From positions 1 through 39,537 of IMG/VR virus record IMGVR_UViG_3300020469_000101: a DNA stretch of 39,537 bases. The stretch is one strand, 5' to 3'. This document shows positions 1 to 39,537 of the stretch, in pieces. The position numbers and the translations under genes are program-made. Every line of letters starts with the position of its first letter. Within the stretch, counting starts at the first letter, position 1. The notes under the pieces are model-generated. The model was given only the letters and a program-made list of their open reading frames with translations, was not told where the DNA came from and ran no database searches. Source of the stretch: a virus (lineage: Duplodnaviria; Caudoviricetes).

Positions 1-270
1 CTAAGAGCAGAAGACGATGCTATTGACGAAGTAGTAGAAGCAATTTGCAAAGAAATTAATCCTTTAATTTATCATACTACGAACGACAACAGTGGTACAC
101 TGACTGTAGTATGTGATACATTTGATGGAGCGGCAGGCTTACAAGCACGTATTAGAACAATTGGTACAGCGGCAAACTATCCAACAAGCACAGTAACAGC
201 AGTTGGACCTAACAACATTGATGTAAGCGGTACATTAGTTACTCAAGCGGCAACATTAGTAGCCACATAA
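1..270 (+). CDS. 3' end of a gene running in from outside the window; hypothetical, possibly virion protein
   Basis: Frame 1 is open from base 1 to TAA at 268-270 (LRAEDDAIDEVVEAICKEINPL...TQAATLVAT*); Thr/Ala/Val-rich; followed by a terminator. Not in the ORF track. Confidence 0.7.
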   Translation, partial: LRAEDDAIDEVVEAICKEINPLIYHTTNDNSGTLTVVCDTFDGAAGLQARIRTIGTAANYPTSTVTAVGPNNIDVSGTLVTQAATLVAT

Positions 271-305
271 TATAATATAAAATTACTTTTACTCAAGTAA
301 GACTC

Positions 306-333
306 AAATAGGACCTTCGGGTCCTATTTTTTT
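306..333 (+). terminator. Rho-independent terminator with C(UUCG)G tetraloop
   Basis: AAATAGGACC-TTCG-GGTCCTATTT perfect stem running into a T tract; cUUCGg loops are typical of T4-like phage terminators. Confidence 0.9.
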
Positions 334-336
334 GAG

Positions 337-342
337 TAAATA
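337..342 (+). promoter_or_regulatory. T4-late-like promoter box (TAAATA) for terminase
   Basis: TAAATA immediately after the terminator, 7 nt before ATG at 350; no Shine-Dalgarno (SD) sequence. Confidence 0.6.
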
Positions 343-349
343 CTATACA

Positions 350-1939
350 ATGGCAAATAAAAGTTTAGATGGCGTATTAACCAAAAAGGCTAATACAAGA
401 GATGCATATACAAATGAACAGATCAATGATCTGATGCTTTGTACTGATAAGGACAAGGGTTACTTACACTTTGCAAGTAACTTTGCATACATTCAACATC
501 CTGTAAAAGGAAAGTTGTTGTTTGATCCTTACAAGTACCAAGTAGGATTGATGCAAAGTTATCACAATCATCGTTTTAACGTAAACATGTTACCAAGACA
601 AACAGGTAAGACAACTTGTGCGGCTGTGTACCTTGCCTGGTACGCAATGTTTCATCCAGACCAAACTATTCTTATTGCGGCACACAAATATACAGGTGCC
701 CAAGAAATTATGCAACGTATTAGATACGTTTACGAAATGTGTCCTGATCATATTAGAGCAGGTGTTACAAACTACAACAAAGGTTCAATTGAATTTGAAA
801 ACGGAAGTAGAATTGTAAGTGCTACTACAACAGGAAACACAGGACGTGGTATGTCCATATCATTATTATACTGTGATGAGTTTGCGTTTGTGCAACCTAC
901 TATTGCAGATGAATTTTGGACTTCAATATCTCCTACACTTGCAACAGGTGGTCGTGCTATTCTTACAAGTACGCCTAACTCAGACGAAGATACTTTTGCT
1001 ACTATATGGAAAGAAAGTCAAAACAAATTTGACGAACATGGTAATGAAAGTGAAGTAGGTATAAATGGATTTCATGGGTTTACTGTCAAGTGGGAAGAAC
1101 ACCCAGACAGAGACGAAGAATGGAAGAAAACAGAAATTGGTCGTATTGGTGAAGAAAGATTTAGACGTGAGTATGGTTGTGAATTCTTAGTATTTGACGA
1201 AACACTTATTAATAGTATTAAGTTAGCAGGCATGCCTGGTATAGAGCCAATTGAGAATATAGGCCAAACACGTTGGTATAAAAAACTTGAACGTGATCAA
1301 ACATATTGTATTAGTTTAGATCCAAGTATGGGTACTGGTGGAGACTATGCCGCTATTGAAGTATTTGAATTACCAAGTTATAAACAAGTTGCAGAGTGGA
1401 GACATAATACTACACCCATTCCAGGACAAATTAGAGTTTTAAAAGATATATGCGATTACATTAATGCTGAATGTAAAGCCCCGGGTGCAAACAACATCTA
1501 TTGGAGTATTGAAAATAATACTATTGGTGAAGCGGCGTTATTAGTTATTGGTGACGTAGGGGAAGAGAATATACCAGGACTATTTGTAAGTGAACCAATA
1601 CGTAAAGGACATATTAGAAAGTTCCGTAAAGGATTTAACACTACACATAGAAGTAAAATTAGTGCTTGTTCAAAGTTCAAGACTATGGTCGAGAATGACA
1701 AAATGCAGATAAACAGTAAAGCATTGATATCAGAGATGAAAGGGTTTGTAGCATCAGGAACAAGTTATAAAGCAAAGCCTGGCGAAACAGACGATCTTGT
1801 AAGTGCAGTACTATTGAACATACGTATGATGGAAGTACTCAAGGATTGGGATCCACGAGTATACAATACGTTCAGACAATTAGACACAGACCAGGAATAC
1901 GAGGCTCCTATGCCGATATTCGTAACTGGAGTGTATTAG
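350..1939 (+). CDS. terL: Terminase large subunit (T4 gp17-like)
   Basis: Walker A RQTGKTT, Walker B LLYCDEFAF, coupling motif TSTPN, RNase H-like nuclease acids (LDPSMGTGGDY, DDLVSA). Start moved to ATG 350 because TTG 332 lies inside the terminator. Confidence 0.95.
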   Translation: MANKSLDGVLTKKANTRDAYTNEQINDLMLCTDKDKGYLHFASNFAYIQHPVKGKLLFDPYKYQVGLMQSYHNHRFNVNMLPRQTGKTTCAAVYLAWYAMFHPDQTILIAAHKYTGAQEIMQRIRYVYEMCPDHIRAGVTNYNKGSIEFENGSRIVSATTTGNTGRGMSISLLYCDEFAFVQPTIADEFWTSISPTLATGGRAILTSTPNSDEDTFATIWKESQNKFDEHGNESEVGINGFHGFTVKWEEHPDRDEEWKKTEIGRIGEERFRREYGCEFLVFDETLINSIKLAGMPGIEPIENIGQTRWYKKLERDQTYCISLDPSMGTGGDYAAIEVFELPSYKQVAEWRHNTTPIPGQIRVLKDICDYINAECKAPGANNIYWSIENNTIGEAALLVIGDVGEENIPGLFVSEPIRKGHIRKFRKGFNTTHRSKISACSKFKTMVENDKMQINSKALISEMKGFVASGTSYKAKPGETDDLVSAVLLNIRMMEVLKDWDPRVYNTFRQLDTDQEYEAPMPIFVTGVY

Positions 1940-1941
1940 GA

Positions 1942-1947
1942 TAAATA
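1942..1947 (+). promoter_or_regulatory. T4-late-like promoter box TAAATA
   Basis: ATAAATA-TTAAT-ATG: 5 nt spacer to the start at 1953. Confidence 0.7.
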
Positions 1948-1952
1948 TTAAT

Positions 1953-3956
1953 ATGATAAACTTGGACAAAATTGCAGAAGAACTGTTTAACAAGATTAGA
2001 GGTCGTTACCCAAAGATTACTATTGGTGACGAAGAAAGTACTATTACAAATGTACCTGAAAAGGCACGTTTCTTTGATTTTGACTTTAGCAACGGTAAAA
2101 AAGTTAATGTAACCATTGATGAGAAAGAATTAGTTATACTTTATAACAACGATTTAATCACAGATGCTACAGAATCAGTAAAAAACAACTGGTACGGCTT
2201 TATGAAAGAACTAAGACAGTTTGCTAAAAAGAGAATGTTAAATTTTGATACAAGAGATATAACAAAAACTAACTTAGACAAGAGAGATTACGATTACCTT
2301 TCGCAAAAAAATAGACCCGGAGAAAACCAAATGAGTGAATCGAAACTATACGGAACTTCTAAAACAAGTTTCCAAGACGTTGGCAATGCAAAGATCATTG
2401 TTAAACATAATGAGGCAGTTGATTTTGAAAATCCTGCAGGAAGAACACAAAGAATTCATAGCATATATGTTGAAAGTGGTGATGGAGAAAGATACAAGTA
2501 TCCATTCAAACATCTAAACGGTGCAAGAGCAATGGCACAACATGTAAGCGAAGGCGGAAATCAGTACGATTCATTTGGAAAACATATCGTTTCACTCAGC
2601 GAAGAACTTTCTAAATTACGTACTTTCAAAACTTACATGAACAGATCAAGTGTAATGGCAGAGGGTCTTGCTGGTTACATGGACATTGTTAATAACAGAA
2701 TTGACACTGTAAAAGAAACTGTACATAAGTTACAAAGAAATGCTTACTACAAAGAAGCAATGGAAAACTTCCAAGAAACAGTAATGGAAGAAGTACCAGA
2801 AGACATAGCAAGTAACTGGATTGATGAATTAACTATTCGTCAGTTTAACGAAGATTTGAAAGGTGTATTTCCTTACATTTACAGTCTTGTTAAAGAAGGA
2901 ACTAAATCAATTGAATTAGGTCCAGATGATTTATTTGTTGAAGACGAAAAAGAAAAACAAGATAACGGCACAGACAAAATGGACGTTACTGATGCAGACA
3001 AGAAATTAAATTCGCCTGCTTACAAAAGAATGAAAGACGGTGATCCACGTTACAATGATAAAACTACTAAAGAAGGTGTTCAAGTAGAAGGTGCAGTTAA
3101 AAGAGCATTAGAAGATGATGCTGAAAGCATGAGCAGAGAAGAGTTTATTGAAAAGCATGGCGATGCAGAATTCTTTGACGAATATAATGGTGTTGAAGAT
3201 GAAGGCATGAATATGGACAGTGATTTTGAAAATCATTTAAATGATGTTGTAGCAAACGCAAAACATGAGCAAGGTCCAACTTCAGAAGTTTCAGACATGG
3301 GTATGAACAAATACGGACTTGCGGCAAAACACACAGGCGGTAAGTTTATTTCTTACAAAGATGGTAAAGAAACAGGTACGTTTGATTCTATCGAAGAACT
3401 TGAAAAGCATCAAAAAGAATTAATTAAAGACGAGTCAGTACAGTTTGAAGGCAATGCATTTGCACAAGCAGTACAAAAAGCAAAAGCGGCTGGTATGAAA
3501 AAAGGTGATAAGTTCAAAACACCAGACGGTGAAGAACACACACTCGAAGATGCTATTGCAATGGCAGGACTTAGATTAGAAGATTTTTGGTCAGCAGATG
3601 AACTGATGGCCGAGAAAGAACCCGAAGGCGACATGGACGACATGATGGGCGGTGACGCTGATGATGACGACACTATGGATGTTAAGATTGGACCTGATGG
3701 TTCAATTAGCAAAGCAGACGGGGACGCAGAAGAAAAAGGTGAGAAGAAAGAACTTGAATTAGACGAATTCATTAAAGGACATTTTGATTATACAACTAAC
3801 GCTTTTCCAAAAGGTGAAACAGCAGTTCTTACATCATGTGAGAAAAAGTACGGAGAGCAATCACTTGCACCGGCGGCACTGATCATGAAAGGATTAGTTA
3901 CTAATCAGGATCCAGAGATGGAAAGAATTAAACATTTAGCAGGTTTGGACGGCTAA
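1953..3956 (+). CDS. Large acidic hypothetical protein, possible head/prohead-core protein
   Basis: 667 aa; globular-looking N-terminal half, Asp/Glu-rich modular C-terminal half; late-type promoter; adjacent to terL. The function is inference. Confidence 0.6.
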   Translation: MINLDKIAEELFNKIRGRYPKITIGDEESTITNVPEKARFFDFDFSNGKKVNVTIDEKELVILYNNDLITDATESVKNNWYGFMKELRQFAKKRMLNFDTRDITKTNLDKRDYDYLSQKNRPGENQMSESKLYGTSKTSFQDVGNAKIIVKHNEAVDFENPAGRTQRIHSIYVESGDGERYKYPFKHLNGARAMAQHVSEGGNQYDSFGKHIVSLSEELSKLRTFKTYMNRSSVMAEGLAGYMDIVNNRIDTVKETVHKLQRNAYYKEAMENFQETVMEEVPEDIASNWIDELTIRQFNEDLKGVFPYIYSLVKEGTKSIELGPDDLFVEDEKEKQDNGTDKMDVTDADKKLNSPAYKRMKDGDPRYNDKTTKEGVQVEGAVKRALEDDAESMSREEFIEKHGDAEFFDEYNGVEDEGMNMDSDFENHLNDVVANAKHEQGPTSEVSDMGMNKYGLAAKHTGGKFISYKDGKETGTFDSIEELEKHQKELIKDESVQFEGNAFAQAVQKAKAAGMKKGDKFKTPDGEEHTLEDAIAMAGLRLEDFWSADELMAEKEPEGDMDDMMGGDADDDDTMDVKIGPDGSISKADGDAEEKGEKKELELDEFIKGHFDYTTNAFPKGETAVLTSCEKKYGEQSLAPAALIMKGLVTNQDPEMERIKHLAGLDG

Positions 3957-3980
3957 GTCACTTTTTTGACAAAGTTTCAC

Positions 3981-4009
3981 TTGACTTTATAAGTAAGTTT
4001 GTGTATTAT
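3981..4009 (+). promoter_or_regulatory. Sigma70-type early promoter for the SSB/UvsX operon
   Basis: TTGACT(3981-86)-N17-TATTAT(4004-09); a TATAAGTA late-like box lies within the spacer. Confidence 0.8.
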
Positions 4010-4076
4010 AGTAACTGTACTGCACAATCAAGGCAATACAACTTAAAACAGCCAAAGGCATATATAGGAGGCAACA

Positions 4077-5075
4077 ATGGCAACATTAGCAGAAATAAGA
4101 GCTAAACTTAAAGAGCAAGAATCACGCACAAGCGGTGGTTCAAAAAGCGGCGGCGACAACGCAATTTACCCATTTTGGAATTTAAAGGAAGGCGAACAAT
4201 CTACTGTACGTTTTCTTCCAGATATGGATGACACAAACACTTTCTTTTGGAAAGAGCGTTTGATGATCAAACTACCTTTCGCAGGTATCAAAGGCGAAAC
4301 AGACTCACGTCCAGTACAAGTACAAATTCCATGTATGGAAATGTACGGCGAGTCATGTGCAATCTTAAACGAAGTTCGAGGTTGGTTTAAAGATCCTACT
4401 TTAGAAGATATGGGTCGTAAGTATTGGAAAAAGCGTTCATACGTATTCCAAGGCTTTGTAACCGAAAACGGACTAACAGAAGATGGTACTCCTGAAAATC
4501 CAATCAGACGTTTTATTATTGGTCCACAGATTTTTCAACTTATTAAAAGTGCGTTGATGGATCCAGATATGGAAGAACTTCCAACTGATTACACAGCAGG
4601 TGTAGACTTTAGAATTATCAAAACTTCTAAAGGTGGTTATGCAGACTATTCAACATCAAATTGGGCACGTAGAGATCGTCCATTAACTGATATTGAAACT
4701 GCGGCAGTTGAGAAGAATGGCTTGTACAACTTGTCAGACTTTTTACCTAAGAAGCCTTCAGAGGTTGAGGTTAAAGTAATGCAAGAAATGTTCCAAGCAT
4801 CTGTAGATGGTGAAGCATATGATGCAGAAAAGTTTGGTCAGTATTTCCGTCCAGCGGGAATGCAGGCAAGAACAGGTGATCCGACTAAGGCGGCAAGTGC
4901 AAGTGCAACTGCTGTAAGTCAGAGTGCACCAACTGCACCAGTAGCGGCTCCAGTGGCGGAACCAGTAGCAACTGCTCCAGTAGTAGAAGCAACTGCGGCG
5001 GCACCAGTGGCTGAACCAGCAAAAGACAATAGTGCGGAAGACATTTTAGCAATGATCCGTTCACGTCAAAACTAA
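4077..5075 (+). CDS. Single-stranded DNA-binding protein (T4 gp32-like)
   Basis: VRFLPD, KYWKKRSY and ADYSTSNW segments typical of gp32; Ala/Pro-rich linker; GGAGG SD; immediately upstream of uvsX. Confidence 0.85.
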   Translation: MATLAEIRAKLKEQESRTSGGSKSGGDNAIYPFWNLKEGEQSTVRFLPDMDDTNTFFWKERLMIKLPFAGIKGETDSRPVQVQIPCMEMYGESCAILNEVRGWFKDPTLEDMGRKYWKKRSYVFQGFVTENGLTEDGTPENPIRRFIIGPQIFQLIKSALMDPDMEELPTDYTAGVDFRIIKTSKGGYADYSTSNWARRDRPLTDIETAAVEKNGLYNLSDFLPKKPSEVEVKVMQEMFQASVDGEAYDAEKFGQYFRPAGMQARTGDPTKAASASATAVSQSAPTAPVAAPVAEPVATAPVVEATAAAPVAEPAKDNSAEDILAMIRSRQN

Positions 5076-5087
5076 TACGGCTTTATA

Positions 5088-5112
5088 GTGAGGGGTCCTT
5101 GTGGCCCTTCAC
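5088..5112 (+). other. Intergenic RNA stem-loop (stabiliser, processing site or weak terminator)
   Basis: GTGAGGGGTC-CTTGT-GGCCCTTCAC, 10-bp stem with two G-U pairs; no U tract. Confidence 0.6.
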
Positions 5113-5135
5113 AATAATCTGAATAAGGAGATACT

Positions 5136-6221
5136 ATGGCTAATAAAGCATTTGACGTTTCCAAGTTTCGTAAAAACTTGACTAAATCGATCACAGGCAT
5201 GAGTAGTGGTTTTAATGACCCTACGGATTGGATTAGTACAGGAAACTATGCCCTTAACTATCTTATTAGTGGCGACTTTCATAAAGGCGTTCCATTAGGT
5301 AAGGTAACTGTATTTGCAGGAGAATCAGGAGCAGGTAAATCATATATCTGTGCAGGTAACATTGTAAAGGCGGCACAAGATCAAGGTATCTTTGTTGTAC
5401 TAATTGACAGTGAGAACGCACTTGATGAAACTTGGTTACAAGCACTTGATGTAGATACCAGCGAAGATAAACTACTTAAACTTAACATGAGTATGATTGA
5501 TGACGTTGCTAAAACTATTAGTACGTTTATGATTGACTATAAAGCAATGGACGATGCAGAACGTCCTAAAGTAATGTTTGTAGTTGACAGTTTAGGTATG
5601 TTACTAACACCAACAGATGTTGATCAGTTTAACAAGGGTGATATGAAAGGTGACATGGGTAGAAAACCTAAGGCACTTACATCACTTGTACGTAACACTG
5701 TTAACATGATTGGTTCGCATAATGTAGGACTTGTATGTACTAACCACACATACGCATCGCAAGATATGTTTGACCCTGATGATAAGATATCAGGTGGACA
5801 AGGCTTTATCTATGCATCTTCAATTGTAGTTGCAATGAAAAAATTGAAACTGAAAGAAGACGCAGATGGTAATAAAATTAGCGAAGTACGTGGTATTAGA
5901 GCAGGTTGTAAAGTAATGAAAACTCGTTATGCAAAACCGTTCGAAGGTGTACAAGTTAAAATCCCATACGAAACAGGTATGAACCCATATAGTGGTCTTG
6001 TTGATTTGTTTGAGAAAAAGAACATGCTAAAGAAAGACGGTAATAGACTTAGATTCGATTCTAAACACGGAGAAGAAGTTAAGGAATATCGTAAGGCATG
6101 GGAAGCAGGTGGTCCATTACTTGACAGAGTCATGATGGAGTTCAGTGAAGTATCCGATGAGGTAATTACAACTGAAGAGGAAGAAATTCCAGAAGCAACC
6201 GAAACAGTCACAGAGGAATAA
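5136..6221 (+). CDS. uvsX: RecA-like recombinase UvsX
   Basis: ISTGNYALN, Walker A GESGAGKS, IDSENALD, Walker B VVDSLG, NHTY, SGG loop; AAGGAG SD. Confidence 0.95.
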   Translation: MANKAFDVSKFRKNLTKSITGMSSGFNDPTDWISTGNYALNYLISGDFHKGVPLGKVTVFAGESGAGKSYICAGNIVKAAQDQGIFVVLIDSENALDETWLQALDVDTSEDKLLKLNMSMIDDVAKTISTFMIDYKAMDDAERPKVMFVVDSLGMLLTPTDVDQFNKGDMKGDMGRKPKALTSLVRNTVNMIGSHNVGLVCTNHTYASQDMFDPDDKISGGQGFIYASSIVVAMKKLKLKEDADGNKISEVRGIRAGCKVMKTRYAKPFEGVQVKIPYETGMNPYSGLVDLFEKKNMLKKDGNRLRFDSKHGEEVKEYRKAWEAGGPLLDRVMMEFSEVSDEVITTEEEEIPEATETVTEE

Positions 6222-6226
6222 ATTAT

Positions 6227-6460
6227 ATGAGTATGGATAGTTCACAAATCGTAGACACCTGGAATCTTTTTAAAGAGCATACAGATAAAAAACAAGTAGA
6301 AACATTAGCCGAAAGGTTTGTTGATTTACTTGCTGATTATGGTGTAGGTGATGACCAATTAAAAGAATCTTTAGGTACTGATGATCATCTTGATGCGGCA
6401 ATTAATTATTATCTTGATATTGATGATGAGTTGACTGCGGACGATGACGATTGGGATTAA
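6227..6460 (+). CDS. Small acidic hypothetical protein
   Basis: 77 aa ORF with GAGGA SD filling the gap between uvsX and uvsY; Asp-rich tail. Confidence 0.75.
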   Translation: MSMDSSQIVDTWNLFKEHTDKKQVETLAERFVDLLADYGVGDDQLKESLGTDDHLDAAINYYLDIDDELTADDDDWD

Positions 6461-6462
6461 AC

Positions 6463-6915
6463 ATGTGGTATAGCCAAATATCAAAAGATATTAGTAAAAT
6501 ACCTGAGGCGTTAGATTATTATAACGATCAGTTATTACAGGCAAAAAAAGAGATCCGTATTTTCGGAAGTCTTGAGAAGGCCGCGGCAGAGATGCCCGGC
6601 CTTGTCGAACAACGTTTCAATCAGTTACAAGAACTTGAAGCAATTTTAGAATATCTTAATATAGAACTACGCAGATTACGTAGCACATTTTTTAAGAAGT
6701 ATCTTGAAAATTATCAACGATCATTAAGCAGTAGGGACTGTGAAAAGTATGTTGACGGTGAAGCAGATGTAGTTGATATGGAAAAGATTATTAACGAATT
6801 TGCATTAATGCGTAACAAATGGTTAGGCATTACTAAAGGCTTAGACCAGAAGCAATGGCAAATTACTAATATTGTTAAGTTAAGAGTGGCTGGTATGGAA
6901 GATGCAACAATTTAA
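6463..6915 (+). CDS. uvsY: Recombination mediator UvsY-like
   Basis: About 150 aa helical protein with KYLENYQRSLSSRDCEKYVDGEADVV; position after uvsX. ATG 6463 preferred over TTG 6451. Confidence 0.75.
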   Translation: MWYSQISKDISKIPEALDYYNDQLLQAKKEIRIFGSLEKAAAEMPGLVEQRFNQLQELEAILEYLNIELRRLRSTFFKKYLENYQRSLSSRDCEKYVDGEADVVDMEKIINEFALMRNKWLGITKGLDQKQWQITNIVKLRVAGMEDATI

Positions 6916-7684
6916 ACCCAAGTTTCAAATTCCAAAAAGATCACTTGAATTACGCGGACAATTATTTCCATACCTTATTGATAACTTTGACACAAAAATT
7001 ATTGAATCAAAAGATCAAATCGAACAAGATAGAATTTTAACATTTAGTCACCCATTTTGCGATTGGGTATTTGATGCATTACAAAACAACAAAGAATTAA
7101 ATTTCTTCCATTTAGATAACGGTTATATAGGCAATTGGAATTACAAACGCCCTATGTATTATCGTATTAGTTATAATTCCCTACAAAACACTAAACCAGG
7201 ACCTATTAAAAAAAGTAGAATACACACACTTGAATTAGACGATCGTTATCAAGATTGGAATGACAAGGGTGAGTACAACCTATTAGTGATGCCACGTAAC
7301 ACTAATATCTTTAAATACTTAGGACAAGATTACGACGAATGGCGTGAACAAACTATTGCACATTATCAAAATTTAGATGTGCCATTAGTAATAAGAGAGA
7401 AGACAGGTAAACGTAGACACAGGTTTGCTGAAATAATACCAATGATGCATAAGGCTAAAAAGGTTATTACGTATCATAGTATGGCAGTTGTTGAAGCATT
7501 GTGTTTAGGCAAACCAATTGAAGTATTAGGACAAAGTGCAGTTGAACATTGGCAAGGACAGTTTGGATTTGATAGAACACCTATGCTTGAACATATTGCA
7601 CACAGTCAATTTAGTAGAGAAGAATATGAAAATGGAACTGCATGGGAAGTAACATTTAATTATCAGGTAGCAAATGGATTATAA
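6902..7684 (+). CDS. Putative GT-B glycosyltransferase (KpsS/KpsC-like C-terminal motif)
   Basis: HLDNGY, ITYHSMAVVEALCLGKPIEVLG, and a terminal IAHSQFSREEYENG segment shared with three paralogs. Confidence 0.55.
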   Translation: MQQFKPKFQIPKRSLELRGQLFPYLIDNFDTKIIESKDQIEQDRILTFSHPFCDWVFDALQNNKELNFFHLDNGYIGNWNYKRPMYYRISYNSLQNTKPGPIKKSRIHTLELDDRYQDWNDKGEYNLLVMPRNTNIFKYLGQDYDEWREQTIAHYQNLDVPLVIREKTGKRRHRFAEIIPMMHKAKKVITYHSMAVVEALCLGKPIEVLGQSAVEHWQGQFGFDRTPMLEHIAHSQFSREEYENGTAWEVTFNYQVANGL

Positions 7685-8387
7685 AGCAAAGATTATATGT
7701 TTACAGGACAACGCTCACAGTGTACAAATGGCCGCTGAGTGTGTTGCACAAGCAAACAAGTTTGGAATTAAAGTAGAACAGTTCAATGCTGTCAACGGCA
7801 ATGACTTTAACATTGCCTGTGCAAAGTACGGTATTACATCTATAAGCAAAGTTAAAAAAGGACGTTTAGGAGTGCTTGGTTGCTTTCTAAGTCATTACGG
7901 ACTATGGAAAGAATGTGTTGAAAGTAATACACCTTATCTTATTCTTGAACACGACGGATACTTTATTAGACCATTGCCAGAAGATATACTTACAAAATTT
8001 AAGCACGTATGTAAATTAGATCAGTATGATCCTTACAGTGGTGCATACAATAACGCAGTTGAACAAAGCATGAAAGAAGATATTGTAGTAGGACCATATC
8101 ATAACATACATGCAAAAGGTAAACGTACTCTAAAGTATGTAGGTAATTATTTTAGAGGTGCTTGGAGTTACATTATTAAACCAGAAGCCGCACAAAAATT
8201 GTTAGACTTTGTTGCTGAACACGGTTATGTTGTAGCGGCTGATCAACAAATTGGGTCTAAGTTATTAGAACTATCATCAACAAATGTACCAGTGGCACGA
8301 CTACACCCATTCTACTCTATTGGTATAAACATAAACTCAGAAAGTTTAACACAGCATTTAGGAGCAAAGAGTGAGCAAAAAAAATAA
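7674..8387 (+). CDS. Glycosyltransferase family 25 (Lic2A/LgtB-like)
   Basis: FNAVNG, GCFLSHYGLWKEC, LILEHDG, GAWSYIIKPEAAQKL, AD motifs. Confidence 0.85.
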   Translation: MDYKAKIICLQDNAHSVQMAAECVAQANKFGIKVEQFNAVNGNDFNIACAKYGITSISKVKKGRLGVLGCFLSHYGLWKECVESNTPYLILEHDGYFIRPLPEDILTKFKHVCKLDQYDPYSGAYNNAVEQSMKEDIVVGPYHNIHAKGKRTLKYVGNYFRGAWSYIIKPEAAQKLLDFVAEHGYVVAADQQIGSKLLELSSTNVPVARLHPFYSIGININSESLTQHLGAKSEQKK

Positions 8388-9363
8388 AAATTTAGTAAAA
8401 AGAGATAATTGGTTTGATGACTATCATGAAATACCACAGTTGGGTATTAAAGGTAAACGTGATCTTAACAGTAGAATTGCTTACTATGATCCAGACGATT
8501 TCAAAGATGCTACTGTAGTTGACTTAGGGTGCAACATGGGACAGATGAGTTTTCAAGCATCGACTTGGGGTGCAAAAAATGTTATGGGTATTGAATATGA
8601 TGCTAATGCAGTAAACAATGCAAATCAAATTAAAGATCAATTAGATATTGAAAATGTACAATTTGTTGTAGATGATTTAGACAGTAATTTTCTTTGGACA
8701 AGCATAGACAACTTTGATGTTGTTATGTTTCTTGCAGTTATTGATACTATTGAACTTGAAAATAGATACGGAATTTTAAGCAAAGCATGTCGCAAAACTA
8801 ACAAAGTTATGTATTTTGAAGGGCATGGTAAACAAACATACAACAAGTATATGCAAAATCTTGTTGAATATACAGACTTCACAGAAATCAAATATATGGG
8901 TAACACACCTGTAAGCAGGCCTTTCTTTAGATGTACAAGAGAAAAGATGAAGATTGACGATGCTATACAGGCTATTGTTAATAGCAAATATGATAAAATT
9001 GCAGTAGTAGGAAAATCATTTTCAGGAAAAACTTATATTAGAAAGCATTTACAACAGTTAGAACATAAGTTTACTCTTGTAGACGACTTGCTACTTGATC
9101 CTATTAAGGGCCAAGAAAACACAAGAATTGATGTAGCGGACTTAAATAATATTGACAAGTTTGTGCTTTTTGATTACAGAGGTTTGGAATATTATCCAGA
9201 TGTTGATGTAGTGTTTTTTGTAACGCCAAGTATGGAGTTAATTGGGCAAACACGTAAAGAAGTAAAGAAGAATAATAAATCAAAGCCTTTGATTACACCT
9301 TCGATCAAAAGTTTTGCAAATGTAAAAGAAGTGTATACTGTAGAGAGAAACAATGAGAATTAA
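8371..9363 (+). CDS. Class I SAM methyltransferase fused to a C-terminal P-loop domain
   Basis: VVDLGCNMG motif I, GIEYD, FDVVMFLAV; C-terminal IAVVGKSFSGKT Walker A followed by LVDD. Confidence 0.75.
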   Translation: MSKKNKNLVKRDNWFDDYHEIPQLGIKGKRDLNSRIAYYDPDDFKDATVVDLGCNMGQMSFQASTWGAKNVMGIEYDANAVNNANQIKDQLDIENVQFVVDDLDSNFLWTSIDNFDVVMFLAVIDTIELENRYGILSKACRKTNKVMYFEGHGKQTYNKYMQNLVEYTDFTEIKYMGNTPVSRPFFRCTREKMKIDDAIQAIVNSKYDKIAVVGKSFSGKTYIRKHLQQLEHKFTLVDDLLLDPIKGQENTRIDVADLNNIDKFVLFDYRGLEYYPDVDVVFFVTPSMELIGQTRKEVKKNNKSKPLITPSIKSFANVKEVYTVERNNEN

Positions 9364-10054
9364 AAGTGCAAAGAAATTCGGAAAAAACTTCCATTATAGA
9401 TGGAGCACACATCAACCAGTAGTTAGAGCAATGGTTGAATTAATTAACCCCGAACTAATACTTGAATTAGGAGTAGGACGTTATTCAACACCTTTATTTG
9501 TTAAATTTCCTGCACAAAAGATTATTCATGTTGAAAGCGAACAAGGTTGGTTAGACTTAGTTAAGAAAGAAAATGCAGACGGTATTACAAGCAAGAGTGA
9601 ATTTAGACATCACGATATTGCTCCACTTGGTATTGAAAGCATTAAAATTTTACCAAGCCAACTTAACGAATCACAGAAAAGTGCTATTGACAATTACTAT
9701 CAATCACTTGCAACTGAAATAGAAATAATGCCATACAAGTCAAGTTTAATTTTTACAGACGGCTTTGCTTCTTGTAGAAAATCAACAGTTGATTGTTTAA
9801 CAGGTGTAACTGATGTTATGATATTTCATGATGCAGAAAAACCTGAAGAATATGGTTATGACAAACTTGAACCCAAGTTGTACGAAACACATGACGAGTA
9901 TTTGCTAAAAACTGCAACTTCGTGGACAGGGTTTATGATTAAAAAAGACATCGCAACTGAAGAAAGAATTAATGAAGTAATTAACAAGTACGTTGATATC
10001 TATATTGCAGAATTAGGAATAGACAGAAAAGGTTTTGAATTAGTTAAAAAATGA
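9353..10054 (+). CDS. Class I SAM-dependent methyltransferase-like protein
   Basis: ILELGVGRYST motif I, HVESEQGW, IFTDG, IFHDAE. Confidence 0.65.
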   Translation: MRIKSAKKFGKNFHYRWSTHQPVVRAMVELINPELILELGVGRYSTPLFVKFPAQKIIHVESEQGWLDLVKKENADGITSKSEFRHHDIAPLGIESIKILPSQLNESQKSAIDNYYQSLATEIEIMPYKSSLIFTDGFASCRKSTVDCLTGVTDVMIFHDAEKPEEYGYDKLEPKLYETHDEYLLKTATSWTGFMIKKDIATEERINEVINKYVDIYIAELGIDRKGFELVKK

Positions 10055-10797
10055 AACAACAACTTGTTAAACATATTATAGAAAACTTCACTGACCCATA
10101 CGAATTACAAAAGACATATCGTAGTCATCCAAGTTATAGTTTACTAACACTTGAGGATTTTGTTCCTAAGCATATTGTTAGTGCAATGGCTAAAGAGTTA
10201 GACAATGTTCCACTTGAAGATTGTAAACATTTTACACGAGCAGGTTCGTGTATGTACGAGTATAATGACGTTACAAAAACGCCTGTACAAGATGCAGTTA
10301 TTGATGCACTACACAGTTCTACATTTATTAAATGGTTACAAGAAGTTACTGATACTGTTGACCTCATACCTGATCCTCACTTAATTGGTGCAGGATATGT
10401 AAAGTCACTAACAGGTGATAGTTTAAAAGTACACTGTGATTTCAATTGGAACGAGCAAATACGATTGCATCGTATGTTAAGTTTAGTAATATATCTTAAT
10501 GATGATTGGAAAGAAGAATGGGGCGGACAGTTACAGTTCTATGATAGAGAAAGACAAACTGTACACAGTAAAGTTCCTGTTGGTAATGGTAATGCTGTTA
10601 TATGGAGTTATGATAACTTTGCATTTCACGGATATCCAGATCCAATGACAAATCCAAAAAATACAAGTAGAAAAGCATTACGTTTGTTTTATTATGTTAG
10701 TAATGCTAAACATGATGATAAACACCCACCACACAGAAGCCTGTACTGGTTTGATGATAAAGAAAAGGTACCTTACGATAAGCCATGGACCAAATAA
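10051..10797 (+). CDS. 2OG-Fe(II) oxygenase (prolyl-hydroxylase-like)
   Basis: HCD...FHG facial triad, IYLNDDWKEEWGGQL, RKALRLFYY (2OG-binding Arg). Confidence 0.9.
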   Translation: MKQQLVKHIIENFTDPYELQKTYRSHPSYSLLTLEDFVPKHIVSAMAKELDNVPLEDCKHFTRAGSCMYEYNDVTKTPVQDAVIDALHSSTFIKWLQEVTDTVDLIPDPHLIGAGYVKSLTGDSLKVHCDFNWNEQIRLHRMLSLVIYLNDDWKEEWGGQLQFYDRERQTVHSKVPVGNGNAVIWSYDNFAFHGYPDPMTNPKNTSRKALRLFYYVSNAKHDDKHPPHRSLYWFDDKEKVPYDKPWTK

Positions 10798-11303
10798 GAT
10801 TAGACATACCCGACCTACCATATAAGAATGTTCTTTGGGAAAACAAAGACAATGTAACTGATGAAGGTAGAGCAACTGCTTTTGAATCACAAAATAAAAA
10901 ATATCATCTTGCAGGTTACACAGCAGAGAATACAAAATACAAACAAGCATTTCCTGAAACTTATAATTTTATAAACTTTAGTAAGACGTTGTTTGATAGA
11001 TGCACAATAGCATTAATGCAACAAGCACCAGGACAAGTTTTACCAGAACATGTTGATACATTTTACATGTTTGCCAAGCATAACAATGTTCACCCTGATG
11101 GGTGTATCCGTGTTAATATATTCCTTGAGGATTGGCAAAGTGGACATTACTTTGAAATAAACAAGACTCCTATTACAAATTGGAAACGTGGAGATGCTGT
11201 TATTATCGAAAAAAATGAACCACATCTAAGTTCTAATAGTGGAATGTCGCCTAAGTACACAATGCAAGTAACTGGAGTAAAGAATGAATTTAAGAGGCGC
11301 TAA
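10785..11303 (+). CDS. Double-stranded beta-helix/2OG oxygenase-like protein
   Basis: PGQVLPEHVD...PHLSSN...KYTMQVTG fits the HxD...H pattern. Confidence 0.65.
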   Translation: MDQIRLDIPDLPYKNVLWENKDNVTDEGRATAFESQNKKYHLAGYTAENTKYKQAFPETYNFINFSKTLFDRCTIALMQQAPGQVLPEHVDTFYMFAKHNNVHPDGCIRVNIFLEDWQSGHYFEINKTPITNWKRGDAVIIEKNEPHLSSNSGMSPKYTMQVTGVKNEFKRR

Positions 11304-12150
11304 ACCTGTAACAGATAATGCAATTAAGAAGTTTATTACAGGACTTAACCCTGTAAGTGATTTATATAATGAAGAATTACCATCAACATTTACTAAAGCA
11401 TTTATGGATTGGATTAGTGCAAGTGGTAACAATACATTATCAGGTCTTGATTTATTTCCAAGTCAAAAGTTAGTTTGTGGAACTGTACAAGCATTTGATC
11501 ACTTTTATTTTAGACACAAAACAAGACGCTTTAGATTTTTCAGAGGCGAATTTATGTATCACAGTGCATGTTTGAAACATGGTTGTGATTGGGAATACAT
11601 TGAAGACGAACCACTTGATCATGATGACGTATTAATCATAAGTGTACCTTTTAGCGACCATGGTAAACAGCATGTTGACATGGAGTACTACTTAGACCAA
11701 TGTAATACTTTAGAAATTCCTGTGCTACTTGACTTTGCATATTACCCTTGTACAAAAAATATTAACGTAGATTTAGCACAATGGAAATGTGTACAAACTA
11801 TTACGTTTAGTATTAGTAAAGCATTTTATGGTGCTGAGTTTTTACGTGTAGGAGTACGTTGCGAACGTATAGACACTGATGACGGTATTGATGTGTTTAA
11901 CTCAGTAGAAATGAATAACAGAATTGACATAAGTATTGCATATAGCCTGATACAAAAGTTTTCAGTTGATTGGAATTGGCAACAATATACAAGTGCTTAC
12001 AACCAAGCAATTGAAGATAAAAACTTGTTACCAACAGACTGTATTATGTTTGGAATCGGAGACGATAAGTGGAAAGATTACAACAGAGGCAGTCAGTTAA
12101 ACAGAGTTTGTATTAGCGAATTAATTGGTGACATAGTTAATGGCAAATGA
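11284..12150 (+). CDS. PLP-dependent enzyme, fold type I (aminotransferase class I/II-like)
   Basis: GTVQAF, LLDFAY (pyridine-pairing Asp), FSISKAF (Schiff-base Lys), LRVG (phosphate-binding Arg). Confidence 0.75.
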   Translation: MNLRGAKPVTDNAIKKFITGLNPVSDLYNEELPSTFTKAFMDWISASGNNTLSGLDLFPSQKLVCGTVQAFDHFYFRHKTRRFRFFRGEFMYHSACLKHGCDWEYIEDEPLDHDDVLIISVPFSDHGKQHVDMEYYLDQCNTLEIPVLLDFAYYPCTKNINVDLAQWKCVQTITFSISKAFYGAEFLRVGVRCERIDTDDGIDVFNSVEMNNRIDISIAYSLIQKFSVDWNWQQYTSAYNQAIEDKNLLPTDCIMFGIGDDKWKDYNRGSQLNRVCISELIGDIVNGK

Positions 12151-12361
12151 ATTTGTAATTAAGACAGACGGTAAATTAGAAACATACACAGAGTTTGATT
12201 CTATACCAAACGAGTTTGATCATATAATTAAGTTTGCACCAGAAGTTCCAGAGCCACCACACTCTGATGAACAACATAAGGAAATAGAATCTTGGAACAC
12301 AAAGTTACAAGAATTAATAAAGAGGGAGAAATCATATGCCAGCAGTAACAAGAATAGGTGA
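12140..12361 (+). CDS. Hypothetical protein
   Basis: 73 aa ORF overlapping both neighbours in operon fashion. Confidence 0.7.
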   Translation: MANEFVIKTDGKLETYTEFDSIPNEFDHIIKFAPEVPEPPHSDEQHKEIESWNTKLQELIKREKSYASSNKNR

Positions 12362-12626
12362 TGCGGACGTTGCTCACTGTAGCGGAATGACACGGGCAGT
12401 AGGCTCTGGTAATGTATTTGCTAACAACATTCCTGTTTCAAGACAGGGCGACGACAACACAGGGCACTTACTTCCGGGTGTACCTTGTCCATCACACTCT
12501 GCACCAATAGCAGTAGGATCAACAACAGTATTCACAAATAGCGTAGGCACAGGCAGAATCGGCGATGCTATATCAGGTTGCACAAGTGTAGCGGCTGGCA
12601 GTCCTAACGTTTTCGCAGGCGGATAA
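12336..12626 (+). CDS. PAAR-repeat tail spike tip protein (T4 gp5.4-like)
   Basis: Three PAAR-like repeats (PAVTRIGD, PVSRQGD, GTGRIGD), GSxxVF motifs, His/Cys metal ligands; GGGAG SD. Confidence 0.92.
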   Translation: MPAVTRIGDADVAHCSGMTRAVGSGNVFANNIPVSRQGDDNTGHLLPGVPCPSHSAPIAVGSTTVFTNSVGTGRIGDAISGCTSVAAGSPNVFAGG

Positions 12627-12637
12627 ACCAAACCACT

Positions 12638-12650
12638 TCTGGCACTAAAT
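12638..12650 (+). repeat. 13-bp direct repeat, copy 1 (TCTGGCACTAAAT)
   Basis: Identical to 17721-17733; both copies are intergenic. Confidence 0.7.
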
Positions 12651-12665
12651 CTTAGGTTAGGCATT

Positions 12666-12671
12666 TAAATA
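12666..12671 (+). promoter_or_regulatory. T4-late-like TAAATA box upstream of the amidinotransferase
   Basis: TTTAAATA in the intergenic gap, followed by AAGGAG SD and ATG 12696. Confidence 0.5.
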
Positions 12672-12695
12672 TGACTACTAACCAAGGAGATTAAT

Positions 12696-13757
12696 ATGAC
12701 AGTAGTAAGCAGTCACAACGACTGGGATCCATTAGAAGAATGTTTTGTAGGTATTGCGGACCACGCAAGAATACCAACAGTAGATAAATCAACACATAGT
12801 TTTGGCTTTGCAGATTGCAAATACGAACACATCAAAGACTTAGAAGGACCAAGTCCTAAGTGGGTAATTGACGAAGCAAATGAAGATCTTGACGGTCTTG
12901 CTAAACTTTTAACTAACCTTGGAGTTAAAGTTAGACGACCTGAATCAATTGATCACAGCGTAGAATTTGGATCTCCAGATTGGAAAACTACAGGCTGGTA
13001 CACATACTGTCCACGAGATTTATTATTGCCACTTAACAATGTTATTATTGATTGTCCGGGTGCAATGAGAGCAAGACAATACGAAACTACAGCATACAGA
13101 GAATTTTTATACGAAGCAATGGCTGGCGGTTCACAATGGATTAGTGCGCCTCGCCCAAAACTACTTGATGACATTTATCAACTTGAAGACCTAAGTATTC
13201 CTACTCTTAAAAATAATGAGATTGTATTTGATGCACCTAATGTTGTGCGTCTTGGTAAAGACTTATTATATCAAGTTAGTAACTCAGGTACATTGCTTGG
13301 TGGACAATGGTTAAAAACTATATTAGAACCATTAGGATATAAAATTCATCTTGCTGAAAAGTTTTATAGTTATTCACATTTTGACAGTACTGTAATTCCT
13401 TTACGTCCTGGACTTGTGTTGTTTAACGGAGATAGAATTAACAAAGACTGGTACCCACCTATCTTTAAAGACTGGGATAAGATTTTCTTCCCAGGTGATA
13501 AGGTACATGATATTGGTACTAACTTGCCGAACAACGTTTCGCCATGCAGTAAGTATATTGGTCTGAACTTTATGAGTGTTAATGAGAAACTTGTAATTTG
13601 TGACGAGAATCAAGAACCATTGCGTAAAGAATTAGATAAATGGGGAATTGAATCAATAGCATTACCAATGCGTCAAGCACGTACATTGAGTGGTGGTTTC
13701 CATTGTGTTACTTTAGATACGAAACGTAAAGGCACATTGGAAAGTTACTTTGAGTAA
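12696..13757 (+). CDS. Amidinotransferase (glycine/inosamine-phosphate amidinotransferase family, pentein fold)
   Basis: VSSHNDWDPLEE..VG, CPRD, FDAPN, HFDST (catalytic His), GGFHCVTLD (catalytic Cys). Confidence 0.92.
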   Translation: MTVVSSHNDWDPLEECFVGIADHARIPTVDKSTHSFGFADCKYEHIKDLEGPSPKWVIDEANEDLDGLAKLLTNLGVKVRRPESIDHSVEFGSPDWKTTGWYTYCPRDLLLPLNNVIIDCPGAMRARQYETTAYREFLYEAMAGGSQWISAPRPKLLDDIYQLEDLSIPTLKNNEIVFDAPNVVRLGKDLLYQVSNSGTLLGGQWLKTILEPLGYKIHLAEKFYSYSHFDSTVIPLRPGLVLFNGDRINKDWYPPIFKDWDKIFFPGDKVHDIGTNLPNNVSPCSKYIGLNFMSVNEKLVICDENQEPLRKELDKWGIESIALPMRQARTLSGGFHCVTLDTKRKGTLESYFE

Positions 13758-14613
13758 ACGCGGTTATCATATACCAAATCTTGAATACATGATCACGACA
13801 AGTTGTGATCTGGCATGTCCAGGTTGCGATAGGTTCATTGATCACAACTTACCTTTTGTAGAATCATTTGATAACATTGTTAGTAATATGGAAGCATGGG
13901 GCAAACGTCTTGACCCGGACCATGTTACTATCATTGGTGGTGAACCGTTATTACATCCACGCATATACGATATACTAAAAGAAGCAAGACGCATATTTGA
14001 TCATGCAGTCATTGAAGTTTATACTAACGGATTCTTGTTACCCAAGCGTCCGGATATACTAAAGGTCCTTAAGAAAATAGGCAGAGCAAAAATTAGTTGT
14101 AGTTTACATAATAAAAATCCTAAGGTTAGAGAACTTATTGAAACTAATTTATGGAATGCTTTTTACAGCAAAGGCAACTGGAGTATGGTTAGTAATATTG
14201 CACACAAGCAAGACGATGTTGAAGTAGAAGTTACTGATCCTACAGTAGGTGGCTGGTATGATTATAGGCAAACAATCAACGGCAAACTAAAACCATGGAC
14301 TGACAAAGACCCTGAAGCAAGTTATAAAGCATGTGGTGTAAACATATATCCTATAATATACAAAGGACAGTTATACAAGTGTCCGCCTATTAGTATGGTA
14401 CGTACATACTTAGGCAAAGCACAACAACTTGATGATGTTGATTGGAAACCATATGTAGATTACCAAGGACTTAACATTGATGTACAAGAAAGTGAACTTG
14501 AAGAATTTGTCAAAAATATTTTCAAGCCACATAGTATTTGTGCAATGTGTCCTGCTAATCCAAAACTAAAACCACAAGACGAAGCAGTGGTTAAGAATGT
14601 AAAATTGATATGA
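13750..14613 (+). CDS. Radical SAM enzyme
   Basis: CDLACPGC, GGEPLLHP, YTNG; C-terminal Cys (C...KCP...CAMC) suggest an auxiliary cluster. Confidence 0.9.
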   Translation: MSKRGYHIPNLEYMITTSCDLACPGCDRFIDHNLPFVESFDNIVSNMEAWGKRLDPDHVTIIGGEPLLHPRIYDILKEARRIFDHAVIEVYTNGFLLPKRPDILKVLKKIGRAKISCSLHNKNPKVRELIETNLWNAFYSKGNWSMVSNIAHKQDDVEVEVTDPTVGGWYDYRQTINGKLKPWTDKDPEASYKACGVNIYPIIYKGQLYKCPPISMVRTYLGKAQQLDDVDWKPYVDYQGLNIDVQESELEEFVKNIFKPHSICAMCPANPKLKPQDEAVVKNVKLI

Positions 14614-15764
14614 AAAAAATACCTTTAATTACTATGGACAGTAACTCCAGAAGTCTCGGTACGTTTATTGAGAACTTCAAGGGTATTATTGATTTTGAAG
14701 GACATAATGATAAAGTACTCGAGGACCAAGATAAACTTGTAGTATTCTTTGAATATGTAGGAGACAATGATTACACATTTGAAACATTTACTAACTTTTT
14801 TAAAACGTATAAAATACCAACCTTTCTTGTTATAGATGACTCATACGAAGGACTTACAGACGATGCATTTCTTGCATTAGTAAAACAAACAGTATTAGAT
14901 AATCCGTATATTATAGATTGGGTAATATTAACAAACAATAAGTTGTTAAACACACCTAATAAAATTTACTTTAATGTACAAGTACACTTAGATAGGTATG
15001 ACGGCATTGACATACGTAATCATCTTAACAAAGACTGGAATGGCAATAGTAATTTACGTAAGAAAAAGTTTTTATGTTTAAACAGACAAGAACGGTTGCA
15101 TAGGCTATTAGTTACAAACTATTTGTTACAAAATGGTATTGCAGATCACACATTTTTAAGTTGTCCACTTGGCAACTACAAACATGTACTCGAAGGAAAT
15201 TTACAACAACAAGAACATAGAAAATACCTTGATGTTAGTTTACACAATGTACAACTTCAAGATAGCGTTGTACAAACATTAAAAGAAAACTTGCCTATTG
15301 AATTAGATTTAAATGAAGTTACATACAAATCAATGTCAAGAAGTTTACCAAGTGCAGACACATATTACAGTGAAAGTTATTTTAGTATTATTACTGAAGG
15401 TGATTTTTACGATCAGGATAGACAAGCATTTACAGAAAAAGTTCTAAAATGTTTTTTATACAAACATCCGTTTATTATTGTTGGTCTTAAAGATACACTT
15501 AAATTATTACGTGATATGGGTTTTATGACGTTTAATGAAATTATTGACGAACGTTATGATAGTATTAAAGACGCATCTCTTAGATTAGACAGTGCAATGG
15601 AACAAGTTAAAAAATTAAATGAATTAAACATTCACGAAGTACGTGACTTGTATAATAGTTTAACTCCTGTTCTTGATTACAACAGAGAACATTATCTACG
15701 ATTGTTTAAAGAAAAGCAACCAGTTGAATTGCTACACAAGATTAATTCTTTTGTAAATGATTAA
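14610..15764 (+). CDS. Hypothetical protein, possible GT-B glycosyltransferase (GT10-like motif)
   Basis: KKFLCLNR..RLHR and YFSIITE...FTEKVLK...HPFII.G resemble the fucosyltransferase F.EN...TEK motif. Confidence 0.5.
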   Translation: MKKIPLITMDSNSRSLGTFIENFKGIIDFEGHNDKVLEDQDKLVVFFEYVGDNDYTFETFTNFFKTYKIPTFLVIDDSYEGLTDDAFLALVKQTVLDNPYIIDWVILTNNKLLNTPNKIYFNVQVHLDRYDGIDIRNHLNKDWNGNSNLRKKKFLCLNRQERLHRLLVTNYLLQNGIADHTFLSCPLGNYKHVLEGNLQQQEHRKYLDVSLHNVQLQDSVVQTLKENLPIELDLNEVTYKSMSRSLPSADTYYSESYFSIITEGDFYDQDRQAFTEKVLKCFLYKHPFIIVGLKDTLKLLRDMGFMTFNEIIDERYDSIKDASLRLDSAMEQVKKLNELNIHEVRDLYNSLTPVLDYNREHYLRLFKEKQPVELLHKINSFVND

Positions 15765-16677
15765 TAATAAAATCTTTATTAGGTAAATTTAATTCTTTTG
15801 CATTATTAATAATTTGATTCTTTGCGTTTAAATCAAGTTCTTTAATGTCTAAATCAAATGGATATGTTAACACGTTAATATACCAACGTGCTTCGAATCT
15901 TGTACAGAAGTCGTGTAAGTCCTTTAGCCCCATGTGATTGTTTTTGTGTAGTACAGAATTAAATTCTAATACGTACATGTTATTGTACACCCAGTCAATA
16001 AACTTAACTACATCAGGCCATTTAGTTCCGCTACGTACACGTTCTCCAAGTTCACCTATACCGTCAATACTTAATATAAAAGTTACTTTCTTATAATGCT
16101 GTAGTTCTTCAACAACTTCATCGTTGGGTATAAACGTTCCGTTAGTATTGTATATGACTTCAACTTTGTTTTTGTTTTTTACTTGACGTAACAGTTTCAA
16201 ATGTCTGTTAGTAATTAACGGTTCGCCTCCAAGAAACAATATCTTTTCAAGTGCCTCTGGTACATTTGTAACCTCATCAATTTCCATCAACTTGTGTTTC
16301 GGTGCACCATAAATTTCTTTTTCTTTTACAATCCAACTTGTACTGAATTCTGAATTACAACCATCACAAGTTAAATTACACAAGTTATCAAAACCAATTT
16401 CAAGAAACTTTAGTTCAACTTTGTCCATTGTGTATTTCTCGTTGAACTCCTCACGTAAACTTTTGTGTCCTATCTTTTCTTCATAGAAACACTTTTCACA
16501 ACCTTTGATAAACTCGCCTTTGGCACTTTGCTCACGTAAGTCCTTGTATGCATCGCTGTGTAATACGTTATCAACATCTCCATCAAATGTATCAATAGAG
16601 CGTTTGAATCGACAACAGGGATAGACTCTATTGCCACTTCGTATATTAGTATGGTTCCAAAATGCACTACACTTCAT
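15742..16677 (-). CDS. Radical SAM enzyme with N-terminal twitch/SPASM-like Cys cluster
   Basis: CNLTCDGC, GGEPL, NTNGT, SIDG; N-terminal C...VYPCC...CEKC. Confidence 0.9.
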   Translation of the reverse strand: MKCSAFWNHTNIRSGNRVYPCCRFKRSIDTFDGDVDNVLHSDAYKDLREQSAKGEFIKGCEKCFYEEKIGHKSLREEFNEKYTMDKVELKFLEIGFDNLCNLTCDGCNSEFSTSWIVKEKEIYGAPKHKLMEIDEVTNVPEALEKILFLGGEPLITNRHLKLLRQVKNKNKVEVIYNTNGTFIPNDEVVEELQHYKKVTFILSIDGIGELGERVRSGTKWPDVVKFIDWVYNNMYVLEFNSVLHKNNHMGLKDLHDFCTRFEARWYINVLTYPFDLDIKELDLNAKNQIINNAKELNLPNKDFIINHLQKN

Positions 16678-17092
16678 AGTATGGTATCCAATGTTTATCT
16701 AAATCATTTTTTAGACATTTGGTTGCTAATTCTAACACACTTGTATAATCAATTTCTACTTTTGGTTCATTTCTAAACGGATCAAATACAAATCTGTTAT
16801 CCTTATTTACTATGTCAATCTCATTAGTATGTATGTTGATAAACATAGGTATACTGGCGTCTAAGACGCATTTTAAAGCGTCTACAGTACACAAAGCATA
16901 GTCTACACGAGCAACAGCATACTCTAATGATTCAGGGGTATATACAGGCATTTTAACCACGTTTACACGTTCCAATAACCATTGTTCTATATGTGTATCT
17001 AATGTAGAATCTCCTAACGGTAGCAATAGAACATTACTGAACTTATTTTGATTTGAGTTCTTGATTAGTTCTAATACTTGTTCGTCGGTCAT
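16667..17092 (-). CDS. Hypothetical protein
   Basis: 141 aa ORF translationally coupled to both neighbours. Confidence 0.7.
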   Translation of the reverse strand: MTDEQVLELIKNSNQNKFSNVLLLPLGDSTLDTHIEQWLLERVNVVKMPVYTPESLEYAVARVDYALCTVDALKCVLDASIPMFINIHTNEIDIVNKDNRFVFDPFRNEPKVEIDYTSVLELATKCLKNDLDKHWIPYYEV

Positions 17093-17682
17093 TTTTTGAT
17101 TATTTCGAGATCGAAAGTAATAATGTCTAACGGCTTCTCGCTTATATTAGGAGTTGTACTTAGGTCAAGATAGCCTGGAATAAAATACATTTCTCCTTCT
17201 GGCATTGGCAAGAATGTTTGCCAACTGTTATATGCATTTTTATTCTCTACTGGAATTTTACTAAAGTAGTATTCGCTTACAGGATTGTCTACTACAAGTC
17301 CACCACTTTTTGGATCACTGGTTACAAAGTACATGCCTGAATAGAAACTATCTGTCTTTTTAGTCTTAGTTAGGCACCCGCCCGGCATTACTGTTTGAAC
17401 GTATGCTCTGGTAATAGCAATGTGTTGTCCTTGTTTAACTTCAAACTTCTCAGAAATCTCTTTAACAAATGTCTTAACATCTTCACTTTCGCTGATGTGT
17501 TTGAACGCATTATTAGTATGAAAGTTATCCTTGCTCTGCCAAGTATTAATATGTTGTATATTTGTATTATTGGTTTGCTTTTGGTAATCTTCAACAATTC
17601 TATCAAATAATTTTTTGACGTCTTTGTGCTTTGAAAATGTAACTCTACTGATGCTGTTTACAAATAAATTTAAAGTGTCCAT
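17089..17682 (-). CDS. 2OG-Fe(II) oxygenase-fold protein lacking metal ligands
   Basis: Same scaffold as 27336-27971 (SGMYFV, SGGLVV.NP, EGEMYFIPGYL, TPN) but no His ligands. Start moved to MDTLN at 17682. Confidence 0.65.
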   Translation of the reverse strand: MDTLNLFVNSISRVTFSKHKDVKKLFDRIVEDYQKQTNNTNIQHINTWQSKDNFHTNNAFKHISESEDVKTFVKEISEKFEVKQGQHIAITRAYVQTVMPGGCLTKTKKTDSFYSGMYFVTSDPKSGGLVVDNPVSEYYFSKIPVENKNAYNSWQTFLPMPEGEMYFIPGYLDLSTTPNISEKPLDIITFDLEIIKK

Positions 17683-17687
17683 GCAAT

Positions 17688-17693
17688 TACTTA
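17688..17693 (-). promoter_or_regulatory. Late-like box variant TAAGTA
   Basis: Minus strand reads AATAAGTA-ATTGC-ATG: 5 nt spacer. Confidence 0.55.
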
Positions 17694-17720
17694 TTGAGCA
17701 ACCACGATTAAACAAAGTTA

Positions 17721-17733
17721 TCTGGCACTAAAT
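17721..17733 (+). repeat. 13-bp direct repeat, copy 2 (TCTGGCACTAAAT)
   Basis: Identical to 12638-12650; abuts the TAAATA box. Confidence 0.7.
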
Positions 17734-17739
17734 TAAATA
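17734..17739 (+). promoter_or_regulatory. T4-late-like box TAAATA
   Basis: TAAATA-CAACT-ATG(17745): 5 nt spacer, no SD. Confidence 0.7.
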
Positions 17740-17744
17740 CAACT

Positions 17745-18500
17745 ATGAAGTATGTATTAGTTACAGGTGGCTTTGATCCACTACACTCAGGTCATTTAGC
17801 GTACTTTAAAGCGGCAAGGAAACTTGGTGACAAACTGGTAGTTGGACTAAACAGCGATGAGTGGTTGACAGAAAAGAAAGGTCAACCCTTTATGCCATTT
17901 GCAGAACGCCTTGCTATCATAAGCGAACTTGAATGTGTTGACAGCGTATTAAGTTTTGATGACAGCGATGGTACAGCATGTGGAGCAATATTCAAACTAA
18001 TGGCTACTACTACAGGTGAGTATGTATTTGCTAACGGCGGCGATAGGGTTGATGGCAACGTACCCGAGTATGCTACATATGGTGACAAAATAGAATTTGC
18101 ATATGGGGTAGGTGGTACAGACAAAATAAATTCAAGTAGTTGGATTTTAGAAGAATATAAAAATCCTAAAACAGTTCGTAGTTGGGGTTGGTATAGAGTA
18201 CTTGACAACAAACCAGGTTATAAAGTTAAAGAACTTGTTATCGAGCCTGGTAAGAGTCTGTCAATGCAAAGACATAGACATAGATCAGAAAACTGGTATG
18301 TGTTAAAAGGTACCTGTGTTATTCAGACTAACTATAACAACAGAGACGAAAAAGTAACAGTAGATACAAATCGTTCTTATACGATAAATCAAAATGTATG
18401 GCACAAGGGTATTAACAACACACAAGAATATTGCCATATACTTGAGGTACAGTTTGGCGAACATTGTATTGAACAAGATATAGAAAGAAAAGAAGAATGA
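17745..18500 (+). CDS. HxGH nucleotidyltransferase (TagD/RfaE domain II-like) fused to a mannose-6-phosphate isomerase-type cupin
   Basis: GGFDPLHSGH, VGLNSDEWL, ANGGDR, SSS; then RSWGWY...PGKSLSMQRHRHRSENWYV...WH. Confidence 0.88.
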   Translation: MKYVLVTGGFDPLHSGHLAYFKAARKLGDKLVVGLNSDEWLTEKKGQPFMPFAERLAIISELECVDSVLSFDDSDGTACGAIFKLMATTTGEYVFANGGDRVDGNVPEYATYGDKIEFAYGVGGTDKINSSSWILEEYKNPKTVRSWGWYRVLDNKPGYKVKELVIEPGKSLSMQRHRHRSENWYVLKGTCVIQTNYNNRDEKVTVDTNRSYTINQNVWHKGINNTQEYCHILEVQFGEHCIEQDIERKEE

Positions 18501-19198
18501 AAATTTTTGTAGGATACGATACCAGAGAAGACATTGCTTACCAAGTATGTAAGCACAGCATTGAATCACTATGCCCAACAGCAGAAGTAATTCCTTTAAA
18601 GCAAAACGAGTTAAGGAATGACAAGTTGTATTGGAGAGGTGAAGACAAACTTGCTTCAACAGAATTTACATTTACACGTTTCCTTATCCCACACTTAATG
18701 AATTACAATGGCTGGGCATTGTTTATTGATAGCGACATTGTGTTTACAGAAAATGTAAAAAACTTATTTGATCTTGCAGACGACAAGTATGCTGTTATGT
18801 GTGCCCAACACGATTATACACCCAAGCCTGGAACAAAGATGGACGGACAAGTACAAACACAATACCCACGTAAGAACTGGTCAAGTGTTGTGTTATGGAA
18901 TTGTGGACACCCAAGTAATCAAGCAGTAACAATTGACAGTGTAAACAATCCTAACTACGATGGAAAATACTTTCACAGATTTAGTTGGCTCAAGGACGAA
19001 GAAGTAGGACAAATCAGTCACGAATGGAACTGGCTTGTTGACTGGTACCAAGAACCTGAAGACGGAACCCCAAGAGCATTACACTACACAGAAGGCGGTC
19101 CTTGGTTTGAAAATTACAGACACTGCGACTATGGTGATGTTTGGAAAAAATATCTAACAGATATGATGTACACAAATGACGATACAGGAAAAAATTAA
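18497..19198 (+). CDS. GT-A glycosyltransferase (GT8-related)
   Basis: IFVGYD, STEFTFTRFL, DxD (FIDSD), YPRKNWSS, EWNWL, HYTEGGPW. Confidence 0.85.
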   Translation: MKIFVGYDTREDIAYQVCKHSIESLCPTAEVIPLKQNELRNDKLYWRGEDKLASTEFTFTRFLIPHLMNYNGWALFIDSDIVFTENVKNLFDLADDKYAVMCAQHDYTPKPGTKMDGQVQTQYPRKNWSSVVLWNCGHPSNQAVTIDSVNNPNYDGKYFHRFSWLKDEEVGQISHEWNWLVDWYQEPEDGTPRALHYTEGGPWFENYRHCDYGDVWKKYLTDMMYTNDDTGKN

Positions 19199-19652
19199 AG
19201 ACTGGGCATTCGGTCAGTTATCAAATGTGAGTGAACAGTTTAATAATCTATCTCCATGTCCATACGCAAAAGCAACTTTTGTAAATGATAAAATATCATT
19301 TGTAGAATCAGACCATAAAGATTTTTTAGATACAGTTACGCAAGAGATAGAAAAGTTTGACGGAACTAAAGACGTTGTTATTGTGTATTCTGTACACAAT
19401 CCATTTGGCTTAGACTATCTTGAAGGAACTATTGAAGGCTTAAATTTTATGTTGAACAAGCGTGGCAAAGACATTTGGCTTTTAGGATTTCATGATGAAT
19501 GGACAATGATATTCATACAAAAGATTACAAAACTTGATGATGCCAGTATCGAGTTAGAAAAGAAAGGTTACTACAATAACTATAATAAAGAACAATATTA
19601 CCACTACGTAAGTAAACGAAGGAAATTAAGAAATAGATATGATGCTGAATAA
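19176..19652 (+). CDS. Hypothetical protein with CPYA motif
   Basis: 158 aa; N-terminal PCPYAK reminiscent of DUF1415-like proteins; coupled in operon. Confidence 0.6.
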   Translation: MTIQEKIKDWAFGQLSNVSEQFNNLSPCPYAKATFVNDKISFVESDHKDFLDTVTQEIEKFDGTKDVVIVYSVHNPFGLDYLEGTIEGLNFMLNKRGKDIWLLGFHDEWTMIFIQKITKLDDASIELEKKGYYNNYNKEQYYHYVSKRRKLRNRYDAE

Positions 19653-20460
19653 AAGACCAAAATGTTTTGTAACAGATACTACTGATGAAATTGTTAAATG
19701 TCTAACAGAATCTTTTTCTGTTATAGAACCCACAGGACATAAAGTTCTTTTAAACGATTCCTCAGACACTCCTCTTGTTATTAGGGGTATGACTGAACGT
19801 AAGGTTATACAAGTAGCAGAAAAACAAAACCGTGATTATTTTTATATTGATACAGGGTATATGGGCAATCTACATAAGCGTAAAGATTTTCATCGTGTAG
19901 TTAAGAACAACGTGCAACATATGAAGCCACGCTACGATCTTCCAGATGATAGATTTAAGCAGATACCACTGTCAATGAGTAGTATTAGATTTAGAGGTTG
20001 GCGCAGAGCTGACGGCCCTATTCTTGTTGTTACTCCATCAGCAAAGCCTTGTAACTTTTATAACATTGATAGAGATACTTGGGTAGAAGAAACATTATCA
20101 GAGATTAAAAAATATACTGATAGAGAAATTATTATTAGAGATAAAGGGTTACGTAGAGAACGTGTAGGTGACTTTAGTGTACCTATGCAACTTGTGAATG
20201 ACAATATACATTGTGTTGTAACATACAATAGTATTGCGGCAACCGAAGCAATTAGTACAGGAGTTCCTGCGGTAGCACTTGCTCCAGGTGCGGCTGATGA
20301 GTTATGTACAAAGACGATTGCTGAAGTAGAAAGTCCTTATTATCCAGACGAAGAAAAAGTTTTACAGTGGCAAAATTGGTTAGCATATTGTAACTACACG
20401 ACAACAGAACTGCGTAACGGCAGGGCATTAGATATTGTAGAGGAGTTTAATCTGTGTTAA
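19639..20460 (+). CDS. Putative GT-B glycosyltransferase (KpsS/KpsC-like), paralog 2
   Basis: YIDTGY, IIIRDK, VVTYNSIAATEAISTGVP, LAYCNYTTTELRNG. Confidence 0.55.
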   Translation: MMLNKRPKCFVTDTTDEIVKCLTESFSVIEPTGHKVLLNDSSDTPLVIRGMTERKVIQVAEKQNRDYFYIDTGYMGNLHKRKDFHRVVKNNVQHMKPRYDLPDDRFKQIPLSMSSIRFRGWRRADGPILVVTPSAKPCNFYNIDRDTWVEETLSEIKKYTDREIIIRDKGLRRERVGDFSVPMQLVNDNIHCVVTYNSIAATEAISTGVPAVALAPGAADELCTKTIAEVESPYYPDEEKVLQWQNWLAYCNYTTTELRNGRALDIVEEFNLC

Positions 20461-21380
20461 CAGTTGCATCATACATGAAAGTAATTCCGCCTGGGAATTC
20501 AAATCCAGAAAAACCAGCACTACTTAAAAATTTTATTCAAGGTGTAAATCTTGTAGGAGATAGAGGATTAATTGTCGACTCTTATCATCCTATAGACACA
20601 GACGTTGCAGTGATACAAGGCTTTGTACATGCTAACAGTAAACAAACACCACACTTAAAATTACGTAGACAAGTTTATGACAATCAATTAAAACGTGGAA
20701 AGCGTTGTATTATTGTTGACAGTAATTTGTTTCTTGCATTTGATAAAAACAACAGTAACACATATCTCCGCTACAGTTATGATGGTATATTTGCCAACAC
20801 AGGCGAGTACTGTAACGCCCCAGAACATGTTGACAAAGTGCGTTGGCAGAAAATGAAAAACCAATTAAAGATAGAAGTTAAGCCTTGGAGAATACAAAAC
20901 AGTGGACATATTTTAGTTTGTTGCCAACGTAATAACGGTTGGAGTATGCAGGGACAAAATGTATTGCAATGGTTACGACAAACAGTTGAACGTATTAGAG
21001 AACATATAGATGCTCCTATTATTGTAAGATTTCATCCAGGTGACAAGCACAAAGATACGTATGAGCCACAGATACGAGATCTAAATGTTAGCGTTAGTCA
21101 TAGTAAATCTATATTTGATGATTTACAAGGAGCAAGAATATGTGTTGGACATAATAGTAGTCCAACTATCATTGCCGCTATTCAAGGTGTTCCTATTTTC
21201 TTAACAGACCCGGGACGTAGTCAAGCAAAAGATGTTGCTAACTACAATTTTAAATATCTATCACAACCAGAAGAATTTGATAGAGGACCATGGCTTGAGA
21301 AACTTGCACAATGTCATTGGACACTTGAAGAACTTAAAGATGGTAGTTGCTGGAAACACATGAGGAAGTATATACAATGA
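20454..21380 (+). CDS. Putative GT-B glycosyltransferase (KpsS/KpsC-like), paralog 3
   Basis: ILVCCQ, VRFHP, VGHNSSPTIIAAIQGVP, LAQCHWTLEELKDG. Confidence 0.6.
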   Translation: MLTVASYMKVIPPGNSNPEKPALLKNFIQGVNLVGDRGLIVDSYHPIDTDVAVIQGFVHANSKQTPHLKLRRQVYDNQLKRGKRCIIVDSNLFLAFDKNNSNTYLRYSYDGIFANTGEYCNAPEHVDKVRWQKMKNQLKIEVKPWRIQNSGHILVCCQRNNGWSMQGQNVLQWLRQTVERIREHIDAPIIVRFHPGDKHKDTYEPQIRDLNVSVSHSKSIFDDLQGARICVGHNSSPTIIAAIQGVPIFLTDPGRSQAKDVANYNFKYLSQPEEFDRGPWLEKLAQCHWTLEELKDGSCWKHMRKYIQ

Positions 21381-22201
21381 AAGTATTAGCAATAACAACA
21401 TTCCATCAAGAAGGTCTGGAGTTATACGGACAACGTTTTATAGATACGTTTGCACAAAACGTAGACAAGCAGATTGATTTAGTTGTTTACACAGAAGATT
21501 GCACACCTACCAATCCACAACCAGATAGAATTCAAATAGTTGATGCAAAGCAAGTATTACCAAAATTAAATGCATTCAAAGAAAAATGGGGAAGTGTAGA
21601 TAAAGCAAACGGAATATGTCCTCCAGATATTAAAGCAAGACGACCACGCGACTGGCACAAGAAGTTTAAGTGGGACGCTATTAGGTTTGCAAACAAAGTG
21701 TATGCAGTGTATGATGCTTGTACACAAACACAATACGATTTAGTAATATGGATTGACGGCGATACTGTTTGTCATAGTCCAATCACACAAGACAAACTTG
21801 TAAGTTTCTTTCCAGAACAAAACTGGTTAGCGTATTTAGGACGTGGCAAGAAATGGCCTGAGTGTGGATTTTATGGTTTGTATATTAATCAACAAGGTGC
21901 TATTGATTTTCTCAAAGAATTTGAACGTGTGTATGAAGACGCTGACAATGGTATCTTTACAATGGAAGAATGGCACGACAGTTATGTATTCGATGAAGTA
22001 CTAAAGAAGATTAGAGTACAACATCCTAACATTACAGACCTAAGTGGACATCTTGTTAAAGGTGAAGGACATCCTTTGATTAATACAGAACTTGGTGCAT
22101 ACTTTGATCATCTTAAAGGTGCTCGTAAAAATGTAGGTAAAAGTAAACTACAAGATTTATTTAAAGTACGCAAAGAAGAATACTGGAAAGATGCCAAGTG
22201 A
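21377..22201 (+). CDS. GT-A glycosyltransferase/nucleotide-diphospho-sugar transferase
   Basis: RFANKVYA, WIDGD (DxD), ECGF, WHDSYVF, DHLKG; ATGA overlap places the start at 21377. Confidence 0.75.
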   Translation: MKVLAITTFHQEGLELYGQRFIDTFAQNVDKQIDLVVYTEDCTPTNPQPDRIQIVDAKQVLPKLNAFKEKWGSVDKANGICPPDIKARRPRDWHKKFKWDAIRFANKVYAVYDACTQTQYDLVIWIDGDTVCHSPITQDKLVSFFPEQNWLAYLGRGKKWPECGFYGLYINQQGAIDFLKEFERVYEDADNGIFTMEEWHDSYVFDEVLKKIRVQHPNITDLSGHLVKGEGHPLINTELGAYFDHLKGARKNVGKSKLQDLFKVRKEEYWKDAK

Positions 22202-23028
22202 AGTTTGGTTTGTTTACACACAATGGTGCATTAAATTCAAAGCCTGTCTTTGAAGCATTTGCTAATGGTGTAGCACATCTGGGACACGAAGTTGTGTACA
22301 ATGACATCAATGCCGATGTTGCTGTTATATGGAGTGTACTATGGCATGGTAGAATGTCAGCAAACAAAAACGTGTGGGACACATTTATAAAACAAAATAA
22401 AAAAGTTATTGTACTTGAAGTAGGTGCATTGTTTAGAGGCACTACATGGAAGGTAGGCATTAATGGTATTAACAAAGATGCTACATTTCCTAAAGGCAAT
22501 AATAATTCTGACCGTGCTACACAGTTTGGACTTGAACTTAAACCATGGAACACTGACGGCAGTAAGATTGTAATTTGTACTCAGCATGATAAAAGCGAAC
22601 AATGGACTAACATGCCTACTATCAATCAATGGGTAGGTAACATGGTAAACGACATACGAGCATATACGGACAAAGAAATAATTATCCGACCACACCCACG
22701 TTGTAAAATTAACATTCCGGGCGTTAGAACCATAATACCAAAACAAATACCAGGCACATATGATGATTTTGATTTAGAGTTTGATGATGTATATGCTGTA
22801 GTAAATTGGTCAAGTAATCCTGCAACTCAAGCAGTGATGGCTGGCATACCTGTATACACTGGACCAAGTAGCCTTGCATGGGACGTTAGTATAAAAGATT
22901 TACAAAATATAAACGATCCTAAACTGCATGATAGAACACAGTGGCTCAACAATTTGGCATACACAGAATGGAGTGTGCCGGAAATATCTCAAGGAATCCC
23001 AATAAAACACTTGACTTCTGAATTATAA
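22198..23028 (+). CDS. Putative GT-B glycosyltransferase (KpsS/KpsC-like), paralog 4
   Basis: IVICTQHDKS, IRPHP, VVNWSSNPATQAVMAGIP, LAYTEWSVPEISQG. Confidence 0.6.
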   Translation: MKFGLFTHNGALNSKPVFEAFANGVAHLGHEVVYNDINADVAVIWSVLWHGRMSANKNVWDTFIKQNKKVIVLEVGALFRGTTWKVGINGINKDATFPKGNNNSDRATQFGLELKPWNTDGSKIVICTQHDKSEQWTNMPTINQWVGNMVNDIRAYTDKEIIIRPHPRCKINIPGVRTIIPKQIPGTYDDFDLEFDDVYAVVNWSSNPATQAVMAGIPVYTGPSSLAWDVSIKDLQNINDPKLHDRTQWLNNLAYTEWSVPEISQGIPIKHLTSEL

Positions 23029-23039
23029 TACTGTATAAT
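23011..23039 (+). promoter_or_regulatory. Sigma70-type early promoter
   Basis: TTGACT(23011-16)-N17-TATAAT(23034-39), upstream of the uvsW operon. Confidence 0.85.
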
Positions 23040-23064
23040 GCTATTATAAGTTTAGGAATCACAA

Positions 23065-24327
23065 ATGAACCACGATTACAAAATTGAAGATTTATTAGAA
23101 GCACTTGTAGGATTAACAGTCCTGCCGGGTAAGCATTGGAAAGATAAATGCTTTCAATTACATGTTGACAACTCAAAAGTATTAAACAGTATTGGACATC
23201 AAGTGTTCAAAGGTTCTGCACTAACACAAAAGCAACATGCACTTGTTAAGAAATTACTGCTTGAGTATTACACTGAACAGTTTACAGAACAAGGTATTGA
23301 TATCACTAAACACGTTGATCAAATTAGAGAGCCTTATAGAAATGTAGACAAAAGTCATTGGGTTAAGTTTACACCAACTTCAAACGGTACCTTTGTAAGC
23401 ATTAGATTTCCTTTTAGTAATCAAGTTATTGAACACCTTAACGATCTTAAAAATAATGATCTAAGTAAAGATGAATACTTCTATGAAAAACATACGCACA
23501 ACTTTTTGGCAACTGAACAGAATGTTTATAAAGTTGTAACTATTGCAAATAAATTTAAAGAACAGTTTGATGTTGACACAGACGTACAATTATATTATAA
23601 TGAACTTGTAGAATTTACTATGAATAAAGATAAGATTATTCCAGGCATATATGAAAATGAATTTAAAAATATGAGTAGTAGTTTAGCAGAAAAGTTGTCA
23701 GCAAGATATAATAACCCTAACGAGTCACTACTTGAACTTTGGGATAGACGTTACTTGTACGGACTACATCGTTTTCCAGACTTTACATTCCCCCAGGATC
23801 TTACAACGTTGACACACAAGTTATTAGATAGAAAAAATAGTTCAGTGTTTATTAGATCAACAGAATGGACATTGAATCAAGTATTAGAATCGTTAAATGA
23901 ACTAAACAGGTTTCCGTGTATTATGCTCATTGATCCTGACGTGGCATCTGATCATTTAAGTATGATTTATAATGCATGTAACGGGTTTTTAGCAAACGAA
24001 GAAATATCCGTTATGTTTAGATTGGACAACAAGACCAATGGTGAATTTAACCAATTCATCAGGGATAAGGGATTAAATAATAATATAAGCAGTAAGACAA
24101 GACTTGTCGTTGCTAATCGTAAGAAGATAACAAAGCCTATTATAAAGTCTAATTGGGAACCAGTATGTGTACTATCACTTGGTGACTCAAGAGGTTCACA
24201 CTCATACGCAAGAGAGTACGTAGAAAGATTTGATTTGAAATTATTTTGGACAGTAGAAGACAGTATGATATCAACATACACAAGACACCGTGACACAACA
24301 TACACAACAGGAGTGCAGACTATATGA
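23065..24327 (+). CDS. Hypothetical protein coupled to uvsW
   Basis: 420 aa, AGGA SD, ATGA overlap with the helicase; no recognisable motif. Confidence 0.8.
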   Translation: MNHDYKIEDLLEALVGLTVLPGKHWKDKCFQLHVDNSKVLNSIGHQVFKGSALTQKQHALVKKLLLEYYTEQFTEQGIDITKHVDQIREPYRNVDKSHWVKFTPTSNGTFVSIRFPFSNQVIEHLNDLKNNDLSKDEYFYEKHTHNFLATEQNVYKVVTIANKFKEQFDVDTDVQLYYNELVEFTMNKDKIIPGIYENEFKNMSSSLAEKLSARYNNPNESLLELWDRRYLYGLHRFPDFTFPQDLTTLTHKLLDRKNSSVFIRSTEWTLNQVLESLNELNRFPCIMLIDPDVASDHLSMIYNACNGFLANEEISVMFRLDNKTNGEFNQFIRDKGLNNNISSKTRLVVANRKKITKPIIKSNWEPVCVLSLGDSRGSHSYAREYVERFDLKLFWTVEDSMISTYTRHRDTTYTTGVQTI

Positions 24328-25784
24328 GCAGTTGTAGAATAGTAATACACGATGAAGTTAACTTTAAAGTTGAAAACTTGTCTGTTGATGTACGTAGAAA
24401 GATTGCGAATAAGTTAAAGTTTCAAGTTCCGTATGCACGTTACTTGCCACAATACAAGTTAGGTCGTTGGGACGGAACTGTAGGATTCTTTGGCTTAGGC
24501 GGCAGTGGTTACATTAATCATCTTGATGTTGTACTGCAAGTATTAAATGAACAAGGTGTTGAAGTTGCAGAAATTACAGACAACAGAGAAACACACAATT
24601 TAAAATTTAGTAAGATCGATGAAAACTATTTTGCGGCAAAGAGTTGGCCTAAGGGACATCCAGCAGAAGGTGAACCTATTGTATTACGTGACTATCAAGT
24701 AGAAACAATTAACAACTTCTTAGATAATCCACAAGCACTACAAGAGGTTGCAACTGGTGCAGGTAAAACTATTATTACTGCTTGTCTATCACACATTACA
24801 GAGAAACTTGGTCGGACGTTAGTTATTGTTCCTAACAAATCACTTGTTACACAAACAGAAGAAGACTATGTTAACTGTGGATTAGACGTAGGTGTATACT
24901 TTGGTGATAGAAAAGAATTAGGTAGAACACATACTATTTGTACTTGGCAAAGTTTAAACATACTTGACAAACGTAACAAAGATGGACAAAGTGTTTTAAG
25001 TCTTGCAGAGTTTTTAGATGATGTAAAAACTATTATTATTGACGAAGTACACCAAGCAAAAGCAGAAGTACTTAAGAAACTACTAACACAAAATTTAAAG
25101 AATGCTCCGTTACGTTGGGGACTAACAGGAACAATACCTAAGGAACAATTTGAGTTTCAAAGTATTCTTGCAAGTTTAGGTCCTGTCATTGGTAACATCA
25201 GTGCAAAAGAATTACAAGACAAAGGTGTATTGAGTAAGTGTCATGTTAATGTATTACAAATGATTGACACACAAGTACACAGGGATTATCAAAGCGAACT
25301 AAAATATCTAACAACAGACGAAGGTCGTTTAGAATATATTGGTAAGTTAGTAGGCACAGTTTCAGAATCAGGTAACACACTGATACTTGTTGATAGAATA
25401 TCAGCAGGTGAAAAATTATTAAGTCTTCTTCCAGAGGCAGTGTTCGTCAAAGGCGATGTTAAACTTGCAGATAGAAAAGACGCATACGATGAAATTAAAG
25501 AAGGTACGAACAAAATTATTATTGCAACATATGGTGTTGCGGCTGTGGGTATTAACATACCACGTATCTTTAATTTAATACTACTCGAGCCAGGCAAGAG
25601 TTTTGTCCGAGTGATTCAATCAATTGGCAGAGGCATACGAAAGGCACAAGACAAGGACTTTGTACAGATATGGGACATTACGTCCACATGCAAATATGCA
25701 AAGAGACATTTAACATCACGTAAGAAGTTTTACAAAGAAGCAGAATATCCGTTTACGATTGAAAAAGTAGATTGGCAAAAATAA
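24324..25784 (+). CDS. uvsW: SF2 DNA helicase UvsW
   Basis: LRDYQ, ATGAGKT, DEVH, GLTGT, GINIP, QSIGRGIR motifs. Confidence 0.93.
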   Translation: MSSCRIVIHDEVNFKVENLSVDVRRKIANKLKFQVPYARYLPQYKLGRWDGTVGFFGLGGSGYINHLDVVLQVLNEQGVEVAEITDNRETHNLKFSKIDENYFAAKSWPKGHPAEGEPIVLRDYQVETINNFLDNPQALQEVATGAGKTIITACLSHITEKLGRTLVIVPNKSLVTQTEEDYVNCGLDVGVYFGDRKELGRTHTICTWQSLNILDKRNKDGQSVLSLAEFLDDVKTIIIDEVHQAKAEVLKKLLTQNLKNAPLRWGLTGTIPKEQFEFQSILASLGPVIGNISAKELQDKGVLSKCHVNVLQMIDTQVHRDYQSELKYLTTDEGRLEYIGKLVGTVSESGNTLILVDRISAGEKLLSLLPEAVFVKGDVKLADRKDAYDEIKEGTNKIIIATYGVAAVGINIPRIFNLILLEPGKSFVRVIQSIGRGIRKAQDKDFVQIWDITSTCKYAKRHLTSRKKFYKEAEYPFTIEKVDWQK

Positions 25785-25794
25785 AGGAAACTAC

Positions 25795-26301
25795 ATGAAT
25801 ATATTAACATTAGATAATAAAGCCTTTTCACTTAACAACCTGCCAGAACAGATTGAAGAAGATATTAGATTCAGTGTATTAGATAATGCGGATCCAAAAA
25901 ATCCGGATTTCTTTTTTATACCTCTAATATTTTTAGAAAGTTTTAGTTCTCCGGCGATTGTTATGGAGATTAATGGTAAAGAAATTAGTATGCCACTTGA
26001 CTGGCATATTGCAGTAGGAGACTCCGAGACTGGAAACGATCTCGAGATTCTACCACTAACAAGTATTAACGACAGAGGATTTGAAGCATTTGTTTTTAAT
26101 CCACTAAAGAGTTACAAGCCAGACTTTGGAAGTTTAAAAGTTACAAACTTCTATAATGATGTTAAATGGCATGTACCTAAAACTAAGAACGGACAATTAT
26201 TAAGTGTACCAATTGAAGACGGACCTAATCCATTGTGTGCATTTTTTATTAAAGATGTATCAAGACAAATTGAAACAATTGACTATGGAGAACTATTTTA
26301 A
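25795..26301 (+). CDS. Hypothetical beta-rich protein
   Basis: 168 aa, AAGGA SD, directly after uvsW. Confidence 0.8.
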   Translation: MNILTLDNKAFSLNNLPEQIEEDIRFSVLDNADPKNPDFFFIPLIFLESFSSPAIVMEINGKEISMPLDWHIAVGDSETGNDLEILPLTSINDRGFEAFVFNPLKSYKPDFGSLKVTNFYNDVKWHVPKTKNGQLLSVPIEDGPNPLCAFFIKDVSRQIETIDYGELF

Positions 26302-26483
26302 TGAATGCATTTGTAGTGTATGTTTGGATGACTGTGGCGTATATGCCATGGGATATTGTTAAGGTGGGCGAGTTCGCAAACTGTGAGCAAGGTATTGCTA
26401 CAGCAAATAATTTATATCCGGGATACGTAGCACTACATTGTATCACACCTGACTTGGTACCTCCTGGAGGTTTTCCTGAATGA
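26301..26483 (+). CDS. Small hypothetical protein with hydrophobic N-terminus
   Basis: 60 aa; TAATG and ATGA overlaps with neighbours; two Cys. Confidence 0.65.
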   Translation: MNAFVVYVWMTVAYMPWDIVKVGEFANCEQGIATANNLYPGYVALHCITPDLVPPGGFPE

Positions 26484-27004
26484 AGTTGTACTCTAAGCAT
26501 TATCAAAACCAATTAAGAAAGTTACACCAGCTCAAGTCAAGTTTTGGCAGTGCTGGAAAGTACAAAGGACTTAATGAATGGATTGATAAATGGTCACCTC
26601 AGAGTTTAACTGACTATGGTTGTGGTAAAGGAAACGTCATGAAAGAAATTGGTAAACGTTATCCTACATGCCACCTGCAAGGTTATGATCCAGGTGTGGT
26701 TGAATATAATCAAATACCTGAGTTCGCAACAGACTTGCTAATGTGTACAGATGTACTTGAACACATTGAGCCTGAAATGATTGACAATGTGTTACAACAT
26801 ATTAATACATTGTTTAAGAAGAGTGCATTCTTGTTAATTGATACAAGAGAAGCAATCAAAACATTACCGGATGGTCGTAACGCACATTTGATAATTGAAG
26901 GTAAGGATTGGTGGACTGAAAAAGTCACTAAGAACATAAAAGGAAATGTAGTAGTAAATGCACTTCAAAAACAACAAAAAATATTAATGGTGGTGGACAA
27001 GTGA
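26480..27004 (+). CDS. Class I SAM methyltransferase
   Basis: DYGCGKG, GYDP, CTDVLEHI, LPDGRNAHL. Confidence 0.85.
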   Translation: MKLYSKHYQNQLRKLHQLKSSFGSAGKYKGLNEWIDKWSPQSLTDYGCGKGNVMKEIGKRYPTCHLQGYDPGVVEYNQIPEFATDLLMCTDVLEHIEPEMIDNVLQHINTLFKKSAFLLIDTREAIKTLPDGRNAHLIIEGKDWWTEKVTKNIKGNVVVNALQKQQKILMVVDK

Positions 27005-27336
27005 ACCAAGCAGTAATGAGTATAAGAAATATTGATGGCAAGGTAGTAAAGGAAGACGATAGATATCTTGTAAGAGATAATACAGAATTAAATAATTTAG
27101 TTGTTAGTAGTACAAAACTTAAACCTAACAAAGCAACATCTGGTCATAAACATGATGGTCAGGAAGAAGTGTATATGTTTATTGAAGGCGACGGACACAT
27201 GACATTAGATGACAACCGCTTTCAAATTAGAGAAGGACAAATGGTCTTAATTGAAGATGGAGTATTTCACAAAGTAGAAGCAGGCGACAACGGTTGCTAC
27301 TTCGTTTGTGTATTCGATGGAAAGCGATATACGTAA
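27001..27336 (+). CDS. Cupin-domain protein
   Basis: GHKHDGQEEVYMFIEGDG and G.FHKV cupin motifs. Confidence 0.85.
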   Translation: MNQAVMSIRNIDGKVVKEDDRYLVRDNTELNNLVVSSTKLKPNKATSGHKHDGQEEVYMFIEGDGHMTLDDNRFQIREGQMVLIEDGVFHKVEAGDNGCYFVCVFDGKRYT

Positions 27337-27971
27337 TGGAATCTATTTTAATATCACCACAGTTAGTATATAAAGTTAACTGTCCAATAGACTTAACCCC
27401 TATTGCTGAACGTAGTGCAAAACTATTAGACACTATTGTTGATCAAGGCGAAGTAGAGCAAGATGGTGGTATTACAAGTACAGGACATCTTGATGCTCCA
27501 CACTTATGGGAAGAAACAAGACTATTGAACGGTTGGTTAAAAGGACAAGCAAATAAAGTTTTAGAAGCATGGGACTTGAACTACAACACATTTGGTATAA
27601 CAAAGAGTTGGGTCAACAGTCACTTTGAAGGTGCATGGACAGACACACACGATCACGGTGATAGTCATCTTGTTTGTAGTGTGTATATACAGCAACCAGA
27701 GAATGGTGGCAACTTAGAATTTGAAAATAAAGAAAGAACATTGTTTGCAGGCTATCCACGTTTCGCTCAAAATCAATCAAAACTTCATAACTACTTTACA
27801 GAGGTTGAAGTCAAACAGGGTGACGTAGTATTCTTTCCAGGCTGGTTAAGCCATAAGAGTCAACCAAATAAATCATTACAACGTAGAATTGTAATGGGAA
27901 TGAATTGGCACTGTGCGTTAGAACGTCCACAACAGTTAGACAACAACCATATAACGAGGCAAGATGTTTAG
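27336..27971 (+). CDS. Putative 2OG-Fe(II) oxygenase (HxH type)
   Basis: SWVN, HDH, SVYI, GGNLEF, FFPGWLSHKS.PN, RIVMGMN; TAATG overlap places the start at 27336. Confidence 0.8.
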   Translation: MESILISPQLVYKVNCPIDLTPIAERSAKLLDTIVDQGEVEQDGGITSTGHLDAPHLWEETRLLNGWLKGQANKVLEAWDLNYNTFGITKSWVNSHFEGAWTDTHDHGDSHLVCSVYIQQPENGGNLEFENKERTLFAGYPRFAQNQSKLHNYFTEVEVKQGDVVFFPGWLSHKSQPNKSLQRRIVMGMNWHCALERPQQLDNNHITRQDV

Positions 27972-28677
27972 TATTTTTAATAAGCCAAGCAAAATAACAT
28001 TAGATTGTTTTACTGATCAACGTATTATCTATGATGCGTATGAGCCCGAACTTGCCAAAGACACAATGCCTGATTGGTGGAAGAAGATGGCATCAACACG
28101 TAAGTTTGATAGCATGACATACCAAGGCTTAGACAATGCTACACTAAAACGTTGCCCACACGTAAACGAATTATTAACAACAGGCGTTATGTTTCCTGCC
28201 TGGATGCAGTTAAAAATTAAAACATTTGATCAACCTAATCAAGCAATGATCCAAACGTATCCAGAAGGCAGTCCTGTTATACCACACGACCCACAAGACT
28301 ATGCACACCACAAGCCAAACATGTTTCATGGTAAAGTAATGAGTCCGTGGCAGATAAGAGACACAAGCGGAACTAAATGGTTATGGACAAGTCCACAATG
28401 GCACATGACTAATCCAATAGAGTATTGGACAGTTCCTGCTATATCAGAGTTCAAGTATCAACACGCAACTATTGTTAACTTGATGGTACCATTCAACAGT
28501 GAACTAAACGTTGAGCCAGGTGATCCGTGGCTACACTTGGTGCCACTATCAGACAAACGGATCGAATTAAAAACACATTTGGTTTCTTCAGAAGAACTGA
28601 AAAAGATGAACAGTCTTATGATGGGCGTAGGAAGTTATTCACGTTTTATGAACCGAATGAAAAAGAAAGGAAAGTAA
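27964..28677 (+). CDS. Hypothetical protein
   Basis: 237 aa, Trp/Pro-rich; PDWWK, TLKRCP, K..SPW, GDP...LVP motifs. Confidence 0.75.
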   Translation: MFSIFNKPSKITLDCFTDQRIIYDAYEPELAKDTMPDWWKKMASTRKFDSMTYQGLDNATLKRCPHVNELLTTGVMFPAWMQLKIKTFDQPNQAMIQTYPEGSPVIPHDPQDYAHHKPNMFHGKVMSPWQIRDTSGTKWLWTSPQWHMTNPIEYWTVPAISEFKYQHATIVNLMVPFNSELNVEPGDPWLHLVPLSDKRIELKTHLVSSEELKKMNSLMMGVGSYSRFMNRMKKKGK

Positions 28678-28784
28678 TGCGATTATTAATTTTTATTTTA
28701 GTATTATTTACAGCAGTGGCTATCTACACAGACACAGGCGTAGACTTTGAGGATACAAAAACTATAGAGGAGTTAGGGAAATGA
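28677..28784 (+). CDS. Small membrane protein
   Basis: MRLLIFILVLFTAVAIY... 35 aa; AGGA SD; TAATG and ATGA overlaps. Confidence 0.6.
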   Translation: MRLLIFILVLFTAVAIYTDTGVDFEDTKTIEELGK

Positions 28785-28966
28785 GTCCAAGCAATGAAGA
28801 AAAACTTTTAAAAGATATCGAGTTGTTAAGTGTAAAAGTAGACAAGTTGCAATTAACTGTTGAAGCATTAGATAATAAACTTGAAAATCATATTGGCTTT
28901 ATTGACAAAACATATGAAGGCTTACGTAATCCAATTGATGCCGCAAAAAGGTTTTTAAAAAGATGA
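28781..28966 (+). CDS. Small coiled-coil hypothetical protein
   Basis: 61 aa with heptad leucines; GAGGAG SD. Confidence 0.7.
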   Translation: MSPSNEEKLLKDIELLSVKVDKLQLTVEALDNKLENHIGFIDKTYEGLRNPIDAAKRFLKR

Positions 28967-29541
28967 AAGTAAGTCCATTAAATATTTTTGATATTGAGAA
29001 TCCATTTCCAGAATGGCTTGTACAGTATATTGAAGATCAAACTAAAGATGTTAATTGGCAGTTTGTAAGTGTACCGCCAGAACACGAAGACGGAGACAAA
29101 TATAAAACTCCTGCACTGTTTACTGATGTTATGTTCTGTACACAAAGCAACATACTCGATGATCACAAAGAACTTACAAAGTTATTGCACACTGCATTGA
29201 CTCGTGATATTATTCCTAATACAATCCCAGATGCAGAGATTAATCAAGTAACACGTACAAGACTTAATGGTACAGTACAAAACGTTTACTATGGCCCACA
29301 CACTGATGTAAGCAACAACGAGCCCGGACTATGGACATTTGTTTACTATGTTAATGATGCAGACGGTGATACAATCTTCTTTGAAGAAGATGGCAAGACA
29401 GAGTTAACAAGAACAAAATACAAACGAGGAAATGCTGTTCTATTTCCTGCACACTATTGGCACACTATGGACTTGACTACGGTTCCGTTTCGTGTTACAA
29501 TAGGTATGACATATTCAATAGAGACAAAACTAAATGGCTGA
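28963..29541 (+). CDS. 2OG-Fe(II) oxygenase
   Basis: PHTD, YYVNDADGDT, LFPAHYWH, RVTI. Confidence 0.85.
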   Translation: MKVSPLNIFDIENPFPEWLVQYIEDQTKDVNWQFVSVPPEHEDGDKYKTPALFTDVMFCTQSNILDDHKELTKLLHTALTRDIIPNTIPDAEINQVTRTRLNGTVQNVYYGPHTDVSNNEPGLWTFVYYVNDADGDTIFFEEDGKTELTRTKYKRGNAVLFPAHYWHTMDLTTVPFRVTIGMTYSIETKLNG

Positions 29542-29980
29542 TAGATTACCTTTAAAAGATATACTTGGTGCAATCGATATGAATGCAAAAGATGTATGGG
29601 ACGAACTTACTGATGAACAACGTAAGTCTGTTAGTTTCTTTTTGCTTAATAGATATTGTAGTGTAGTTAAAGGTAAACGTGAAGCACAAGAACTTTCAGT
29701 ATTCAAAACTAATGAATATTATAACAAGAACTATTTTACTATTGCAAAACATCAGAAACTATTGTGGCAACTACTTTGCATGACAGCAAACGAAAACAAG
29801 TCTATTCAGTATCATGAATGGATAGGTTACAAAAAGAAAAAAGGTGCTACTAATAAATCAGGTAAAGAACTTGAAAAGATATTTCCTAACATGAAAGCAG
29901 ATGAAATACAAATGTTAGTTAGTATGAATAAGAAGAAAGATATAGAAAAATTTATAGAGGAATTCAATGGGCATAATTAA
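29534..29980 (+). CDS. Probable clamp-loader small subunit (T4 gp62-like)
   Basis: Size and pattern (L.AID, FLLNRYCS, N...N, H..L.W.L, HEWI..KK) recall gp62-family proteins; replication neighbourhood. Not verified. Confidence 0.5.
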   Translation: MADRLPLKDILGAIDMNAKDVWDELTDEQRKSVSFFLLNRYCSVVKGKREAQELSVFKTNEYYNKNYFTIAKHQKLLWQLLCMTANENKSIQYHEWIGYKKKKGATNKSGKELEKIFPNMKADEIQMLVSMNKKKDIEKFIEEFNGHN

Positions 29981-30779
29981 AAAGAACGGAAGACTGTTTA
30001 CATTTGGTTGTAGCCTAACAAGATATCACTGGCCTACATGGGCAGATATCTTAGGACAAAGTTATGCTGAGTTTTACAACTGGGCTAACAGAGGTGCTGG
30101 CAATAGACAGATTATGGAACGGTTTAGTGAAGCATGTTTACGTCATGACTTTACAACTGAGGACACAGTTATTGTACAATGGACTGACTATCATAGATTT
30201 GATCATCACAAGAGTGATCCAGACTTACCTGAGAGTTGGTATCCGGGCGGCAACATATTTGTTGATAATCAAGCAGATCAGATTAAAGGCTTTGTAATGA
30301 ATAAGTTGTGGGACGAACGTTCGTATATGATGCACTCGTTTAACTCTATACACGCCGCAGTAGCACTTGCAAGAACTATTAAAGCAAGAGTAGTTTTTAT
30401 ATTTGGTACTGACATGCGAGAACATTTATTACATGATCCGTATTGGGCACCTTACAAAAAGATTTTACAAAACAGTTATTGGATTGAAAAGGATTTATAT
30501 AACTGGATGGTACAGATGCATGATAAACGTTTATCGTTCAAAGGTGCAAAGTTAGGTAACTTAGATGAGGAACCTACATTAGATTATCACCCAACGCCAA
30601 TGATGTATTATGAATTCCTAATGAAACGCATTTCACCATTGTTAGGTGTAGGGATTGATAAAAAGTTTGCAGGCAAATATCAGAAAGTATTAGAGGCTAC
30701 AGATGACTACAAAGATATCGGAAAAGCAATTCTTGAAGCAGGTTACGATACAAATAAAAGATACGCAAGGGGTTACTAA
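29967..30779 (+). CDS. SGNH-hydrolase-like protein
   Basis: FGCSLT (block I-like), GAGN (block II), VQWT, DYHP (block V-like). Confidence 0.55.
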   Translation: MGIIKKNGRLFTFGCSLTRYHWPTWADILGQSYAEFYNWANRGAGNRQIMERFSEACLRHDFTTEDTVIVQWTDYHRFDHHKSDPDLPESWYPGGNIFVDNQADQIKGFVMNKLWDERSYMMHSFNSIHAAVALARTIKARVVFIFGTDMREHLLHDPYWAPYKKILQNSYWIEKDLYNWMVQMHDKRLSFKGAKLGNLDEEPTLDYHPTPMMYYEFLMKRISPLLGVGIDKKFAGKYQKVLEATDDYKDIGKAILEAGYDTNKRYARGY

Positions 30780-30780
30780 C

Positions 30781-31464
30781 GTGTCAGATAAAAAGTTCGT
30801 ATGTCAATATTGCAATACAGCATACACAAGAGAAAAAACTCTTATGGTGCATATGTGCGAACAAAAACGTAGAGCATTACAAAAGAACGAGAAACGTGTA
30901 CAGTTAGGCTTTTATGCATTTACAAGATTCTATGTACTGTGTCAGAACGTTAAGAAAGAAAAGACTTATGAAGAATTTTGTAAGTCATCATACTATAACG
31001 CATTTGTAAAGTTTGGATCATTTGTAAACAATGTGCGTCCGTTATACCCAGAGAAGTATATTGACTATGTAGTAACAAGCGGAGTCAAACTTGATCATTG
31101 GTGTAGAGATGAACTGTATGAAAAATACGCAATTGGTATCTTAAAGAAAGAAGGTGTTGAAACAGCAGTAGAACGTTCAATCAAAACTATGATGGATTGG
31201 GGAGATGACCAAGAAGCACAATGGAATGATTATTTTAGATATGCAAGTCTTAACAGAGTAACGCAACATTTACGTGATGGTAAGATTAGTGCATGGCTTG
31301 TATTGAATTGTGCAAGTGGTAAAGAGATGTTATCAAAATTTAATGATGAACAACTTGGGATTGTATATGCTGTAATGGATCCACAGCATTGGGCATTACG
31401 TTTTAAACGTAGTCCAACAGACGTAGAATTGGTAAAAGAAATAGCACAAAAGGCTAACTTATGA
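30781..31464 (+). CDS. Hypothetical protein with N-terminal C2HC zinc finger
   Basis: FVCQYCNTAYTREKTLMVHMC; GTG start at 30781 follows the upstream stop and AAGGGG. Confidence 0.7.
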   Translation: MSDKKFVCQYCNTAYTREKTLMVHMCEQKRRALQKNEKRVQLGFYAFTRFYVLCQNVKKEKTYEEFCKSSYYNAFVKFGSFVNNVRPLYPEKYIDYVVTSGVKLDHWCRDELYEKYAIGILKKEGVETAVERSIKTMMDWGDDQEAQWNDYFRYASLNRVTQHLRDGKISAWLVLNCASGKEMLSKFNDEQLGIVYAVMDPQHWALRFKRSPTDVELVKEIAQKANL

Positions 31465-31493
31465 TTGACAAAGACGAAGAAAAACTGTATAAT
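31465..31493 (+). promoter_or_regulatory. Consensus sigma70 promoter
   Basis: TTGACA(31465-70)-N17-TATAAT(31488-93); ATG 6 nt downstream at 31500. Confidence 0.9.
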
Positions 31494-31499
31494 ATAACT

Positions 31500-31835
31500 A
31501 TGAACACACAAAACAATAATGAAATGATAGTGTCAAACCATGTTGGTGTTGACGGAGAAAGTGTAGATAGAATCTATGGAGACCCTAATAGTGGCAAGTA
31601 TAGATTAGTTCAAAGAGACTACACTACCTATAAAGGAACCATTAATAAAAAAATGACTATGGTCAAAGGTACAGACGGTAATCGATTTAAGAGTCATGTG
31701 TTTGTTACACAAGATGATAGATGGTTTGATAGAGGCGGTTTGCCTATCACTAAACCAAACAATTTAGCAAATGAAACAGAAACAAAAGAAACAAAAGAAG
31801 AAGAAAAAAGTAGTATCGAAAAAGCGAGTGACTAA
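31500..31835 (+). CDS. Hypothetical protein
   Basis: Start moved to 31500 because the first 13 codons of the called ORF are the promoter itself; Glu/Lys-rich tail. Confidence 0.7.
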   Translation: MNTQNNNEMIVSNHVGVDGESVDRIYGDPNSGKYRLVQRDYTTYKGTINKKMTMVKGTDGNRFKSHVFVTQDDRWFDRGGLPITKPNNLANETETKETKEEEKSSIEKASD

Positions 31836-31905
31836 AAGAGAAATCGAAGGATACTACATTCCAGGAGATGGTACAATACAAACATTGTACAAACCCAAAT
31901 GGTAA
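31828..31905 (+). CDS. Possible 25-aa micro-protein
   Basis: GTG-start ORF (MTKREIEGYYIPGDGTIQTLYKPKW*) overlapping both neighbours. Confidence 0.35.
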   Translation: MTKREIEGYYIPGDGTIQTLYKPKW

Positions 31906-31991
31906 TACTATACGGAATAATATTTCTATGTGTGTGTTACGCAATACCCGTATTCATGCTATGGTGCATGGACAAGGAAGAGCCTAAATAA
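31899..31991 (+). CDS. Possible 30-aa single-TM protein
   Basis: MVILYGIIFLCVCYAIPVFMLWCMDKEEPK*; ends 1 nt before the dnaE-fragment ATG. Confidence 0.5.
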   Translation: MVILYGIIFLCVCYAIPVFMLWCMDKEEPK

Positions 31992-31992
31992 A

Positions 31993-32553
31993 ATGCCTGA
32001 TATTGATATAGACTTTGCTGATAGAAACGTAGTGCTTGATAAGATTAAGCATCGTGTCGCTAAACTTGACACAGGCAAAAAACATAACACAGGTGTATAC
32101 ACAACTGAGGTTCCACACAATCCTGTGGACAACTTATCTACAATCGAACACAAGACTGCAGAAGAGCGAGGATATTTTAAATTAGACTTCCTCAACGTTT
32201 CGATATATAAAGATGTACAAGATGAAGCACATCTTATTAGACTCATGAAGAAGGAACCATTATGGGATTTACTAACCGCTCCAGAATTCAGCAAACAATT
32301 ATTTCACGTAGGAGAACACAGTTACCTCCTAAGCAAACTAAAGCCAACAACGATACCGCAGTTAGCGGCAGTGCTGGCGATCATAAGACCAGCGAAGAGA
32401 CATCTACAAGACCATGGCTGGGAACAGATACTACAAGAGGTGTGGGTAAAACCTGAAGACGGTTCCTACTACTTTAAGAAAGCACACGCAATGGCGTATG
32501 CCCAAGCAATCGTAGTTCATATGAACTTGCTCTGTGAGCAAATCCAAAAGTAA
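31993..32553 (+). CDS. Minimal DNA polymerase III alpha (DnaE/family C) catalytic fragment
   Basis: MPDIDIDF, HNTGVY, GYFKLDFL, LAIIRP, YYFKKAHAMAYA match DnaE motifs PDxDxDF, HAxGV, KxDFL, RPG, YxFNKSHAxAY, all within 186 aa. Confidence 0.85.
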   Translation: MPDIDIDFADRNVVLDKIKHRVAKLDTGKKHNTGVYTTEVPHNPVDNLSTIEHKTAEERGYFKLDFLNVSIYKDVQDEAHLIRLMKKEPLWDLLTAPEFSKQLFHVGEHSYLLSKLKPTTIPQLAAVLAIIRPAKRHLQDHGWEQILQEVWVKPEDGSYYFKKAHAMAYAQAIVVHMNLLCEQIQK

Positions 32554-32922
32554 TTATTTAGGCTTTTTTACTAATTGTACAGAACGTCTTTTCACTCTCT
32601 TGAGTGTAAGGTTCTTTAAGTTCACAGTTGGCCCGTGAACGATCTTTACGTCTTTACTGTTCATGTTAACCAATGCGTATCTAAACTTATCCATCTCTTT
32701 TCTCAAAAAGATGTTGATAGGGATCATGCGGTTACTTTCCCACCACCATGTTTCACCCATCTCTAAGAACACTGGTTGATGTCCATCTTGTAACTCTGAG
32801 TAAACGTACATGCTTGTAATAAAGTTATCCTGATTACAAACGATACCTACGTACTCATTGCCACCATATGTAACAACACTTAAAAACGGAAATTTATCTT
32901 CTATGTCTTTTCTTAACATCAT
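32554..32922 (-). CDS. Hypothetical protein
   Basis: 122 aa; FPFLS, WWWESNRMIPINIFL, basic tail; AGGA SD. Confidence 0.8.
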   Translation of the reverse strand: MMLRKDIEDKFPFLSVVTYGGNEYVGIVCNQDNFITSMYVYSELQDGHQPVFLEMGETWWWESNRMIPINIFLRKEMDKFRYALVNMNSKDVKIVHGPTVNLKNLTLKRVKRRSVQLVKKPK

Positions 32923-32926
32923 ATCC

Positions 32927-32934
32927 TATAAATA
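32927..32934 (+). promoter_or_regulatory. Perfect T4 late promoter TATAAATA
   Basis: TATAAATA-GTTAT-ATG(32940). Confidence 0.8.
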
Positions 32935-32939
32935 GTTAT

Positions 32940-33728
32940 ATGCAACTTATACCCAGATATTTAGTCAATGCCAAAACCACTCTCGTAGCAAATGTGACTA
33001 CGGGCACAACAACGGAGTTAAGACAAGTGTACCAGAAAAACTTAAAAATTTTTAAAGGTATCGACAACATGTTGACCTTTGAAATAAAAAACAACGACAG
33101 TAAGCCTATAAGCATACTTAATACGTATACGCCACACTTTACAGCGTTCGATCATGCTAAAACACAAGTGCTTACTAAAATAGGAACAATTAAAGAAACA
33201 TCAACGCCTAACTATAAAGGTCAGTTTGAAGTTAGTATTACTGCAAACGACTTATTAAACTTAGACGATCAGTTACTAACTTATACAATTTACTTGACTA
33301 AGGACAGTGACAACAGTGAAGTACTTACGTATGCTAACACCCACTTTGAGATGATTGGTACCATCGAGTTGCACGGTGAAGCATTCCCTGGACCGAAAGA
33401 CACATACTCCGTTAGTTCTTTCACAGAGATAGAAAACACTGATCCTGTTGAATATAAGAGCGAACAGATCACAGCAGAAGCGGCACGTAATGGTAACGAA
33501 GCATTACATACTGCGGCAATATACTCAACTGACTTTATAGGTACAGTAACTATTCAAGGTAGTTTGGAAAACCAAAATCCAACTAATTGGGTAGACATTA
33601 CAACTGTAAATTTAGAAAATCCAACTGACCCTACTCCAGTTAATTTTAATGGTGTGTTTTCATATTTGAGAACCAAATATACAACAACAAATTCTGGAAC
33701 AATTGATAAAGTATTAGTCCGAAATTAG
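32940..33728 (+). CDS. Probable virion structural protein (beta-rich)
   Basis: Thr/Asn-rich, beta-strand pattern (IFKGIDNMLTFEIKN, GTVTIQGSL...W), late promoter. Confidence 0.6.
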   Translation: MQLIPRYLVNAKTTLVANVTTGTTTELRQVYQKNLKIFKGIDNMLTFEIKNNDSKPISILNTYTPHFTAFDHAKTQVLTKIGTIKETSTPNYKGQFEVSITANDLLNLDDQLLTYTIYLTKDSDNSEVLTYANTHFEMIGTIELHGEAFPGPKDTYSVSSFTEIENTDPVEYKSEQITAEAARNGNEALHTAAIYSTDFIGTVTIQGSLENQNPTNWVDITTVNLENPTDPTPVNFNGVFSYLRTKYTTTNSGTIDKVLVRN

Positions 33729-33757
33729 TTGACTTCTGATGCAAATGATACTATAAT
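33729..33757 (+). promoter_or_regulatory. Sigma70-type early promoter
   Basis: TTGACT(33729-34)-N17-TATAAT(33752-57); ATG 6 nt downstream. Confidence 0.88.
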
Positions 33758-33763
33758 AGTATT

Positions 33764-34720
33764 ATGAGCATTGTATTCGAGACACTACAGTTACATCTAC
33801 CTACTAAGAAGAAAACTACTCCAAGTGGTTGGACTTCTTTCAATGCACCTTGTTGTGTACACAACGGAACCAATGCTGACAAAAGACAACGTGGCGGACT
33901 AATCAATAACGGCGAAGGTGGTATAAGTTATCATTGTTTCAACTGTGGCTTCAAAGCAAGTTGGGTTCCAGGCAGACAGTTAAGTTACAAAATGCGTAAA
34001 CTGTTTCAATGGTTAAACACACCCGATGATGTAGTAACTAAACTTGCACTACAATGTTTACAGATTGCTGAAGTAGGTATTAGTAACGTTGAAATAAAAC
34101 TTCCTAAGTTTGATATTAAAGAATTACCTAAAGATGCTAAACCTATTAACAATGATACACCGTTAGAAGTCATACAGTATCTACAAACAAGAAACTTATA
34201 CTTAGAAGATTATAACTTTCATTGGTCACCTGAATTAAAAGATAGATTAATCATTCCGTTCTATCACAAAAATGAAATAGTAGGATACACTGCACGTAAA
34301 GTTAAAGATGGTAATCCGAAATATCTAAGTGATCAACAACCTGGATATGTATTCAATATTGATGCACAACATTATACTCGTGTGCTTACTATTGTTGTAG
34401 AAGGTCCTTTTGATGCAATAGCAGTAGAAGGCTGTGCATTACTGGGTAGCGAAATCAAAGATCAACAGGCCATGCTCCTCAATAGTTTAAATACAAATAA
34501 GATAGTTGTGCCTGATAGAGACGAAGCAGGTGCTAAACTTGTAGACCAAGCAATAGAACTTGGCTGGAGTGTTAGTATGCCCGAATGGGGTAACAACATA
34601 AACGATGTGAATGATGCTGTAAATGAATATGGCAAAATGTACACATTGTATTCAATTGTGTCAGCAAGTGAAAAGAACGAATTAAAAATTAAACTACGGA
34701 GCAAAAAATGGTTTGGTTAA
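33764..34720 (+). CDS. DNA primase (T4 gp61/DnaG-like)
   Basis: Zn-binding PCCVH...HCFNC, RLIIP, GYTAR, PKYL, TOPRIM VVEGPFDA, PDRD, DVND. Confidence 0.92.
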   Translation: MSIVFETLQLHLPTKKKTTPSGWTSFNAPCCVHNGTNADKRQRGGLINNGEGGISYHCFNCGFKASWVPGRQLSYKMRKLFQWLNTPDDVVTKLALQCLQIAEVGISNVEIKLPKFDIKELPKDAKPINNDTPLEVIQYLQTRNLYLEDYNFHWSPELKDRLIIPFYHKNEIVGYTARKVKDGNPKYLSDQQPGYVFNIDAQHYTRVLTIVVEGPFDAIAVEGCALLGSEIKDQQAMLLNSLNTNKIVVPDRDEAGAKLVDQAIELGWSVSMPEWGNNINDVNDAVNEYGKMYTLYSIVSASEKNELKIKLRSKKWFG

Positions 34721-34830
34721 AAACATTGTGGGATAAGATCACTAAACCGATTAGTGATTGGAATGATAAGCGTAGAATGAAAAAGCGGATTGAAGAACTT
34801 AAGAAACGTGATCCTTTCATTTACAAATGA
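34708..34830 (+). CDS. 40-aa basic micro-protein
   Basis: MVWLKTLWDKITKPISDWNDKRRMKKRIEELKKRDPFIYK*; GGAG SD; fills the primase-carbamoyltransferase gap; absent from the ORF track. Confidence 0.7.
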   Translation: MVWLKTLWDKITKPISDWNDKRRMKKRIEELKKRDPFIYK

Positions 34831-34850
34831 GAATGCCTGGAGATAAAACT

Positions 34851-35846
34851 ATGATCATATGGGGTATGGTTGGAAACAGCCACGATGCAAGTTTGGCTGT
34901 GTTCAGAAAGACAGAGAACAAGTTAGAATTGTTATGGGCGGCATTGAGCAAAGACTTCAGTAACGTAGATAATGATCCGCATTTCAATTGGACTATAATT
35001 GAAGTTGCAAGAAAGAACTTTGGTGACCCAGACCAAGTTGTATGGTATGAGAATCCATTTACAAAAAGTCTTAGACAGTTATGGGCTGGACAAGGTTTCT
35101 TGTTTAAAGAAAATAATATTAAAGCATACTTGAAGCAGTGGAACATTGATGTTCCTATTAAGTATGTACCACATCACTTATCACATGCGGCATATGGATA
35201 TTACACAAGCGGTTGGAATCACGGTAACGTAATATGTATTGACAGCATTGGAGAGTTTGAAACACTAACAATGTGGAGAGGTGATGGAGATACATTAACA
35301 AAAATTAGTAGTCAAAGTTATCCTAACAGTTTAGGACTTTGGTATAGTGCAATGACACAACGTTTAGGTTATACACCTAACAAGCAAGAAGCAGTTATTA
35401 GTACGTTAGCAAAGTCAGGTAACCCATACAAGTACAAGCAAAAACTGTATGACGATTTCTTTGAAGTAACATATGATCCATTATGTAAAATTAAATTTAA
35501 AGAGAACTGCCATAGAGGATTAAGATGGTATGCTCCTGAGATTAAGGACATTGACAACCTTGCGGCAAGTGTACAACATGTGTTTGAAGACCTGTGTATG
35601 AAACTTACTACAAGCATACAATACAATAACCCAAGTACCAATCTTGCTGTAACAGGAGGTTGTGCTTTGAACAGAGGCGCAATGGACAAGATTAGAAAGA
35701 ACTGGAGAGGCTTTTGGATACCAACCAATCCAGGTGATCCAGGAAGTTGTATCGGAGCAGTATTGGCTTTGGAGAAGAAACACATTGACTTTGATGAAGA
35801 AATATGGTATAATAATAAGACAAAAAAAGGATTAGCGAATGAATAA
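34851..35846 (+). CDS. Carbamoyltransferase (NodU/CmcH/TobZ family), N-terminal Kae1-like domain only
   Basis: HDAS, HHLSHAA, CIDSIGE, SLGLWYS, AASVQ, GGCALN, PGDPGSCIGA; the ORF ends there. GGAG SD supports ATG 34851. Confidence 0.85.
   Translation: MIIWGMVGNSHDASLAVFRKTENKLELLWAALSKDFSNVDNDPHFNWTIIEVARKNFGDPDQVVWYENPFTKSLRQLWAGQGFLFKENNIKAYLKQWNIDVPIKYVPHHLSHAAYGYYTSGWNHGNVICIDSIGEFETLTMWRGDGDTLTKISSQSYPNSLGLWYSAMTQRLGYTPNKQEAVISTLAKSGNPYKYKQKLYDDFFEVTYDPLCKIKFKENCHRGLRWYAPEIKDIDNLAASVQHVFEDLCMKLTTSIQYNNPSTNLAVTGGCALNRGAMDKIRKNWRGFWIPTNPGDPGSCIGAVLALEKKHIDFDEEIWYNNKTKKGLANE
35785..35813 (+). promoter_or_regulatory. Sigma70-type promoter with extended -10, inside the upstream CDS
   Basis: TTGACT(35785-90)-N17-TATAAT(35808-13), with TG in extended -10 position; upstream of the helicase. 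Confidence 0.82.
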
Positions 35847-37245
35847 AGAATATGGTTATGATGTACAAAAGGTATATCTGCAAATGATGTTGAGCGATGC
35901 ACAATCGTTTGTGCGTTGTCAGACTATCTTTGACCATAGTTTATTTGATCGTAAACTGCAAGACGCGGCAGAGTTTATGAATGCGTATGTTACAGAACAC
36001 AATGCATTGCCTACAGAAGAAATGGTTAATGCAACCTGTCAAACTGATCTTAAGGTTCCTGAAGGACTTAGAGAAGAACACTATGATTGGTTACTGCAAG
36101 AGTTTGAAACGTTTACAAGACACAAAGGACTTGAGAGAGCAATACTTGAAAGTGCTGAACTACTTGAAAAAGGTGAGTATGGTCCTGTAGAAGACAAGGT
36201 CAAGAACGCAATACAGGTAGGACTACAAAAGGACTTAGGTATTAATTACTTTGAAGATCCTAAAGGTAGACTTATGGGATTGAAAGACAACAATGGACAA
36301 GTAAGCACAGGCTGGACAACACTTGATAGAAAACTATTCGGTGGCTTTAACAAAGGTGAACTGAATATCTTTGCAGGTGGATCGGGTGCAGGTAAGAGTT
36401 TGTTCTTGGCAAACTTAGGTGTGAACTGGGCATTGAACGGCATGAACGTTTGTTATCTAACTTTTGAGTTGAGTGAGGCATTGGTAGCAATGCGTGTTGA
36501 CAGTATGTTTACAGACATTCCAACAAAAGAAATATTTAAGGATCTTGATGGAGTTGAAATGAAAGTCAAGATGATTGGCAAGAAGGCTGGAGCATTCCAA
36601 GTCAAGTATATGCCAAGTGGTAAGAATGCAAACGATATTAGAAGTTATTTGAAAGAGTATGAAATTAAAACAGGACGTAAGATTGATGTACTGTTAGTTG
36701 ACTACTTAGACTTGATGATGCCTATGAGTAGAAAAGTATCGCCAAGTGATTTGTTTATTAAAGATAAGTTTGTGAGTGAGGAACTGCGTAACCTTGCAAT
36801 GGAATTAGGTTGTGTGTTTGTAACTGCGGCACAGTTGAACAGAGGTGCAGTAGAAGAAATAGAATTTGATCACTCGCACATCAGTGGTGGCTTGAGTAAG
36901 ATTCAAACTGCTGATAACGTGATAGGTATCTTTACAAGTAGAGCAATGCGTGAACGTGGTAGATATCAAATACAGTTAATGAAGACAAGGTCAAGTAGTG
37001 GAGTAGGTGCTAAGATTGATCTTGAGTTTGACATAGACAGTTTGCGTATTAGAGATTGTGATGAAGATGAAGACACAAACAACTATGCAAGTAGCACAGG
37101 CAGTTCAGTACTAAAAGGTTTACAAAGAACAACTGACACATCGGAACCACCAGAGCCAGATGCAGGTGAAGCAGTTAAGAAAGTAAGAGCAGATACAGAT
37201 AGTACTAAACTAAGACAGTTCATTGGAAACCTTGGCAGTGAGTAG
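35839..37245 (+). CDS. Replicative DNA helicase (T4 gp41/DnaB-like)
   Basis: STGW..LD, GGSGAGKS, TFELSE, VDYLDLM, AAQLNR, TAD, KTRS. Confidence 0.93.
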   Translation: MNKEYGYDVQKVYLQMMLSDAQSFVRCQTIFDHSLFDRKLQDAAEFMNAYVTEHNALPTEEMVNATCQTDLKVPEGLREEHYDWLLQEFETFTRHKGLERAILESAELLEKGEYGPVEDKVKNAIQVGLQKDLGINYFEDPKGRLMGLKDNNGQVSTGWTTLDRKLFGGFNKGELNIFAGGSGAGKSLFLANLGVNWALNGMNVCYLTFELSEALVAMRVDSMFTDIPTKEIFKDLDGVEMKVKMIGKKAGAFQVKYMPSGKNANDIRSYLKEYEIKTGRKIDVLLVDYLDLMMPMSRKVSPSDLFIKDKFVSEELRNLAMELGCVFVTAAQLNRGAVEEIEFDHSHISGGLSKIQTADNVIGIFTSRAMRERGRYQIQLMKTRSSSGVGAKIDLEFDIDSLRIRDCDEDEDTNNYASSTGSSVLKGLQRTTDTSEPPEPDAGEAVKKVRADTDSTKLRQFIGNLGSE

Positions 37246-37783
37246 TGTTACAGTAATAGATGATGTCTTTCCTCAGTGGCTACTAACAACTATACAACAG
37301 AGTATATCAAACTGTAAGCAATGGGAATATGGTAGAGTAAAAAGTGCATACGGTGATGAGTATGAGAACTATTACAACTGTGTACTTTGGCACAAGAACT
37401 ATCCTGAGATGGAAGACCCCTTAAAAGGATTAAGCAATACCATAGCAAGTTGCTTTGCACTTGAACTATTACCCAACGGTCCTAAACAACTTGAAGTACT
37501 GAGAATGAATGGTACTACACCCGCAAGTGAACAATACCCACATCGTGATTGCGATATGATCGCAGATGACACAGAACGATTGAAGAGTATTGTATGGTGG
37601 CCTTTTGGCAGTAGCGGAGATCTTCGCTTCTGGGAACATCAAGTTGACATAGTCAATCCTTCACAGGTTGTGGAGTACAAACCCAATCGTGCTGTGATGT
37701 TTGATTCAAGCATTCCGCATGCCGGTAATCCACCACAAGATTGGCCCATGCGTGTTAGTATTAACAGTGTTTGGAAATTATAA
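37238..37783 (+). CDS. 2OG-Fe(II) oxygenase
   Basis: VIDDVFP, PHRD, KPNRAVMFDSSIPHAG, RVSIN; GTG start overlapping the helicase stop. Confidence 0.8.
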   Translation: MSSVTVIDDVFPQWLLTTIQQSISNCKQWEYGRVKSAYGDEYENYYNCVLWHKNYPEMEDPLKGLSNTIASCFALELLPNGPKQLEVLRMNGTTPASEQYPHRDCDMIADDTERLKSIVWWPFGSSGDLRFWEHQVDIVNPSQVVEYKPNRAVMFDSSIPHAGNPPQDWPMRVSINSVWKL

Positions 37784-37974
37784 AAACAGTCTTTATTAAT
37801 TATCGTGGCTAAAAATTGCCATGTATTTAAGACGTCTTAAGACTATGAAAATCACCCCTATATGGCTCTTAAATGTCGACTTAGTACAATTCGCTGTACA
37901 TTGTAGCTCTTTAGTCTTTTTACACGAGCAACAGCGTTTTAACCAGGTTTAACACACCTATTATAGTAGCAGTT

Positions 37975-37980
37975 TAAATA
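37975..37980 (+). promoter_or_regulatory. T4-late-like box TAAATA
   Basis: TTTAAATA-CACAT-ATG(37986): 5 nt spacer, no SD. Confidence 0.65.
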
Positions 37981-37985
37981 CACAT

Positions 37986-38567
37986 ATGCAAGACTTTATT
38001 AAAACATGGGACAACGAACTTGATACAGAATACTGTCAAACTGTGATTGATTATTACAATCAACAACAAGGTACACGTATACTGAATCGCCAAACTGCAA
38101 ATGAGTCAGCACCAAAAATGAACAAAGACGGTGCCATGCTCTATGACGAAGGGGAGACTGGTACGTTTGCCCTCAGCATGAATAAACTACTACAACCCTA
38201 CTATGATTGCATACACAGATGTGTAGATGATTATGTCAGTGAGTTTGGTATATTTGAAAACGTTAATCCCATACAGTTGAGTCACAGCATTAAAATACAG
38301 CATACTCGTCCCAGTGAAGGATATCACGTATGGCACTGTGAACATGCAAGTAGAGACACAGGACAGCGTGCCATACTTGCAATGGTTTACTTAAACACCG
38401 TTGAACAAGGAGGTGAAACTGAATTCTTATATCAGAGCCGTAGGATTGATGCCCGAGCTGGGCGAGTTATGTTTTGCCCCGCAGGTTATACGCACACCCA
38501 CAGAGGTAATCCCCCACTGAGTGGAGACAAGTACTGCGTAACTACTTGGCTTGAGTTTACACACTAA
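37986..38567 (+). CDS. 2OG-Fe(II) oxygenase (phage prolyl-4-hydroxylase-like)
   Basis: GYHVWHCE, YLNTVEQGGETEF, THTHRGNPP, KY..TTW. Confidence 0.88.
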   Translation: MQDFIKTWDNELDTEYCQTVIDYYNQQQGTRILNRQTANESAPKMNKDGAMLYDEGETGTFALSMNKLLQPYYDCIHRCVDDYVSEFGIFENVNPIQLSHSIKIQHTRPSEGYHVWHCEHASRDTGQRAILAMVYLNTVEQGGETEFLYQSRRIDARAGRVMFCPAGYTHTHRGNPPLSGDKYCVTTWLEFTH

Positions 38568-38758
38568 CCGATAGAACGCCAAGGCGTAGGTCTGTCTTTG
38601 CCCTGTTCCCAAACAAGTTCCCCTGTTTCAATCACAGTGCCAGTCATAAACCCTCCACCTCCGTTACTTGGTACGTAACGACAAGGCTTAACGAGTTTGC
38701 CCTTGTAGGTCTTAGGTATATGAATACTTGAGATCCCACGTTGTTTTATTCCTGCCAT
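38564..38758 (-). CDS. Small basic hypothetical protein
   Basis: 64 aa, AAGGGG SD, TAAATA box at 38779-84 (minus); 4-nt convergent overlap. Confidence 0.7.
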   Translation of the reverse strand: MAGIKQRGISSIHIPKTYKGKLVKPCRYVPSNGGGGFMTGTVIETGELVWEQGKDRPTPWRSIG

Positions 38759-38951
38759 AAATCCCCTTTTTTAAGAAGTATTTATGATCTTGTGTACGCA
38801 GTTGAGCTTCTTACCTGTTGACCTCACATGTTTTAAAAGGGTCTTTGTTACTTCACTAAGACGTGCTCTCGAACACTGTTTACAGTTGTATTTAAAAGGC
38901 CATGTGGGATTAGTGTATTAAAAGGCTTCTTTTTGGTGTATTTGATCTAAA

Positions 38952-39176
38952 CTATTTGCAGGTCTCTGGAGCAAACACACAACCCAGTGTGCGTCCTATT
39001 GCTTCCCAGTCTGTGGGTCCACTTGTGTCTGGTTCTTGCTGTGTAGGAACACTTGTAGCATCGTTGTTGTTGATGGCTTCATCAATGGTCACCATAGGTG
39101 GTTGCGAACAACCTTGTACTGCAAGTACCACAAGTACCATAGCAAGTAATAACCATATTTGAACATCTTGTTTCAT
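38952..39176 (-). CDS. Putative lipoprotein
   Basis: MKQD + hydrophobic stretch + VQG-C lipobox-like site; C-terminal Cys pair (GCVFAPETCK). Confidence 0.6.
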   Translation of the reverse strand: MKQDVQIWLLLAMVLVVLAVQGCSQPPMVTIDEAINNNDATSVPTQQEPDTSGPTDWEAIGRTLGCVFAPETCK

Positions 39177-39191
39177 CGTACTGTAGTTATC

Positions 39192-39281
39192 CCGCGAAGC
39201 GGTAAAGCGCCAGATTATAGCCGCAGAGCGGTACGCGGTTTTTTAAGAACGTGCGAAGCACAGCGGTAGCAAAGATCGGTA
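39192..39281. repeat. Cluster of GC-rich triloop mini-hairpins and CGGTA repeats
   Basis: CCGC-GAA-GCGG (39192-202), CCGC-AGA-GCGG (39221-31), GTGC-GAA-GCAC (39251-61); CGGTA four times. Confidence 0.75.
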
Positions 39282-39313
39282 AGCACATTTTGACCTCTTG
39301 GCTGAGTATTGTA

Positions 39314-39520
39314 TTAACTGTAGTTACTGTATCTCGCACTGTATGACCCGTCTGTAGTTCCACGCAGACAACAAGTGTATAGAGGTGAGTTCAACACAAG
39401 CAAACTGAACACTGCGTCTCGTTCGCTCTCAAACACAAGTGTACAGTGATCAAGTTGCGTAGTGTATATCTTATGCTCGAGCAGTAGTTGTGTACCTGCA
39501 CAGTGCGTATGACTGTCCAT
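39314..39520 (-). CDS. Hypothetical protein (uncertain)
   Basis: 68 aa ORF co-oriented with its neighbours; no motif. Confidence 0.4.
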   Translation of the reverse strand: MDSHTHCAGTQLLLEHKIYTTQLDHCTLVFESERDAVFSLLVLNSPLYTCCLRGTTDGSYSARYSNYS

Positions 39521-39537
39521 AATGATAAAGTCCAGTT

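What the first reader, a model, noticed from the sequence alone, without database searches (positions are those of the whole stretch)
31993..32553. 186-aa miniature Pol III alpha catalytic core in a T4-like replisome
Seen: all three catalytic Asp equivalents (D3, D5, D65; E. coli DnaE D401/D403/D555) and the fingers motif YYFKKAHAMAY in 186 aa. The first and third Asp are 62 residues apart versus 154 in E. coli, so the thumb is cleanly deleted. PHP, clamp-binding, HhH and OB domains are absent, and the protein begins exactly at MPDIDIDF. The GxGRGS half of the palm is not encoded in this window. Motif retention and an upstream consensus promoter argue against a decayed gene. Inference: a split family-C polymerase, or a repurposed nucleotidyltransferase (primer extension, repair, signalling). 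T4-like phages normally replicate with a family B polymerase.
Basis: partly seen in the sequence, partly recalled or inferred. Interest (0 to 1): 0.75.

Follow-up and report, generated by a model that had tools for sequence, protein, structure and literature searches.

The report
Back half of split mini-DnaE polymerase
This marine jumbo-phage gene encodes the metal-binding back half of a tiny two-gene version of the bacterial DNA-copying enzyme, a family already described from sequence in 2021; it likely pairs with a front half that relatives encode far away, to form a short-patch DNA polymerase for which I found no bench test.

Summary
The ORF is real and intact. It has thousands of same-length homologues, dN/dS near 0.1 and no indels in four DNA runs, so it is neither decay nor a misassembled dnaE. 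It is the C-terminal unit of the split minimal Pol III alpha of group 2.2 jumbo phages (Iyer et al. 2021, PMC7824862). The scan found this before on other DNA.

The missing GxGRGS half is a separate 169-185 aa gene 34-182 kb away in relatives. All 4 complete relatives searched carry both halves plus a family B polymerase. A natural 375-aa fusion of the two halves exists (one record), and the halves co-fold (0.92, best control 0.01; may reflect likeness to solved DnaE).

Residues that touch primer, template and dNTP sugar in E. coli Pol III are kept, favouring a templated DNA polymerase over a signalling nucleotidyltransferase. The likeliest role (inferred) is extending primase primers before hand-off to PolB. 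New member of a known kind.

The parts
31993..32553 (+). C-terminal unit of split minimal Pol III alpha, 186 aa. D3/D5/D65 = D401/D403/D555; H31 = H511; K63 = K553; R132-P133 = R639-P640; Y159/F161/H165 = Y754/F756/H760
   Evidence: (phrog_11778, E 6.5e-61)
31465..31493 (+). 12/12 sigma-70-type promoter match, 500 nt upstream. It directly precedes the 111-aa ORF. Read-through to the polymerase half is possible but not shown
   Evidence: no + strand terminator-like site in 31300-33100; RNA contigs of two studies begin at 31514 and 31532, a weak hint
31500..31835 (+). Variable 111-aa ORF between the core zinc-finger gene and the polymerase half
   Evidence: present in 22 of 81 related loci with enough flank
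31899..31991 (+). 30-codon hydrophobic ORF whose stop lies 1 nt before the polymerase-half ATG; possible translational coupling
   Evidence: frame open in the 63 nt read from L013/L014; a similar 28-aa ORF sits at the same place in L063
30703..31464 (+). Core neighbour of unknown function with an N-terminal C2H2-like zinc finger (phrog_11058)
   Evidence: 65 of 65 loci; 93 phage records
32554..32922 (-). Core convergent neighbour, 122 aa, unknown function (phrog_11637)
   Evidence: 76 of 76 loci; 89 phage records
33764..34720 (+). DnaG-type primase
   Evidence: 52 of 53 loci, median gap 1.2 kb
35839..37245 (+). DnaB-like replicative helicase
   Evidence: 23 of 24 loci
24324..25784 (+). SF2 helicase (annotated uvsW in RaK2), start of the conserved block
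   Evidence: 37 of 39 loci

Best explanation
The gene encodes the aspartate-bearing C-terminal half of a minimal DnaE-type polymerase that likely binds a GxGRGS-bearing N-terminal half, encoded far away in related phages, to form a roughly 370-residue enzyme predicted to add short, template-directed DNA stretches, most likely onto primase-made primers before hand-off to the phage's family B polymerase. SHOWN: an intact, conserved gene under purifying selection; DnaE fold; a separate N-half gene and a PolB in complete relatives; a natural fusion; a fixed place beside primase and helicase. PREDICTED: the two halves bind and rebuild the palm sheet (N-half W150/G151 against C-half I6-F8). INFERRED from E. 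coli residue mapping: it uses dNTPs (H165 steric gate), reads a template (R132-P133) and binds a primer end (K63, H31); it is slow and distributive, having no clamp-binding, HhH or OB part, no helical thumb, no R390/R396/R709/R710 and no PHP. INFERRED by analogy with B. subtilis DnaE: the primer-extension role. My odds: member of the 2021 family 0.97; halves form one complex 0.9; active templated DNA polymerase 0.75; primer extension as its main job 0.45.
For: Family and integrity: 8000 of 8000 scored candidates pass E 1e-3, the 120 listed are 185-207 aa; 96 phage records, the 60 listed all jumbo phages or their fragments. dN/dS median 0.108 over 138 usable of 160 non-independent pairs; 0.099 against L013, where primase gives 0.109 and DnaB 0.087. 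No indels in 4 of 4 DNA runs. Partner: PA5oct gp196. 83 of 83 N-half loci end 35-36 residues after the start of GxGRGS. N-half 75-184 aligns to E. coli 274-392, so the cut falls at 393-399, the border between the static and mobile palm in bioRxiv 10.64898/2026.06.29.735100. Co-occurrence: C half, N half and PolB in 4 of 4 complete records and 7 of 21 searched; PHP in 0 of 21. The fused query gives 188 places in 96 records, two places in 29 of 30 listed rows. Fusion P0351, 375 aa: N part 31% to P0123 (E 2e-17), C part 38% to P0001. Co-fold: ipSAE 0.92, best of 3 controls 0.01; the mark was reached by 116 of 157 solved and 2 of 215 mismatched pairs (rough here, own alignments); runs agree in at least 98% of contacts; partner pLDDT 91. 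Residues in 81 diverse rows: D3, D5, D7, K63, D65, R132, P133 invariant; H31 80, H165 79, K135 74, F161 70, Y159 60. Their roles in E. coli come from passages of the bioRxiv paper and PMC8485763. Role: primase in 52 of 53 and DnaB in 23 of 24 loci; B. subtilis DnaE precedent (abstract of PMC3664799).
Against: No activity has been measured. The window's own N half and PolB were not seen (G000 is an 11%-complete fragment), and the co-fold used the N half of a relative whose own C half is 73% identical. The co-fold pass may come from likeness to solved DnaE structures. R390 (27-fold effect in E. coli) is a Glu in all 118 N-half homologues whose end could be parsed, of 120 listed; R396, R709, R710, K714 and K715 fall in the cut or the deleted segment, so catalysis could be weak or absent. 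G003 (262 kb, 73% complete) has the C half but neither N half nor PolB. The block also holds the UvsW-type helicase (37 of 39 loci) and a virion-annotated gene, and the N-half gene is not near primase, so gene order does not single out priming. T4's own family B polymerase extends RNA primers without a helper (recalled). The fusion is one record of unknown context, and no second one was found.
Confidence: 0.5

Rival explanations
1. Same two-chain templated DNA polymerase, but its job is gap filling, D-loop extension or lesion bypass in recombination and repair, not primer hand-off.
For: Iyer et al. name repair as an option. The UvsW-type helicase is in the same block in 37 of 39 loci, and UvsX, UvsY and SSB genes lie in the same window. 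A distributive enzyme without proofreading suits short gaps.
Against: It shares the narrow distribution of three other core genes (96 records against 89, 93 and 90), whereas Iyer et al. describe minor repair enzymes as sporadic. Its nearest named neighbours are primase and DnaB.
Confidence: 0.3
2. The pair has little or no polymerase activity and serves as a DNA-end binding or scaffold protein of the replisome.
For: Four triphosphate-side arginines of DnaE are not kept in place; most of the index finger is gone.
Against: All three metal ligands and K63 are invariant in 81 of 81 rows, and the GS-motif arginine is invariant in 73 of 73 close N halves. New basic residues K135 (74 of 81) and K/R162 (80 of 81) could replace the lost ones (inference).
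Confidence: 0.12
3. A repurposed template-independent nucleotidyltransferase (tailing, nucleotide second messenger, or modification of a protein or tRNA).
For: Pol-beta-type core with most DNA-gripping domains lost.
Against: Residues that contact the templating base (R639-P640), the primer (K553, H511) and the deoxyribose (H760) are retained. No other nucleotidyltransferase appears among the Z >= 5 fold matches listed, all DnaE or related polymerases. The context is a core replication block.
Confidence: 0.06
4. A decayed dnaE or an assembly deletion.
For: Short length; no Pfam or NCBIfam hit.
Against: Thousands of same-length homologues, dN/dS near 0.1, the same form in cultured phages, and single contigs spanning the gene without gaps in independent assemblies (e.g. 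X13 31005-33700 and X6 31306-33700; these runs may be sources of the window).
Confidence: 0.01

Closest known systems
Split minimal DNA polymerase III alpha of group 2.2 jumbo phages, C-terminal Mg2+/template-binding unit (Iyer et al. 2021, Viruses 13:63, PMC7824862); PHROG phrog_11778
   Same: [quoted passage not shown] 51% identical to PA5oct gp264, 48% to Atu_ph07, 42% to RaK2, same gene order.
   Different: Nothing essential. This copy is from an uncultured marine lineage and has a promoter and small ORFs inserted upstream. The passages I read do not mention a fused form or the lost arginines; the supplement could not be read.
Bacterial DnaE (E. coli Pol III alpha 400-781; Taq 3e0d; M. tuberculosis 7pu7)
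   Same: Fold (Z 10.0, rmsd 3.5, 184 aligned) and the catalytic, primer, template and steric-gate residues.
   Different: 186 residues against about 380 for the same span; GS-motif half on another chain; no PHP, helical thumb, most of the fingers, HhH, clamp motif, OB or CTD; R390, R396, R709 and R710 not kept.
Bacillus subtilis DnaE as primer extender for PolC (PMC3664799, abstract); eukaryotic Pol alpha (recalled)
   Same: Proposed working logic: a second, non-proofreading polymerase extends primase primers and hands over to the main replicase.
   Different: Those are full-length enzymes with shown activity; here the role is only inferred, and the main replicase would be family B.
Intein-split cyanobacterial DnaE (mentioned in PMC3919608)
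   Same: DnaE encoded in two genes.
   Different: Those halves are split by an intein; here the N half stops at EFL[RKE] and the C half starts at MPD with no room for intein sequence.

Membership tests
Split minimal Pol III alpha of group 2.2 jumbo phages (Iyer 2021) | Stand-alone C-terminal unit holding the Mg2+-binding aspartates and template-binding part | tested here: met
Split minimal Pol III alpha of group 2.2 jumbo phages (Iyer 2021) | Separate, distant gene for the N-terminal NTP-binding unit in relatives | tested here: met
   4 of 4 complete records, 34-182 kb apart
Split minimal Pol III alpha of group 2.2 jumbo phages (Iyer 2021) | N-terminal unit and PolB in this very genome | not testable with these tools
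   G000 is the 39.5-kb window only, 11% complete; no match
Split minimal Pol III alpha of group 2.2 jumbo phages (Iyer 2021) | Family B polymerase in the same genome | tested here: met
   in relatives: 4 of 4 complete records, 10 of 21 searched
Split minimal Pol III alpha of group 2.2 jumbo phages (Iyer 2021) | No other Pol III domains in the genome | tested here: inconclusive
   PHP in 0 of 21 records with the control ringing in 14 of 14; HhH and OB not searched; 7 of 80 marine loci carry an extra ~545-aa PHP-less DnaE
Split minimal Pol III alpha of group 2.2 jumbo phages (Iyer 2021) | Host phage belongs with group 2.2 jumbo phages | tested here: met
   best hits and gene order match PA5oct, Atu_ph07, RaK2; Atu_ph07 is named as group 2.2 in the paper; no whole-genome classification run
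Canonical bacterial DnaE replicase | Single chain with PHP, full thumb and fingers, HhH, clamp motif and OB | tested here: not met
   186 aa covering E. coli 400-781 with two deletions of 82 and 88 residues
Family C polymerases (works like) | Three catalytic aspartates, K553, H511, R639-P640, H760 steric gate, GS motif | tested here: met
   (GS motif on the partner chain)
Family C polymerases (works like) | Triphosphate-side arginines R390/R396 and R709/R710 | tested here: not met
   R390 position is Glu; R396 lies in the cut; R709/R710 lie in the deleted segment
Family C polymerases (works like) | Template-directed dNMP incorporation | not testable with these tools
   needs a biochemical assay
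Intein-split DnaE | Intein halves at the break | tested here: not met
   83 of 83 N halves stop 35-36 residues after the start of GxGRGS; C halves start at the first aspartate motif

The most novel reading that the evidence does not exclude
Group 2.2 jumbo phages run a two-family replisome in which a roughly 370-residue family C core, stripped of PHP, helical thumb, most fingers and four conserved arginines, acts as the Pol alpha-like primer extender between a DnaG primase and a family B replicase, using a rewired triphosphate site (K135, K162, K163). Keeping the halves on differently timed genes would let assembly switch the enzyme on. The natural 375-aa fusion P0351 allows a one-protein test.
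Probability: 0.35. Interest if true: 0.7.

Novelty: new member of a known kind. Interest (0 to 1): 0.3.

Why it matters
The gene itself is one more copy of a family described in 2021 and very common in marine viromes. The open question is what that family does. If active, it would define how little of a family C polymerase is needed for catalysis and show a family C and a family B enzyme sharing one fork. It is a core gene of cultured jumbo phages (PA5oct, Paride, RaK2, 121Q), so the question can be tested, and the natural fusion simplifies the assay.

Tried and rejected
- Single-sequence Pfam, NCBIfam and PDB searches with P0001 gave nothing useful; only profiles and the fold showed DnaE.
- E. 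coli palm against phage records found full-length phage DnaEs, not the mini N half, among the 60 of 1277 rows listed.
- 'Longer' homologue search gave 2 hits among 1193 candidates, both single short-contig proteins joining part of the C half to unrelated sequence, judged chimeras.
- More fused forms: none in viral or metagenome contigs by peptide patterns. The DNA pattern (AGA-coded Arg only) gave 29, 10 and 2 matches; 0 of 41 was one open frame. 0 of 96 phage records hold a fused form. ESM Atlas lists 355-378 aa clusters with both Pol III families (scores 0.93-0.94): a lead only, they could be ordinary dnaE fragments.
- The cluster size and source of P0351 remain unknown.
- AlphaFold of the fusion was unusable (pLDDT 49); two mixed alignments misplaced the N halves and were dropped. 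The first ~75 residues of the N half are therefore unassigned.
- Quick tree only (87 rows, careful search unfinished): the fusion sits inside the family next to stand-alone P0335 (SH-aLRT 97), deeper branches 81-88. This hints at re-fusion but does not fix the order of events, and says nothing firm on Iyer's ancient-relic idea.
- RNA: X15 and X16 cover everything in long contigs and may hold DNA; X19 has one 233-nt piece inside the gene; X17 has none over most of it. Expression is not shown.
- The upstream-coupling count (79 of 80) was too loose to mean anything.
- Two weak N-half hits were dropped from the 14 (leaving 12 of 21): G012 has stops; G018 is the extra 548-aa-type DnaE.
- Literature searches for a bench test or follow-up returned only Iyer et al. 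as relevant; one search returned nothing.

Full report
OBSERVATION. The ORF at 31993-32553 (+) gives 186 aa beginning MPDIDIDF, with D3, D5, D65 and YYFKKAHAMAY at 159-169. E. coli DnaE, fetched and translated, has D401, D403 and D555, so the 62 versus 154 spacing is right. Pfam and NCBIfam find nothing; PHROGs gives phrog_11778, DNA polymerase, E 6.5e-61. A profile of 81 rows (the query, 7 close homologues and 73 full-length rows picked from the 150 representatives listed) hits only DnaE chains in the PDB. The AlphaFold model (pLDDT 96.5) aligns over its whole length to DnaE: Taq Z 10.0, rmsd 3.5, 184 aligned; E. coli 400-781. The best unrelated row has Z 3.3.

NOT AN ARTEFACT. All 8000 scored candidates were homologues, and the 120 listed are 185-207 aa, 110 of them starting MPDIDIDF. 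96 phage records carry it, 94 over at least 80% of its length. Median dN/dS is 0.108 over 138 usable of 160 pairs, which are not independent. Against the 89%-identical relative L013 it is 0.099, beside 0.109 for primase, 0.087 for DnaB and 0.081 for the UvsW-type helicase. Contigs of four DNA runs from four studies cover the gene with no indel; they may include the window's source.

ANATOMY. Anchor distances, E. coli against P0001: D401-H511 110/28, H511-D555 44/34, D555-R639 84/67, R639-H760 121/33. The helical thumb is gone, but H31 and a strand pair remain. In a 2026 cryo-EM preprint (10.64898/2026.06.29.735100, passages read) the thumb's two beta strands and H511 contact the DNA. A second cut of 88 residues removes most of the index finger, with R709, R710, K714 and K715. 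Kept in 81 rows: D3, D5, D7, K63, D65, R132 and P133 in all; H31 in 80; H165 in 79; K135 in 74; F161 in 70; Y159 in 60. In that preprint K553 binds the primer's last phosphate and its loss kills activity, R639-P640 touch the templating base, Y754 stacks on the incoming base, and H760 is the steric gate against rNTPs (also PMC8485763, passages).

THE OTHER HALF. The window lacks it but is only 11% of its genome. In PA5oct it is gp196, 169 aa, 43 kb away. In marine relatives it is a 185-aa gene (P0123) whose residues 75-184 match E. coli 274-392. 83 of 83 loci end 35-36 residues after the start of GxGRGS, so the cut lies at E. coli 393-399, without inteins. The preprint the part of the palm that stays still on DNA binding. 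The R390 position is Glu in all 118 parsed of 120 homologues, and R396 falls in the cut. I searched 21 records (18 long IMG/VR contigs, themselves found through one half or the pattern scan, and 3 isolates): C half in 16, N half in 12 after dropping two weak hits, PolB in 10, PHP in none. All three occur in 7, including all 4 complete ones. G003, 73% complete, has only the C half.

FUSION AND CO-FOLD. P0351 (375 aa) joins an N half and a C half in DnaE order through a linker of about nine residues. It is one record of unknown context; further searches found no second. Used as a query it gives 188 places in 96 phage records, never fused. P0123 with P0001 co-folds at ipSAE 0.92 against a best control of 0.01; the mark was reached by 116 of 157 solved complexes and 2 of 215 mismatches; contacts agree in at least 98%, partner pLDDT 91. 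The tightest contacts put the strand before GRGS against I6-F8. The pair is not native, and halves of a split gene can pass by likeness to solved DnaE, so this supports binding and does not show it.

CONTEXT. The window is a marine jumbo-phage fragment with terminase, SSB, UvsX, UvsY, SF2 helicase, primase and DnaB. Among 80 marine loci and 3 isolates, counting those with enough flank: convergent 122-aa gene 76 of 76, zinc-finger gene 65 of 65, primase 52 of 53, DnaB 23 of 24, UvsW-type helicase 37 of 39. Three unknown neighbours match 89, 93 and 90 phage records of the same hosts, so this is a core block. The perfect promoter match at 31465-31493 precedes a variable 111-aa ORF; in PA5oct the zinc-finger gene abuts the polymerase half. 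A looser promoter pattern lies within 700 nt upstream in 27 of 79 loci, 10 of them near copies of the window. Expression of the gene is not shown.

MECHANISM. Most likely the two chains assemble into a small, distributive, non-proofreading, template-directed DNA polymerase (0.75). I put its main job at extending DnaG primers for hand-off to PolB (0.45), as B. subtilis DnaE does for PolC (PMC3664799, abstract), ahead of gap filling in recombination or repair (0.3). The grounds are core status and position beside primase and helicase; both are indirect. The lost arginines leave an inactive scaffold open (0.12). A signalling transferase is unlikely (0.06).

WHAT IS KNOWN. Iyer et al. 2021 (PMC7824862; passages of sections 3.4.1 and 3.5 and the Figure 3 legend; supplement not readable, and it may list fused members) describe this split minimal Pol III alpha beside PolB in group 2.2 phages and suggest strand synthesis or repair. 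Four searches showed no bench test. Timinskas et al. (PMC3919608, passages) cover bacterial forms only. I reached this reading before opening the scan's notes; they hold the same conclusion for several other windows, fused forms included, which is not independent support.

VERDICT. A real gene and a new member of a known, untested family. Interest 0.3; 0.7 if the primer-extension role is shown.

Noticed in passing
P0351 (protein search): Natural 375-aa single-chain fusion of the N and C halves of the minimal Pol III; genomic context unknown.
   Followed up: partly
L042:18551-20197; also L020, L023, L044, L051, L060, L084: A second, single-chain DnaE of about 545 aa just downstream of DnaB in 7 of 80 marine loci, in addition to the mini C half. 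It starts at the palm (no PHP), keeps the arginine motifs the mini enzyme lost, and has a short C-terminal tail. Best phage-record hit is an uncultured 484-kb phage at 37%; a full-strength match in 1 of 21 long records. The mini gene is kept beside it, which suggests non-redundant jobs.
   Followed up: partly
window 31899-31991 (+): 30-codon hydrophobic ORF ending 1 nt before the polymerase-half ATG; a similar 28-aa ORF is at the same place in L063. A lysine-rich 44-codon ORF (31771-31905) overlaps it and the 111-aa ORF.
   Followed up: partly
window 25795-26301, 29534-29980, 30703-31464, 32554-32922: Four conserved genes of unknown function travel with the C half in almost every locus and in cultured jumbo phages; candidates for accessory subunits. 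No NCBIfam hit, and only a weak zinc-finger hit in Pfam.
   Followed up: partly
L087:1402-1959 (N half, residues 1-75): The N half carries about 75 conserved residues ahead of the palm that do not align to E. coli DnaE; identity unresolved, possibly a PHP remnant or a partner-binding part.
   Followed up: partly
window 7674-29541 and 37223-38567: Many 2OG-Fe(II) oxygenases, glycosyltransferases, methyltransferases, radical SAM genes and a carbamoyltransferase (34827-35846) are interleaved with the replication genes.
   Followed up: no
PA5oct and Atu_ph07 PolB: The family B polymerase matches fall in two open frames in each of these isolates (825 + 379 aa; 578 + 418 aa), against one frame of about 890-1000 aa in the marine contigs and RaK2.
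   Followed up: no
L086 and L087: The N-half gene has its own conserved block in both contigs: a 76-78 aa gene upstream and three similar ORFs downstream (127, 135-136 and 119 aa); RaK2 and Atu_ph07 have the clamp-loader subunit a few genes downstream.
   Followed up: no
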